Positions 1-64,000 of a stretch of 64,000 bases of DNA are shown here, piece after piece. The notes beneath the pieces are model-generated. The model was not told where the DNA came from. It made no database searches and saw only the letters and a list, made by a program, of their open reading frames with translations. Source of the DNA: Macrostomum lignano (Eukaryota); NCBI GenBank assembly GCA_002269645.1, contig NIVC01000888.1, positions 1-64,000 on the forward strand, read 5' to 3'. Made by a program: the position numbers and the translations under genes. Numbering within the stretch: position 1 is the first letter of the stretch; each line of letters starts with the position of its first letter.

Positions 1-1418
1 CGTATAAATTAAGCCGTTTCTCTACATGGTACACGGGCCTGCCGTTCCTACATGTCATGTAGATTAGCGCCCAACTTTGCATCATGTTTTAAAGACCAAT
101 TCGAACAACCTGGCGAAAATTATATCATTCTAAAGTGCAACTGATCTGGTGTTTTGAGCATTTAAAGTTTAGCTGCATGCAGGGCGACTGTCTCTGAATA
201 CATACATGTACATGTACAGTAATCACCGCTGATCCAATTCAAGGCGCATTTTTATCCCCGCGAGAGGCCGCGGTGTATATCAAGAGATTTCTGACTGGAC
301 CACAGCCGTTTTGTTATACTCAATGTTGAATTTCTGATTGGTCGATCCTGGGATGACTAGCTGGACTCTGATTGGCTGAGCTCCAGAAAGTGCATAGGTT
401 TAAAAAACGCGAAATTTCATAACCGCTGAAAGAAAGCACTTGCTTCATCACAAACGCGAAACTTCATAATCGCTAAATTTTTCGAACTCGCTTTCATTTC
501 TCGCAGCTAGTCTTTTTAGCGGTTTTGAAGGCCTCCCAAAACCTCAAAAATTCTCTCTCCGTCGGGACCTGAAATTTTCAGGAAACTTAACAGGGACAGG
601 GAAAAATCTAAGCAATATAATGCCTCCGCCAGTCATGCGTCAAAAGCAACAGGAGCTATAGAGGATCATGCTGTACATCGTGAAGCTGTCAAAAATTGAG
701 ATAAAGCACTCTGCAAAAGCAAGTGAAAAGTAGCCAGGCTATCGTAATCAAAATCGGCCAGCCCAGCAGTAGGCAAAATGCATGTACATGTATAAATCCC
801 AAAAAATTCTGAATGTTGGTCTGAAAAATGAAAAACACGAAACTTTCCTACAAGAGTAAGATAAAGGAGATATGCCCGGATAACAAAACTACAGTTAGAC
901 GTCTCCAAATAGGTATTTTTGTTGCAGCGTACGCAGGGTTTTTAGGGGGTGCATGAGAGGTGACGGAGGTCTGTGGCGCGGGGGCCACCAGGCCGAGTAC
1001 GGATTTCTGTTACATGTTTTCATCAGCGACTGACCTCCAAAAACGTCATTGTCGCAATTGGGCATTCCGGTGTGCATGTACTCTCAGCATGAATTGAAGC
1101 AGCGAGTCTTTCAATTTACCCCTCCCCCCAATGGAAAATCGTGGGTACTTTTAGAACGTACGCAGGAAGAACGTCCCTAAGACGCATCCGATTCATTTAT
1201 GATCGTTCAGGCAATTGTTTTAATAAATATAGTATTCTAGTTATTCTAATATTACATTTATTATTTATGATTGACATTGTGTGAACTGCTAGATCGATAA
1301 TGTAAAACAGATATGACTTAAACGGCCCGACAGTAACGTCTGCTGATAGTGGCGTGGCGTCGTATCATCATCATCACTAAACACCTAAACCTATCACTAT
1401 CAGTCAAGTTAGTTAAAC

Positions 1419-1434
1419 GGCCCTTTTCAGGGCA
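1419..1434 (+). promoter_or_regulatory. Orphan near-perfect histone stem-loop
   Basis: AAAC-GGCCCTTTTCAGGGCA (last base pair broken); no histone ORF in 1-1418. Confidence 0.55.
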
Positions 1435-1950
1435 AAATTGTCTGTCAGTCATATCACAAACTACCAGACCCCAGACCCATTTTATCACCAGTAAAAATTT
1501 ATGAAAGCGTGATCAGTGCTTATTAATAGAAATTTTGTGAGGTGTGAAATTGAGTTAACTTGATGAATGGTGGCATTGCAATGTGAAAGAGCCTTATAGT
1601 TTTAGGCTTTTAGCGTGTACTGTCAAAATGAAACTGCACTGCTAGTTGTGAACCAGGGCCGGGGAACGGCCCCTTGCGTTGCATGAATTCTAGTAGATCT
1701 TTTAAAGATCGTAAGCCCTACGGAATTAAATACGAAATTATACCAACTGCTTGGGTCTTTGGCTACCTGACAGGAGTTAACTTACTAATAATTATTCTTA
1801 TTTTCGTATTGAGCATTGCTATCTTTTGCCGTACTATGCTAAATTTCAGGACATGCTATGCTAACCTAGCCTTTAAATTAGATTTTGATAAAGTTAAAAT
1901 ACTCGACTCTAAGAGTCTAATGAGACTGTCAGACATCATGCGAGCTTGGT

Positions 1951-1966
1951 GGCCCTGAAAAGGGCC
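1951..1966 (-). promoter_or_regulatory. Histone 3' stem-loop of H2A
   Basis: Minus strand AAAAC-GGCCCTTTTCAGGGCC-ACCA, about 95 nt after the H2A stop; matches the SLBP-binding consensus. Confidence 0.93.
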
Positions 1967-2061
1967 GTTTTAGCGTTCGTGATTTATTGCGTCATTTGAT
2001 AAGGTTAGACGCCACTAAATGCAGTCTGGTCACTGTAGTTCCGGTGCAGAGCCACACTTAA

Positions 2062-2439
2062 TTAGGCCTTGCCGGGCACCTTTGTCTTCTTAGGCAGCAG
2101 CACGGCCTGGATGTTGGGCAGAACGCCGCCCTGAGCGATGGTGACGCCGCTCAGCAGCTTGTTCAGCTCCTCGTCGTTGCGGATGGCCAGCTGAAGATGA
2201 CGTGGGATGATCCTAGTCTTCTTGTTGTCACGAGCAGCGTTGCCAGCCAGCTCGAGCACCTCGGCAGCCAGGTACTCCAGCACAGCGGCCAGGTACACCG
2301 GAGCGCCGGCACCAACGCGCTCAGCGTAGTTGCCCTTACGCAGCAGACGGTGAATACGGCCGACCGGAATTGCAGTCCCGCGAGACGAGCGAGTCTTTGC
2401 CTTGCTCCTGGCCTTGCCACCCTTGCCACGTCCAGACAT
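2062..2439 (-). CDS. H2A: Histone H2A, replication-dependent type. Short local frame anomaly near codons 21-24.
   Basis: [12 protein letters not shown]...[55 protein letters not shown] is near-canonical H2A. Reads [10 protein letters not shown] where SRAGLQFPVGR is expected. Confidence 0.97.
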
Positions 2440-2520
2440 GTTGAATTCTTCTGAATTGAATTTAAAGACTAGAGATGAAGTGAAATCGTTGATTTAAGAA
2501 CTAAGGCGACCGGCCTAACA

Positions 2521-2590
2521 TTTATATACGAATCCAACACAGAAATTTTCTTAGCAACGGCCTAGGCAACGACCAGCTCTCTTATTGGCT
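2521..2590 (-). promoter_or_regulatory. H2A promoter TATA and CCAAT boxes
   Basis: Minus strand TATATAAA at about 2521-2528 and CCAAT at about 2584-2588, upstream of the ATG. Confidence 0.6.
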
Positions 2591-4360
2591 GAAAGAGAAT
2601 CATCTGATTAAATACAATTTAATGTTCGTCTCTTTCTACTTACAGTAAGCTTACATGCAAGTTGTTAAACTTAATTTAAATGCACGTTTATTTCTGCAAT
2701 CCAACTTAAATATAAATCTATTCAACTATTCTGCCTTGAATGCTCTCTGTTTTACATGTACTGCGTTTAACTTCCATTAGTAAAAAAACAGAATTTGATG
2801 GGCAAGTTCACTCCATCACAAGTCGGAAGTTACTAATAAAGCTAATTAATGACCCAATTAATCTGGGGATTTAGTAGTTAACTTGGTTAAGTTGTCTTGT
2901 CGAATGTCGCCAGATTCATTCAATAAAATTGAATAAACAAATGCTATTTTTATTTGAATTAAACAAAACACTCTAATTAATAACCTTTAATAAGTTATTG
3001 CAGGTACATGCTAAAGCATACATGCATACACATGTATTCAGGGTAGTCGTAATGTACGCGTACTGCGAGTTTAATACGACGAGTACTCAGTCCTGGGGAA
3101 GAATCACTTCCATTTGAATGTGCACAGGGGCGTAGCCCAGGGGGACACTGGGGACATGACCCGATGCATTCTATACATCGGCAATTGTCAAAACAGAATC
3201 ATTCTGTAGCAGGCGAGTGGTTGCTGCCTGCCGAATGAATGTGTAGTGTAATAGACTGAACAGGCAACTTACCGTGGCTTTTGAGTTTAGACTAAGTAGT
3301 AGATTTCTCTTTAACTACCAGTTTAAGATTGTAAACAATAAGTTGAACAGCATTTTATTTCCAAGGCCTATTACGGTAATAAATGTACTTTGTAAATTTT
3401 GGGATTGAACTTTTGAGTTGCAAAACTTAAACTCAAAAATATGCTTTTCACGAAGATTGGTTCCAGTCCCAGAACCAGAATAATTCCGATTCCAGAAACC
3501 AGAATCGCGGTAGGAAAATGAAAAGCTTCGACGAGTTCGAACCCATTTTGTTTGTCAGTCTTTATAATTTGTCTTTCCTTGTCTTTGTTCCCTCTTGCCA
3601 GTCTTGGATATGAAAAAAAAAACAGATTAATAATATAAAAGTAATAAAAATTGACGATTTTAAATATATTTTACTGTAAACATCTGTAAACATGACAACA
3701 GATCGAGAAATTTTCTCGATCTAATCTCAACCAGAACTAGAACACGGTTCTGGAACCGATTCTGAAAACGGAACAGACAATGTGAAAAGCTTCGAACGAT
3801 TTAGTACAGTACGGTTTGTTTAAATATTTAGTTTAATGTATACTATTGTAAGAGTCAGTGACTTATTATCTTATTATTGTACGCATTGCAAAATGTATTT
3901 AGTCCTGCCCTTGCTTGTTTTAACTACTGTTAGACCTCAGAGAGTTGACTTTAGACTAATTTTCAATATTATGGATTTAGAAAATTTGGATATATTAGTC
4001 ATGCTGAAACTACCTTAAAAGATGCTGACCTAACATAGCAAGCTGCAGAATATACAAGCACTTTACTATACAATACAAGCGAATGAAAATCATCCACACA
4101 ACCTATTTACAATATTGTTGGCAGTAACTAAGTTAGCCTAAAAATAAAATTGTGCTTGAAAGGTGTAGTTTGAAATCGTATATTTATATACACAAATGCA
4201 AGAGTAGAGCTACGTGCTTGTAATTGGCATAATGCTTTTGTTCTGCTTGACCGGCTTCAGTATCAGTGTAAATGAAGGGTCATAGTACGATTCGTACTAA
4301 TAATTCCTCTCATTTTAACCAGACCACACCCCAGACGAGTAAGATTTCATTAAATGTGGT

Positions 4361-4376
4361 GGCCCTGAAAAGGGCC
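4361..4376 (-). promoter_or_regulatory. Histone 3' stem-loop of H3
   Basis: Minus strand AAAAC-GGCCCTTTTCAGGGCC-ACCA, about 83 nt after the H3 stop. Confidence 0.93.
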
Positions 4377-4458
4377 GTTTTAACGTTCAGGTTTCTATCG
4401 ACAGCTTAACTCAGCAGTATTACTGCTGATCTAGTCACTTAGCTGCTAACGCGGCAAC

Positions 4459-5043
<585 letters not shown>

Positions 5044-5484
5044 TTATTTTTCTTCAGCTGTATTTATACTACTACTTTAAGTAGAATGACCAGAACTTAT
5101 GCTGAAAAAGTCCAGTGGAGGGTAAGTTGTTGAACACTCGACTCGGTAATCGGTATAAGTTCGGAAAGGAAAATTGTGAATTGGTCTTCCACTTTAAGTT
5201 CAAACTCAGGTCAAGAGAGTTGAGAAGCCGGTCGATAAGCCTAATTGTCAGAAATTGTATCATATATATTTTATATTCGCCACAATTCAATGACGACAAA
5301 AATATATCTACGAGCTACATGTCTTCCTACTACAACATACATGTAATTCCATATTATGCCATAAAATTACACAAAAGCGGTGTACAGTGTACTTATTTTA
5401 ACTAGACCATATCCCAACTAACGAGAGTGATTGCAAGGTCCATGCAGCGATGAGTATTGAGTATAAGCCTTTATTAAATTTAGT

Positions 5485-5500
5485 GGCCCTGAAAAGGGCC
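5485..5500 (-). promoter_or_regulatory. Orphan perfect histone stem-loop
   Basis: Same 16-mer and AAAAC 5' flank as the H2A and H3 stem-loops; no histone ORF upstream. Confidence 0.7.
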
Positions 5501-5823
5501 GTTTTGACCTGTACAGTAGTATACATTCTGTGGTGGTATATTTTGTCGTGTAAATATGTGGGGTTAAACATTCATGTACATCTCGATGCAGCAAGCTTTA
5601 TTCTGTTGCTATGTAAAAATACATTTCATTTTTTTCACCGAAATACATTTATATGGATCAAGAATAGAGGGCACATACATGTACAACATGTACTAGTGTG
5701 TCTCTCACAAAACTTCCACCTGTATATTAGTTATTATGCTACCATCAGAGCAATATATTATGCATGTAAATGTATGTGCGCAAATTGTACAATGTAATGT
5801 GTAACGATGGTACATTACACACG

Positions 5824-6420
5824 GGGGGGGCGTCGTCCCCATGGATTTTTTGGTGGGGAGACAAAGCCAAGAATTTCATGTATACATGACTAAATTGCTA
5901 CACATATGATTTGAGAATCTACATATTGAGAGTCGGTGTTGTCTTCGCACTTATTTTTTTAACGCCGAATGGAAGGCACTATCATTTTAGCGCCACAGGT
6001 GCTAAATTTTAGCACGGTCCGGAAACAAAATTATTGATTTCCACAACGGGCCACAAGGTGGGCCGCCATGGATTTTATGCTGGGGGGGGGGGCAGCAGAG
6101 CCAAGAATTTTACATGTACATGACTAAATTTCAATGTACATGTTTTGAAAAGCTACATACATGTATACAGTACATGTATTTTGAGAATCGGCCGGTGTTG
6201 TTGAGCTCATTTTAACGTCGCAGAACACGCATTTAGCGCCGAAGGCACTTCATATTTCAGCGCCACAGTTCCTTTTTAGCGTCCTGAAACAAAATTGATT
6301 TCCAAAACGCGCCACAATTAAGGTGGGGTGAAGGGGGGACAAGCATAATTGTCATGTCCCCCCCATTCTTTACTAGAGGGACCAGCCCCTGTCCCCCCCC
6401 CCCGCGACGACGCGACAGAC
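5824..6420. mobile_element. Two tandem, diverged copies of a MITE-like repeat, same family as 42213-42512
   Basis: Shared blocks CCATGGATTTT, ATGACTAAATT, TTGAGAGTCG, TTATTGATT and GGGGAC...CCTGTCCCCC in the same order as the 42.2 kb copy. Confidence 0.6.
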
Positions 6421-6998
6421 AGCAGTATATGTACATGTACATGTACTTTAGTTCAGTACGTACATGTACACACGCGCGTATGCACATGTACTGCATGTTT
6501 GGCGTGGGAGAGTTGCCAACCTGGAAGTTGCCAGCTGAAGTTGCCAGTCGGAAAGTTGCCAGGGCCGGGAAAGTTTGCCTGCTGAAAGTCGTTTGATGTC
6601 AACCGGAAAGTTGCAAGTGGGGGGGGGGGCTATTGATGGGAGGGCACATTGCAAATAATTTCTTTAAATCTAAAGGCACCCAAACTCCTGCTGTTGTATC
6701 AGTTTGTGAAATTGTGACAACCAGGCCGATATTCAATTTTGAGTTGGAAGTGGCCAAAAGTCTGAAAATGTTTGAATTTTTAACTGATTCAAACATCGCG
6801 CAACTAATTGCGAAAATTGCATTATCAATTTATATAGTAAAATCCTTCAGTTCCTCTTGGCACTGTCTCTTTATTCTTTTAGCTGACGGCATTTTAGCAA
6901 TTTTGGTTGCAGCGCCAGCAGCGGTTGAGGTCTTGGGATTGCGGCGCACTCGGAATTTCGATCAGAGACGCCAAAAGTGAAAGGGCTGAATACTAAAA

Positions 6999-8334
6999 CA
7001 GGGGTTGGCAAACTCCGGCCTGAGGGCCAAATGTGGCCCGCAAAGCCTCTCTATCCGGCCCTCAGATCCTTTAAATCTTCACAATAGCAATCCGGCCCGC
7101 TCGATGTTTGTCTCTTCTCAGCTCTCTTCTCATATTCTCTCCTGTTCTCTCCTCTCCTCTCTCTTCTCCTCTCATCTCCTCACCTATCTCCTCTCCTCTC
7201 TCCTTTCCTCTCCTCACCTCTCTCCTCTCCTCTCTCCTTTCCTCTCCTCTCCTCTTCTCTCCTCTCTTCCCTCCTCTCATCAACTCTCTCATCTCCTCTC
7301 CTCTCTACTCTCCTCACCTCTCTCATCTCCTCTCCTCTCTCCTCTCCTCTCAATTCTCTCCTCTCCTCTCTCCTCTCATCTTTTCTTTCCTCTCCTCTTC
7401 CTCTCCTCTCCTCCCCTCTCCTTTCCTCGCTTTCTTTCCTTTCATCTCCTCACCTCTCTCCTCTCCCTTTTCTCTCCATTCTCTTCTCCCTTCCCTCTTC
7501 TCTCCCCTCTCTCCTATTTCGTCTCTCCTCTCCTCGTCCATCTCCCCTCTCCAATTTTATCTCTCTTCTCGTCTACTCTCTTCTCCTTTATTCCTTCACC
7601 TCTCCTCTCTCCTCTTCTCTCCTCTCCTCTCCTCTCTTCTCTCCTCTCTTCTCTCCTCTCTTCTCTCCTCTCTTCTCTCCTCTCTTCTCTCCTCTCTTCT
7701 CTCCTCTCCTCTCTCCTCTCATCTTGTCTTTCCTTTCCTTCTCCTTCTCCTCTCCTATTCTCTCCTCTCCTCCCCTCCCCTCTCCTCTCTTTCCTCTCAT
7801 CTCCTCACCTCTCTCCTCTCATCTCTCCTCTACTTTTTCTCTCCATTCTCTTCTCCCTTCCCTCTTCTCTCCTCTCTCTCCTATTTCGTCTCTCCTCTCC
7901 TCATCCATCTCCCCTCTCCAATTTTATCTCTCTTCTCGTCTACTCTCTTCTCCTTTATCCCTTCACCTCTCCTCTCCTCTCCTCTCCTCTCCTCTCCTCT
8001 CCTCTCCTCTCCTCTTTTCTCCTCTCCTCTTTTCTCTCCTCTCCTCCCCTCTCCTCTCTCCTCTCCTCTCCTCTCCTCTCCTCTTTTCTCTCCTCTCCTC
8101 TCTCCTCTTATCTTGTCTTTCCTTTCCTTCTCCTCTCCTTGCCTCTCCTTTCTCCTACGCTCATATAATTCTCTACTCTATTCCCTATCCTCTCTCCCTT
8201 CTCTTGCCTGCAGTCAGGGACTCATGGGCGCATTTTGCTTACGGGGGCCCAGCGAAGCAAACCCAGAAGGGCAGTCATTGCGCCACGCTAGGTTCTCAAT
8301 CTGGCCCTTTAGGTGAAAAGTTTGCTGACCAATG
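6999..8334. mobile_element. Non-autonomous hAT (Charlie-like) element filled with a CT-rich satellite
   Basis: Left end CAGGGGTTGGCAAACT..CGGCC; right end AAGTTTGCTGACCAATG (imperfect TIR); 8-bp flanks TACTAAAA / CACTAAAA match 7/8, consistent with a hAT-type TSD. Confidence 0.65.
7095..8205. repeat. CT-rich low-complexity satellite with an internal ~150-bp direct duplication
   Basis: (CTCTC/TCTCC)n; the block near 7470-7620 recurs near 7835-7980. Confidence 0.9.
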
Positions 8335-10536
8335 CACTAAAAGCACCAAGGCTTATGCACAGTAGATAAAAACTGTAGTGGAATGGAGATTGAGAACAAC
8401 ATGAACTACGGGTATTATATCAGCTGATACCCCACTAGCTTCCAAGACTCAGAAGAGCCAGAGCCCAAAACCAGTCGACACTTGTTTAAAATTCAAAAAG
8501 GGCACTTGCTGGATCATGGCAAAAAGTGGGAGGGGGCTTCAGCCCCCCCCCCCGATTCCGACACCCCTGTCCAGCATACATGTACATGTGTACATGTATC
8601 TGATTATGTCCGCTATTAGCAAATTAGGTACACTTTATTGAAATTAAATTGGGCTGCTAAAACTTGCTTCTGCCCCAGAAAAAAACATGTTGTTAGCTCG
8701 GGTAGCCTCATACATCAGTCATGAGAAGGAGTCGTACATGTCACTAGCCTGTCAGGGGCAACGAGTTTGTAGGGTACGCAGCTGTAAATACAGATTTTTT
8801 TAAATTGTTTTTTAAATGAGTTTTACAGAACATATTCGTGGGTTGTTACTTAATAGTAGAATTTCTGGGCAGATATAGGTGTAAATAATCAATCCAATTA
8901 TTGTAAACCAATTTTTTTAAATGATGTAGTCAGCTTAACAAAAAATAAACGTCGTTTTTGGAGATTTAACCAAAAATTAAAAGGCTGTTTATTAGGATAT
9001 AAAAATAAAAAACTAAATCTAATTAAAAAGAATGATTTTTACACATTAACTGGCTTTTTCCTTAATAACACGATTGAAGAGAGAAATTGCCTTTGAACGA
9101 AATTTTAATTTTTGGCTGTGTGTGTAGCGCAAGGATGTCGACGACGTCACCTGGCAATTCTGCCTGTGTTTGCCTGAAGGATACAAAAATTAAGCCATAA
9201 AGAGTTAAAAACTCAAAATAACAGTTGTATTCCATAGACTACACAGTATACACATGGGATAGAATTAGTTAATGCGTAGGCCTAATAGTAATAGTTTCAT
9301 CTGATAAGGTTTGTGGGAGATTAGGCGTAAGGCGTATGTATAACTGTAGGTCTAGGCCTATGCTACAATAGATTGAAATAATAGTTAATTGAATGATGTC
9401 TTATTGTATTTATAGACCAAGGGCCTGATGCTAATGACATGTTAAATATAGGCCCTATCTCTAATGGAAGCAATGGAAGCAAAATACAAAGGCAGTAAAA
9501 AATTCCCCTTCCAGGGGAACATGCCCTTAGGCCTTTATCCCCCCTTTTGGCTATGCCCTTGATTATGTTATGTATAGGCCTATATATAGTATTGTAGTAT
9601 ATTTGTAGTATAATTGTATTATGTATATATGTTGATAGCTGCATCTGTATCTATGCCAAAATTTCTTCTGTTAACTTTTTTATATAAATGAAACAGATTA
9701 AGCAGGTTAGCCCCCTTAATTAATTTCAAAGTGCAACATAGGCCTTACTATGTTGTGTTGTTTCCAAATAAAATATATAACATAGCCATAGGCCTATGTT
9801 TGAATTTTTTAAATGATTTTAATTCAAATTAAAACTTGAATTTCAACATTGAATTACAATAAAGTATAAATGTTTTTTTAAACAGAATAATAAACAATGA
9901 TAAACAATTTATGAATAAATCTAAATAACTAAATATGATTTTAACCTTTTATAATCACAAATTAATACTTTTTTCAAGCTCAATTCTCTATATACATTTG
10001 GTATCAAAGTAAATATAATTAAAAACAAGGTTACTTCATCAATTGCAAATACTACTACCCTTGCCAAAATTCAAATAGTCACTTTGTCAATTGCAAATAC
10101 TGCTACCCTTACCAAATAGTCAACCATTTGACAAAATGCTAATTGACAAAGTGATTAGCATCTAAAAAGGGTTAGAGATGAATAAATATTGCCAATTTCA
10201 AAAAATAAAAGGAACTTTTAAGTCCTTGGAATTTAGAACTTAAGCCAAGGCAAGCAATATAAAGAAAAGGGAGCAAAGATTAATAAATGATAAGGGAACA
10301 TCATATATTTTGTGCATTAAGCCTTTGGGGGTTTCATGACTAGCTTTCAAATTTAAGGTTTCAAAGCATATAAAGATGATGCTATTTAGTTTAGTTATTA
10401 GTTTAATACTACCCCTTAGTCCCTTAGTCTTATTAGTTTAACACTACCATATTATACTAAAAAAGTGCAATTGTAATGAATATGAGGATTTGTAATGAAT
10501 ATGAGGAATTCTAAGTATACTAACATATTTTAAAGT

Positions 10537-10713
10537 CAGGCGTGGATCCAGAAAATTTTTGAGAAGGGGGCAAAGCTATACCAAGCATTACAACCCTATA
10601 TTGGAAAATAGACCTGGCATAGTAGCAGGTCAAAAAAGTATGATCAAAATTTCTTTGGCCATAGTTAAGGGGGGGCCATGGCCCCCTTGGCCTCCTCTCT
10701 GGATCCGCCCTTG
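10537..10713. mobile_element. MITE with hAT-type 8-bp TSD
   Basis: Termini CAGGCGTGGATCCAG...CTGGATCCGCCCTTG are imperfect TIRs; flanks TTTAAAGT / TTCAAAGT match 7/8. Confidence 0.6.
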
Positions 10714-11416
10714 TTCAAAGTGTACCAGATAGGTATCTATATAAATATCTTTTTTCTATCATAATAAAGAATTAATAGAGAATAGAGAATAAACATTAAT
10801 AAAGAACGTTTTTGGCCAAAAATGTGACTTACATGTAAAAAACCCTAAAGCAGAATTAAGCAGCTTTGGGTGAATGGCAGGAGTAACTGTGACTATCTTA
10901 TTAAGACAAAATGCCTTGTTATCTACTTAGTATTACTTGGGTATTTATTCGGGTGGGCATTTTTGCAACTTACCTTGGTTGGCCGCCAAAGTGGTCAGCC
11001 AGATTGGCTGACTTGGCCAATTATTGCACATAATTATTGCACATAATTATTGCACATTATTGACTTATATGTGCACTATGTGCTATCTATATGCTATAGG
11101 CTATCTCTATGTCCTAACCTATAAAAACTATATAAAAATATAAAAGTATAATATTGGGCTAGGCCACACTTGTATTGATCTTTTTTGGATTGTTTTTGTA
11201 TATTAGAAAAAATGCAAGGATGTAACAAAAATTTATGTCAAATTTAAATATCCAAATTTGTAAAATTGTGTAAAAAAATTGTAATTGATTGTATTTTTAT
11301 GATTTGACCCCTATTGTAATATGCAAGATTTTTGTATATAGTATCAAACACACTAACCTTTATGCGATTTTTAATATTACATTCAAATCAAGCATATATA
11401 CTACTAAAAACTTTGC

Positions 11417-13168
11417 ATGGCTAAAGTAAGCAGTAGTTCAGGGGCTCTGCAGCTGCGGGTGCACCCCACTGTGCTGTTACAAATTATTGACTTTTATGAG
11501 CGCCGGCCAGAGAACCAGCTGCAAGTGATTGGCACTCTGCTAGGTGAGTGCTCACTGTGCATGCGGGAAGGCAGTCAGGAGACGGGACAGATAGATGGGA
11601 TAATGTACAGACAGACCAACAGACGGACAGACAGACAGACAGACACACAGACAGACAGACGCACTGAAGCAGACAGACAGGCAGACAGACAGACAGACAC
11701 ACAGACAGACAGGCAGGCAGGCAGACAGACACACAGACAGACACACAGACAGACACACAGACAGACAGACAGACAGTCAGGCAGGCAGGCAGACAGACAG
11801 ACAGACAGACAGACAGACAGGCAGGCAGGCAGACAGACAGACACACAGACAGACAGGCAGACAGACACACAGACAGACACACAGGCAGGCAGGCAGACAC
11901 ACAGGCAGGCAGGCAGACAGACAGACAGACAGACAGAAGATAGGATGGAATCGATAACAGTCAGACCAACTACTCAACCGAGCAGGCAGCAGCGACAGCA
12001 AAGGCCAGGTGACGGCTACAAATTGTTTCTCTGTGCCGCACAGCGAATCCGAGGACAGCGCCGCCATTGACATAGAATTCCAGCGGGCCATGTTCGAATT
12101 GCATCGCAAAGCCAATCCCGGCGAGTCTATTGTAGGCTGGTTCAGCACCGGCTCCAGCATCCGAGCTCCATCGGTGCTCATACACGACTATTACTCGCGA
12201 GAATGCCGCAGGCCTGTACACATGCTAGTTAACGCCGAGGTTGACGACAGCCGGCCAAGAATGCAATTTCGAGCTTTCGTCAGCACCACGTTCGGCGTTC
12301 CAGGCAAGACCAAGGGCACAATGTTTGTGCCAATCGAGCTTCGCAACGAGGCCTACGATGACGAAGCCGCCGCCTGTCGGGTGATGCAGAGCGGCAGGAA
12401 CAATATTAAACGTGCCGTCAGCCTGCTAGACGATGTTGGCAATGTGCGTTCGGCTGCCAGGAATCTGTCTCGAATGCTGGAGCAGGTGGGTTCATGCGCC
12501 GTTTAAATAAGATTGCTGCTATTTAATCCAAACCAAATAACCTCTCTGAATCCAGCATGAGAATCGCCCCAAACCCAGCATGAGAATCACTTCAAACCCA
12601 GCATAAGAATCGCCCCAAACCCAGCATGAGAATCGCCCCAAACCCAGCATGAGAATCGCCCCAAACCCAGCATGAGAATCGCCCCAAACCCAGCATGAGA
12701 ATCGCCCCAAACCCAGCATGAGAATCCCCCAGAATCCAGCATGATAATCCCCCAGAATCCAGCATGAGAATCCCCCAGAATCCAGCATGAGAATCGCCCC
12801 AAACCCAGCATGAGAATCGCCCCAAACCCAGCATAAGAATCGCCCCAAACCCAGCATGAGAATCGCCCCAAACCCAGCATGAGAATCGCCCAAACCCAGC
12901 ATGAGAATCGCCTCTAATGGCCACAACTCCCTGACAAACGCACCCGCAGGTGATTGCCTACGTCGACTCCGTGCTAACTGACCAGCAGAAGGCGGACCCG
13001 CAGCTGGGCAGATCCCTAGCCCAGCTGGTCAACACGGTGCCCAAATTGGACAAAGAGACATTCGACGATATGGTGAACTCATCAACTAAGGACCTGCTGA
13101 TGCTGTCCTACCTGACCACAATGATTCGAACCCATCTCGACTTCAACGAGAAGCTAATAGCTATGTGA
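11417..13168 (+). CDS. EIF3F: Eukaryotic translation initiation factor 3 subunit F (MPN domain); exons 11417-11543, 11986-12485, 12950-13168
   Basis: Spliced product contains [24 protein letters not shown]|[37 protein letters not shown], matching eIF3f. GT-AG introns with consistent phases (1, 0). AATAAA near 13371. Confidence 0.93.
11608..11936. repeat. (ACAG)n compound microsatellite in eIF3f intron 1
   Basis: Direct reading of ACAG/GCAG/ACAC runs. Confidence 0.95.
12552..12908. repeat. 23-bp minisatellite, about 15 copies, in eIF3f intron 2
   Basis: Unit CCAGCATGAGAATCGCCCCAAAC. Confidence 0.95.
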
Positions 13169-13526
13169 CACTGTTAACCCCCCCCCGCCTGCCAGCTGTG
13201 TTTTCCGTTTCGGTGTGGGTTGGTTCGGAGTGGCGTCAATGTGACTCATTATAAGAAAATATGAACAACAGAACCGCTATAGTGTGTGCGCGCGTTTGCA
13301 AACGGTGTTTAAACAGTGTTAGCATTCGATTACAAACAGAAACAAAAAACCGACAGAAATTAAAACAAGAAATAAACTGTTTTATTCGAGCTTTCTGATC
13401 GGCTCGAAGTTCGGAAAGGAACTATGAATTCGGTGATATTGTTGCGTTATTGCTTAAAGTTTTTATTATTAGTTTTATACTGGCAAGGATCCACTGTCAT
13501 TTCTCTCCTTCAAACTGCTCTATTAA

Positions 13527-14290
13527 GAATCTGCCTCTTCCCTTTGTAAATCTGCCTCTACTCTTAGTGAATCTGCCTCTTCCCTTAGTGAGTCTGCCTC
13601 TTCCCTTTGTAAATCTGCCTCTACTCTTAGTGAATCTGCCTCTTCTCTTAGTGAATCTGCCTCTTCCCTTTGTAAATCTGCCTCTACTCTTAGTGAATCT
13701 GCCTCTTCCCTTTGTAAATCTGCCTCTACTCTTAGTGAATCTGCCTCTTCTCTTAGTGAATCTGTCTCTTCTCTTAGTGAATCTGCCTCTTCTCTTAGTG
13801 AATCTGCCTCTTCTACTTTGTGAATCTGCCTCTTCTCTTAGTGAATCTGTCTCTTCTCTTAGTGAATCTGCCTCTTCTCTTAGTGAATCTGCCTCTTCTC
13901 TTAGTGAATCTGCCTCTTCTCTTAGTGAATCTGCCTCTTCTCTTAGTGAATCTGTCTCTTCTCTTAGTGAATCTGCCTCTTCTCTTAGTGAATCTGCCTC
14001 TTCTCTTAGTGAGTCTGTCTCTTCTCTTAGTGAATCTGCCTCTTCTCTTAGTGAATCTGCCTCTTCTCTTAGTGAATCTGCCTCTTCTCTTAGTGAATCT
14101 GTCTCTTCTCTTAGTGAATCTGCCTCTTCTCTTAGTGAATCTGCCTCTTCTCTTAGTGAATCTGCCTCTTCTCTTAGTGAATCTGTCTCTTCTCTTAGTG
14201 AATCTGTCTCTTCTCTTAGTGAATCTGCCTCTTCTCTTAGTGAATCTGCCTCTTCTCTTAGTGAATCTGCCTCTTCTCTTAGTGAATGTG
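13527..14290. repeat. 21-bp minisatellite, about 36 copies, between eIF3f and SARNP
   Basis: Unit GTGAATCTGCCTCTTCTCTTA. Confidence 0.95.
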
Positions 14291-14349
14291 CCTGAGTGAA
14301 TGACGCAATGACCAACCTCCAACCCGGTGCATGCCAGATCCAGCCAGTC

Positions 14350-15363
14350 ATGTCCGAATCGACCGACGTACCGAGCGTTGAAGATTTGAGTCGGATGAAA
14401 CTGAAGGAGCTCAAAGAGCAGTGCAAAGCGGCCGAGCTGCCAGTCACGGGCTCAAAGAAGGAGCTGGTCGAGCGGCTTCATGAATTGCTGGTCAAGCGGG
14501 CCGAAGACAGCCTGCTGGAAGGGGACGCCATAACGTCAGCCCCGCAACCGGCTGTGGTGCCGCCGTTAAAATTGAAGCTGGCGGCTCCAGCGGCTGCTGC
14601 TGCTGCTCCCGCTGCTTCGAAACCCGCTGCTAGCGAAGGCGCGGCGGCACCCGCTACGGCCAACAGCGAGGCCGCCTCCTCAGCTAAGAAAGTCCGACTC
14701 ACCCAGCCGGCTGGGGCCGCCGCCGCTGCCGCTGCTGCTCCGGAAACCGCCGCTCCTCCGGCCGCCTCTCCGCCGAAGCCTGCAGCGGCAAGCAAGCCGA
14801 GCGAAGCTGAGCTGCTGGCCCTGCGAGCCAAGCGATTCGGCGCCGCTGCTGCCGCCACCAACGACGAGATGGAGAAGCGCAAAGCTCTGCGCGCCGAACG
14901 ATTCGGCGCCGGCGCCTCAGCTGACGATGTCGAGAAGCGAAAGGCCCTACGCGCTGAACGATTTGGCACCGGAGGCGGCGGCGACGGGATCTCCGCCGAA
15001 GACATGGAGAAGCGGAAGGCCCTGCGCGCCGAGCGATTCGGCATCGGAGCAAGCGGTGGCGATGGCGCGAGCGCCGAGGAGCTCGAAGAGCGAAAGCGCA
15101 AGCGGGCCGAGCGGTTCGGCCTCGCTGCCGCATCCAGCGGAGCCGCTCCAGCCGCCGCCGCCACCACCGCCGCAGCTTCGTCGACAGCGGAGGCGGAGCG
15201 GCTGCGCATCCGGGCGGAGCGATTCGGGCTGGCCAAGCCGGCCGCTGAGGCGGACGCCGAGGCTGCCAGGCTGAAGGCGCGCGCCGATCGGTTCAACCTG
15301 CCGCCAACCAACGAGGAGAAGCTGCAGCTGCGAGCGGCCCGGTTCAACATCAGCTCGGCCTGA
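14350..15363 (+). CDS. SARNP: SAP domain-containing ribonucleoprotein (SARNP/CIP29/Tho1 family), intronless
   Basis: N-terminal SAP domain LSRMKLKELKEQCKAAELPVTGSKKELVERL, Ala/Pro linker, then eight RAxRF[GN] motifs. ATG 14350 chosen by homology (14308 is also in frame). AATAAA near 15491. Confidence 0.88.
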   Translation: MSESTDVPSVEDLSRMKLKELKEQCKAAELPVTGSKKELVERLHELLVKRAEDSLLEGDAITSAPQPAVVPPLKLKLAAPAAAAAAPAASKPAASEGAAAPATANSEAASSAKKVRLTQPAGAAAAAAAAPETAAPPAASPPKPAAASKPSEAELLALRAKRFGAAAAATNDEMEKRKALRAERFGAGASADDVEKRKALRAERFGTGGGGDGISAEDMEKRKALRAERFGIGASGGDGASAEELEERKRKRAERFGLAAASSGAAPAAAATTAAASSTAEAERLRIRAERFGLAKPAAEADAEAARLKARADRFNLPPTNEEKLQLRAARFNISSA

Positions 15364-15686
15364 CCGCGTGGCAACCCCTGCTTTGTTTCTGCATTCATTT
15401 GGACTGTCGTCTGCTTATCCATTAGTAAAAACATTACTTGGTCACCCATACCCATGTTCGTCATGTTCAACAATAATTACATTAATGATTAATAAAAGCA
15501 GTCAAACTTTAACAGCATCTGTTGCATATGTTTTATAAGTAAAACAGCATTGACGTTTTCAATAAGCTTGTTCAGTCGTTTATTTGTATATTTTGCACTG
15601 ACAAAATGCGACTTTACTGACAAAATGTTATTTTCACACCATGCTACTAATAGTGTGGAAATTAAGTAGCATAAAAGAGATATTAA

Positions 15687-18600
15687 TTAGTTCTGTTCCA
15701 TTGGCGCCGTTGCCGACATTGCGGAAACGTTCGCGACGTGGTCCTCTTCGTCCCGGTCGGCATCGTCTGCCGCCCCGCCTTCTTCATCGTCGTCGTCGTC
15801 CTCGCTGAAGGGCTCCAGCAGGCAGACGCGCAGCCGTCGGTGGCAGGCGAACAGCACGGAGACCATCAGGCGGCGCTCAGCTGCGACAGCGATGCCGCAG
15901 CCAGGCAGATTGTCGGCGCGAAGTCGCTCGCCCAGCCGATCGGCCAATTCGACGATCGACGAATCATTGAGGCCGGCGGCTGCCGACTCCGGGGACGCCG
16001 TTGGCGGCGACCAATCGGCCTCGTTGAAGGCGGCCAGCGGCAGTACGACAAGTGAAGACGTGGCCGACGCGCCTTCTGGCCCGGCCAGCAGACAGGCGAA
16101 CTGCTTGGCGTCCAGCTGGCAGGCGTCCACCAATTTGAGGGCGCCGTCGCTGTCGGAAGAGCAGCGAAACCGAAGGCCGCACCAACCGTCGGGGCCCTGG
16201 CGGAACAGCAGGCCGGTGCAGCCGTCCGGGTGCAGAAGCAGCGCGTGGTACAGCGCCTGAGGGTTGGATATGGTTTTTATTAGAACAGAGAGGTCGTGGA
16301 CTCGATTTTAATGAAAAAAATGAGACTTAAAACGCCTGAACTAGATATCCCATATTAAAGCGAGAGGTCCTGGACTCGATTTCCATTATTAAAGCGAGAG
16401 GTCCTGGACTCGATTTCCCTATTAAAGCTAGAGGTCCTAGACTCGATTCCCCTATTAAAGCGAGAGGTCGTAGACTCGATTCCCATATTAAAGCGAGAGT
16501 CCCTAGACTCGATTCCCATATTAAAGCGAGGTCCTGGACTCGATTTCCATTATTAAAGCGATGTTCAGCATCAGGTCTTGCTCACCTGTCTGCCTATGAA
16601 TCCTTGAGCCAGCGGTCGCAGACCGGACACCGGCTGCACAGGCGGCTCTGTCAGCAGGCGAACCCGGCGCGGCTCAACCAGCCGGCAGGCGGCGTCAACC
16701 CGGTCGCACAGGCGCTCCAGACACTGCGCCAGCGAAGCCTCCGTGTCCGGGCGCACCAGCGTGCAAGCGCGCAACAGGCGCCGCTGCCGCCGATGCCCGC
16801 TAGTCCAAGCCTCCCGCTGAAGATGCCGCTCCAGCACCTGCTGCCAGACGGTCGGGCAGTCGGGCACGGAGGCCAGCGGCTCGTCGGCCAGGTACTGTCC
16901 CACCAACTCGAGTCGGAATCGGCGCTGCCCCCCAGTGGCGGCGCCGTCGGCCAATTGGTGTCGAATAAAGTCGATCACTAGCCGGCGCCGCTGCACGGTG
17001 GTGCGCTGGAGCGCGCGCGGCACGGCCTCCTTAGATAGGCGCAGGATTTGCACGTAGAGCCATTCGCAGAAGGCGCGCAGGCTGTCTCTGGTGCGCTCGA
17101 TTACTGAGCCGAGCTCGAGGGACTTGGCCAGGGCGCTGCCGGCGTAGGTCAGCGCGTCGGCGGCCCGGCGGCGGCTGAGCTCGCCTGCGTAGAGGAGAGG
17201 ATGACAGGCGTGAATAAAGGATGCTTTCTAAGAAATTGGGCCGACATTGCGGTCAATTATGAATAACAGTTAAAGTATAATCTTTACGTGAACGTTAACA
17301 AACTTCGCATGTACAAAATTGAAGTGCAAAAACCACTGCTTCTATGAAGTAAGCAGCACTGTTGCTACAGTGACAACCTCTGTTGCTATGGAGAAAAGCT
17401 CTTGCTATGGAGAAAAACTCTGTTGCTATGAAGGAAACATCTGTTGCTATGGAGAAAAGCTCTTGCTATGGAGAAAAGCTGTGTTGCTAGGGAGAAAAGT
17501 CTTGTTGCTATGACGAAAAACTGTTGCTATGTAGGAAACATCTGTTGCTATGGCGAAAAGTTGTGTTGCTAGGGAGAAGTGCTCTATTACTATGGCGAAA
17601 TTCTCCGTTGCTTTAGGGAAATCTTTGTTGCTACGGTGTAAATCCTATACATTTAACTCACACATTCCAATTAGCTACTAATAGTAGTCTCTCACCAAGC
17701 TGGGCGTCGCCGTTCCCAGTTTCTGCAAGCTCGCCATCGTCGTCGCTCGCCTCGGCTTCGAGACGCCTTTCGCCCAGATCGTCCTCGCCTTCGTCGCCGC
17801 TCTCTCCGCCTTCCTCATCGACTTCGTCATCGCCTTTGCCCAGATCGGCGACGCCGGTAGCGGCGCAGTCGGCCAGCTCGGCCAGGTGGAAAATCAAGGC
17901 GAACAGCAGAGTCTGCAGCTGGCAGGCATTGTGCCGCTGCACGGAGCACAGGCTGGTCTCGATGCCGCGGCCGATGCGGACCAGCCCGGCCCGGGACAGG
18001 CCTTCGCACAGGAATTCGCGGAATTTCGCGTGGCAATGTCCGGTGAGCAGCAGCGCCATCAGGTCCGTGCGCAGCTGCCACTCCGGTTCGCCCATTGCCA
18101 ATGCGTATTCGTCTCTGTCTTTGCTGTAGTCGGCGAACTTTTGGTCCAGCTCGTGCACCTGAGCGTTTGGGTTTGGAGCTTTTGGTTTAGTTGGGGATCT
18201 GGGATTATGATGATTAACCAATGATAAGAAGGATTAACCAAGGATTAGAAGGATTAACCAAGGATTGGAAGGATTAACCAAGGATTAGAGGGATTAACCA
18301 AGGATTGGAAGGATTAATCAAGGATTAGAGGGATTAACCAAGGATTGGAAGGATTAATCAAGGATTAGAGGGATTATCCAAGGATTCGAAGGATTAACCA
18401 AGGATTAGAGGGATTAACCAAGGATTGGAAGGATTAACCAAGGATTGGAAGGATTAATCAAGGATTAGAGGGATTAACCAAGGATTGGAAGGATTAATCA
18501 AGGATTAGAGGGATTAACCAAGGATTGGAAGGATTAATTAAGGATTAGAGGGATTATCCAAGGATTCGAAGGATTAACCAAGGATTAGAGGGATTAACGA

Positions 18601-21004
18601 ATGATTGGAAGAATTAACCAAGGATTGGAAGGATTAACCAAGGATTGGAAGGATTAATCAAGGATTAGAGGGATTAACCAAGGATTGGAAGGATTAACCA
18701 AGGATTAGAGGGATTAATCAAGGATTGGAAGGATTAATCAAGGATTAGAGGGATTAACCAAGGATTGGAAGGATTAATTAAGGATTAGAGGGATTATCCA
18801 AGGATTCGAAGGATTAACCAAGGATTAGAGGGATTAACGAATGATTGGAAGAATTAACCAAGGATTGGAAGGATTAACCAAGGATTGGAAGGATTAATCA
18901 AGGATTAGAGGGATTAACCAAGGATTGGAAGGATTAACCAAGGATTAGAGGGATTAACCAAGGATTAGGAGGATTAACCAAGGATTAGAGGGATTATCCA
19001 AGGATTCGAAGGATTAACCAAGGATTAGAGGGATTAACGAATGATTGGAAGAATTAACCAAGGATTGGAAGGATTAACCAAGGATTGGAAGGATTAATCA
19101 AGGATTAGAGGGATTAACCAAGGATTAGAAGGATTAACCAAGGATTAGAGGGATTAACCAAGGATTGGAAGGATTAATCAAGGATTAGAGGGATTAACCA
19201 AGGATTAGGAGGATTAACCAAGGATTGGAGGGATTAACCAAGGATTGGAAGGATTAACCAAGGATTAGAGGGATTATCCAAGGATTGGAAGGATTAACCA
19301 AGGATTAGAGGGATTAATCAAGGATTAGAGGGATTAACCAAGGATTAGAGGGATTAACCAAGGATTGGAAGGATTAACCAAGGATTGGAAGGATTAACCA
19401 AGGATTGGGAGGATTAACCAAGGGCACGAAAGATTACCTAGGATTCAAAGGATATTATTAACCTTGTTTTCAGAAGAACAACCTGGGGATCTGGAATTAT
19501 AAAAAAATTGCTTCAGAGACGCAGAATCCAAAAACTTGGATGATTAGTAAAGCGAGGTCTCGAACTCGAGGTTAAATTTGCTCCCCTTCCCAACCCAGCA
19601 CTAACCGAGTCCTCCCAGCACTCGGTCATCTCCTTCAGACAGCGCCGCAGTCCGGCAGTCAGCTGGGTCAGCTGCACCACGGTCAGCGCCACCCGCCTGA
19701 CTCTCTCGTAGCGTCCCGCCTCGGCCAGGCCCGTGTCGAACTGCAGCACGGCCTGCTGCCGGCCCTCCCGGCTAGCCAGCAAGCTAACCCTGGCCAGATT
19801 GTCCGACACCAGCACAGACACTGGCCGGTACTGCTCCGGACACCAGGCGCCGGGGCACAGCTGGTCAAGCGACAGTCGGCACAGCCGGCAGATGCCGTAG
19901 GCTAGCAGGTGAATCCACAGGCGGCTGGCCACTGCCAGCAGGCTCAGCTGACGCTCGATTCGACGCGATGCCGTCCAGTCGACGACGCCGCCGCCGCCAG
20001 TTGTCGACGTCGAAGACGATGACGAAGCGCCGGACGATGCACCGCCGAGCAGGTCGGCAAAGACCGGCAGAGCCTCGCCAGCCCGAGTCCACGGCTCGGT
20101 GAACTGTCGATTTGCCAGCAGGGCCCAGTGGCTGCACAGCGCCGGGCCCTCGTTGGCTGAGTCGCCAGCCCGCTGGTCCTGCCGGCGGGTCAGCCAGTCC
20201 TCGTGCAGCACGCTGCCATCCTCCAGGCTGAGGTGCCGCAGCCGTCCGTCGCTGGGTTCAAGAAGAAATGGCAGCTGGCTTGGAGTTGGGTTGGTTCCGC
20301 ATTGCTCAATCTGCAACAAGGCCTCACCTGTAGGCCACACCAGAATCCCAGGCCTCACCTGTAGGCCACACTAGAATCCCAGGCCTCACCTGTAGGCCAC
20401 ACCAGAATCCCAGGCCTCACCTGTAGGCCACACCAGAATCCCAGGCCTCACCTCTAGGCCACACCAGAATCCCAGGCCTCACCTGTAGGCCACACCAGAA
20501 TCCCAGGCCTCACCTCTAGGCCACACCAGAATCCCAGGCCTCACCTGTAGGCCACACCAGAATCCCAGGCCTCACCTCTAGGCCACACCAGAATCCCAGG
20601 CCTCACCTGTAGGCCACACCAGAATCCCAGGCCTCACCTCTAGGCCACACCAGAATCCCAGGCCTCACCTGTAGGTCACACCAGAATCCCAGGCCTCACC
20701 TGTAGGCCACCAGAGCCACCTGTCCATCGGGTCGCCAGTCGATGCAGGTCACGGGTGAGCAGCAGGACTCCCCAGCATTCTCAGCGGCCTGCTCAGGAGG
20801 CGGCGCCGGCAGGTCCCTCGGCCGGTTCACCAACCAGACGCGCTCCCAGCCCCAGCGGAACAGCAGAACGTCGCCATTATCAGCGGCCAGGAGCAGCAGA
20901 TCCATGCGAGGTGAGGCCCGCATCAGGCGAATGCGATGATTGGGGAGGCTCTTGTCCGAGCTGGCGCGGAACGAGTACTCGGGCAGACTGTCGCTGCTGT
21001 GCAT
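15687..21004 (-). CDS. ANAPC4: Anaphase-promoting complex subunit 4; exons 21004-20700, 20251-19606, 18158-17696, 17184-16586, 16256-15687 (860 aa)
   Basis: APC4 WD40 start SPRMDLLLLAADNGDVLLFRWGWERVW..VTCIDWRPDGQVALVAYS|DG; long domain EMTECWEDS|VHELDQKF and AFCEWLYVQILRL. All introns GT-AG with matching phases (2, 0, 1, 0). Confidence 0.88.
16352..16560. repeat. About 30-bp minisatellite in ANAPC4 intron 4
   Basis: Unit about TTAAAGCGAGAGGTCCTGGACTCGATTCCC, about 7 copies. Confidence 0.85.
17365..17630. repeat. Degenerate minisatellite in ANAPC4 intron 3
   Basis: Recurring CTGTTGCTATGGAGAAAAG. Confidence 0.8.
18228..19422. repeat. 20-bp minisatellite (about 60 copies) in ANAPC4 intron 2
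   Basis: Unit AAGGATTAACC-AAGGATTGG/AG, built from two related AAGGATT halves. Confidence 0.95.
20321..20700. repeat. 31-bp minisatellite (about 12 copies) starting at the ANAPC4 exon 1 donor
   Basis: Minus-strand unit GTGAGGCCTGGGATTCTGGTGTGGCCTACAG. Confidence 0.95.
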
Positions 21005-21069
21005 CTTGGTCCGCTTGCTGAGGATTGGTTGGGCTGTGTCTGAGTCGGCGAATATGAGGGGGTAGCGGT

Positions 21070-21682
21070 GGCCCAGCAACTGAGGATCTGGAAGGCTGGC
21101 CCAGCAACTGAGGATCTGGGAGGCTGGCCCAGCAACTGACACTCTGGGAGGCTGGCCCAGTAACTGAGGATCTGGGAGGCTGGCCCAGCAACTGACACTC
21201 TGGGAGGCTGGCACAGCAACTGAGGATCTGGGAGGCTGGCCCAGTAACTGAGGATCTGGGAGGCTGGCACAGCAACTGAGGATCTGGGAGGCTGGCCCAG
21301 CAACTGACACTCTGGGAGGCTGGCACAGCAACTGAGGATCTGGGAGGCTGGCCCAGTAACTGAGGATCTGGGAGGCTGGCACAGCAACTGAGGATCTGGG
21401 AGGCTGGCCCAGCAACTGACACTCTGGGAGGCTGGCCCAGCAACTGAGGATCTGGGAGGGTGGCCCAGCAACTGAGGATCTGGGAGGCTGGCCTAGCAAC
21501 TGAGGATCTGGGAGGCTGGCCTAGCAACTGAGGATCTGGGAGGCTGGCCCAGCAACTGAGGATCTGGGAGGCTGGCCCAGCAACTGAGGATCTGGGAGGC
21601 TGGCCCAGCAACTGAGGATCTGGGAGGCTGGCCCAGCAACTGAGGATCTGGGAGGCTGGCCCAGCAACTGAGGATCTGGGAG
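21070..21682. repeat. 28-bp minisatellite (about 22 copies) just upstream of the ANAPC4 ATG
   Basis: Unit AGGCTGGCCCAGCAACTGAGGATCTGGG. Confidence 0.95.
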
Positions 21683-22427
21683 GGTTTCAGTTCAAATCGA
21701 GTATCTGAAGGCTTATGATGACAAGCAAACGCTATATAGTTAACGCTAAAATTGTAAAAAAAGTTCAACAAATAAAAATAAAACGGGAGCCAAATAAGTG
21801 CTAATTAATCACTGATATCTATAGCTTATTTATTCAGCTCAAGCACCACTAAGCTTGGGGATTAGGTAGGCAAAGTATTAATGAATTGCTAACTAGCATG
21901 CTTGCCGCCGAATAAAAAAGGTGCTGGGTAGAAGTTTGCATTGAGTACAAAATTAGAGTGAGCAGTTTCGGGCAAAATAATAAAATTACAATTGCGTTAA
22001 TACAATTAAAAAACAACACAGCTTCCAAAAACTGAACTCTGTCACCGCTGTCTAAATAAATAAAATTAGAAAGACAATAATAAAAAGGACACGCGGATGC
22101 GCTACTAAGAGTAGTATTTTAATAGCGGTTATAAAGGTGCACAAATTCATTAATAAATTCAATCTATACAAAAGTTGTTTTGCTAATCAATCTTAAAATT
22201 GATTAAAAATGAAACCAATAGCTTATATCTTGTCAGTTGCTGTTCTTCAATAGAAATTATTATTGCACAGCTGGCAGTTGTCACGGTTGGAAGGCCGTCT
22301 GAAAAATGAGAGAGTTTAAAAACGTCTGGCTGCAGTGAGCACCAAGAACAACTCAATGCAAAATCTCACCCCAATATAAACAAAGCAAGTACTCACTAGA
22401 AGGTTGCACTAGTCGAGTCAAAGCATT

Positions 22428-25400
22428 TTAGTGGCGAGCCTAAAAATCAACGAGCAGTAATGATAAAGGAAGTGTTCAGACTCTAACCTCACCCACCTGT
22501 CAGCTGTACACAGACACTCCTATCACCCACCTGTCAGCTGTACACAGACACTCCTATCACCCACCTGTCAGCTGTACACAGACACTCCTATCACCCACCT
22601 GTCAGCTGTACACAGACACTCCTATCACCCACCTGTCAGCTGTACACAGACACTCCTATCACCCACCTGTCAGCTGTACACAGACACTCCTATCACCCAC
22701 CTGTCAGCTGTACACAGACACTCCTATCACCCACCTGTCAGCTGTACACAGACACTCCTATCACCCACCTGTCAGCTGTACACAGACACTCCTATCACCC
22801 ACCTGTCAGCTGTACACAGACACTCCCATCACCCACCTGTCAGCTGTACACAGACACTCCTATCACCCACCTGTCAGCTGTACACAGACACTCCTATCAC
22901 CCACCTGTCAGCTGTACACAGACACTCCTATCACCCACCTGTCAGCTGTACACAGACACTCCTATCACCCACCTGTCAGCTGTACACAGACACTCCTATC
23001 ACCCACCTGTCAGCTGTACACAGACACTCCCATCACCCACCTGTCAGCTGTACACAGACACTCCTATCACCCACCTGTCAGCTGTACACAGACACTCCTA
23101 TCACCCACCTGTCAGCTGTACACAGACACTCCTATCACCCACCTGTCAGCTGTACACAGACACTCCTATCACCCACCTGTCAGCTGTACACAGACACTCC
23201 CATCACCCATCACCCACCTGTCAGCTGTACACAGACACTCCTATCACCCACCTGTCAGCTGTACACAGACACTCCCATTACCCACCTGTCAGCTGTACAC
23301 AGACACTCCCATTACCCACCTGTCAGCTGTACACAGACACTCCCATCACCCACCTGTCAGCTGTACACAGACACTCCCATCACCCACCTGTCAGCTGTAC
23401 ACAGACACTCCCATCACCCACCTGTCAGCTGTACACAGACACTCCTATCACCCACCTGTCAGCTGTACACAGACACTCCCATCACCCACCTGTCAGCTGT
23501 ACACAGACACTCCCATTACCCACCTGTCAGCTGTACACAGACACTCCTATCACCCACCTGTCAGCTGTACACAGACACTCCCATTACCCACCTGTCAGCT
23601 GTACACAGACACTCCTATCACCCACCTGTCAGCTGTACACAGACACTCCCATCACCCACCTGTCAGCTGTACACAGACACTCCCATTACCCACCTGTCAG
23701 CTGTACACAGACACTCCCATCACCCATCACCCACCTGTCAGCTGTACACAGACACTCCTACTATCACCCATCTGTCAGCTGTACACAGACACTCCTATCA
23801 CCCACCTGTCAGCTGTACACAGAAAATCACCCACCTGCTGTGCAGCCTCTTCTTCATCAAAGTCGTTCACTTCGTTGTCTCCGTCGTCATCCTGACACAA
23901 TGTTTGAAAAGAAAATAAATGATTTTTAGAGATAAAAAAGAATAAAAAAATTTGAATAACGTAAGCTGGAGCATTTTAACAAAAAAAACAATTAAAGCTG
24001 TAAAGTTCAAAATCAACAATATAGCAACAAAGCCAAAGGAACATGTTGAACTTTAATTGGCAGCAATTTTTTTCACTGCGCACCTCTTCTTCCTCGTCTT
24101 CGTCGTCAAACTGTGAGAAATGTATTTAAAAAGGAGTTGATAAGCAGTATAAATGTGTTTGCGTGCGAGAACTACTTATAGTAATATAAAAGGCTAGGGA
24201 ATATAAATTTGCAATTATAAAGCAAAAAAAGACGAAATATATAAATAATTTTACACGTTCTACCGTAAATCTGTATTTAAGAAGCTATAGTGAATTTTCG
24301 ATATAGGGAAGTCCCATCCCACACACAGCAGATATCCGCAGTCCCATCCCACACACAGCAGCAGATATCCGCAGTCCCATCCCACACACAGCAGATATCC
24401 GCAGTCCCATCCCACACACAGCAGATATCCGCAGTCCCATCCCACACACAGCAGATATCCGCAGTCCCATCCCACACACAGCAGATATCCGCAGTCCCAT
24501 CCCACACACAGCAGATATCCGCAGTCCCATCCCACACACACAGCAGATATCCGCAACAACCAAAAGAAGTCAGAAGTCAAACTCCGGCCACCCGCCGCCG
24601 CCGCCGCCGCCAATGTCCAGAGGCCGGAAGTAGCGAGCTGGATTTGGCGACAAGGAGGAACCTCGCCGTGGCGGAACCGGCGGCGGCGGCGGAGGCGGCA
24701 CGTGCTGATATTGCGGCAGCTGATGATGAGGCGACGCTAGAAGAGGCATCTCGCAGCACGGCTCGCTGCATGCACGCTGAGGCTGCGGCTTCTCGCTGGA
24801 GCCGAAGCAGTTCAAGGAGAACTTGGCCTCCTGGCACATCCGGCTGCAGAGTTTGGCGGCGCCGTTAACTTGACCAGATTGACGAATCTTCCGCCAGTGC
24901 CAAGTGAATTCAACGATGGCCACTAAAGTCGACACGATGATGCCGCCCACCAGCACTAGGAAAATGCCGCCGATGCTCTGCATGTCGAGTGGATTGGCAT
25001 TCTTCGACTGCTGCGAGTCTTGGCCGCCGCAGATGCCCGTGTCCTTCCACCATTTGTTCTTTAGTGTCTGCGGGATACGGGGATCAGCGGCAGTTTAAGC
25101 GATAGCGATTTTTCTAAACGACAATCCTCAATATAGCAAAAACTTTCAAGCGACATTTCGACCGTACATTTTGACCGTACACAACTGAACCGACATTTTG
25201 AACGACAATAAAAGCGACATTTTGACCGACAACTGAAGCGACATTTCTGACCGACAATTAAAGCGACATTTTCACCAACAACTAAAGCGACATTTTGACG
25301 GACAATTTGAAGAGATATTTTGACCGAAGACTGAAACGACATCTTGAACGAAAACTGAAGCGACACTTTGACCGACAACTGAAGCGACATTTTGACCGAC

Positions 25401-28400
25401 AACTGAAGCGACATTTTGAAACAATAAAAGCGACATTTTGACCGACAACTGAAGCGACATTTTTGACCAACAACTGGAGCGACATTTTTACCAACAACTG
25501 AAGCGACATTTTTACCAACAACTGAAGCGACATTTTGACGGACAACTGAAACGACATTTTGACCGACAATAAAAGAGACATTTTGACCGACAATTAAAGC
25601 GACATTTCGACCGACAACTGAAGCGACATTTTTGATTGACAATTAAAGCGACATTTTACCAACAACTAAAGCGACATTTTGACGGACAGTTTGAAGCGAT
25701 ATTTTGACTGAAGACTGAAACGACATTTTGATGGACAATTTGAAGCGACATTTTGACCGACAAATGAAACGACATTTTGACCGAAAATAAAAGCGACATG
25801 TTGACCGACAATAAAAGCGACATTTTGACCGACAATAAAAGCGACATTTTGACTGACAATTAAAGCAACATTTTGACCGACAACTAAAGCGACATTTTGA
25901 CTGACAATTAAAGCGACATTTTGACCGACAACTGAAGCGACATTTTTGACCGACAATTAAAGCGACATTTTACCAACAACTAAAGCGACATTTTGACGGA
26001 CAGTTTGAAGCGATATTTTGACTGAAGACTGAAACGACATTTTGATGGACAATTTGAAGCGACATTTTGACCGACAAATGAAACGACATTTTGACCGACA
26101 ACTGAAACGACATGTTGACCGACAATAAAGGCGACATGTTAACCGACAATAAAAGCGACATTTTGACCGACAATTAAAGCGACATTTTGACCGACAATTA
26201 AAGCGACATTTTGACCGACAACTAAAGCGACATGTTGACCGACAATAAAAGCGACATTTTGACCGACAATGAAAGCGACATTTTGACCGACAATTAAAGC
26301 GACATTTTGACCGACAACTGAAGCGACATTTTGACCGACAACTGAAGCGACATTTTGACCGACAACTGAAACGACATTTTGACCGACAACTAAAGCGACA
26401 TGTTGACCGACAATGAAAGCGACATTTTGACCGACAATGAAAGCGACATTTTGACTGATAAAGAACTCACCTGCAGTTCCTGGTCCCGCTGCAGCTCTAA
26501 TATCTTCAACGTAAGCAGGTCGCCAAGCTCTTCCCGTTTCGGAGCAACCCCAATTCCGTAGCCTTTGCTATCGATGAGGCCGCCGATCTGCTGCAGATTG
26601 CATTCCCGCTCAATGTGATATTCAATCATAGCCGATTCCATCAGGAAAGCGTAGCCGCCTTTCTTCACCCGCTCGATGCCGGCGCTAGTAGTGGCAGTTT
26701 TCACGCCGGGCCTGGCGCGCATGTACTAGGCCATGCGGGAATAAGTGGCAATGTGAGAAGTCTCAAAGAATGCCTCAGTTGAGCCGCCGCTGAGCAGGCC
26801 GTACTCGATAGCGGTCTGGTTGGACAGCTCCTCGGCATTTTTAATCGGCATCACCACCAGTTCGACAGTGAGAAAGGCGGCCAGATTAGCCGTATAGGAG
26901 CTAATTAATATCAAGGTGAAAAACCACCAGATGACGCCAACTAATCTGCTGCTAGCCGCTCGGGGACTGATATCCGAGCCCTGCTGCATCAGGGTGCCAA
27001 CTGTGAACCAGAATGCGTTGGATAATGACAGTTCGTTCACTAGGTAGGGCGGGTCAGCCACACAAGGGTACGGATTGGTCCATTCGTAGGGCGACAGCCG
27101 GCCCAGCAGGTTAATGATGCCGGTAGTAACCAGGTAGGCCGCCAGCACGCACACCCACACTTCAACCGCTAACGGCATCAGAAAGCTAAACAAGCCTGGC
27201 TTTTCACCTTTCGGCCGTTTAAACAATATGCTAATACCCAGATTCATAAACGGCTTAGTGAAATCAATCACTCGCTCGCGTTCGTAGGTGATGGTGAAGG
27301 AGCCAAGTGCGATGTCGGCCCGGCCGGAGACCAGCTCGGCCATCATGCCGTTCCATTGGCACTGGCAGGGATCAGCCGATCCGTTGCTGGCTAATCTGTC
27401 GTGACAGCCGGGCGGTTTAACGCAGCTACCATATTTATCGTCTGGCGATCGGTACACACTCCATTTCAGGCCCGTTCGATTGGCAATCAATCGAATCATG
27501 TCCACGCAGAAGCCTTCCAGATGATGCGCGTGAAACTCCACCCCGGGCAGGATGTGCCCGCCCGGGCTCAGGTAGCGGGACCGGTGCTCGCGCTTGATCC
27601 ACACAAACGGCTGGGCGGCCACCACCACGGCGCGGAGGCGGCGACCGTGCAGTCGGCCGCCAGTAGGGAAGTCGCCGGAAGTTGACTGCTGGCCAGATGG
27701 CCGCTTCCGGTTGGGCAACTTCAAGCGGCCAGCGGAGTCGCAGCTGGCCAACCGGACCAGTCCGGTGTCCCGACGCTGATGAAGCACTACCAGTCCGCCA
27801 GGGGATTCTGGTCTTGACAAGTTAACCGGCGGCGACTCAATTGGAGCTCGAACGCCTCGACTGAATCGGATGGGGCCGGTTAAACCTGTGCTGGGCAGGT
27901 CCACCGAGTGCAGATAGTTCCACAGGCTGGTGCCTAGTGGCCACGGGGAACTGGCGGCTTGGTTGGGCCTGGCCGAGCAGCGGGAGAAAGCCGAGCCACT
28001 GCTGCCGCTGCCGTTGCCGCCATTGTGAACCAGCTGACGGCTTCTGTGCAAATCGGCCAGAGCTTTTAGCAGCACCTGGGTTAACGGTACATGGAATGTC
28101 CTTTCAAAACTAAAATAGATTTTTGTGAGTGCAAGAAACAACTAGGAAATTAATATTAATAAGAAACTGAAGGCAGCTAGGGAGAAGCCAACTATGAAAG
28201 AAAAAAGATATTAAAGAAGAGGAGAGAAAAGAAAATATAAAGAATGAGACTAGAAAAAGTGAGAAATGAGAAAAGAGGATAGAAAAGAGATGAGAATAGA
28301 AGAGAGATGGGATGAGAAAAGAAGAGAGAAGAGATGAGAGAAGAAGAGACAAGAGATGAGAAACGTAGAGAGAAGAGATGAGAGAAGAGAGAAGAGATGA

Positions 28401-31400
28401 GAAAGGAAAAGAGAAGATATGAGAGAAGAGAGAAAAGATAAGAAAGGAAGAGAGAAGAGATGAGAGAAGAGAGAAAAAAGAAAGAGAGATGGGATGAGAA
28501 AAGAAGAGAGAAGAGAGAAGATATGAGAAACGTAGAGAGAAGAGATGAGAAAAGAGATGAACGAAGATATGAGAAACGTAGAGATAAGAGATGAGAAAAG
28601 AAGAGAAGAGATAAGAAAGAGATAAGAAAAGACAAGAATAAATCAAAGCGAAGATCCCTAAAGCAGTCATACCCTAGCCAACTCACCTGAGCCGCATCGT
28701 ACACCAGCGCCACCTCCAGAGCCAGGTGCCCATCCGGTTCCAACGGCCCGAATTCTTCGTCCTCAGGCCTGACCGCATGGCGGCCGCTATCGCCGCTGTC
28801 ATCCGACGCCGAGCCGACGCCAACGCCTACTCGAAGCTGCCGCTGGCGTTGCCAGTCGCGAAGGCCGGCCAGCACTCGATCGTAGTGCTGCCGATCCGAT
28901 GGCTCCAGTCTAAACGCCGTGATATTGAACAGGCTGCCATGGTAGGCAGCGGCCAGGTGGGCGCTGTTTAAATTAGCCAACACGTAGTGATAGGAGCCGC
29001 CTAGCATGCCCAGCGCGGCAGCGGTTCTTAGAAAATGAGCAGCGCTAGCCGGGCTCAGGTCCAGCACTACGGTGGCCCAGCCGGAGGCTTCAATCTCCGC
29101 TAGCAGGGGCTCAGGCCCGGCCGCTATTGAATACCGCCTAGTGCGCAAGTAGAGAGTCTCAGGCGAAACTCGACGCCTCAATGCCGCTTCTAACCTGAGC
29201 CAGGCTCGTAAATCTTCGTAGACGTAGAGAGCCTCATGCCAATCGAAATAGTCGATAGCGGAGCTCAGACAGGCTGCCAGCTGTTCCAGCGGCGGGTGCA
29301 GACGCAGCAGGAATGGCGGAGCGGCCGACGGCTGGTCGGCTCGGCCAGGTGCGGCCAGAGATTCCGAAGGTCTCAGATCGATAATTGGCGCCTGAGTGGC
29401 GCTAGCAATAGCGGCCAGATCGGCGCTAGTCAGAGCCGGGTGATCAGGGCCGATCAGGGCTAGAGCGCCAGTGTTTAATAGTCCGCAGGCGGCTAGATAG
29501 GCTCTAGTGGCGTCCCTGTCCGGCACCATGGCAACCAGGGGACGCGGACGTATCGATTGAGCGGCGGCCGGACAGCCAGCAGGTGACTCCAGTTCGAAAC
29601 CGAGGTCGGCCAGAGCGAACCGAAGCGCGCTCCGTTTTCTTGCGTCACCGATGGACTGGCCGAACACGGCTCCGATTGGCAGGTCGGCGGCTGCCGGACA
29701 ATCGGAGGCCTCGTTGCTGCTGCCAGCTACTAGAAGCAGACTAAGATGCAATGCCGACAATAGATAATGCATCGTTCACTTGCTACGTGGAGCCATGCGG
29801 TTTAATTTGATGGATTCTAATTTTTTATCAATTTGATAAGCACTGGAAGCTAGAACAGGCTTGACAGGCAGTTTATAATTCCGATATGGGCAGCTGGGGG
29901 GGGGGGAGGAGAGCTCATGCGAGCAGCAGCAAGTCCGCCTAATTAAATATGCGCATTAGCGACTTGGGCAGGTGAGGATGCGCAAATAAAATAGCGAGGT
30001 CAACGTGGGGGGGGGGGGGAACAGTCATGGATCTAAGCAGCTGCGTATGATGTTTCATTGGGTATGGTAATATATTTTAAGGTGGATGCGGGTCAGCTTC
30101 CAGTCTAGGCATCTAAAGGTCCCTGGTAGATTTTGGGTGGGGTGCAGGTGCAGGTCCGCTTCCATTCCAAGCATTTATCAGAGGTCCCTACTAGATTTTA
30201 AGATGGACAGGTCCGCTTCTAGTCCAGGCATCCCCAAGAGGTCCCTGAAAGATTTTGGGGTGGGTACCCACTTCCATTCCAGGCATCCAGAGTCCAGACG
30301 TCCCTGAAATATTTTCCGGTCTGCTTCACTGCTTCCAGTCCAGGCATCCAGACGTCCCTGGTGTATCATTACGTTGCCAAACCAACACTGTAAAGACTAC
30401 GCTTCTGAGTACTACTGACTTAATAGTAGCAAACCGATTTCGTAGTGTTTACATAAAAATAGGTAACATCAGAGAACATTAAAGGTCAAGAATGCTCTAA
30501 CCTCATCATCGTCGTCCAGGCCCTCGCCAGTGAAACACAGCACAGCCCTGGACACAATTCGTTCCCGGATGAAATGCCCAATTTCGAAGTCCGACTGTAG
30601 CAGATTTTCAATCTCCTCGTCCTATAGCAATTTAAAAAGGAAACAAAAGTGAAAAATTACACTTTTAAGTTCGAGCCACGCTACTTTAAGTAACAATATA
30701 GAAATTTAACAGAACTTAAAATAGTTAAAAACGAAAAAAGAAAATCTGGATAAAAATAAAACCCTTTTGCTCTAACCTCGGAATCCTGAGTGGCGGTTAA
30801 GTAAAATTCCATTACTAATTAGATACTAAAGTGCGCTAAGTTTTTAAGTCAAATAACACAAAAAACAATTACGCAGCTTACATCATCATTGAGGTCGTCA
30901 ATGGCTGAAAAAAGGAAGCAAGCATTGTGAATTTATCTTTTGCAGGGTCCATGCACATAAAGTTTTTTTTTACAGTGAAAGGACACATTTTTTCCATAGC
31001 TATTAATCGTAAGTCCTTATCTTATAAACCAGGAAACCCGCAGGATACTAGGGGGGAGATTGTTTATATGCATTTTGAACTACTATTAGTAGTTTTCGTT
31101 TAGTAAAATATTAGAAGTTAGGTTAGGTAGGGGCATGATAACATCTACCAAGCAAATGTAAAAAACCTAGCTTATAGAGGCTTTTGTTTGTTTAAGCGTG
31201 CGTCCAGTAGCTGAAAATCCATAAACTGATGAATCCGCCTCTAGGCCTAATCTGGAATAAAATTTAAATGTCCTTCAACTCACCCTGCGTAGGCGGATTG
31301 AAGAAATTAAAGAACGAATCGGTCTCCACAGTTTTAGTGAGCGTCCGCTTCTGACCGTTGCCGCGATGGCGTTGCACTTTTTTAAGAATCTTCACCGTCA

Positions 31401-32586
31401 CATTCTTGCCTTTGCACCACTGAATGTCGCAGCCGCGGCATCTGTAGATCTCCGGGCCGTCGTAGCTCCACGGCTGGCGCCGGTCGGGCGACATCCGGGT
31501 GAAGTACTGCTTAGTCAGCACACTGTTTGAGAAGTACTCATTCTGTGAGAAGTGGAACTCCAACGTGAAGCCAGTCTGGTCGCCCGAGAACAGGCCGGCC
31601 CTGATGTCGGTCAGGTGCTTCAAAATCGGCTCGTCATGCTCGTGAATCATCTGGCCGATTAGTTCGACATTTTTTAGCACAGTCAGCCAAAATCCCGGCA
31701 GGCCTTTTGCGTCATCAGACAGCTGCGCCGCCGCGGCCGCCGACTTCTCTGTCGTTCCGCCGACGCTGCGAGCCAGAGCGGCCAGCTGCAGTTCGGCCTC
31801 GGAGTCCTCGGGCCAGTCGGCCTCGGCGTCAGTCGGCTCGTACTCTCCCTTCACAATTTTGTAGCGCTTGTCAAACTGCTCAGCGTGAACTGAGGCGTAT
31901 TTCATCTCCAGGGCGTGCAGCTCCCGATAGAAATTCGATTCGATTTCCAGAGTGTGGAATTGCAGCTTCTTTAGGGCGCGTACGCGGCGCTTCATTGACT
32001 CCGGGAGGCTGGACAGTGAGAGTGTGAAGGGTGTATGCACACGACGAGAAAGTCAAGGCCAATGTACAGAGTATTTTGTGTGCTTGAGTACCCATCCGTG
32101 TGCGTGCTCAGAGGTCAGCGGAATTGGACTTTGGCTTACTGTGGTCGACTGTTGCCTTGATTTAAGGCGCAATCTCCTGACTCATTAGCTAACTAACCGA
32201 CAAACAAGCCAGATAAATATGTAAATAAAGTACAATAACAACCATTGCAAGAAGGCTGCGGGCATCCTGGCGCAACACCATCGTCAACATCGTCCCACAG
32301 CCAGCTCCTGAGCACAATACGAGCGCGCCAATACTGTACGCAGGCACGCACTCAGCACACGCTCACACAGGGTGTACAGCGGCCCTGACTTTCTAATCAT
32401 CAGGCATGTACACTCTCTGTGCCTTAGGAACTGGCCTTCGTGGCTGGGAATCGCACGACAACCTCCCGGCCAATTTTCGTGCACACGACCCGTAAATGAA
32501 AGTGGCCGAGCACGAAATCGAACCATTCGTGGGGCCTGGGCTGGCAAAAAAGCCAGGCGTGTTTACTGCTGAGGTGCTGTGGCCCG

Positions 32587-32640
<54 letters not shown>

Positions 32641-32672
32641 CTAACTAACTATCTAACTATCTAACTAACTAT

Positions 32673-32736
<64 letters not shown>

Positions 32737-32820
32737 CTAACTATCTAACTAACTATCTAACTAACTAACTAACTAACTAACTATCTAACTAACTAACTAT
32801 CTAACTATCTAACTAACTAT

Positions 32821-32870
<50 letters not shown>

Positions 32871-33079
32871 GACTGACTAACTAACTAACTGACTAACTAA
32901 CTAACTAACTAACTAACTATCTAACTAACTATCTAACTAACTATCTAACTATCTAACTAACTTACTAACTAAATAACTAACTAACTAACTAACAAAATAA
33001 ATAACTAACTAACTAACTACAAGTAACTACCTAATTAACAAACAAACAAACTAACTAACTATCTAAGTAACTATCTAAG

Positions 33080-33110
<31 letters not shown>

Positions 33111-35030
33111 ATAACTAAATAACTAAAAAAATAACTAAAATAAATAACTAACTAACTAAATAACTAACTAACTAACTAGAAGTAACTACCTAATTAACAA
33201 ACAAACAAACTAACTAACTAACAACTATCTAAGTAACTAACTAACTAACTAAGTAACTAACTAACTAACTAACTAACTAAATAACTAACAAAATAAATAA
33301 CTAACTAACTACAAGTAACTACCTAATTAACTATCTAATTAACTAACAAACAAGTAATGTTCACGGTACTGTATATTGTTGTCACACTTTGCAGGTATCT
33401 AGATAAGGTGGGCTTTAACATTGTCCCTTAATCCTGGGATTCGTACTCGCCCGAAAATATCCTCACCTATTGTAGTAAGCAAACGCATCTAGACGACGCT
33501 CCATAGCTTCAAGCGGATGCGACATGTTTTCGTGCAACTAACAGCAAGTTGAATTTTATCGAATAGTTTTCTAACCAAATACTTTTCCTTTCTAAACATA
33601 GAATCGAAATTCCTCAAACACAATCTTAAACAAGGTTACTAAAATTTTCTCAAATATAAAACTTTAGCATGCTTTCGATAGGAAAAAAATATTTAAACAA
33701 GCTGTTACCGAACCCAACACAGAAGGACAGATCCTGTATAAGCAGTGAGCCTCTATAAGCAGTACGCTCTTCACTGGATTGCGTTGGAAAAGTTATAAAA
33801 AAGTTCAAAACGAAATGCTAAAGCGTTGACTTTACAGTCAATGCACGCAATTAGCCCTCTGCCTTAAAAGTTAAAGCAAGACAAACATTTATAATTGAGG
33901 ATGCCATTTTTATCTGTAAAAGGGTGCCATTTTTATCTGTAAGGATGCCATTTCTATCTGTATGGATGCCATTTCTATCTGTAAGGATGCCATTTCTATC
34001 TGTACGGATGCCATTTCTATCTGTATGGATGCCATTTATATCTTAATGGATGCCATTTATATCTTAATGGATGCCATTTATATCTTAATGAATACCTTGT
34101 TTATCTGTATGAATATGAATGCCATTTCTATCGGTAAGGATGCCATTTCTATCTGTATGAACATGAATGCCATTTCTATCTGTAAGGATGCCATTTCTAT
34201 CTGTATGGATACCATTTCTATCTGTATGGATACCATTTTTATCTGTATGGATGCCATTTCTATCTGTATGGATGCCATTTATATCTTAATGGATGCCATT
34301 TATATCTTAATGGATGCCATTTTTATCTGTATGAATATGGATGCCATTTCTATATCTATCTGTACGGATGCCATTTCTATCTGTAAGGATGCGATTTCTA
34401 TCTGTATGGATGCCATTTCTATCTGTATGGATGCCATTTCTATCTGTATGGATGCCATTTCTATCTGTAAGGATGCGATTTCTATCTGTATGGATGCCAT
34501 TTCTATCTGCATGGATGCCATTTCTATCTGTATGGATGCCATTTCTATCTGTATGGATGCCATTTCTATCTGTATGGGTGCCATTTCTATCTGTATGGAT
34601 GCCATTTCTATCTGTAAGGAATCCATTTTTAACTAAACATTGTCTATGCACTAATCAATTGCTAGTTCGAGCTGTCCACATCTTCATCAGAATATATTTA
34701 TGAAAAGTTTCTTAGGTTGGAAAATGGAATTGATTCCCAGACAAGACTTGGCTCACCTCAGATAGTGACCCATAGCCTGCAGTCTGGCATTGTAGGTGAT
34801 GCTCTGCTGTAGTCGGCCAACCGCCGCGGAGCCGGCCGCGTCCGACATGTCGCCGCTAATTCGAGCTTCGGTGGCTCCTGCATTAATTTATATTTCAAAT
34901 TATACAGCTAAACTATACTACTGAATTGTGTGTGGACAGTAGCATAAAATGAATGTCCTAAAACAGCAAATAGCAATGAAAATACAATACCTTGATTGGC
35001 TTTGGCCTGCAATTTCTGCTGTCCGCTCAT
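22428..35030 (-). CDS. NAP1L: Nucleosome assembly protein 1-like; exons 35030-34991, 34877-34757, 32008-31284, 30904-30882, 30785-30777, 30621-30502, 24110-24084, 23891-23835, and possibly 22439-22428
   Basis: GHYLS|LPESMKRRVRALKKLQ, LPGFWLTVLKN, FTLEFHFSQNEYFSNSVLTKQY, DSFFNFFNPP, SDFEIGHFIRERIVSRAVLCFTGE and an acidic tail match NAP1. Phases are consistent throughout. First and last exons are less certain; the frame is also open upstream to an acceptor near 35078. Confidence 0.88.
22490..23834. repeat. 34-bp minisatellite (about 39 copies) in a 3' intron of NAP1L
   Basis: Minus-strand unit GTGGGTGATAGGAGTGTCTGTGTACAGCTGACAG. Confidence 0.95.
24310..24555. repeat. 30-bp minisatellite (about 8 copies) just 3' of the iGluR stop
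   Basis: Unit TCCCATCCCACACACAGCAGATATCCGCAG. Confidence 0.92.
24570..29772 (-). CDS. Ionotropic glutamate receptor (AMPA/kainate-like), exons 29772-28687, 28075-26471, 25067-24570; in-frame TAG at 26728-26726 (possible pseudogene allele or base error)
   Basis: Signal peptide, ATD, S1 (GFCVDM, DDKYG, WNGM, TITYERERVIDFTKPF), M1, M2 (FWFTVGTLMQQGSDISPR), M3 (SYTANLAAFLT), S2 (GGSTEAFF, YAFLMES, KGYGIG), M4 (IGGIFLVLVGG). Both introns are phase 0 GT-AG. Confidence 0.9.
25150..26458. repeat. 24-bp minisatellite (about 54 copies) in iGluR intron 2
   Basis: Unit GAAGCGACATTTTGACCGACAACT. Confidence 0.95.
28190..28650. repeat. GA-rich low-complexity block in iGluR intron 1
   Basis: (GAGAA/AGATG)n. 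Confidence 0.88.
32588..33350. repeat. (AACT)n microsatellite in a NAP1L intron
   Basis: Long AACT run degenerating to AAAT/ATCT. Confidence 0.95.
33890..34625. repeat. 21-bp minisatellite in a NAP1L intron
   Basis: Unit ATGGATGCCATTTCTATCTGT. Confidence 0.95.
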
Positions 35031-35354
35031 GCTTAATCTCTTTTTTTCGCCGACGCTGACGGGACTCGAGGGTGTGTCTGCAAAACTTATTTAATTATTT
35101 TAAATCGCAAATAGACTGACGAAGACCAAAGTTTAAAGTATTAAAGGTTTCAAACTCAACTTCAAAGCTCTGTGCAGTGTAAAAGTAACTATTGCTAACC
35201 ATAGACACTCGGATTGACAGTGCCACTACATGAAAGATTTTAGACTATATTAACAAGCTGTTGAAACCCGCGGATTTTAAACCTGCTGAATTCTAATCCC
35301 CGGAACTATTTCTACATACACTCTTAGATCTAAATTCAGACTTACGTCATCACC

Positions 35355-36335
35355 AGTGTCCCCAGTGTCTCCAACTGACTCCCCAGTGTCTTCAACTGAC
35401 TCCCCAGTGTCTTAAACTGACTCCCCAGTGTCTCCAACTGACTCCCCAGTGTCTCCAACTGACTCCCCAGTGTCTCCAACTGACTCCCCAGTGTCTCCAA
35501 CTGACTCCCCAGTGTCTCCAACTGACTCCCCAGTGTCTTAAACTGACTCCCCAGTGTCTCCAACTGACTCCCCAGTGTCTCCAACTGACTCCCCAGTGTC
35601 TCCAACTGACTCCCCAGTGTCTCCAACTGACTCCCCAGTGTCTTAAACTGACTCCCCAGTGTCTCCAACTGACTCCCCAGTGTCTCCAACTGACTCCCCA
35701 GTGTCTCCAACTGACTCCCTTAGTGTCTCCAACTGACTCCCCAGTGTCTCCAACTGACTCCCCAGTGTCTCCAACTGACTCCCCAGTGTCTCCAACTGAC
35801 TCCCTTAGTGTCTCCAACTGACTCCCCAGTGTCTCCAACTGACTCCCCAGTGTCTAAAACTGACTCCCTTAGTGTCTCCAACTGACTCCCCAGTGTCTCC
35901 AACTGACTCCCCAGTGTCTAAAACTGACTCCCCAGTGTCTTAAACTGACTCCCCAGTGTCTTAAACTGACTCCCCAGTGTCTTCAACTGACTCCCCAGTG
36001 TCTCCAACTGACTCCCCAGTGTCTCCAACTGACTCCCCAGTGTCTTCAACTGACTCCCCAGTGTCTCCAATTGACTCTCCAGTGTCTCCAACTGACTCCC
36101 CAGTGTCTTAAACTGACTCCCCAGTGTCTTAAACTGACTCCCCAGTGTCTCCAATTGACTCCCCAGTGTCTCCAACTGACTCCCCAGTGTCTTAAACTGA
36201 CTCCCCAGTGTCTCCAACTGACTCCCCAGTGTCTCCAACTGACTCCCCAGTGTCTTAAACTGACTCCCCAGTGTCTTAAACTGACTCCCCAGTGTCTTAA
36301 ACTGACTCCCCAATGTCTTCAACTGACTCCCCAGT
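35355..36335. repeat. 21-bp minisatellite (about 46 copies) upstream of the NAP1L ATG
   Basis: Unit TCCCCAGTGTCTCCAACTGAC. Confidence 0.95.
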
Positions 36336-39300
36336 CTTATGTTGCACAAGTAAACAAAGTAGCTATACCTTAGCTATAGAAATAGTTACTAACTAGAATC
36401 TTAAAAAATAAAATAGTATTAAGGGCCTTTGGATATGCCATGATTGGAAAATGTATGTATATACACTCTTGAAAGGGATAGGCCTAGAACTAGGCCCAGG
36501 CCTACTTAAAAGAGCTATAAAACAAAATTATAATTAATCAAAGAAATGATTAATGAGCCAAAAAGGATTAAGGAAAAAAGTGAATTGTAGTATATAACAA
36601 TAGATAATGAAATTGCTAAAGAGGTCAACTATAAAAATATAAAAAACAATCTAGTTACCTTGAGGCTAGTTGAAATTGAAATGCTATAATCATCCTAATG
36701 AAACATAGCCTAAAATCTAGCCTAATATAGTGTCAATCAAAGCAATAAAAAGCAAAAAAGATTAGAGCAAAAACTCTGCCTTTGCAAGGCTCTCAAGGCC
36801 CTTGATAGTAATACTTATAAAACATTGAAAATAGGGACATCAACCCTAAGGAGCCTTTCCTGGGGACCCTAAATTTTTTTGGAGTCTGAGCATTAGGTTT
36901 AAGGCACTTTGAGACCCTAGAAAAACAATTGAAGTAAAAATTGTATTTTGAGAAGTTTTTAAATAAAATTCATTATAATCTGTTGTGGCAGAGTATATAT
37001 ATTTATATTAGCAAGACTCTTTTTAACAAAAGAGTTCTTATTATTCAATAATGACTTTTTGTCAAAGCTGACTAAACTGCATATCTACTTCAATTGCTGA
37101 TAGTAGTATCCTATGGTGAGTTTCAAGCTACTTGTGAGTTGTGATCAAAATATTGCAGAAATTTTATCTAACAAAATTTATATAGCAAATAAACAGACAA
37201 ATTGATAGATAAATAGACTGACAAATAGACTAGTATAAATACAAACAGACAAATAGATAGATAGACAAATAGACAAATAGATAGATAAACAAATAAATAG
37301 ACAGACAGACAGGCAAACAAGCAAGCAAATGTTTAAGCATTTAAGAAGACAGCTAGGATAAATAGATAAGCATATAGATAAATAAATATGATAACAGATA
37401 AATAGTCTATCAAATCATAATTTTTAGGGTGATATTTAGCATTATTTTTACTTTTTATATTTTTTCTATAAGTAAATCTTACACTATATGATACTATTAG
37501 TATTACTATATCAATAGTTTTATAGTCAAATATATAGTCAAAAAATATATATGGTCAAACTAATACATTATATCTATAGCTTTCTTTTGGTTTGAAATGT
37601 TTGATAAATATATTTTTTATATCTACATATTCTTTACTAGGGGACCCTGGGGTTTTAGTCAAAAAATCTTAGAATTTATAGGGTATATTTTTTAAAGAAT
37701 TGGTATCTTTTTTAATCGAAAAAATCAATAAAATAGCTTATTTTCTCTTCTTTGAAAACTTATTATCTTTGCAAGATTAGCTTACTTATAATATGATATA
37801 TTAAACCATACATGTGTAACCTTGGGAATCACTTGGCCTTTTTTATTGGCAACACACACATGTAAGTCACTATTGGCTGAGAGCAGTCACGTGACTACTA
37901 TTCTGTCCAGTAGCAACTTATGTGTGTGTTGCCAATAGAAATGGCTAGGTGAATCCCTAGGTTGCGCCTAAGCATATATTAAACTGAGAATCAAAAATGC
38001 CATAGGCCTAATATAAAAATGTTTATAAGCAAAAAATATTTGAGAAGCTAAACATCTAAATTCTAATAGGCAAATAGTAAGAAGAGTAGGCCTGTTTATA
38101 TTTTTTTATTATTTGTAAAATGGTAAGGCCTACCTTATAAGAAAGGAGTATACCCAAATACCTAATAAGGTTTAATGCTTATTCATTCATTATTCAAAAC
38201 TAAGCCTAATAGCAGAACAGAACAGAACTAGCTAATCTAGCTAGACCTGGGGGACTAGTATAAATTATGGTAGACCAACCAAGGATATCAGAAAAATTGA
38301 TGATTTAGGCCATATTGCCACATTTTTACTTTTTGGCAAACTAACAATTTTTTATTTGGTAAATTGCACAACTAAGTTGCATTTTTAGTCAAAATTAAGT
38401 CACATGGCTAATGAAAATCCAGAATCCAGACTAGACCAGATAGGCCTATTGCACCAATATATTAACATATTGCTCATAGGGACATTGAATAGAATGGACA
38501 CTCCTGATTCTAAAATGATCTTCCATAAAATTAAACCTATTTAGAAGTTATTTAATTTCATTCCAAAGACAATAGGCAGCATAACCATAGAATGTAGGCC
38601 TATACAATTTGATTTATGTAATAAACAGGTCTATCCTCTATTAGAAAATTGTACATTTTGGCAAACCTCTGTAAGATAACTCTGGAGTATTCAAGTGCTA
38701 TTAAGTATTATCATTTTTAACAGTAATTGGGACAAAATATTGATGGATTTGGAGTAGCTATAGAAGCATATCTATACTAGACCTACCTAAGCTAGCTGCT
38801 ACACCTACCTAAGCTGGCACTAGCACTAGCACTAGCACTTGAGGTCTTGAGAACGACAACGTCAGAATTACGTTACGACGAGCACGTGGGTGAAATTAAA
38901 TTCAAGTCGTCCGTTCAAAATGGTCCAACAAAACAAACACTCAGTGTAACAATTTTTGTGGCATAGGCTAACCATATAAAAATTTAAAAATGCTATATTT
39001 TAAAGAAGAAACATCTAAAAACGATTAAAACTTTTCATTCAAGTATTGGACTGAACCTTCTCCTTCAATTGCAAATTCTGCTTACCGACAGTCTGTCTTT
39101 ACAAGGATCATTTGCCGCATGCAATTTAGTGGGGATCCTGCAAGGACGTCCTTTTGGGAATCTATGGAATCTTTGGGTCCATGAGAATTTCCCCCAGACG
39201 AAATTCCCTCCGAGATTTGCCCGCAGGAGATTTGCCCGTCGAGATTTGCCAGCCGAGCTTTTCCCGCGGAGATTTGCCCGCAATGCTTTTTTCCTGCAGA

Positions 39301-39450
39301 GCATTTTGGCAGCTAGATTCTGTCTGCAATTTGCCCCCCCCCCCAAATATGCATTTGGTATGCAGTTACTATCCAAACGTTTGATCGGGTAAATCTCTTT
39401 ATTAAGACTTACTAAGCATAGGGGAGGCAATGCAGGCATTTAATTCTCGT

Positions 39451-41082
39451 CGGCCAATAGGAAGGCCGCGCATATTTTATGCTAGCCTAAAATTAAGCTT
39501 TCCTTGTGCGCCCACCCCCAGCCCGCTCGTTAATCATTTGTGACGATTAAGGACGACACGGTCAAATGACGAAGACGAATAACGGAGGCGATTTGTGTAG
39601 TAGCGGTAGCACTCAGGCTTACATGTAGTTGTTATGTTATCGATTATTTATTATGGTTAGATAGACTCGCTCGCTATAGATCCCAGTCGGCAATGTAATA
39701 GTGGGACTGGGCCTGATTTGGCGCTGAATCCGAACTATGATACTTTGGGCACTGCGGCAGGCAACAATAATGGTAATGGATAGCTATAGGCTACGGCGAT
39801 AAGTGGCGAAGGAATGATGGCAATGGTGTAGAACTATGGAGAAGTGCCGCGAAGTGGCGGCGGTGGAAGTGTGGCGTGATCCCCACTCGGGGCAGTGGCG
39901 TGGCTTGAATTTGCCGGGGTGAACTTGGCCGAGGCGGGGAGAGAGAGAGCGCCGGTCGGTAAACAAGAACAAAACAAGAACCAAGAAACAAGCCAACCCC
40001 GGGCGCGCCAGCTAGACAGGACTTACATGTTAACGAGCGGGTTGGGGTGGGCGCACAACAAAGCATAATCCGGACTTAACATAAAATATGCGCAACTTTC
40101 CTATTGGCCGGCTTGAAAACCAACTTGAAAACAGACATTATATGGCACTGCTTTCGCTAAAACGGCCCTTGTCGGGGCCACCTCAACTGACAACGTCACA
40201 CAGTCCTGTCTGGCTGGGGCGCCCGGGGTTGACCCTCTTTTGTTTTCCGGCCCGCGCTCTCTCTCTCTCCGCCTCGGCCAAGTTCACTCTGCCAAGTTCA
40301 CTCCGCCAAGTTCACTCCGCCAAGTTCACTCCGCCAAGTTCACTCCGCCAAGTTCACTCCGCCAAGTTCACTCCGCCCAAGTTCACTCCGCCAAGTTCAC
40401 TCCGCCAAGTTCATTCCGCCAAGTTCACTCCGCCAAGTTCACTCCGCCCAAGTTCACTCCGCCAAGTTCACTTCGCCAAGTTCACTCCGCCCAAGTTCAC
40501 TCCGCCAAGTTCACTCCACCAAGTTCACTCCACCAAGTTCACTCCGCCAAGTTCACTCCACCAAGTTCACTCCGCCCAAGTTCACTCCGCCAAGTTCACT
40601 CCGCCCAAGTTCACTCCGCCAAGTTCACTTCGCCAAGTTCACTTCGCCAAGTTCACTTCGCCAAGTTCACTCCGCCCAAGTTCACTCCGCCAAGTTCACT
40701 CCGCCAAGTTCACTCCGCCCAAGTTCAAGCCACGCCACTGCCAAGTTCAAGCCAGAGAGAGTGCTGCCTCTATCCTATCTCATTGCCATCATATCATCAC
40801 CACTCCATCGCCCGTAGCCTATTTAGCTATCCATCACCATTATTGTTGCCTGCCGCAGTGCCCAAAGTTACGTTACGTAACTTTACCATAGTTACGGATT
40901 CAGCTTCCAATCAGGCCCAGTCTCTTTATTGCCGACTGGAATCTATAGCGAGCGAGCCTATTTAACCATAATAAATAATCGCCATCGCATCGCCATTGTA
41001 TGAGTGCTACCGCTACACAAATTGCCTCCGTTATTCGTCTTCGTCATTTGATCCTGGGACTGTGTCGTCATAATCGTCACAA
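39451..41082. repeat. Interlocked inverted repeats X-Y-X'-spacer-Y' with a 14-bp array expanded in Y'
   Basis: X 39451-39533 is the reverse complement of 40030-40110. Y 39538-40023 is the reverse complement of 40202-41082. Array (GCCAAGTTCACTCC)n at about 40278-40750. Confidence 0.85.
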
Positions 41083-41099
41083 CAACCTCAATTACACCA

Positions 41100-41400
41100 G
41101 CTAATGCTGGTACCGATTTTCCAGTTGTGTGAACTGAAGCAATGCAGAGTTAAGTGCCTTGCCCAAGGACACGTACAAATTGTTTTAGTTCTAATCGAAT
41201 AATCTAATCGAATATACTTTTCAATCGAATCGATTTATATAATTTCAATCGTACGCTCTAACTAACAGGCCACAACCCCTAAGCTTATGGGATAGTAAAT
41301 AACACCCTCAATACCCCTGCTAATGCTTGTACATGTAGCTATATATTTTACAGCTGGATGAACTGAAGCGCCGACTTAATTGTCTTGCTCAAGGACACAA
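41100..41400 (+). mobile_element. Two fragments resembling a conserved central SINE domain
   Basis: GAACTGAAGCAATGCAGAGTTAAGTGCCTTGCCCAAGGACAC and a second copy ..GAACTGAAGC..GTCTTGCTCAAGGACAC. Resemblance to V/Meta-type SINE cores is recalled, not searched. Confidence 0.4.
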
Positions 41401-42212
41401 AGAAGGACTACTCAAGTACAGACAGGCTGGAAACTACACGTACGTTTCTTGGAAAATTTTGGGAGGCAGCTGCGTGTTTTACAGAAAAAATACATTACGC
41501 TTTTCGTTTAGAAAATTGTATAGTATTTTATGACGAGGCTTGATAAAAAATCCAACACATAGATTCAACAGGGTGTCCATAGTCACCTGGTGTCACGGCC
41601 GTTGAAGGAGCCGACGGCGTCTGGATGATGACCGAATGCTTGAGAGACTAAGTTGAGGATACCCAACAGTTGAGGCTTGTACAGTATTCTGTGATTGAGG
41701 CTTTATCAGAAACATCAGAGAAATTCGCAATGGAGGAGTGTTCATCATACATGTAGTCACCTGATGCCACCTGTTGAAGGTACAGAAGCTCCGCCTGGGT
41801 GAATGCTGGGTGACTTTGACTAACCAAGTCAGAGCTGATGCAAACACGCGTGGTCGACGTGCTGATGAAATTTGGAGGCTTGGCCTCCTAAGGCGCAGGG
41901 CTGATTGGTTTCCAATACCACTAGCGCTGAAATTTGACCTTCTGGCGGAATTATTGAAAATCTGGACGGTCCGGAGGGATGGCGACTTGAAATTGATTAT
42001 TGCTTTAGATGGTGTGCAAGAAAAAATTATTGAATTTCGTGTGCCTGCGTTGCTTTGTTCCAGCGCAGCAAAAATGTCTTGGTGAATTCTCTCCTTGCAT
42101 GGCATTGGTAGTTCGACGGGAGGAAAAATGGCTTGGGATCGTGGCTCGAGAGTCAAACACGTCTACCCCCCCCCCAACGCCCCACCTGTACTGTAAGACC
42201 TACTTATATGTG

Positions 42213-42512
42213 CAGGGGCGTCGCCATGGATTTTATGGTTGGGAAGAATTCCAAGAACCAATAATTCAACATGTACATGTAAATGACTAAATTCCTACAT
42301 TTCCATTTTTTGAGAGTCGTGTTGTCAGCGCTCATTTTAATTTGGCGCCGCAGGCACAATATTTTGGCACCCTGAAGAAAAATTATTGATTACCATCAAC
42401 GGGGTCACTAGGTGGGATTGGGGGGACAAAGCATTGGCATGTTCCCCCCCCCCCATAGCTTTTACTGAGGGGGACATGCCCCCCCCTGTCCCCCTCGGTG
42501 GCGACGCGCCTG
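42213..42512. mobile_element. MITE with 14-bp TIRs
   Basis: CAGGGGCGTCGCCA ... TGGCGACGCGCCTG (13/14 inverted match); homologous to 5824-6420; no clear TSD. Confidence 0.6.
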
Positions 42513-43184
42513 TAATGCACGTTAAGTCGTCTTTTCTATGCAAGTCGTGTAGTTGTTCCTTTAATCGAAAATTTAGGACTTTCACGTATTTTCTGTCTAA
42601 GATCTCACTTTCCCGTGTGCACCCATCCGCACGAAGGGCTTGCACTCCCTGTTTACCTAGTTGTAATCACCTCTGTGTATTACTATACACGCATCACAAA
42701 AAACGTAGTATTCGCTATAATTTTAGTACATTGACAAAAGTGCCAGAAAAGTCAATGAAACCTTAAATTGGCACCCTGCGATGAATCGGTAGTTAATTAC
42801 AATCATAAATGAAAAGGGTTACAGAAAATGCAGAAGCTCAGGTGGATTAAGAAAAACTTTTGTAAGCGAAAGAGATTCTGATCATGAGTAATGATGCTTA
42901 TTGGCCGTTAGGTCTTACAAAGCAAGCACTATTGAATACTTGGGCCTGTAAAAATGGAAAATAGAATAAACATCGAGAACATAGGCGAATATGTGCACCG
43001 CGAATCATGTTTATGAGAACATCTTGAGCATCTAGAAACCGGAATAGAAATTTACTGATCGAATTTTTCAAAAAAAAAGAATTTAACAATCAACTGGCTT
43101 ATACTGAGACGCGATCACGTTAAATGCTTGTTGAAGTACCAGTTCGACTGCGGGTTTATAAGCGTCTTTTTTCAGCGTTTCTTC

Positions 43185-43724
43185 CTAAGTTGTCAAAGCT
43201 TTCGTGATTGGAGTTTCCTCGGTGCTAGCTGGTGCTGCCGGCGGATGAGGCTGATCAACGGCGGATGCAGCAGCCGCAGCCGCAACCTCCTGCACCTCCT
43301 CGTAAGTCGGCGGCGGAACCAGCACTCCGTAGATGGTGAAAACTGGCCCGTCGTACTCCAGCGCGTACAGCGGCGGCGGCGGCGGGAAGCTGCCGTGCGG
43401 CACCGAGCCGGACTCGCCATCGTCGCCAGCAACGCCGCCTCGATGCCCCCGTCGCCGATGGTGCAGCTCGAATTTGTCATTATTGCGAATGGCCAGCCAG
43501 CGGAAGCCGAACAGGCCGGCGAACATGAGAAAGATGCTGGGCAGCGGCACGATGAAGTACACGTAGTCACGCTGGACGGCGTACAGCGACAGACAGGCAA
43601 AGAAGGCGACCAGGCCGCACCAGAGCAGCACGTGGAACAGGCAGTACAGGCTGCGGTCCTTGGCCGAGAATGCTCGGATCACTCGGAGCGGAAAGCAGGG
43701 CATCAACTGGCAGCACTTGGCCAT
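43185..43724 (-). CDS. Uncharacterised 179-aa protein with two transmembrane helices and two PPxY motifs, intronless
   Basis: GC-rich ORF from ATG 43724; hydrophobic segments SLYCLFHVLLWCGLVAFFACLSLYAV and YVYFIVPLPSIFLMFAGLFGFRWLAI; tail PPPPPLY and VPPPTYEEV. Confidence 0.72.
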   Translation of the reverse strand: MAKCCQLMPCFPLRVIRAFSAKDRSLYCLFHVLLWCGLVAFFACLSLYAVQRDYVYFIVPLPSIFLMFAGLFGFRWLAIRNNDKFELHHRRRGHRGGVAGDDGESGSVPHGSFPPPPPLYALEYDGPVFTIYGVLVPPPTYEEVQEVAAAAAASAVDQPHPPAAPASTEETPITKALTT

Positions 43725-43914
43725 TTCTGTTTGCTGCTTTGGCTTGAGGATCAAAGCAGATAAACAAGCGCGCAGCAGCGAGACAGAGAGAGAGAGAGAG
43801 AGAGAGTTGTTGCAAGACCTGCTCAAGCTGAACTTAAATAGCCCTTTGCTCTGGCATTGGACAGCTCATTGTGCTTCTGTGACCAGATCGCTCCAGGCAA
43901 ATGCGGTTTGTTTT

Positions 43915-43915
43915 C

Positions 43916-43964
<49 letters not shown>

Positions 43965-43989
43965 TTTCCCTCTCTCTTTCTCTCTCTCA

Positions 43990-44075
<86 letters not shown>

Positions 44076-44085
44076 ACCTCTCACT
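43915..44085. repeat. (CT)n microsatellite
   Basis: Direct reading. Confidence 0.95.
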
Positions 44086-44931
44086 CTTCTCTAGCCAGCC
44101 AGGGTCACTCCAATGCTGTTTACAACAGTGCCAATGCTGAATTTCACCTTTCGCTGACATTTCTTATGCGAGTTGGGTCTGTGTGACGTGTTTTTTTCAG
44201 CAAAAACAATCGGTTAGTATTTTTAACCCTGCGTTCATCGCTAATCTACAGCAGAGGAGCAACCTGTTGAGGGAAGGGAATGCGCATAACTATACAAGCA
44301 ATATTTGCTAATTAGCAGCCAACGTAATTCTCGAAACTGCCGGTTTCTTTTCGAAGGCCTCAGAAAGACTGACTATATGACCCGTGACCAAAATTTGCAT
44401 ATTAATTTATCGAAATCAAAACATTAACTCGAAACCATGTACGTATTAGTTCAAGTGCACAGCGATATGTGCTTGTAATTCAATCAGCAAACTTATAAGT
44501 TATAACAAAAGTGCTCGATTCGAAAGTACACACTGCTATTTCATTATGCTAAATATATACTTGACAGGTGACAAACAAATTGAAGGCTGACGTTATTATT
44601 GTAACAATCATTTCGATTGTGACGAGTAGATAGCGGAAATGGAATGATAAAAAATAGTAGATAGCGGCTACTGAGGAGTAGACAATAGATACTGAAGAGT
44701 AGGCAGTAGATACTGAAGAGTAGACAGTAAAGATGCTGAAGAGAGGTACTGCAGAGTAGACGGTGGATACTGAAGAGTAAACAGCGGATATGGAAAAGTA
44801 GAGAAAACGGAGATCAAGAAGCTTCAATACAAAAATGGCAATATATTCAATGCAGTTCGTACTGCTTCATGATTTATTAGATTTTTAACAATGAAAGCAT
44901 GAAATAAGTATGTTTTTCGTAAAGTAATTTG

Positions 44932-45462
44932 TCAAACTACTAGAAGCTGCTTGCTGGCATGGTGAGGCAGCTGGGCGTTCTTGTCATCCACCGGAAGCTG
45001 CCGCCATCTGCGCCGCTGTACAATGACCAGCAGGACCAGAGCTGCAACGGCTCCGGCTGAGGTAGCCAGGCTGATCGCGCATAAGACTTTCCACATCGTC
45101 ACTTTCTTGACCAACGACACGTCAGCAGCATCGGCATCAGCGGTTGCATCCAACGACGTCTTCGAGTGCCGACGTCTCCAACCGCATCCAGCGGCAGTTG
45201 CTGACCCCTGCAGCCCCTCAGCCCGATCTCTGGCCGTCAGGCAGTAGCCGCAGGCTCGCAACTCGGCGCAGAAGCTTCTCAACAGCATCGCGGTGGAGCT
45301 TGAATTTTTGTCCTCGATGGTCAGACAGTCAGTCGGACAGTGGACGCAGATGTCGACGAACATGTCCGGGTACTGGCCTGTCGGACAGCAGATCTCGGCT
45401 TGCTGAACCGGAATGGCGCTGAACGCGGCTAGGAAAATGATGAAGATTTGAATCTGCGGCAT
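44932..45462 (-). CDS. Single-pass membrane protein with one cysteine-rich domain, TNF-receptor-like (BCMA/TACI/Grindelwald-type), intronless
   Basis: Signal-like MPQIQIFIIFLAAFSAIPVQQA, CRD CPTGQYPDMFVDICVHCPTDC..C..C, TM VLCAISLATSAGAVAALVLLVIV, stop-transfer QRRRWR, short tail. An upstream in-frame ATG also exists at 45549. Confidence 0.68.
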   Translation of the reverse strand: MPQIQIFIIFLAAFSAIPVQQAEICCPTGQYPDMFVDICVHCPTDCLTIEDKNSSSTAMLLRSFCAELRACGYCLTARDRAEGLQGSATAAGCGWRRRHSKTSLDATADADAADVSLVKKVTMWKVLCAISLATSAGAVAALVLLVIVQRRRWRQLPVDDKNAQLPHHASKQLLVV

Positions 45463-46979
45463 TGCGGAGCTGCTTGAGTTGCAATTAGCGAGGGAGCTGG
45501 CATTCTGAGTGGGCCCTGCATTCGTAGGCAATATTAATTTTTTTTCCATAATTTCCGCGTCAAACCCGCGGCCTACTCAAGGCAAATCCGCGGCTGTTTC
45601 TGTCTCCCCGGATTTTCCCCCGGAACCCCCGGATTTGCCGTGGAACTGTTCTGGCGGCGTTGGCCCGGGCATGCTGTTGGCTTTTATCACTTTTAAGCAC
45701 ACAGTGACAAGGGCTCGGCTTTGGTGTACATTTTATTGCGTACACCATTGCAATTGAAACCTGCGCACTCATTGTTGTTCTCTAGATAGAAGCTCAAGTG
45801 GACTGGCAGAAGCAACTGCTTCTGCCAAGGACAACTCAAGTTAGATATCTAGTTTGGAAATCTGAATTTTGCCACACCTACGAGGGTACAATAATGTTAA
45901 TTAATACCGTATGAAATGACGCTCCCTCTTCTCTTACGTTTGCTCAAAGTTGCAGCAAAGGTCTTATATACTCCCTATTCAAACCTTTGATTGTCAATCC
46001 AGACTCTGTCTAAAGGACTCCTTGGGCCTGAGAGTGCAGCAGTCCATTGTTTGTCATAGCAAGGCAACTTCACCAAGAAAGGTACAGCTATATTTTGCAT
46101 ATTTCGTCATGCTCGCATTCCAGTCTTAAGAATCCGAATACTAGATGGAGAACCGGTTCTTCAACGAGCGTTATTTCTGTTATACTGCCAAGTTTCAACA
46201 AATGTAACGTCTAGGCCAGAGAGTACGCCCCGTACTTTTGCTAATATCATTCTTTTAATGCCTTCAAGTAGGAAACTGGTAGGTAGAGACGTATTCTGGT
46301 ATAAACTCGAGGCTTTGGATAGCTGAAGTTGAAAGAAGCAACGTTCGAAAATATATTATTCAACAACATCGAAAGTCGCCATCACAGAAGATTCCGTCTG
46401 TGGTTGCCACTTTTGAGAATGCAAGTACAGTCTCTCAATCTTTGCGAGTGACGCAGCTCAGCTACGCCGCGGCAGACTTGAGTTGAGGAATGAAGTGAAG
46501 GGAGCGGTGTGCGAGAGTTGGACTGATTAAAGCCACCCCGATCAGTTTTCTCAATTTCAGAATAGTCCAAGATAAACTGCTCACTGGCATATAGAATGGC
46601 GACTTTTCAATGTTGCTGAGTATAAGGTCGTGTGATTTTCACTTGAGGCTATCAACTAACGAAAGTTCTAAGCAAATATAAATATTTTAGAAATTTAATT
46701 TACAATATCTTGCCTTCTGGATTTCTGTAGCTACTGTGCACAATGTTACTAACAGTTAATGTCATTTGAAAAGCAAAAAAATTTATAGCCAAATTTGAAA
46801 TCATATATAGCTCATAATAACCCGAACTGTTTTGGCATACTTGCTCAGCCTATACTACTTAAAAGTAAGTTGTTTACCATTTTTAATATAACTAGTATTC
46901 TAAAAATGAAAATTAGACACTATAGATTGGACAGTAACACCACTCCAGATTCATACAAACATTGAAACACTCATACATA

Positions 46980-47265
46980 ATGGCGCTTATTCACTAACCC
47001 TAATGGCGCTTATACAGTAACCCTAATGGCGCTTATACAGTAACCCTAATGGCGCTTATACAGTAACCCTAATGGCGCTTATGCACTAAACCCAATGGCG
47101 CTTATACAGTAACCCTAATGGCGCTTATACAGTAACCCTAATGGCGCTTATACACTAACCCTAATGGCGCTTATACAGTAACCCTAATGGCGCTTATACA
47201 CTAACCCTAATGGCGCTTATACAGTAACCCAAATGGCGCTTATACACTAACCCTAATGGCGCTTG
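46980..47265. repeat. 23-bp minisatellite containing TAACCCTAA
   Basis: Unit TAACCCTAATGGCGCTTATACAG, about 12 copies. Confidence 0.92.
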
Positions 47266-47699
47266 TACACAGTTACCATTGGTGTTTAGGCAACTCAATT
47301 ATTTCCTGAAAAAAGCAGTTCGAGTCTGACACAGCAAGCTTCATTTAAAACTAATTAAACTGCAACTTTGTCAAGCCATTAGAGAATTACAATCGTATAT
47401 TTATTTAATTCATTATCGAAATAAATAAATCAGGGACAGCTGACAGCACTGCACAACTGTGAGAATGAAGGGCTGTACAAAACACATCCGGGATACAGAA
47501 AAGCATTGTTGATATAGGCTGGCAAAATTGACCCAGAAAAGTTATTAGTGCTTCTAACCAGCTTCTATAGGTATTCAAATGATAATTACATATTTATTGA
47601 TGAAAAGCATATTGTTAGCATGAGCTAGCCAGCTTTACTGAGGTAATTCTGCAGGATTGAGGATGAGAGCAAGTTCAGGTCCGGGTCAATGAGTGACGA

Positions 47700-48400
47700 G
47701 CTGAGTCTCCTCATTCATTCACCCAGTCACCTGTTCACTCATTCATTCACCCAGTCACCTGTTCACTCAATCATTCACCCAGTCACCTGTTCACTCATTC
47801 ATTCACCCAGTCACCTGTTCACTCATTCATTCACCCAGTCACCTGTTCACTCATTCATTCACCCAGTAACCTGTTCACTCATTCATTCACCCAGTAACCT
47901 GTTCACTCTTTCTTTCACCCAAGTCACCTGTTCACTCATTCATTCACCCAGTCACCTGTTCACTCATTCATTTACCCAGTCACCTGTTCACTCATTCATT
48001 CACCCAGTCACCAGCTGTTCACTAATTCATTCACCCAGTCACCTGTTCACTCATTCATTCACCCAGTCACCTGTTCACTCATTAATTCACCCAAGTCACA
48101 TGTTCACTCATTCATTCACCCAAGTCACCTGTTCACTCATTCATTCACCCAGTCACCAGCTGTTCACTCATTCATTCACCCAGTCACCTGTTCGCTCATT
48201 CATTCACCCAGTCACCTGTTCACTCATTAATTCACCCAAGTCACATGTTCACTCATTCATTCACCCAAGTCACCTGTTCACTCATTCATTCACCCAGTCA
48301 CCTGTTCACTCATTCATTCACCCAAGTCACCTGTTCACTCATTCATTTAACCAGTCACGTGTTCACTCATTCATTCAAGCATTCATTCACGCACTGGTTC
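47700..48400. repeat. 28-29-bp minisatellite just 3' of the ML-domain gene
   Basis: Unit CACCCAGTCACCTGTTCACTCATTCATT. Confidence 0.93.
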
Positions 48401-48452
48401 AATCACGAGTCCAGTTTTCCAACTCGCTCAGTCCTGAGTCGTGAGGGCTCCC

Positions 48453-49259
48453 TCAGTGCTTATCCCGCACCCGCAGCCGGAACCGGATATTGTAGCAGGC
48501 CAAATTGCGCAACGCCCCGCCTGCCGTAGTCTCATTTTTGCCTAGCAACCGTTGCGTCATCGTCAGCTGCGCCTGGTAGCCGCCGCTGATGCAGTCGGGA
48601 CTGACACCGAACTTGCTCAGCAGGCCGGGCAGGGCAGGGTACACCGGCAGGGCCCGCTGCCGGTACACACCCCGCCGCAGGCTGCACAGGCACGGAATCG
48701 GCACGTCGTGCAGCCGCGGCACCAGCTGGCGTCGTCGACGACGACAGAATCGACGATGCCGTTTAGGGCTGATCACGTGACTGACGGACAGGCGAGACAG
48801 GGCGCACAGATCCGGCAGGTGCAGACTGCTGCCGTCGCTGGAGTTGCCGCTGCCCGAAGGCAGCAGCAGCAGGCGGGCCAGCAGCCGGCCAGCCAGGGAA
48901 AGCAGCGGGCAGGCGACCGGCTGGCGGAGCACCGGCGCCAGGCGGAGCTGAATGCCGACGGGGCCGTCGGACGCCGGCAGGTCCTCGAGCAGGCGCAGCC
49001 GGTAGCGAATCCGCAGCCTGGACGCGCTGCCATCGGCGTAGAGGCGCAGCGGCGAGGGCCGCGTGGCCAGCTGCAGCAGCTGCACAGTCGGCTGGCTCGG
49101 CTGCGGGCAGGGCGAGAACTCGATGGGGTGCCACCGGCGGGGCCGTTTCTGCTGCCGCTGCTGCTGCTTCTGGCATTCATCACTGCCGGATTGACAGCCA
49201 GTCAGCAGCAGCAGCAGCAATAGCAGGAGCAGCAGCCGAGGATTCTTCAATGGCCGCAT
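48453..49259 (-). CDS. Secreted ML-domain lipid-binding protein, GM2 activator-like, intronless
   Basis: Poly-Leu signal peptide; IEFSPC near the N-terminus; VPIPCLCSLRRGVY resembles GM2A LPCHCPFKEGTY; SGGYQAQLT..LACYNIRFRL resembles TTGNYRIES..LGCIKIAASL. Confidence 0.7.
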   Translation of the reverse strand: MRPLKNPRLLLLLLLLLLLTGCQSGSDECQKQQQRQQKRPRRWHPIEFSPCPQPSQPTVQLLQLATRPSPLRLYADGSASRLRIRYRLRLLEDLPASDGPVGIQLRLAPVLRQPVACPLLSLAGRLLARLLLLPSGSGNSSDGSSLHLPDLCALSRLSVSHVISPKRHRRFCRRRRRQLVPRLHDVPIPCLCSLRRGVYRQRALPVYPALPGLLSKFGVSPDCISGGYQAQLTMTQRLLGKNETTAGGALRNLACYNIRFRLRVRDKH

Positions 49260-50509
49260 GCTGAGAATGAGTCTCCTTTGTTCGAGTTTGCTCGCTCGCT
49301 CGTTCAGCTTCTTGCTGCTCTTCTTTCTGCTCCGGCCGCCAAAGCTGACCCTTTTTTCTCTTTCTCTCTTTCTGTCTTCTTGTTTTCCCTCTTTATTTTC
49401 TGGGGGCACCCGCGGCGATCGCCCCGCCCCCACCCCCAGCTCGACCCCGGGGACTGGGACGGCTGCGATGCCAGACAGACAGACAGATAGCCCAGATAGA
49501 AAGAAAGCGATACAGGAGGCCCCCGCGAGGCGAGCCCAGGACCCCATGCGGCACCGCCTACCGCAGCCGTTCTGTGCCTCCCCCTGTCCGCTTCTCGCCA
49601 AGCCCTACCGCATCGGATTTTGTTGGAGCAGTAGAAATTTGGACACCAGCTAGCCTGGCCCATTTAAGCTTAGCTGTGTAATGCGCCTGGGCCTAAATGC
49701 CCGCCCGAACTGCTAAGTGACTGCCGGATTCCCCATAGCTTGTATGCGCTGCGCCTCCCAGCTCCCAGCTTGCCAAACCTGATGGAGGTGATGGAGCCGC
49801 CCTCAGTCTTGAGGCAATAATTTGGGATAAAAGCACTTTCCTCGCTCTTGCATTCCTCAAGTTTCCAGAGCAATAAAAAGATACCGGAAATGCTGCAGAG
49901 GAAGTTTTCGCATCCAGGAAATTCAACTGTGGGAATCAAATCAATGACGATGACTGATGCAAATCCATCAACGAATGCAGAAGTGAATTGCACCCACGGA
50001 CAAGTAGAAGGACCGCAAACTTTCTGGATTTCTGAAGCCAGTACTTGGTGTGTCCGAGCTGCGCTCACAGGTTTATCAAAGCTGCTTTTTCCATGAACTG
50101 CTGCCGGAGACTGGCAAAGAAACTCCAGCTGCTCCCCTGTCTCTTCAGTGCAGGAGCAGCTGGACCGAACTTGTCTATGGCCAAACCCTATTCAGGGCTG
50201 TGCAAAACCTTTTCTTGTAGCAAAAACTGGCGGTTCGCAGCAAAATTTGTAGCAGACTCTGCGAGTGCAGCGGCCTTGCTGCTTCAGCTGTCCGTGATGG
50301 CAGCCACGATAGCGAAAAGCAATTATTGCACATCATTTGCCTTAATATAATAATAGGCTTTCCGAATTTCCTGAGGCGAGACCGCATGGGACAGCCGAGC
50401 GCCTCTGGGTGGTCGCCCAGTTCAGATGGAATCGCCTATGAAATTTTCTAGATATGGCTGATTGCTTTGAACTTGCTGCATTTCTTCTGCCTCCTGTCTG
50501 CTGCCACGC

Positions 50510-50955
50510 TACAGGAATAATGACAGTCATTTCAGACAGACACTGCATGAGCTGCAGGAATAATGACAGTCATTTCAGACAGACACTGCATGAGCTGCAG
50601 GAATAATGACAGTCATTTCAGGCAGACACTGCATGAGCTGCAGGAATAATGACAGTCATTTCAGACAGACACTGCATGAGCTGCAGGAATAATGACAGTC
50701 ATTTCAGACAGACACTGCATGAGCTGCAGGAATTGTGACAGTCATTTCAGACAGACACTGCATGAGCTGCAGGAATTGTGACAGTCATTTCAGACAGACA
50801 CTGCATGAGCTGCAGGAATAATGACAGTCATTTCAGACAGACACTGCATGAGCTGCAGGAATAATGACAGTCATTTCAGACAGACACTGCATGAGCTGCA
50901 GGAATAATGACAGTCATTTCAGACAGACACTGCATGAGCTGCAGGAATAATGACA
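50510..50955. repeat. 43-bp minisatellite (about 10 copies)
   Basis: Unit GCTGCAGGAATAATGACAGTCATTTCAGACAGACACTGCATGA. Confidence 0.93.
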
Positions 50956-51415
50956 ACGGTATCTATCAAATCCTATAATGATTTCTTCAAATTGAAAGAA
51001 AAATCCTTAATTCTCAAAGTTGTTAATCAATCGGTTACATTTCGAATAGTTGAAATCAGAATGTTATTCGTGTAAACTTTATGATTGAAATGATTCGCTA
51101 AAATCTATGTGTAAGCTACAAAGATTTAACAGATTCAGAGCAAATCAATGCGCACTTCATACTACTAGTTAAAATACGAGTATATACTTGAGAACTTTCA
51201 TTGAAGGCCCAGTTTGCCTTCATATTCTCAAGACTGATAAGAACGGATGGAATGAGCGCCTCCTTACACCATCAATCCTTTTTGAACCGAAATCACGCCT
51301 TCAATAATGTTTCGACCTCTTACTAAGAGCGATTTTTGCTAGGTCTGTTAAGTCTAAAAATGATTACATCATGAAAACTACATGGCAACAAAAACAGGCC
51401 GCAACTTCAGTGACT

Positions 51416-63687
<12,272 letters not shown>

Positions 63688-63691
63688 CTGT

Positions 63692-64000
<309 letters not shown>

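Follow-up and report, generated by a model that had tools for sequence, protein, structure and literature searches.

A candidate divergent single-CRD, death-domain-less TNF receptor superfamily protein in the flatworm Macrostomum lignano

TACI and BCMA are small vertebrate TNF receptors of type I or type III that lack a death domain and that combine an A1 hairpin with a helical second module, in which the Cys residues are spaced x8/x7-C-x3-C. Fn14 (TNFRSF12A) likewise has a single CRD with an A1 hairpin of the spacing C-x12-C-x2-C and a very short tail, and differs in its C-x2-C-x2-C arrangement, an 8-residue loop and a TRAF site in the tail. Outside vertebrates, the Drosophila receptor Grindelwald (PDB 6ZSY/6ZT0) is a small type-I, death-domain-less protein with a single CRD, in which a CxxCxxxC sequence opens a helical module (PMC8024323). 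Its hairpin, spaced C-x4-C-x6-C-x6-C, is of the X2 type, in which four Cys form two intercalated disulfides (PMC8024323), and its second module has the spacing x12-C-x3-C, with the C-x3-C carried by a second helix.

In flatworms, a survey described one NGFR-like, death-domain-bearing TNFR per species, with one species-specific duplication (PMC7519573). In this platyhelminth SmTNFR family, of which M. lignano has one member, four CRDs of the canonical type precede a death-domain-like tail. M. lignano also possesses TNF ligands, which carry no BAFF/APRIL-like description in the same paper (PMC7519573). Furthermore, a 2026 preprint has already described invertebrate single-CRD CxxCxxxC receptors and lists for M. 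lignano 6 Eiger-like and 16 Wengen-like proteins alongside 1 Grindelwald-like protein with a single CRD and CxxCxxxC (bioRxiv 10.1101/2024.07.27.603686); its supplement gives these counts without accessions, so that the single 'Grnd' may or may not be the gene described here.

Against this background, we analysed a minus-strand ORF in a 64-kb stretch of DNA, hereafter the window, that corresponds to positions 1-64000 of contig NIVC01000888.1 in the M. lignano assembly GCA_002269645.1; an earlier note, made from the sequence alone, had correctly taken it to come from a flatworm. The ORF is a single-exon CDS of 176 codons plus TGA (44932..45462, minus strand), with its ATG at 45462 and its TGA at 44934-44932, and its frame is conserved across three genomic copies. 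An in-frame upstream extension starting MEKKLILPTN (45463..45549, minus strand) is part of a 205-aa database model of the locus and is probably 5′UTR rather than coding. We discarded the 205-aa model, which starts at 45549, because its ATG is out of frame with the ORF in the paralogous locus, owing to a 1-bp deletion in the adjoining A-run; the gene model of the paralogue begins at MPQIQ. The protein was not picked up by the flatworm TNFR survey (PMC7519573), and no paper was found when the literature was searched for its identifier, Mlig018180.

The translation has the layout of a small type-I membrane protein. It opens with a predicted signal peptide (residues 1-22, MPQIQIFIIFLAAFSAIPVQQA; 45397..45462, minus strand) within a signal-like segment, residues 1-26, whose mean Kyte-Doolittle value exceeds 1.6, and cleavage would take place after QQA. 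The Cys-rich domain covers residues 25-74 (45241..45390, minus strand), with Cys at positions 25, 26, 39, 42, 46, 65, 71 and 74. Within it, CPTGQYPDMFVDICVHCPTDC (residues 26-46; 45325..45387, minus strand) comprises an A1-type hairpin followed by CxxCxxxC, and nothing else in the protein aligns to TNFR CRDs; the hairpin C26...C39 carries Y31 and D33-M34-F35. The spacing of this motif, C-x3-Q-Y-x-D-x5-C-x2-C-x3-C, is exactly as the earlier note had claimed, while the two additional Cys that it counted after the motif are in fact four (65, 71, 74 and 93), and a further one, C25, precedes it. The second half of the domain (residues 47-74) has the non-canonical spacing C46-x18-C65-x5-C71-x2-C74, with a putative N-glycosylation sequon, N53-S-S, in the C46-C65 loop (45298..45306, minus strand; found by regex on the translation). 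This half is probably helical: a helix at about residues 55-70 is present in both AF2 runs, but at a pLDDT of 55-62.

The domain is followed by an Ala/Asp-rich stalk (residues 75-123; 45094..45240, minus strand) with C93, a tribasic RRR (95-97) and no family match, which brings the ectodomain to an odd number of nine Cys (C25, C26, C39, C42, C46, C65, C71, C74 and C93). The transmembrane helix (residues ~124-148, WKVLCAISLATSAGAVAALVLLVIV; 45019..45093, minus strand) has a hydropathy of 1.85-2.49 over windows 125-150, holds the additional C128 and is modelled by AF2 as a helix spanning residues 110-154. It begins 50 residues past C74, within the limit of our topology test (one TM at most ~120 residues after the CRD). 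The cytoplasmic tail, QRRRWRQLPVDDKNAQLPHHASKQLLVV (44935..45018, minus strand), has 28 residues, ends in -LLVV, has no Pfam match and is too short for a death domain. The stalk, the single TM and the short death-domain-less tail ending in LLVV described earlier are thus all present, as judged by hydropathy, Pfam and translation. TRAF, dileucine or tyrosine signalling motifs in the tail were considered and dropped, as a regex scan of the tail found no canonical TRAF2/TRAF6, dileucine or YxxPhi motif.

The likeness to TACI CRD1 and BCMA lies in the hairpin. The human BCMA CRD given in the earlier note agrees fully with PDB chain 4zfo_F, and its C-x12-C-x2-C-x3-C spacing, which is also that of 74 distinct CRD1 sequences of mammalian TACI proteins, is the same as in the window protein. 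Equal positions of the hairpins also hold an aromatic residue and an Asp (CPEEQYWDPLL..C..C...C versus CPTGQYPDMFV..C..C...C). The differences are a DxF rather than a DxL tip, three extra ectodomain Cys, a tail without a TRAF motif and a second module spaced x18-C-x5-C-x2-C. In Fn14, the terminal C-x2-C pair resembles C71-GY-C74 of the window protein. The ligand-binding DxL hairpin had been part of the proposed parallel, but the motif as defined for the hairpin tip (PMC8024323) is absent from the window protein, where D33-M34-F35 retains the Asp and replaces the Leu with Phe. Grindelwald shares the single CRD, the absence of a death domain, the small type-I format and the failure to be recognised by Pfam, and the Grindelwald-type CxxCxxxC signature (bioRxiv 10.1101/2024.07.27.603686) is present as C39-VH-C42-PTD-C46. 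However, the only Cys in its hairpin region are C25, C26 and C39, which differs from the X2 pattern, and the window protein has no second module of the Grindelwald type. From the SmTNFR family it differs in that its one CRD is atypical and a death domain is absent. As read from its Cys spacing, the second module C46-x18-C65-x5-C71-x2-C74 matches no described module.

The profile search against BCMA, TACI and Grindelwald that the earlier note had proposed gave a divided result, with a score of 13-14 bits for TACI CRD1 and no significant match for TACI CRD2, Grindelwald or Pfam. The TACI CRD1 model, the best-scoring of those tried and built from mammals only, scored 13.1 bits (P=4.7e-6) with the whole protein and 14.1 bits with the ectodomain, the match of 12-14 bits being confined to columns 1-21. 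This score was attained in 2 of 20000 composition shuffles and in 44 of 20000 shuffles with the Cys fixed. Against TACI CRD1, hhalign gave a probability of 58% (P=1e-4) with an alignment that also ends at column 21. When all six-frame ORF segments of the window, 1059 in number, were scored with the TACI HMM, the ORF ranked first (E=0.006), and it also did so with the Grnd HMM. TACI CRD2 scored 1.6-5.3 bits (not significant), and the Grindelwald HMM, built from 31 dipteran CRDs, 2.3-3.7 bits (not significant; shuffle p value 0.017 for full and 0.11 for Cys-fixed shuffles), with an hhalign probability of 4% for the Grindelwald CRD.

Next to these, we used a generic HMM built on 20 canonical CRDs of human proteins, all of which PF00020 recognises. 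The window protein scored 5.4 bits (domain score 9.1, shuffle p value 0.009), compared with 11.0 for BCMA, 11.3 for TACI CRD1, 7.6 for TACI CRD2 (p value 0.007) and -0.4 for Grindelwald (p value 0.08), and thus falls between TACI CRD2 and Grindelwald, both structurally proven TNFRs. Among the proven receptors themselves, Grindelwald reached -1.7 bits on one TACI HMM and -8.3 bits on the other, BCMA scored 11.6 bits with the Grnd HMM, and BCMA against TACI gave only 15.9 bits by phmmer. The TACI CRD2, Grindelwald and generic scores of the window protein are no better than those that proven small TNFRs give one another.

The first half of PROSITE PS00652, C-x(4,6)-[FYH]-x(5,10)-C-x(0,2)-C-x(2,3)-C, is present as C26-PTGQ-Y31-PDMFVDI-C39-VH-C42-PTD-C46, a pattern that also occurs in 3.5% of composition shuffles; the complete six-Cys pattern (...C-x(7,11)-C-x(4,6)-[DNEQSKP]-x2-C) fails by regex, the loop after C46 having 18 residues. 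In Pfam, neither the whole protein nor any of four ectodomain fragments matched a family at E<=10, TNFR_c6 (PF00020) included. This silence is weak evidence because known receptors also miss the Pfam cut-offs: none of the Grindelwald orthologues has a Pfam match, and EDAR reaches 18 bits against the TNFR_c6 cut-off of 29.4. Collectively, the A1-type hairpin and CxxCxxxC that make up the N-terminal half of the domain match small TNFR CRDs better than chance, but the likeness to the ligand-binding hairpin of receptors such as TACI and BCMA is of borderline significance only.

The earlier proposal of a divergent single-CRD TNF receptor accordingly holds for the architecture and for the first-half match, and is not borne out by the second module, Pfam, AF2 or Foldseek. 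We consider homology to TNFRs probable, and our preferred reading, to which we give about even confidence, is that the protein is probably a divergent single-CRD, death-domain-less member of the TNFR superfamily. The alternative that survives best sees no kinship with TNF receptors: a lineage-restricted type-I membrane protein with a Cys-rich ectodomain would act in adhesion, as a secretory-cell or gland product or as an orphan receptor, and CPxGxY...C-x2-C-x3-C would have arisen in it by chance or convergence. We regard it as doubtful but a serious contender.

Database and structure searches count in favour of such an unrelated protein. Full phmmer against 1.84 billion representative proteins returned only two other copies from the same genome and no orthologue outside M. 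lignano, a word-indexed search of 5.8 billion proteins returned M. lignano copies only, and phmmer against all PDB sequences gave only a Fab at E=2.9. Because the searches returned only M. lignano copies, there was no alignment depth to gain for structure prediction, and AF2 was uninformative: the pLDDT was 47.8 from the single sequence and 47.9 for residues 22-100 when the run was guided by an alignment containing the TACI CRD1/CRD2 and Grindelwald CRDs, a partly circular design. Foldseek of this guided model (pLDDT 47.9) against the PDB gave 0 matches. Furthermore, Cys spacing alone is readily obtained, composition shuffles of the 73-aa ectodomain yielding the exact spacing in 0.6% and CxxCxxxC in 8.5% of cases; only 21 of the ~50 domain residues align to TNFR CRDs, and the second half suits no TNFR module. 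The match test is also post hoc, because the ORF was chosen for its resemblance, and a P of 5e-6 scaled to the proteome (~70,000 gene models) corresponds to E ~0.3.

Against an unrelated protein stands the extra signal carried by the non-Cys residues, as seen in the Cys-fixed shuffles. The A1 modules of NGFR, TNFR1 and other receptors characteristically begin with CPxGxY; CRD1 of human NGFR, which Pfam TNFR_c6 recognises, begins CPTGLY, and the window protein has CPTGQY. In addition, the score falls among those that proven small TNFRs obtain against one another, and both the topology and the distance from CRD to TM suit TNFRs. Finally, the 97%-identical paralogue A0A267GUH6 bears the UniRef name 'TNFR-Cys domain-containing protein', an independent label that belongs to the paralogue and not to the allele in the window. 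We take this label to derive from the PROSITE profile PS50050; profiles of this kind can give false matches to Cys-rich proteins, which counts in favour of the unrelated protein. In the domain, the paralogue differs from the window protein by C25S and D37C, so that one Cys sits elsewhere; this shift and the odd Cys count of the ectodomain weigh against a TNFR.

Within the preferred reading of a divergent TNFR, a more specific version, in which a BCMA/TACI-type A1 hairpin is joined to a new second module and binds the flatworm's own TNF ligand, is unlikely. Somewhat less likely still is that the protein belongs to the BCMA/TACI/BAFF-R lineage itself, with a DxL-type tip engaging a BAFF/APRIL-like ligand and a receptor type reaching back to the bilaterian ancestor. 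The C-x12-C-x2-C-x3-C spacing identical to that of BCMA and TACI CRD1, the Q, Y and D in equal columns, the top rank of the TACI CRD1 model and D33-M34-F35 as a conservative variant of DxL would all fit this lineage. However, the TACI model covers mammals only, so that a few identities (P, Q, Y and D) raise the score, whereas the model of the ligand-binding TACI CRD2 is not significant (1.6 bits), the second module has no counterpart, and the key residue of the tip is changed from Leu to Phe. The Pfam families for BCMA, TACI and BAFF-R (PF09257, PF09305 and PF09256) are silent even at E<=10, there is no phylogenetic support at all, and the published TNF ligands of M. lignano are not described as BAFF/APRIL-like (PMC7519573). 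From these silent families and the TACI CRD2 model, we found no support for a specific kinship with BCMA or TACI.

The gene is present in three syntenic copies in the neopolyploid assembly of M. lignano; tblastn of the 176-aa protein against the 64-kb window found neither a second copy nor a relative. One copy is identical to the window locus across ~1 kb, non-coding DNA included, while the other, whose product (P0001) is also 176 aa long, differs from the window ORF by 10 substitutions. The substitution density between the ORF and this paralogue resembles that of the upstream flank, and we found no clear signal of purifying selection among the three genomic copies. The ORF has a GC content of 58% (GC3 68%) between flanks of 40-45%, and an AATAAA polyadenylation signal (44873..44878, minus strand) lies 54 nt past the stop codon, with ATTAAA at the matching place in the paralogous locus. 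The earlier note had named absence of transcription as a finding that would count against its proposal; this is unlikely because the gene models of the assembly were built from transcripts and filtered by RPKM (PMC5730564). A fortuitous, non-coding ORF in a transcribed GC-rich segment, called by TransDecoder, is the least probable explanation and very improbable, for although the 6 nonsynonymous and 4 synonymous changes between copies show no departure from neutrality and no homologue was found outside M. lignano in the 1.84 billion representatives, it is opposed by the coherent type-I layout (signal peptide, Cys-rich ectodomain, TM, basic stop-transfer and short tail), improbable by chance, by the GC3>GC1>GC2 coding signature in contrast to AT-rich flanks, by 0 indels in 531 nt versus many in the flanks, and by the position of the poly(A) signal.

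Under the preferred reading of a divergent TNFR, we propose that a real, transcribed single-exon M. lignano gene in three syntenic copies encodes a small type-I membrane protein with a cleavable signal peptide and an N-glycan site. Its ectodomain would consist of one divergent TNFR-superfamily-type Cys-rich domain and a ~50-aa stalk, followed by the TM and the 28-aa tail. The N-terminal half of the domain may fold as an A1-type beta-hairpin (C26-C39) with the aromatic Y31 and an Asp-x-hydrophobic tip (D33-M34-F35), and CxxCxxxC may open a second, probably helical module. By analogy with BCMA, TACI, Fn14 and Grindelwald, three receptor copies would dock, mainly via the hairpin, on a trimer of a M. 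lignano TNF-family ligand. A tail with neither a death domain nor canonical TRAF motifs may contact a non-canonical adaptor or point to a co-receptor or decoy role, and the terminal -VV may aid ER export or bind a PDZ protein. In this scheme, the reading frame, its membrane topology, the motif and the match above chance level are observed, TNFR homology is probable, and we infer ligand binding, disulfide pairing and signalling.

The value of the finding is limited because automatic annotation has already given the sister copy a TNFR-Cys label, because the preprint has counted a Grindelwald-like receptor in M. lignano and because homology is unproven. Likewise, the bearing on the origin of BAFF/APRIL-type receptors suggested in the earlier note falls away, because the gene has no detectable relatives outside M. 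lignano, and the suggested role in wound or JNK signalling is pure speculation. If the preferred reading is true, M. lignano would have a second, death-domain-less, single-CRD TNF receptor beside the NGFR-like one, providing a simple ligand-receptor pairing system outside insects and vertebrates in a regenerating, transgenesis-ready flatworm with endogenous TNF ligands. If, in addition, a BCMA/TACI-type hairpin joined to a new second module binds the ligand as in the unlikely version above, the focused hairpin-tip recognition of BAFF/APRIL/TWEAK receptors would be older than vertebrates, and flatworms would have a second, death-domain-less class of TNF receptor, which may be active in wound signalling.

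The gene under study is a 176-codon frame on the minus strand of the window, running from an ATG at 45462 to a TGA at 44934-44932, and the translated product of this ORF (44932-45462) is MPQIQIFIIFLAAFSAIPVQQAEICCPTGQYPDMFVDICVHCPTDCLTIEDKNSSSTAMLLRSFCAELRACGYCLTARDRAEGLQGSATAAGCGWRRRHSKTSLDATADADAADVSLVKKVTMWKVLCAISLATSAGAVAALVLLVIVQRRRWRQLPVDDKNAQLPHHASKQLLVV. Hydropathy identifies two hydrophobic segments, a signal-like N-terminal one (residues 1-26) and a transmembrane (TM) segment at about residues 124-148, which contains Cys 128; the single N-x-S/T sequon of the protein lies at N53. The cysteine motif and spacing described in the earlier note are exact in the translation, and we likewise found the single TM segment and a short tail, 28 residues long and ending LLVV, in which no death domain is present. 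The motif is followed by four further cysteines rather than the two first counted, for an ectodomain total of nine (25, 26, 39, 42, 46, 65, 71, 74 and 93). A motif scan of the 28-residue tail found no canonical TRAF2, TRAF6, dileucine or YxxPhi motif.

No Pfam family matched the whole protein or its fragments at E<=10, a PDB sequence search with the protein returned nothing, and a search of 1.84 billion representative proteins yielded nothing outside Macrostomum lignano. The suspected flatworm origin is confirmed, the window matching NIVC01000888.1:1-64000 of the M. lignano assembly GCA_002269645.1 and the database relatives coming exclusively from this species. The absence of a Pfam match is weak evidence against TNFR membership, because none of 38 Grindelwald orthologues has one and human EDAR scores under the TNFR_c6 cut-off. 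Accordingly, with the standard searches silent, we built custom profiles.

An HMM built from 74 mammalian sequences of TACI CRD1 (CRD, the cysteine-rich domain of TNF receptors) gave 14.1 bits for the ectodomain and, for the whole protein, 13.1 bits (P=4.7e-6), with columns 1-21 of the model aligning to residues 26-46. hhalign against TACI CRD1 gave a probability of 58% (P=1e-4). The HMM score was matched by 2 of 20000 composition shuffles and by 44 of 20000 shuffles with the cysteines fixed, and this latter rarity indicates that P, Q, Y and D residues contribute beyond cysteine spacing; the exact spacing alone arises in 0.6% of shuffles and is weak evidence by itself. Furthermore, the ORF scores highest of the 1059 ORF segments in all six frames of the window (E=0.006). 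Scaled to a proteome, the best P-value corresponds to E ~0.3. The profile comparison proposed in the earlier note thus aligned 21 columns of TACI CRD1, at borderline significance, and gave no significant match with TACI CRD2, dipteran Grindelwald or the Pfam families.

Calibration on proven receptors showed that small TNFR CRDs barely detect one another: BCMA against TACI reached 15.9 bits with phmmer, Grindelwald (Grnd) scored -1.7 bits on the TACI CRD1 HMM and -8.3 bits on the TACI CRD2 HMM, and the Grnd HMM gave 11.6 bits for BCMA and 7.7 bits for TACI CRD2. On a generic HMM of 20 canonical human CRDs (all recognised by PF00020), the scores were 11.3 bits for TACI CRD1, 11.0 bits for BCMA (shuffle p 0.0009), 7.6 bits for TACI CRD2 (p 0.007), 5.4 bits for the window ectodomain (best domain 9.1, p 0.009) and -0.4 bits for Grindelwald (p 0.08). 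The score of the flatworm domain therefore falls among those of atypical TNFRs with structural proof, which is consistent with TNFR membership without proving it.

AF2 returned a pLDDT of 47.8 from the single sequence and 47.9 for residues 22-100 with an alignment including the TACI and Grindelwald CRDs, and Foldseek against the PDB found no match for the model from the second run. Both runs predicted, at low confidence, a helix around residues 55-70, which a helical second module would lead one to expect. UniRef names a 97%-identical copy, which differs in the domain at C25S and D37C, 'TNFR-Cys domain-containing protein', a label presumably derived from PROSITE profile PS50050. The protein is probably a divergent single-CRD member of the TNFR superfamily, and we put the chances of a receptor of that superfamily at about even. 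The silence of the database and fold searches would also suit an unrelated orphan Cys-rich membrane protein, a reading that the TACI CRD1 match makes doubtful but that deserves serious consideration.

The first-module spacing of BCMA and TACI CRD1 is exactly that of the flatworm A1-type hairpin (the BCMA string given in the earlier note agrees with PDB 4zfo_F), and the module, opened by the superfamily-typical CPxGxY, fits an A1 hairpin as far as its sequence can tell. Palmerini et al. 2021 (PMC8024323) describe a DxL hairpin tip in BCMA, TACI and Fn14 and resolve Grindelwald into X2 and C2 modules. The flatworm tip, however, reads D-M-F, its second module (x18-C-x5-C-x2-C) is unlike those of BCMA/TACI, Grindelwald and the canonical B2 pattern, and the four-Cys X2 hairpin of Grindelwald is absent, and therefore we file the protein under neither family. 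Of the BCMA/TACI-type reading the identical A1 spacing survives, the tip and second module do not, and genuine kinship with these receptors is very unlikely; the broader TNF-receptor reading keeps the CRD1 match, confined to residues 26-46. In the survey of Bertevello et al. 2020 (PMC7519573), each flatworm species had a single NGFR-like TNFR, and TNF ligands were reported for M. lignano. For the latter species a 2026 preprint tallies 6 Eiger-like, 16 Wengen-like and 1 Grindelwald-like proteins without giving an accession, and takes a single CRD with CxxCxxxC as Grindelwald-like.

The CDS has a GC content of 58% (GC3 68%) against 40-45% in the flanks, an AATAAA lies 54 nt 3' of the stop codon, and indels between copies are many in the flanks and absent from the CDS. 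Gene models of the assembly derive solely from RNA-seq transcripts that passed an expression filter, their ORFs being called by TransDecoder (PMC5730564), so that the models at all three loci of the gene imply its transcription. These are signs of a real gene, and although substitutions between the window CDS and the third copy (NIVC01000142.1) give no clear sign of purifying selection, their density resembling that of the upstream flank, a non-coding artefact is highly improbable. For the window locus, the database model is 205 aa long, beginning at an upstream ATG (45549). A 1-bp deletion in an A-run shifts this ATG out of frame in the third copy, hence the 176-aa frame is the conserved one; we rejected the longer start (45463-45549), and its N-terminal 29 residues are probably not translated.

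The three syntenic copies (window, NIVC01001326.1 and NIVC01000142.1) share the order xanthine dehydrogenase, TNFR-like gene, PPxY-bearing membrane ORF and NAP-domain gene, an arrangement in keeping with the redundancy already described for this neopolyploid assembly (PMC5730564). The NIVC01001326.1 CDS is identical to that of the window, and the NIVC01000142.1 product (P0001, PAA89675.1) is separated from it by 10 nucleotide changes across 9 codons: A13S, I17V, C25S, D37C (two base changes within one codon), N162D and four synonymous changes. One cysteine thus differs in position between copies, C25/D37 in the window and NIVC01001326.1 standing against S25/C37 in NIVC01000142.1; codons 37 and 25 lie at 45352-45354 and 45388-45390 in the window and at 10073-10075 and 10109-10111 in L001, the NIVC01000142.1 locus. 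Both versions keep nine ectodomain cysteines, an odd number, with C128 additional in the TM segment, a hint that one cysteine may be unpaired or bonded between molecules. Two of the three copies, the window (compared over 44200-45760) and locus L003, are identical over ~1 kb around the gene, reaching 300 bp upstream and 200 bp downstream of it. Their flanks beyond this stretch diverge by 2-3%, with indels in addition, a pattern that may reflect recent gene conversion or assembly of near-identical subgenome copies.

The PPxY-bearing neighbour (43185-43826, minus strand; ~180-213 aa) has two hydrophobic segments, two PPxY motifs (PPPPLY and PPPTY) and no Pfam match, and a gene call of 179-212 aa occupies the equivalent downstream place at all three loci. 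Upstream in all three copies is a xanthine dehydrogenase/aldehyde oxidase C-terminal exon (MoCoBD_2; 51900-52745, minus strand), the gap from it to the gene being far shorter in the paralogous locus than in the window. Tandem repeats are dense around the gene (44669-44802, 43917-44092, 40273-40727, 46978-47269 and 47710-48377), with 21-bp units, present in differing copy numbers among the loci, directly after the poly(A) signal on its 3' side, and further repeats nearby: (TC)88, a 14-bp unit x32, a 23-bp unit x12.7 and a 28-bp unit x23. The window also holds an intact-looking Ty3/gypsy-type LTR retroelement pol (57017-61078, minus strand), an uninterrupted 1353-aa ORF with aspartyl protease, reverse transcriptase, RNase H and integrase domains; two adjacent long ORFs with ANF_receptor, Lig_chan-Glu_bd and Lig_chan domains, exons of an ionotropic glutamate receptor gene (26726-29772, minus strand); and an ORF with SAP and Tho1/MOS11 domains (14296-15363, plus strand).

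Terminal valine motifs can serve in ER export or PDZ binding, and the terminal valines of this protein may do either. If the protein is a TNF receptor, its ectodomain hairpin would dock on a trimer formed by one of the worm's own TNF ligands and, because the short tail lacks a death domain and TRAF motifs, it may act through an unconventional adaptor contact, or as a co-receptor or decoy.
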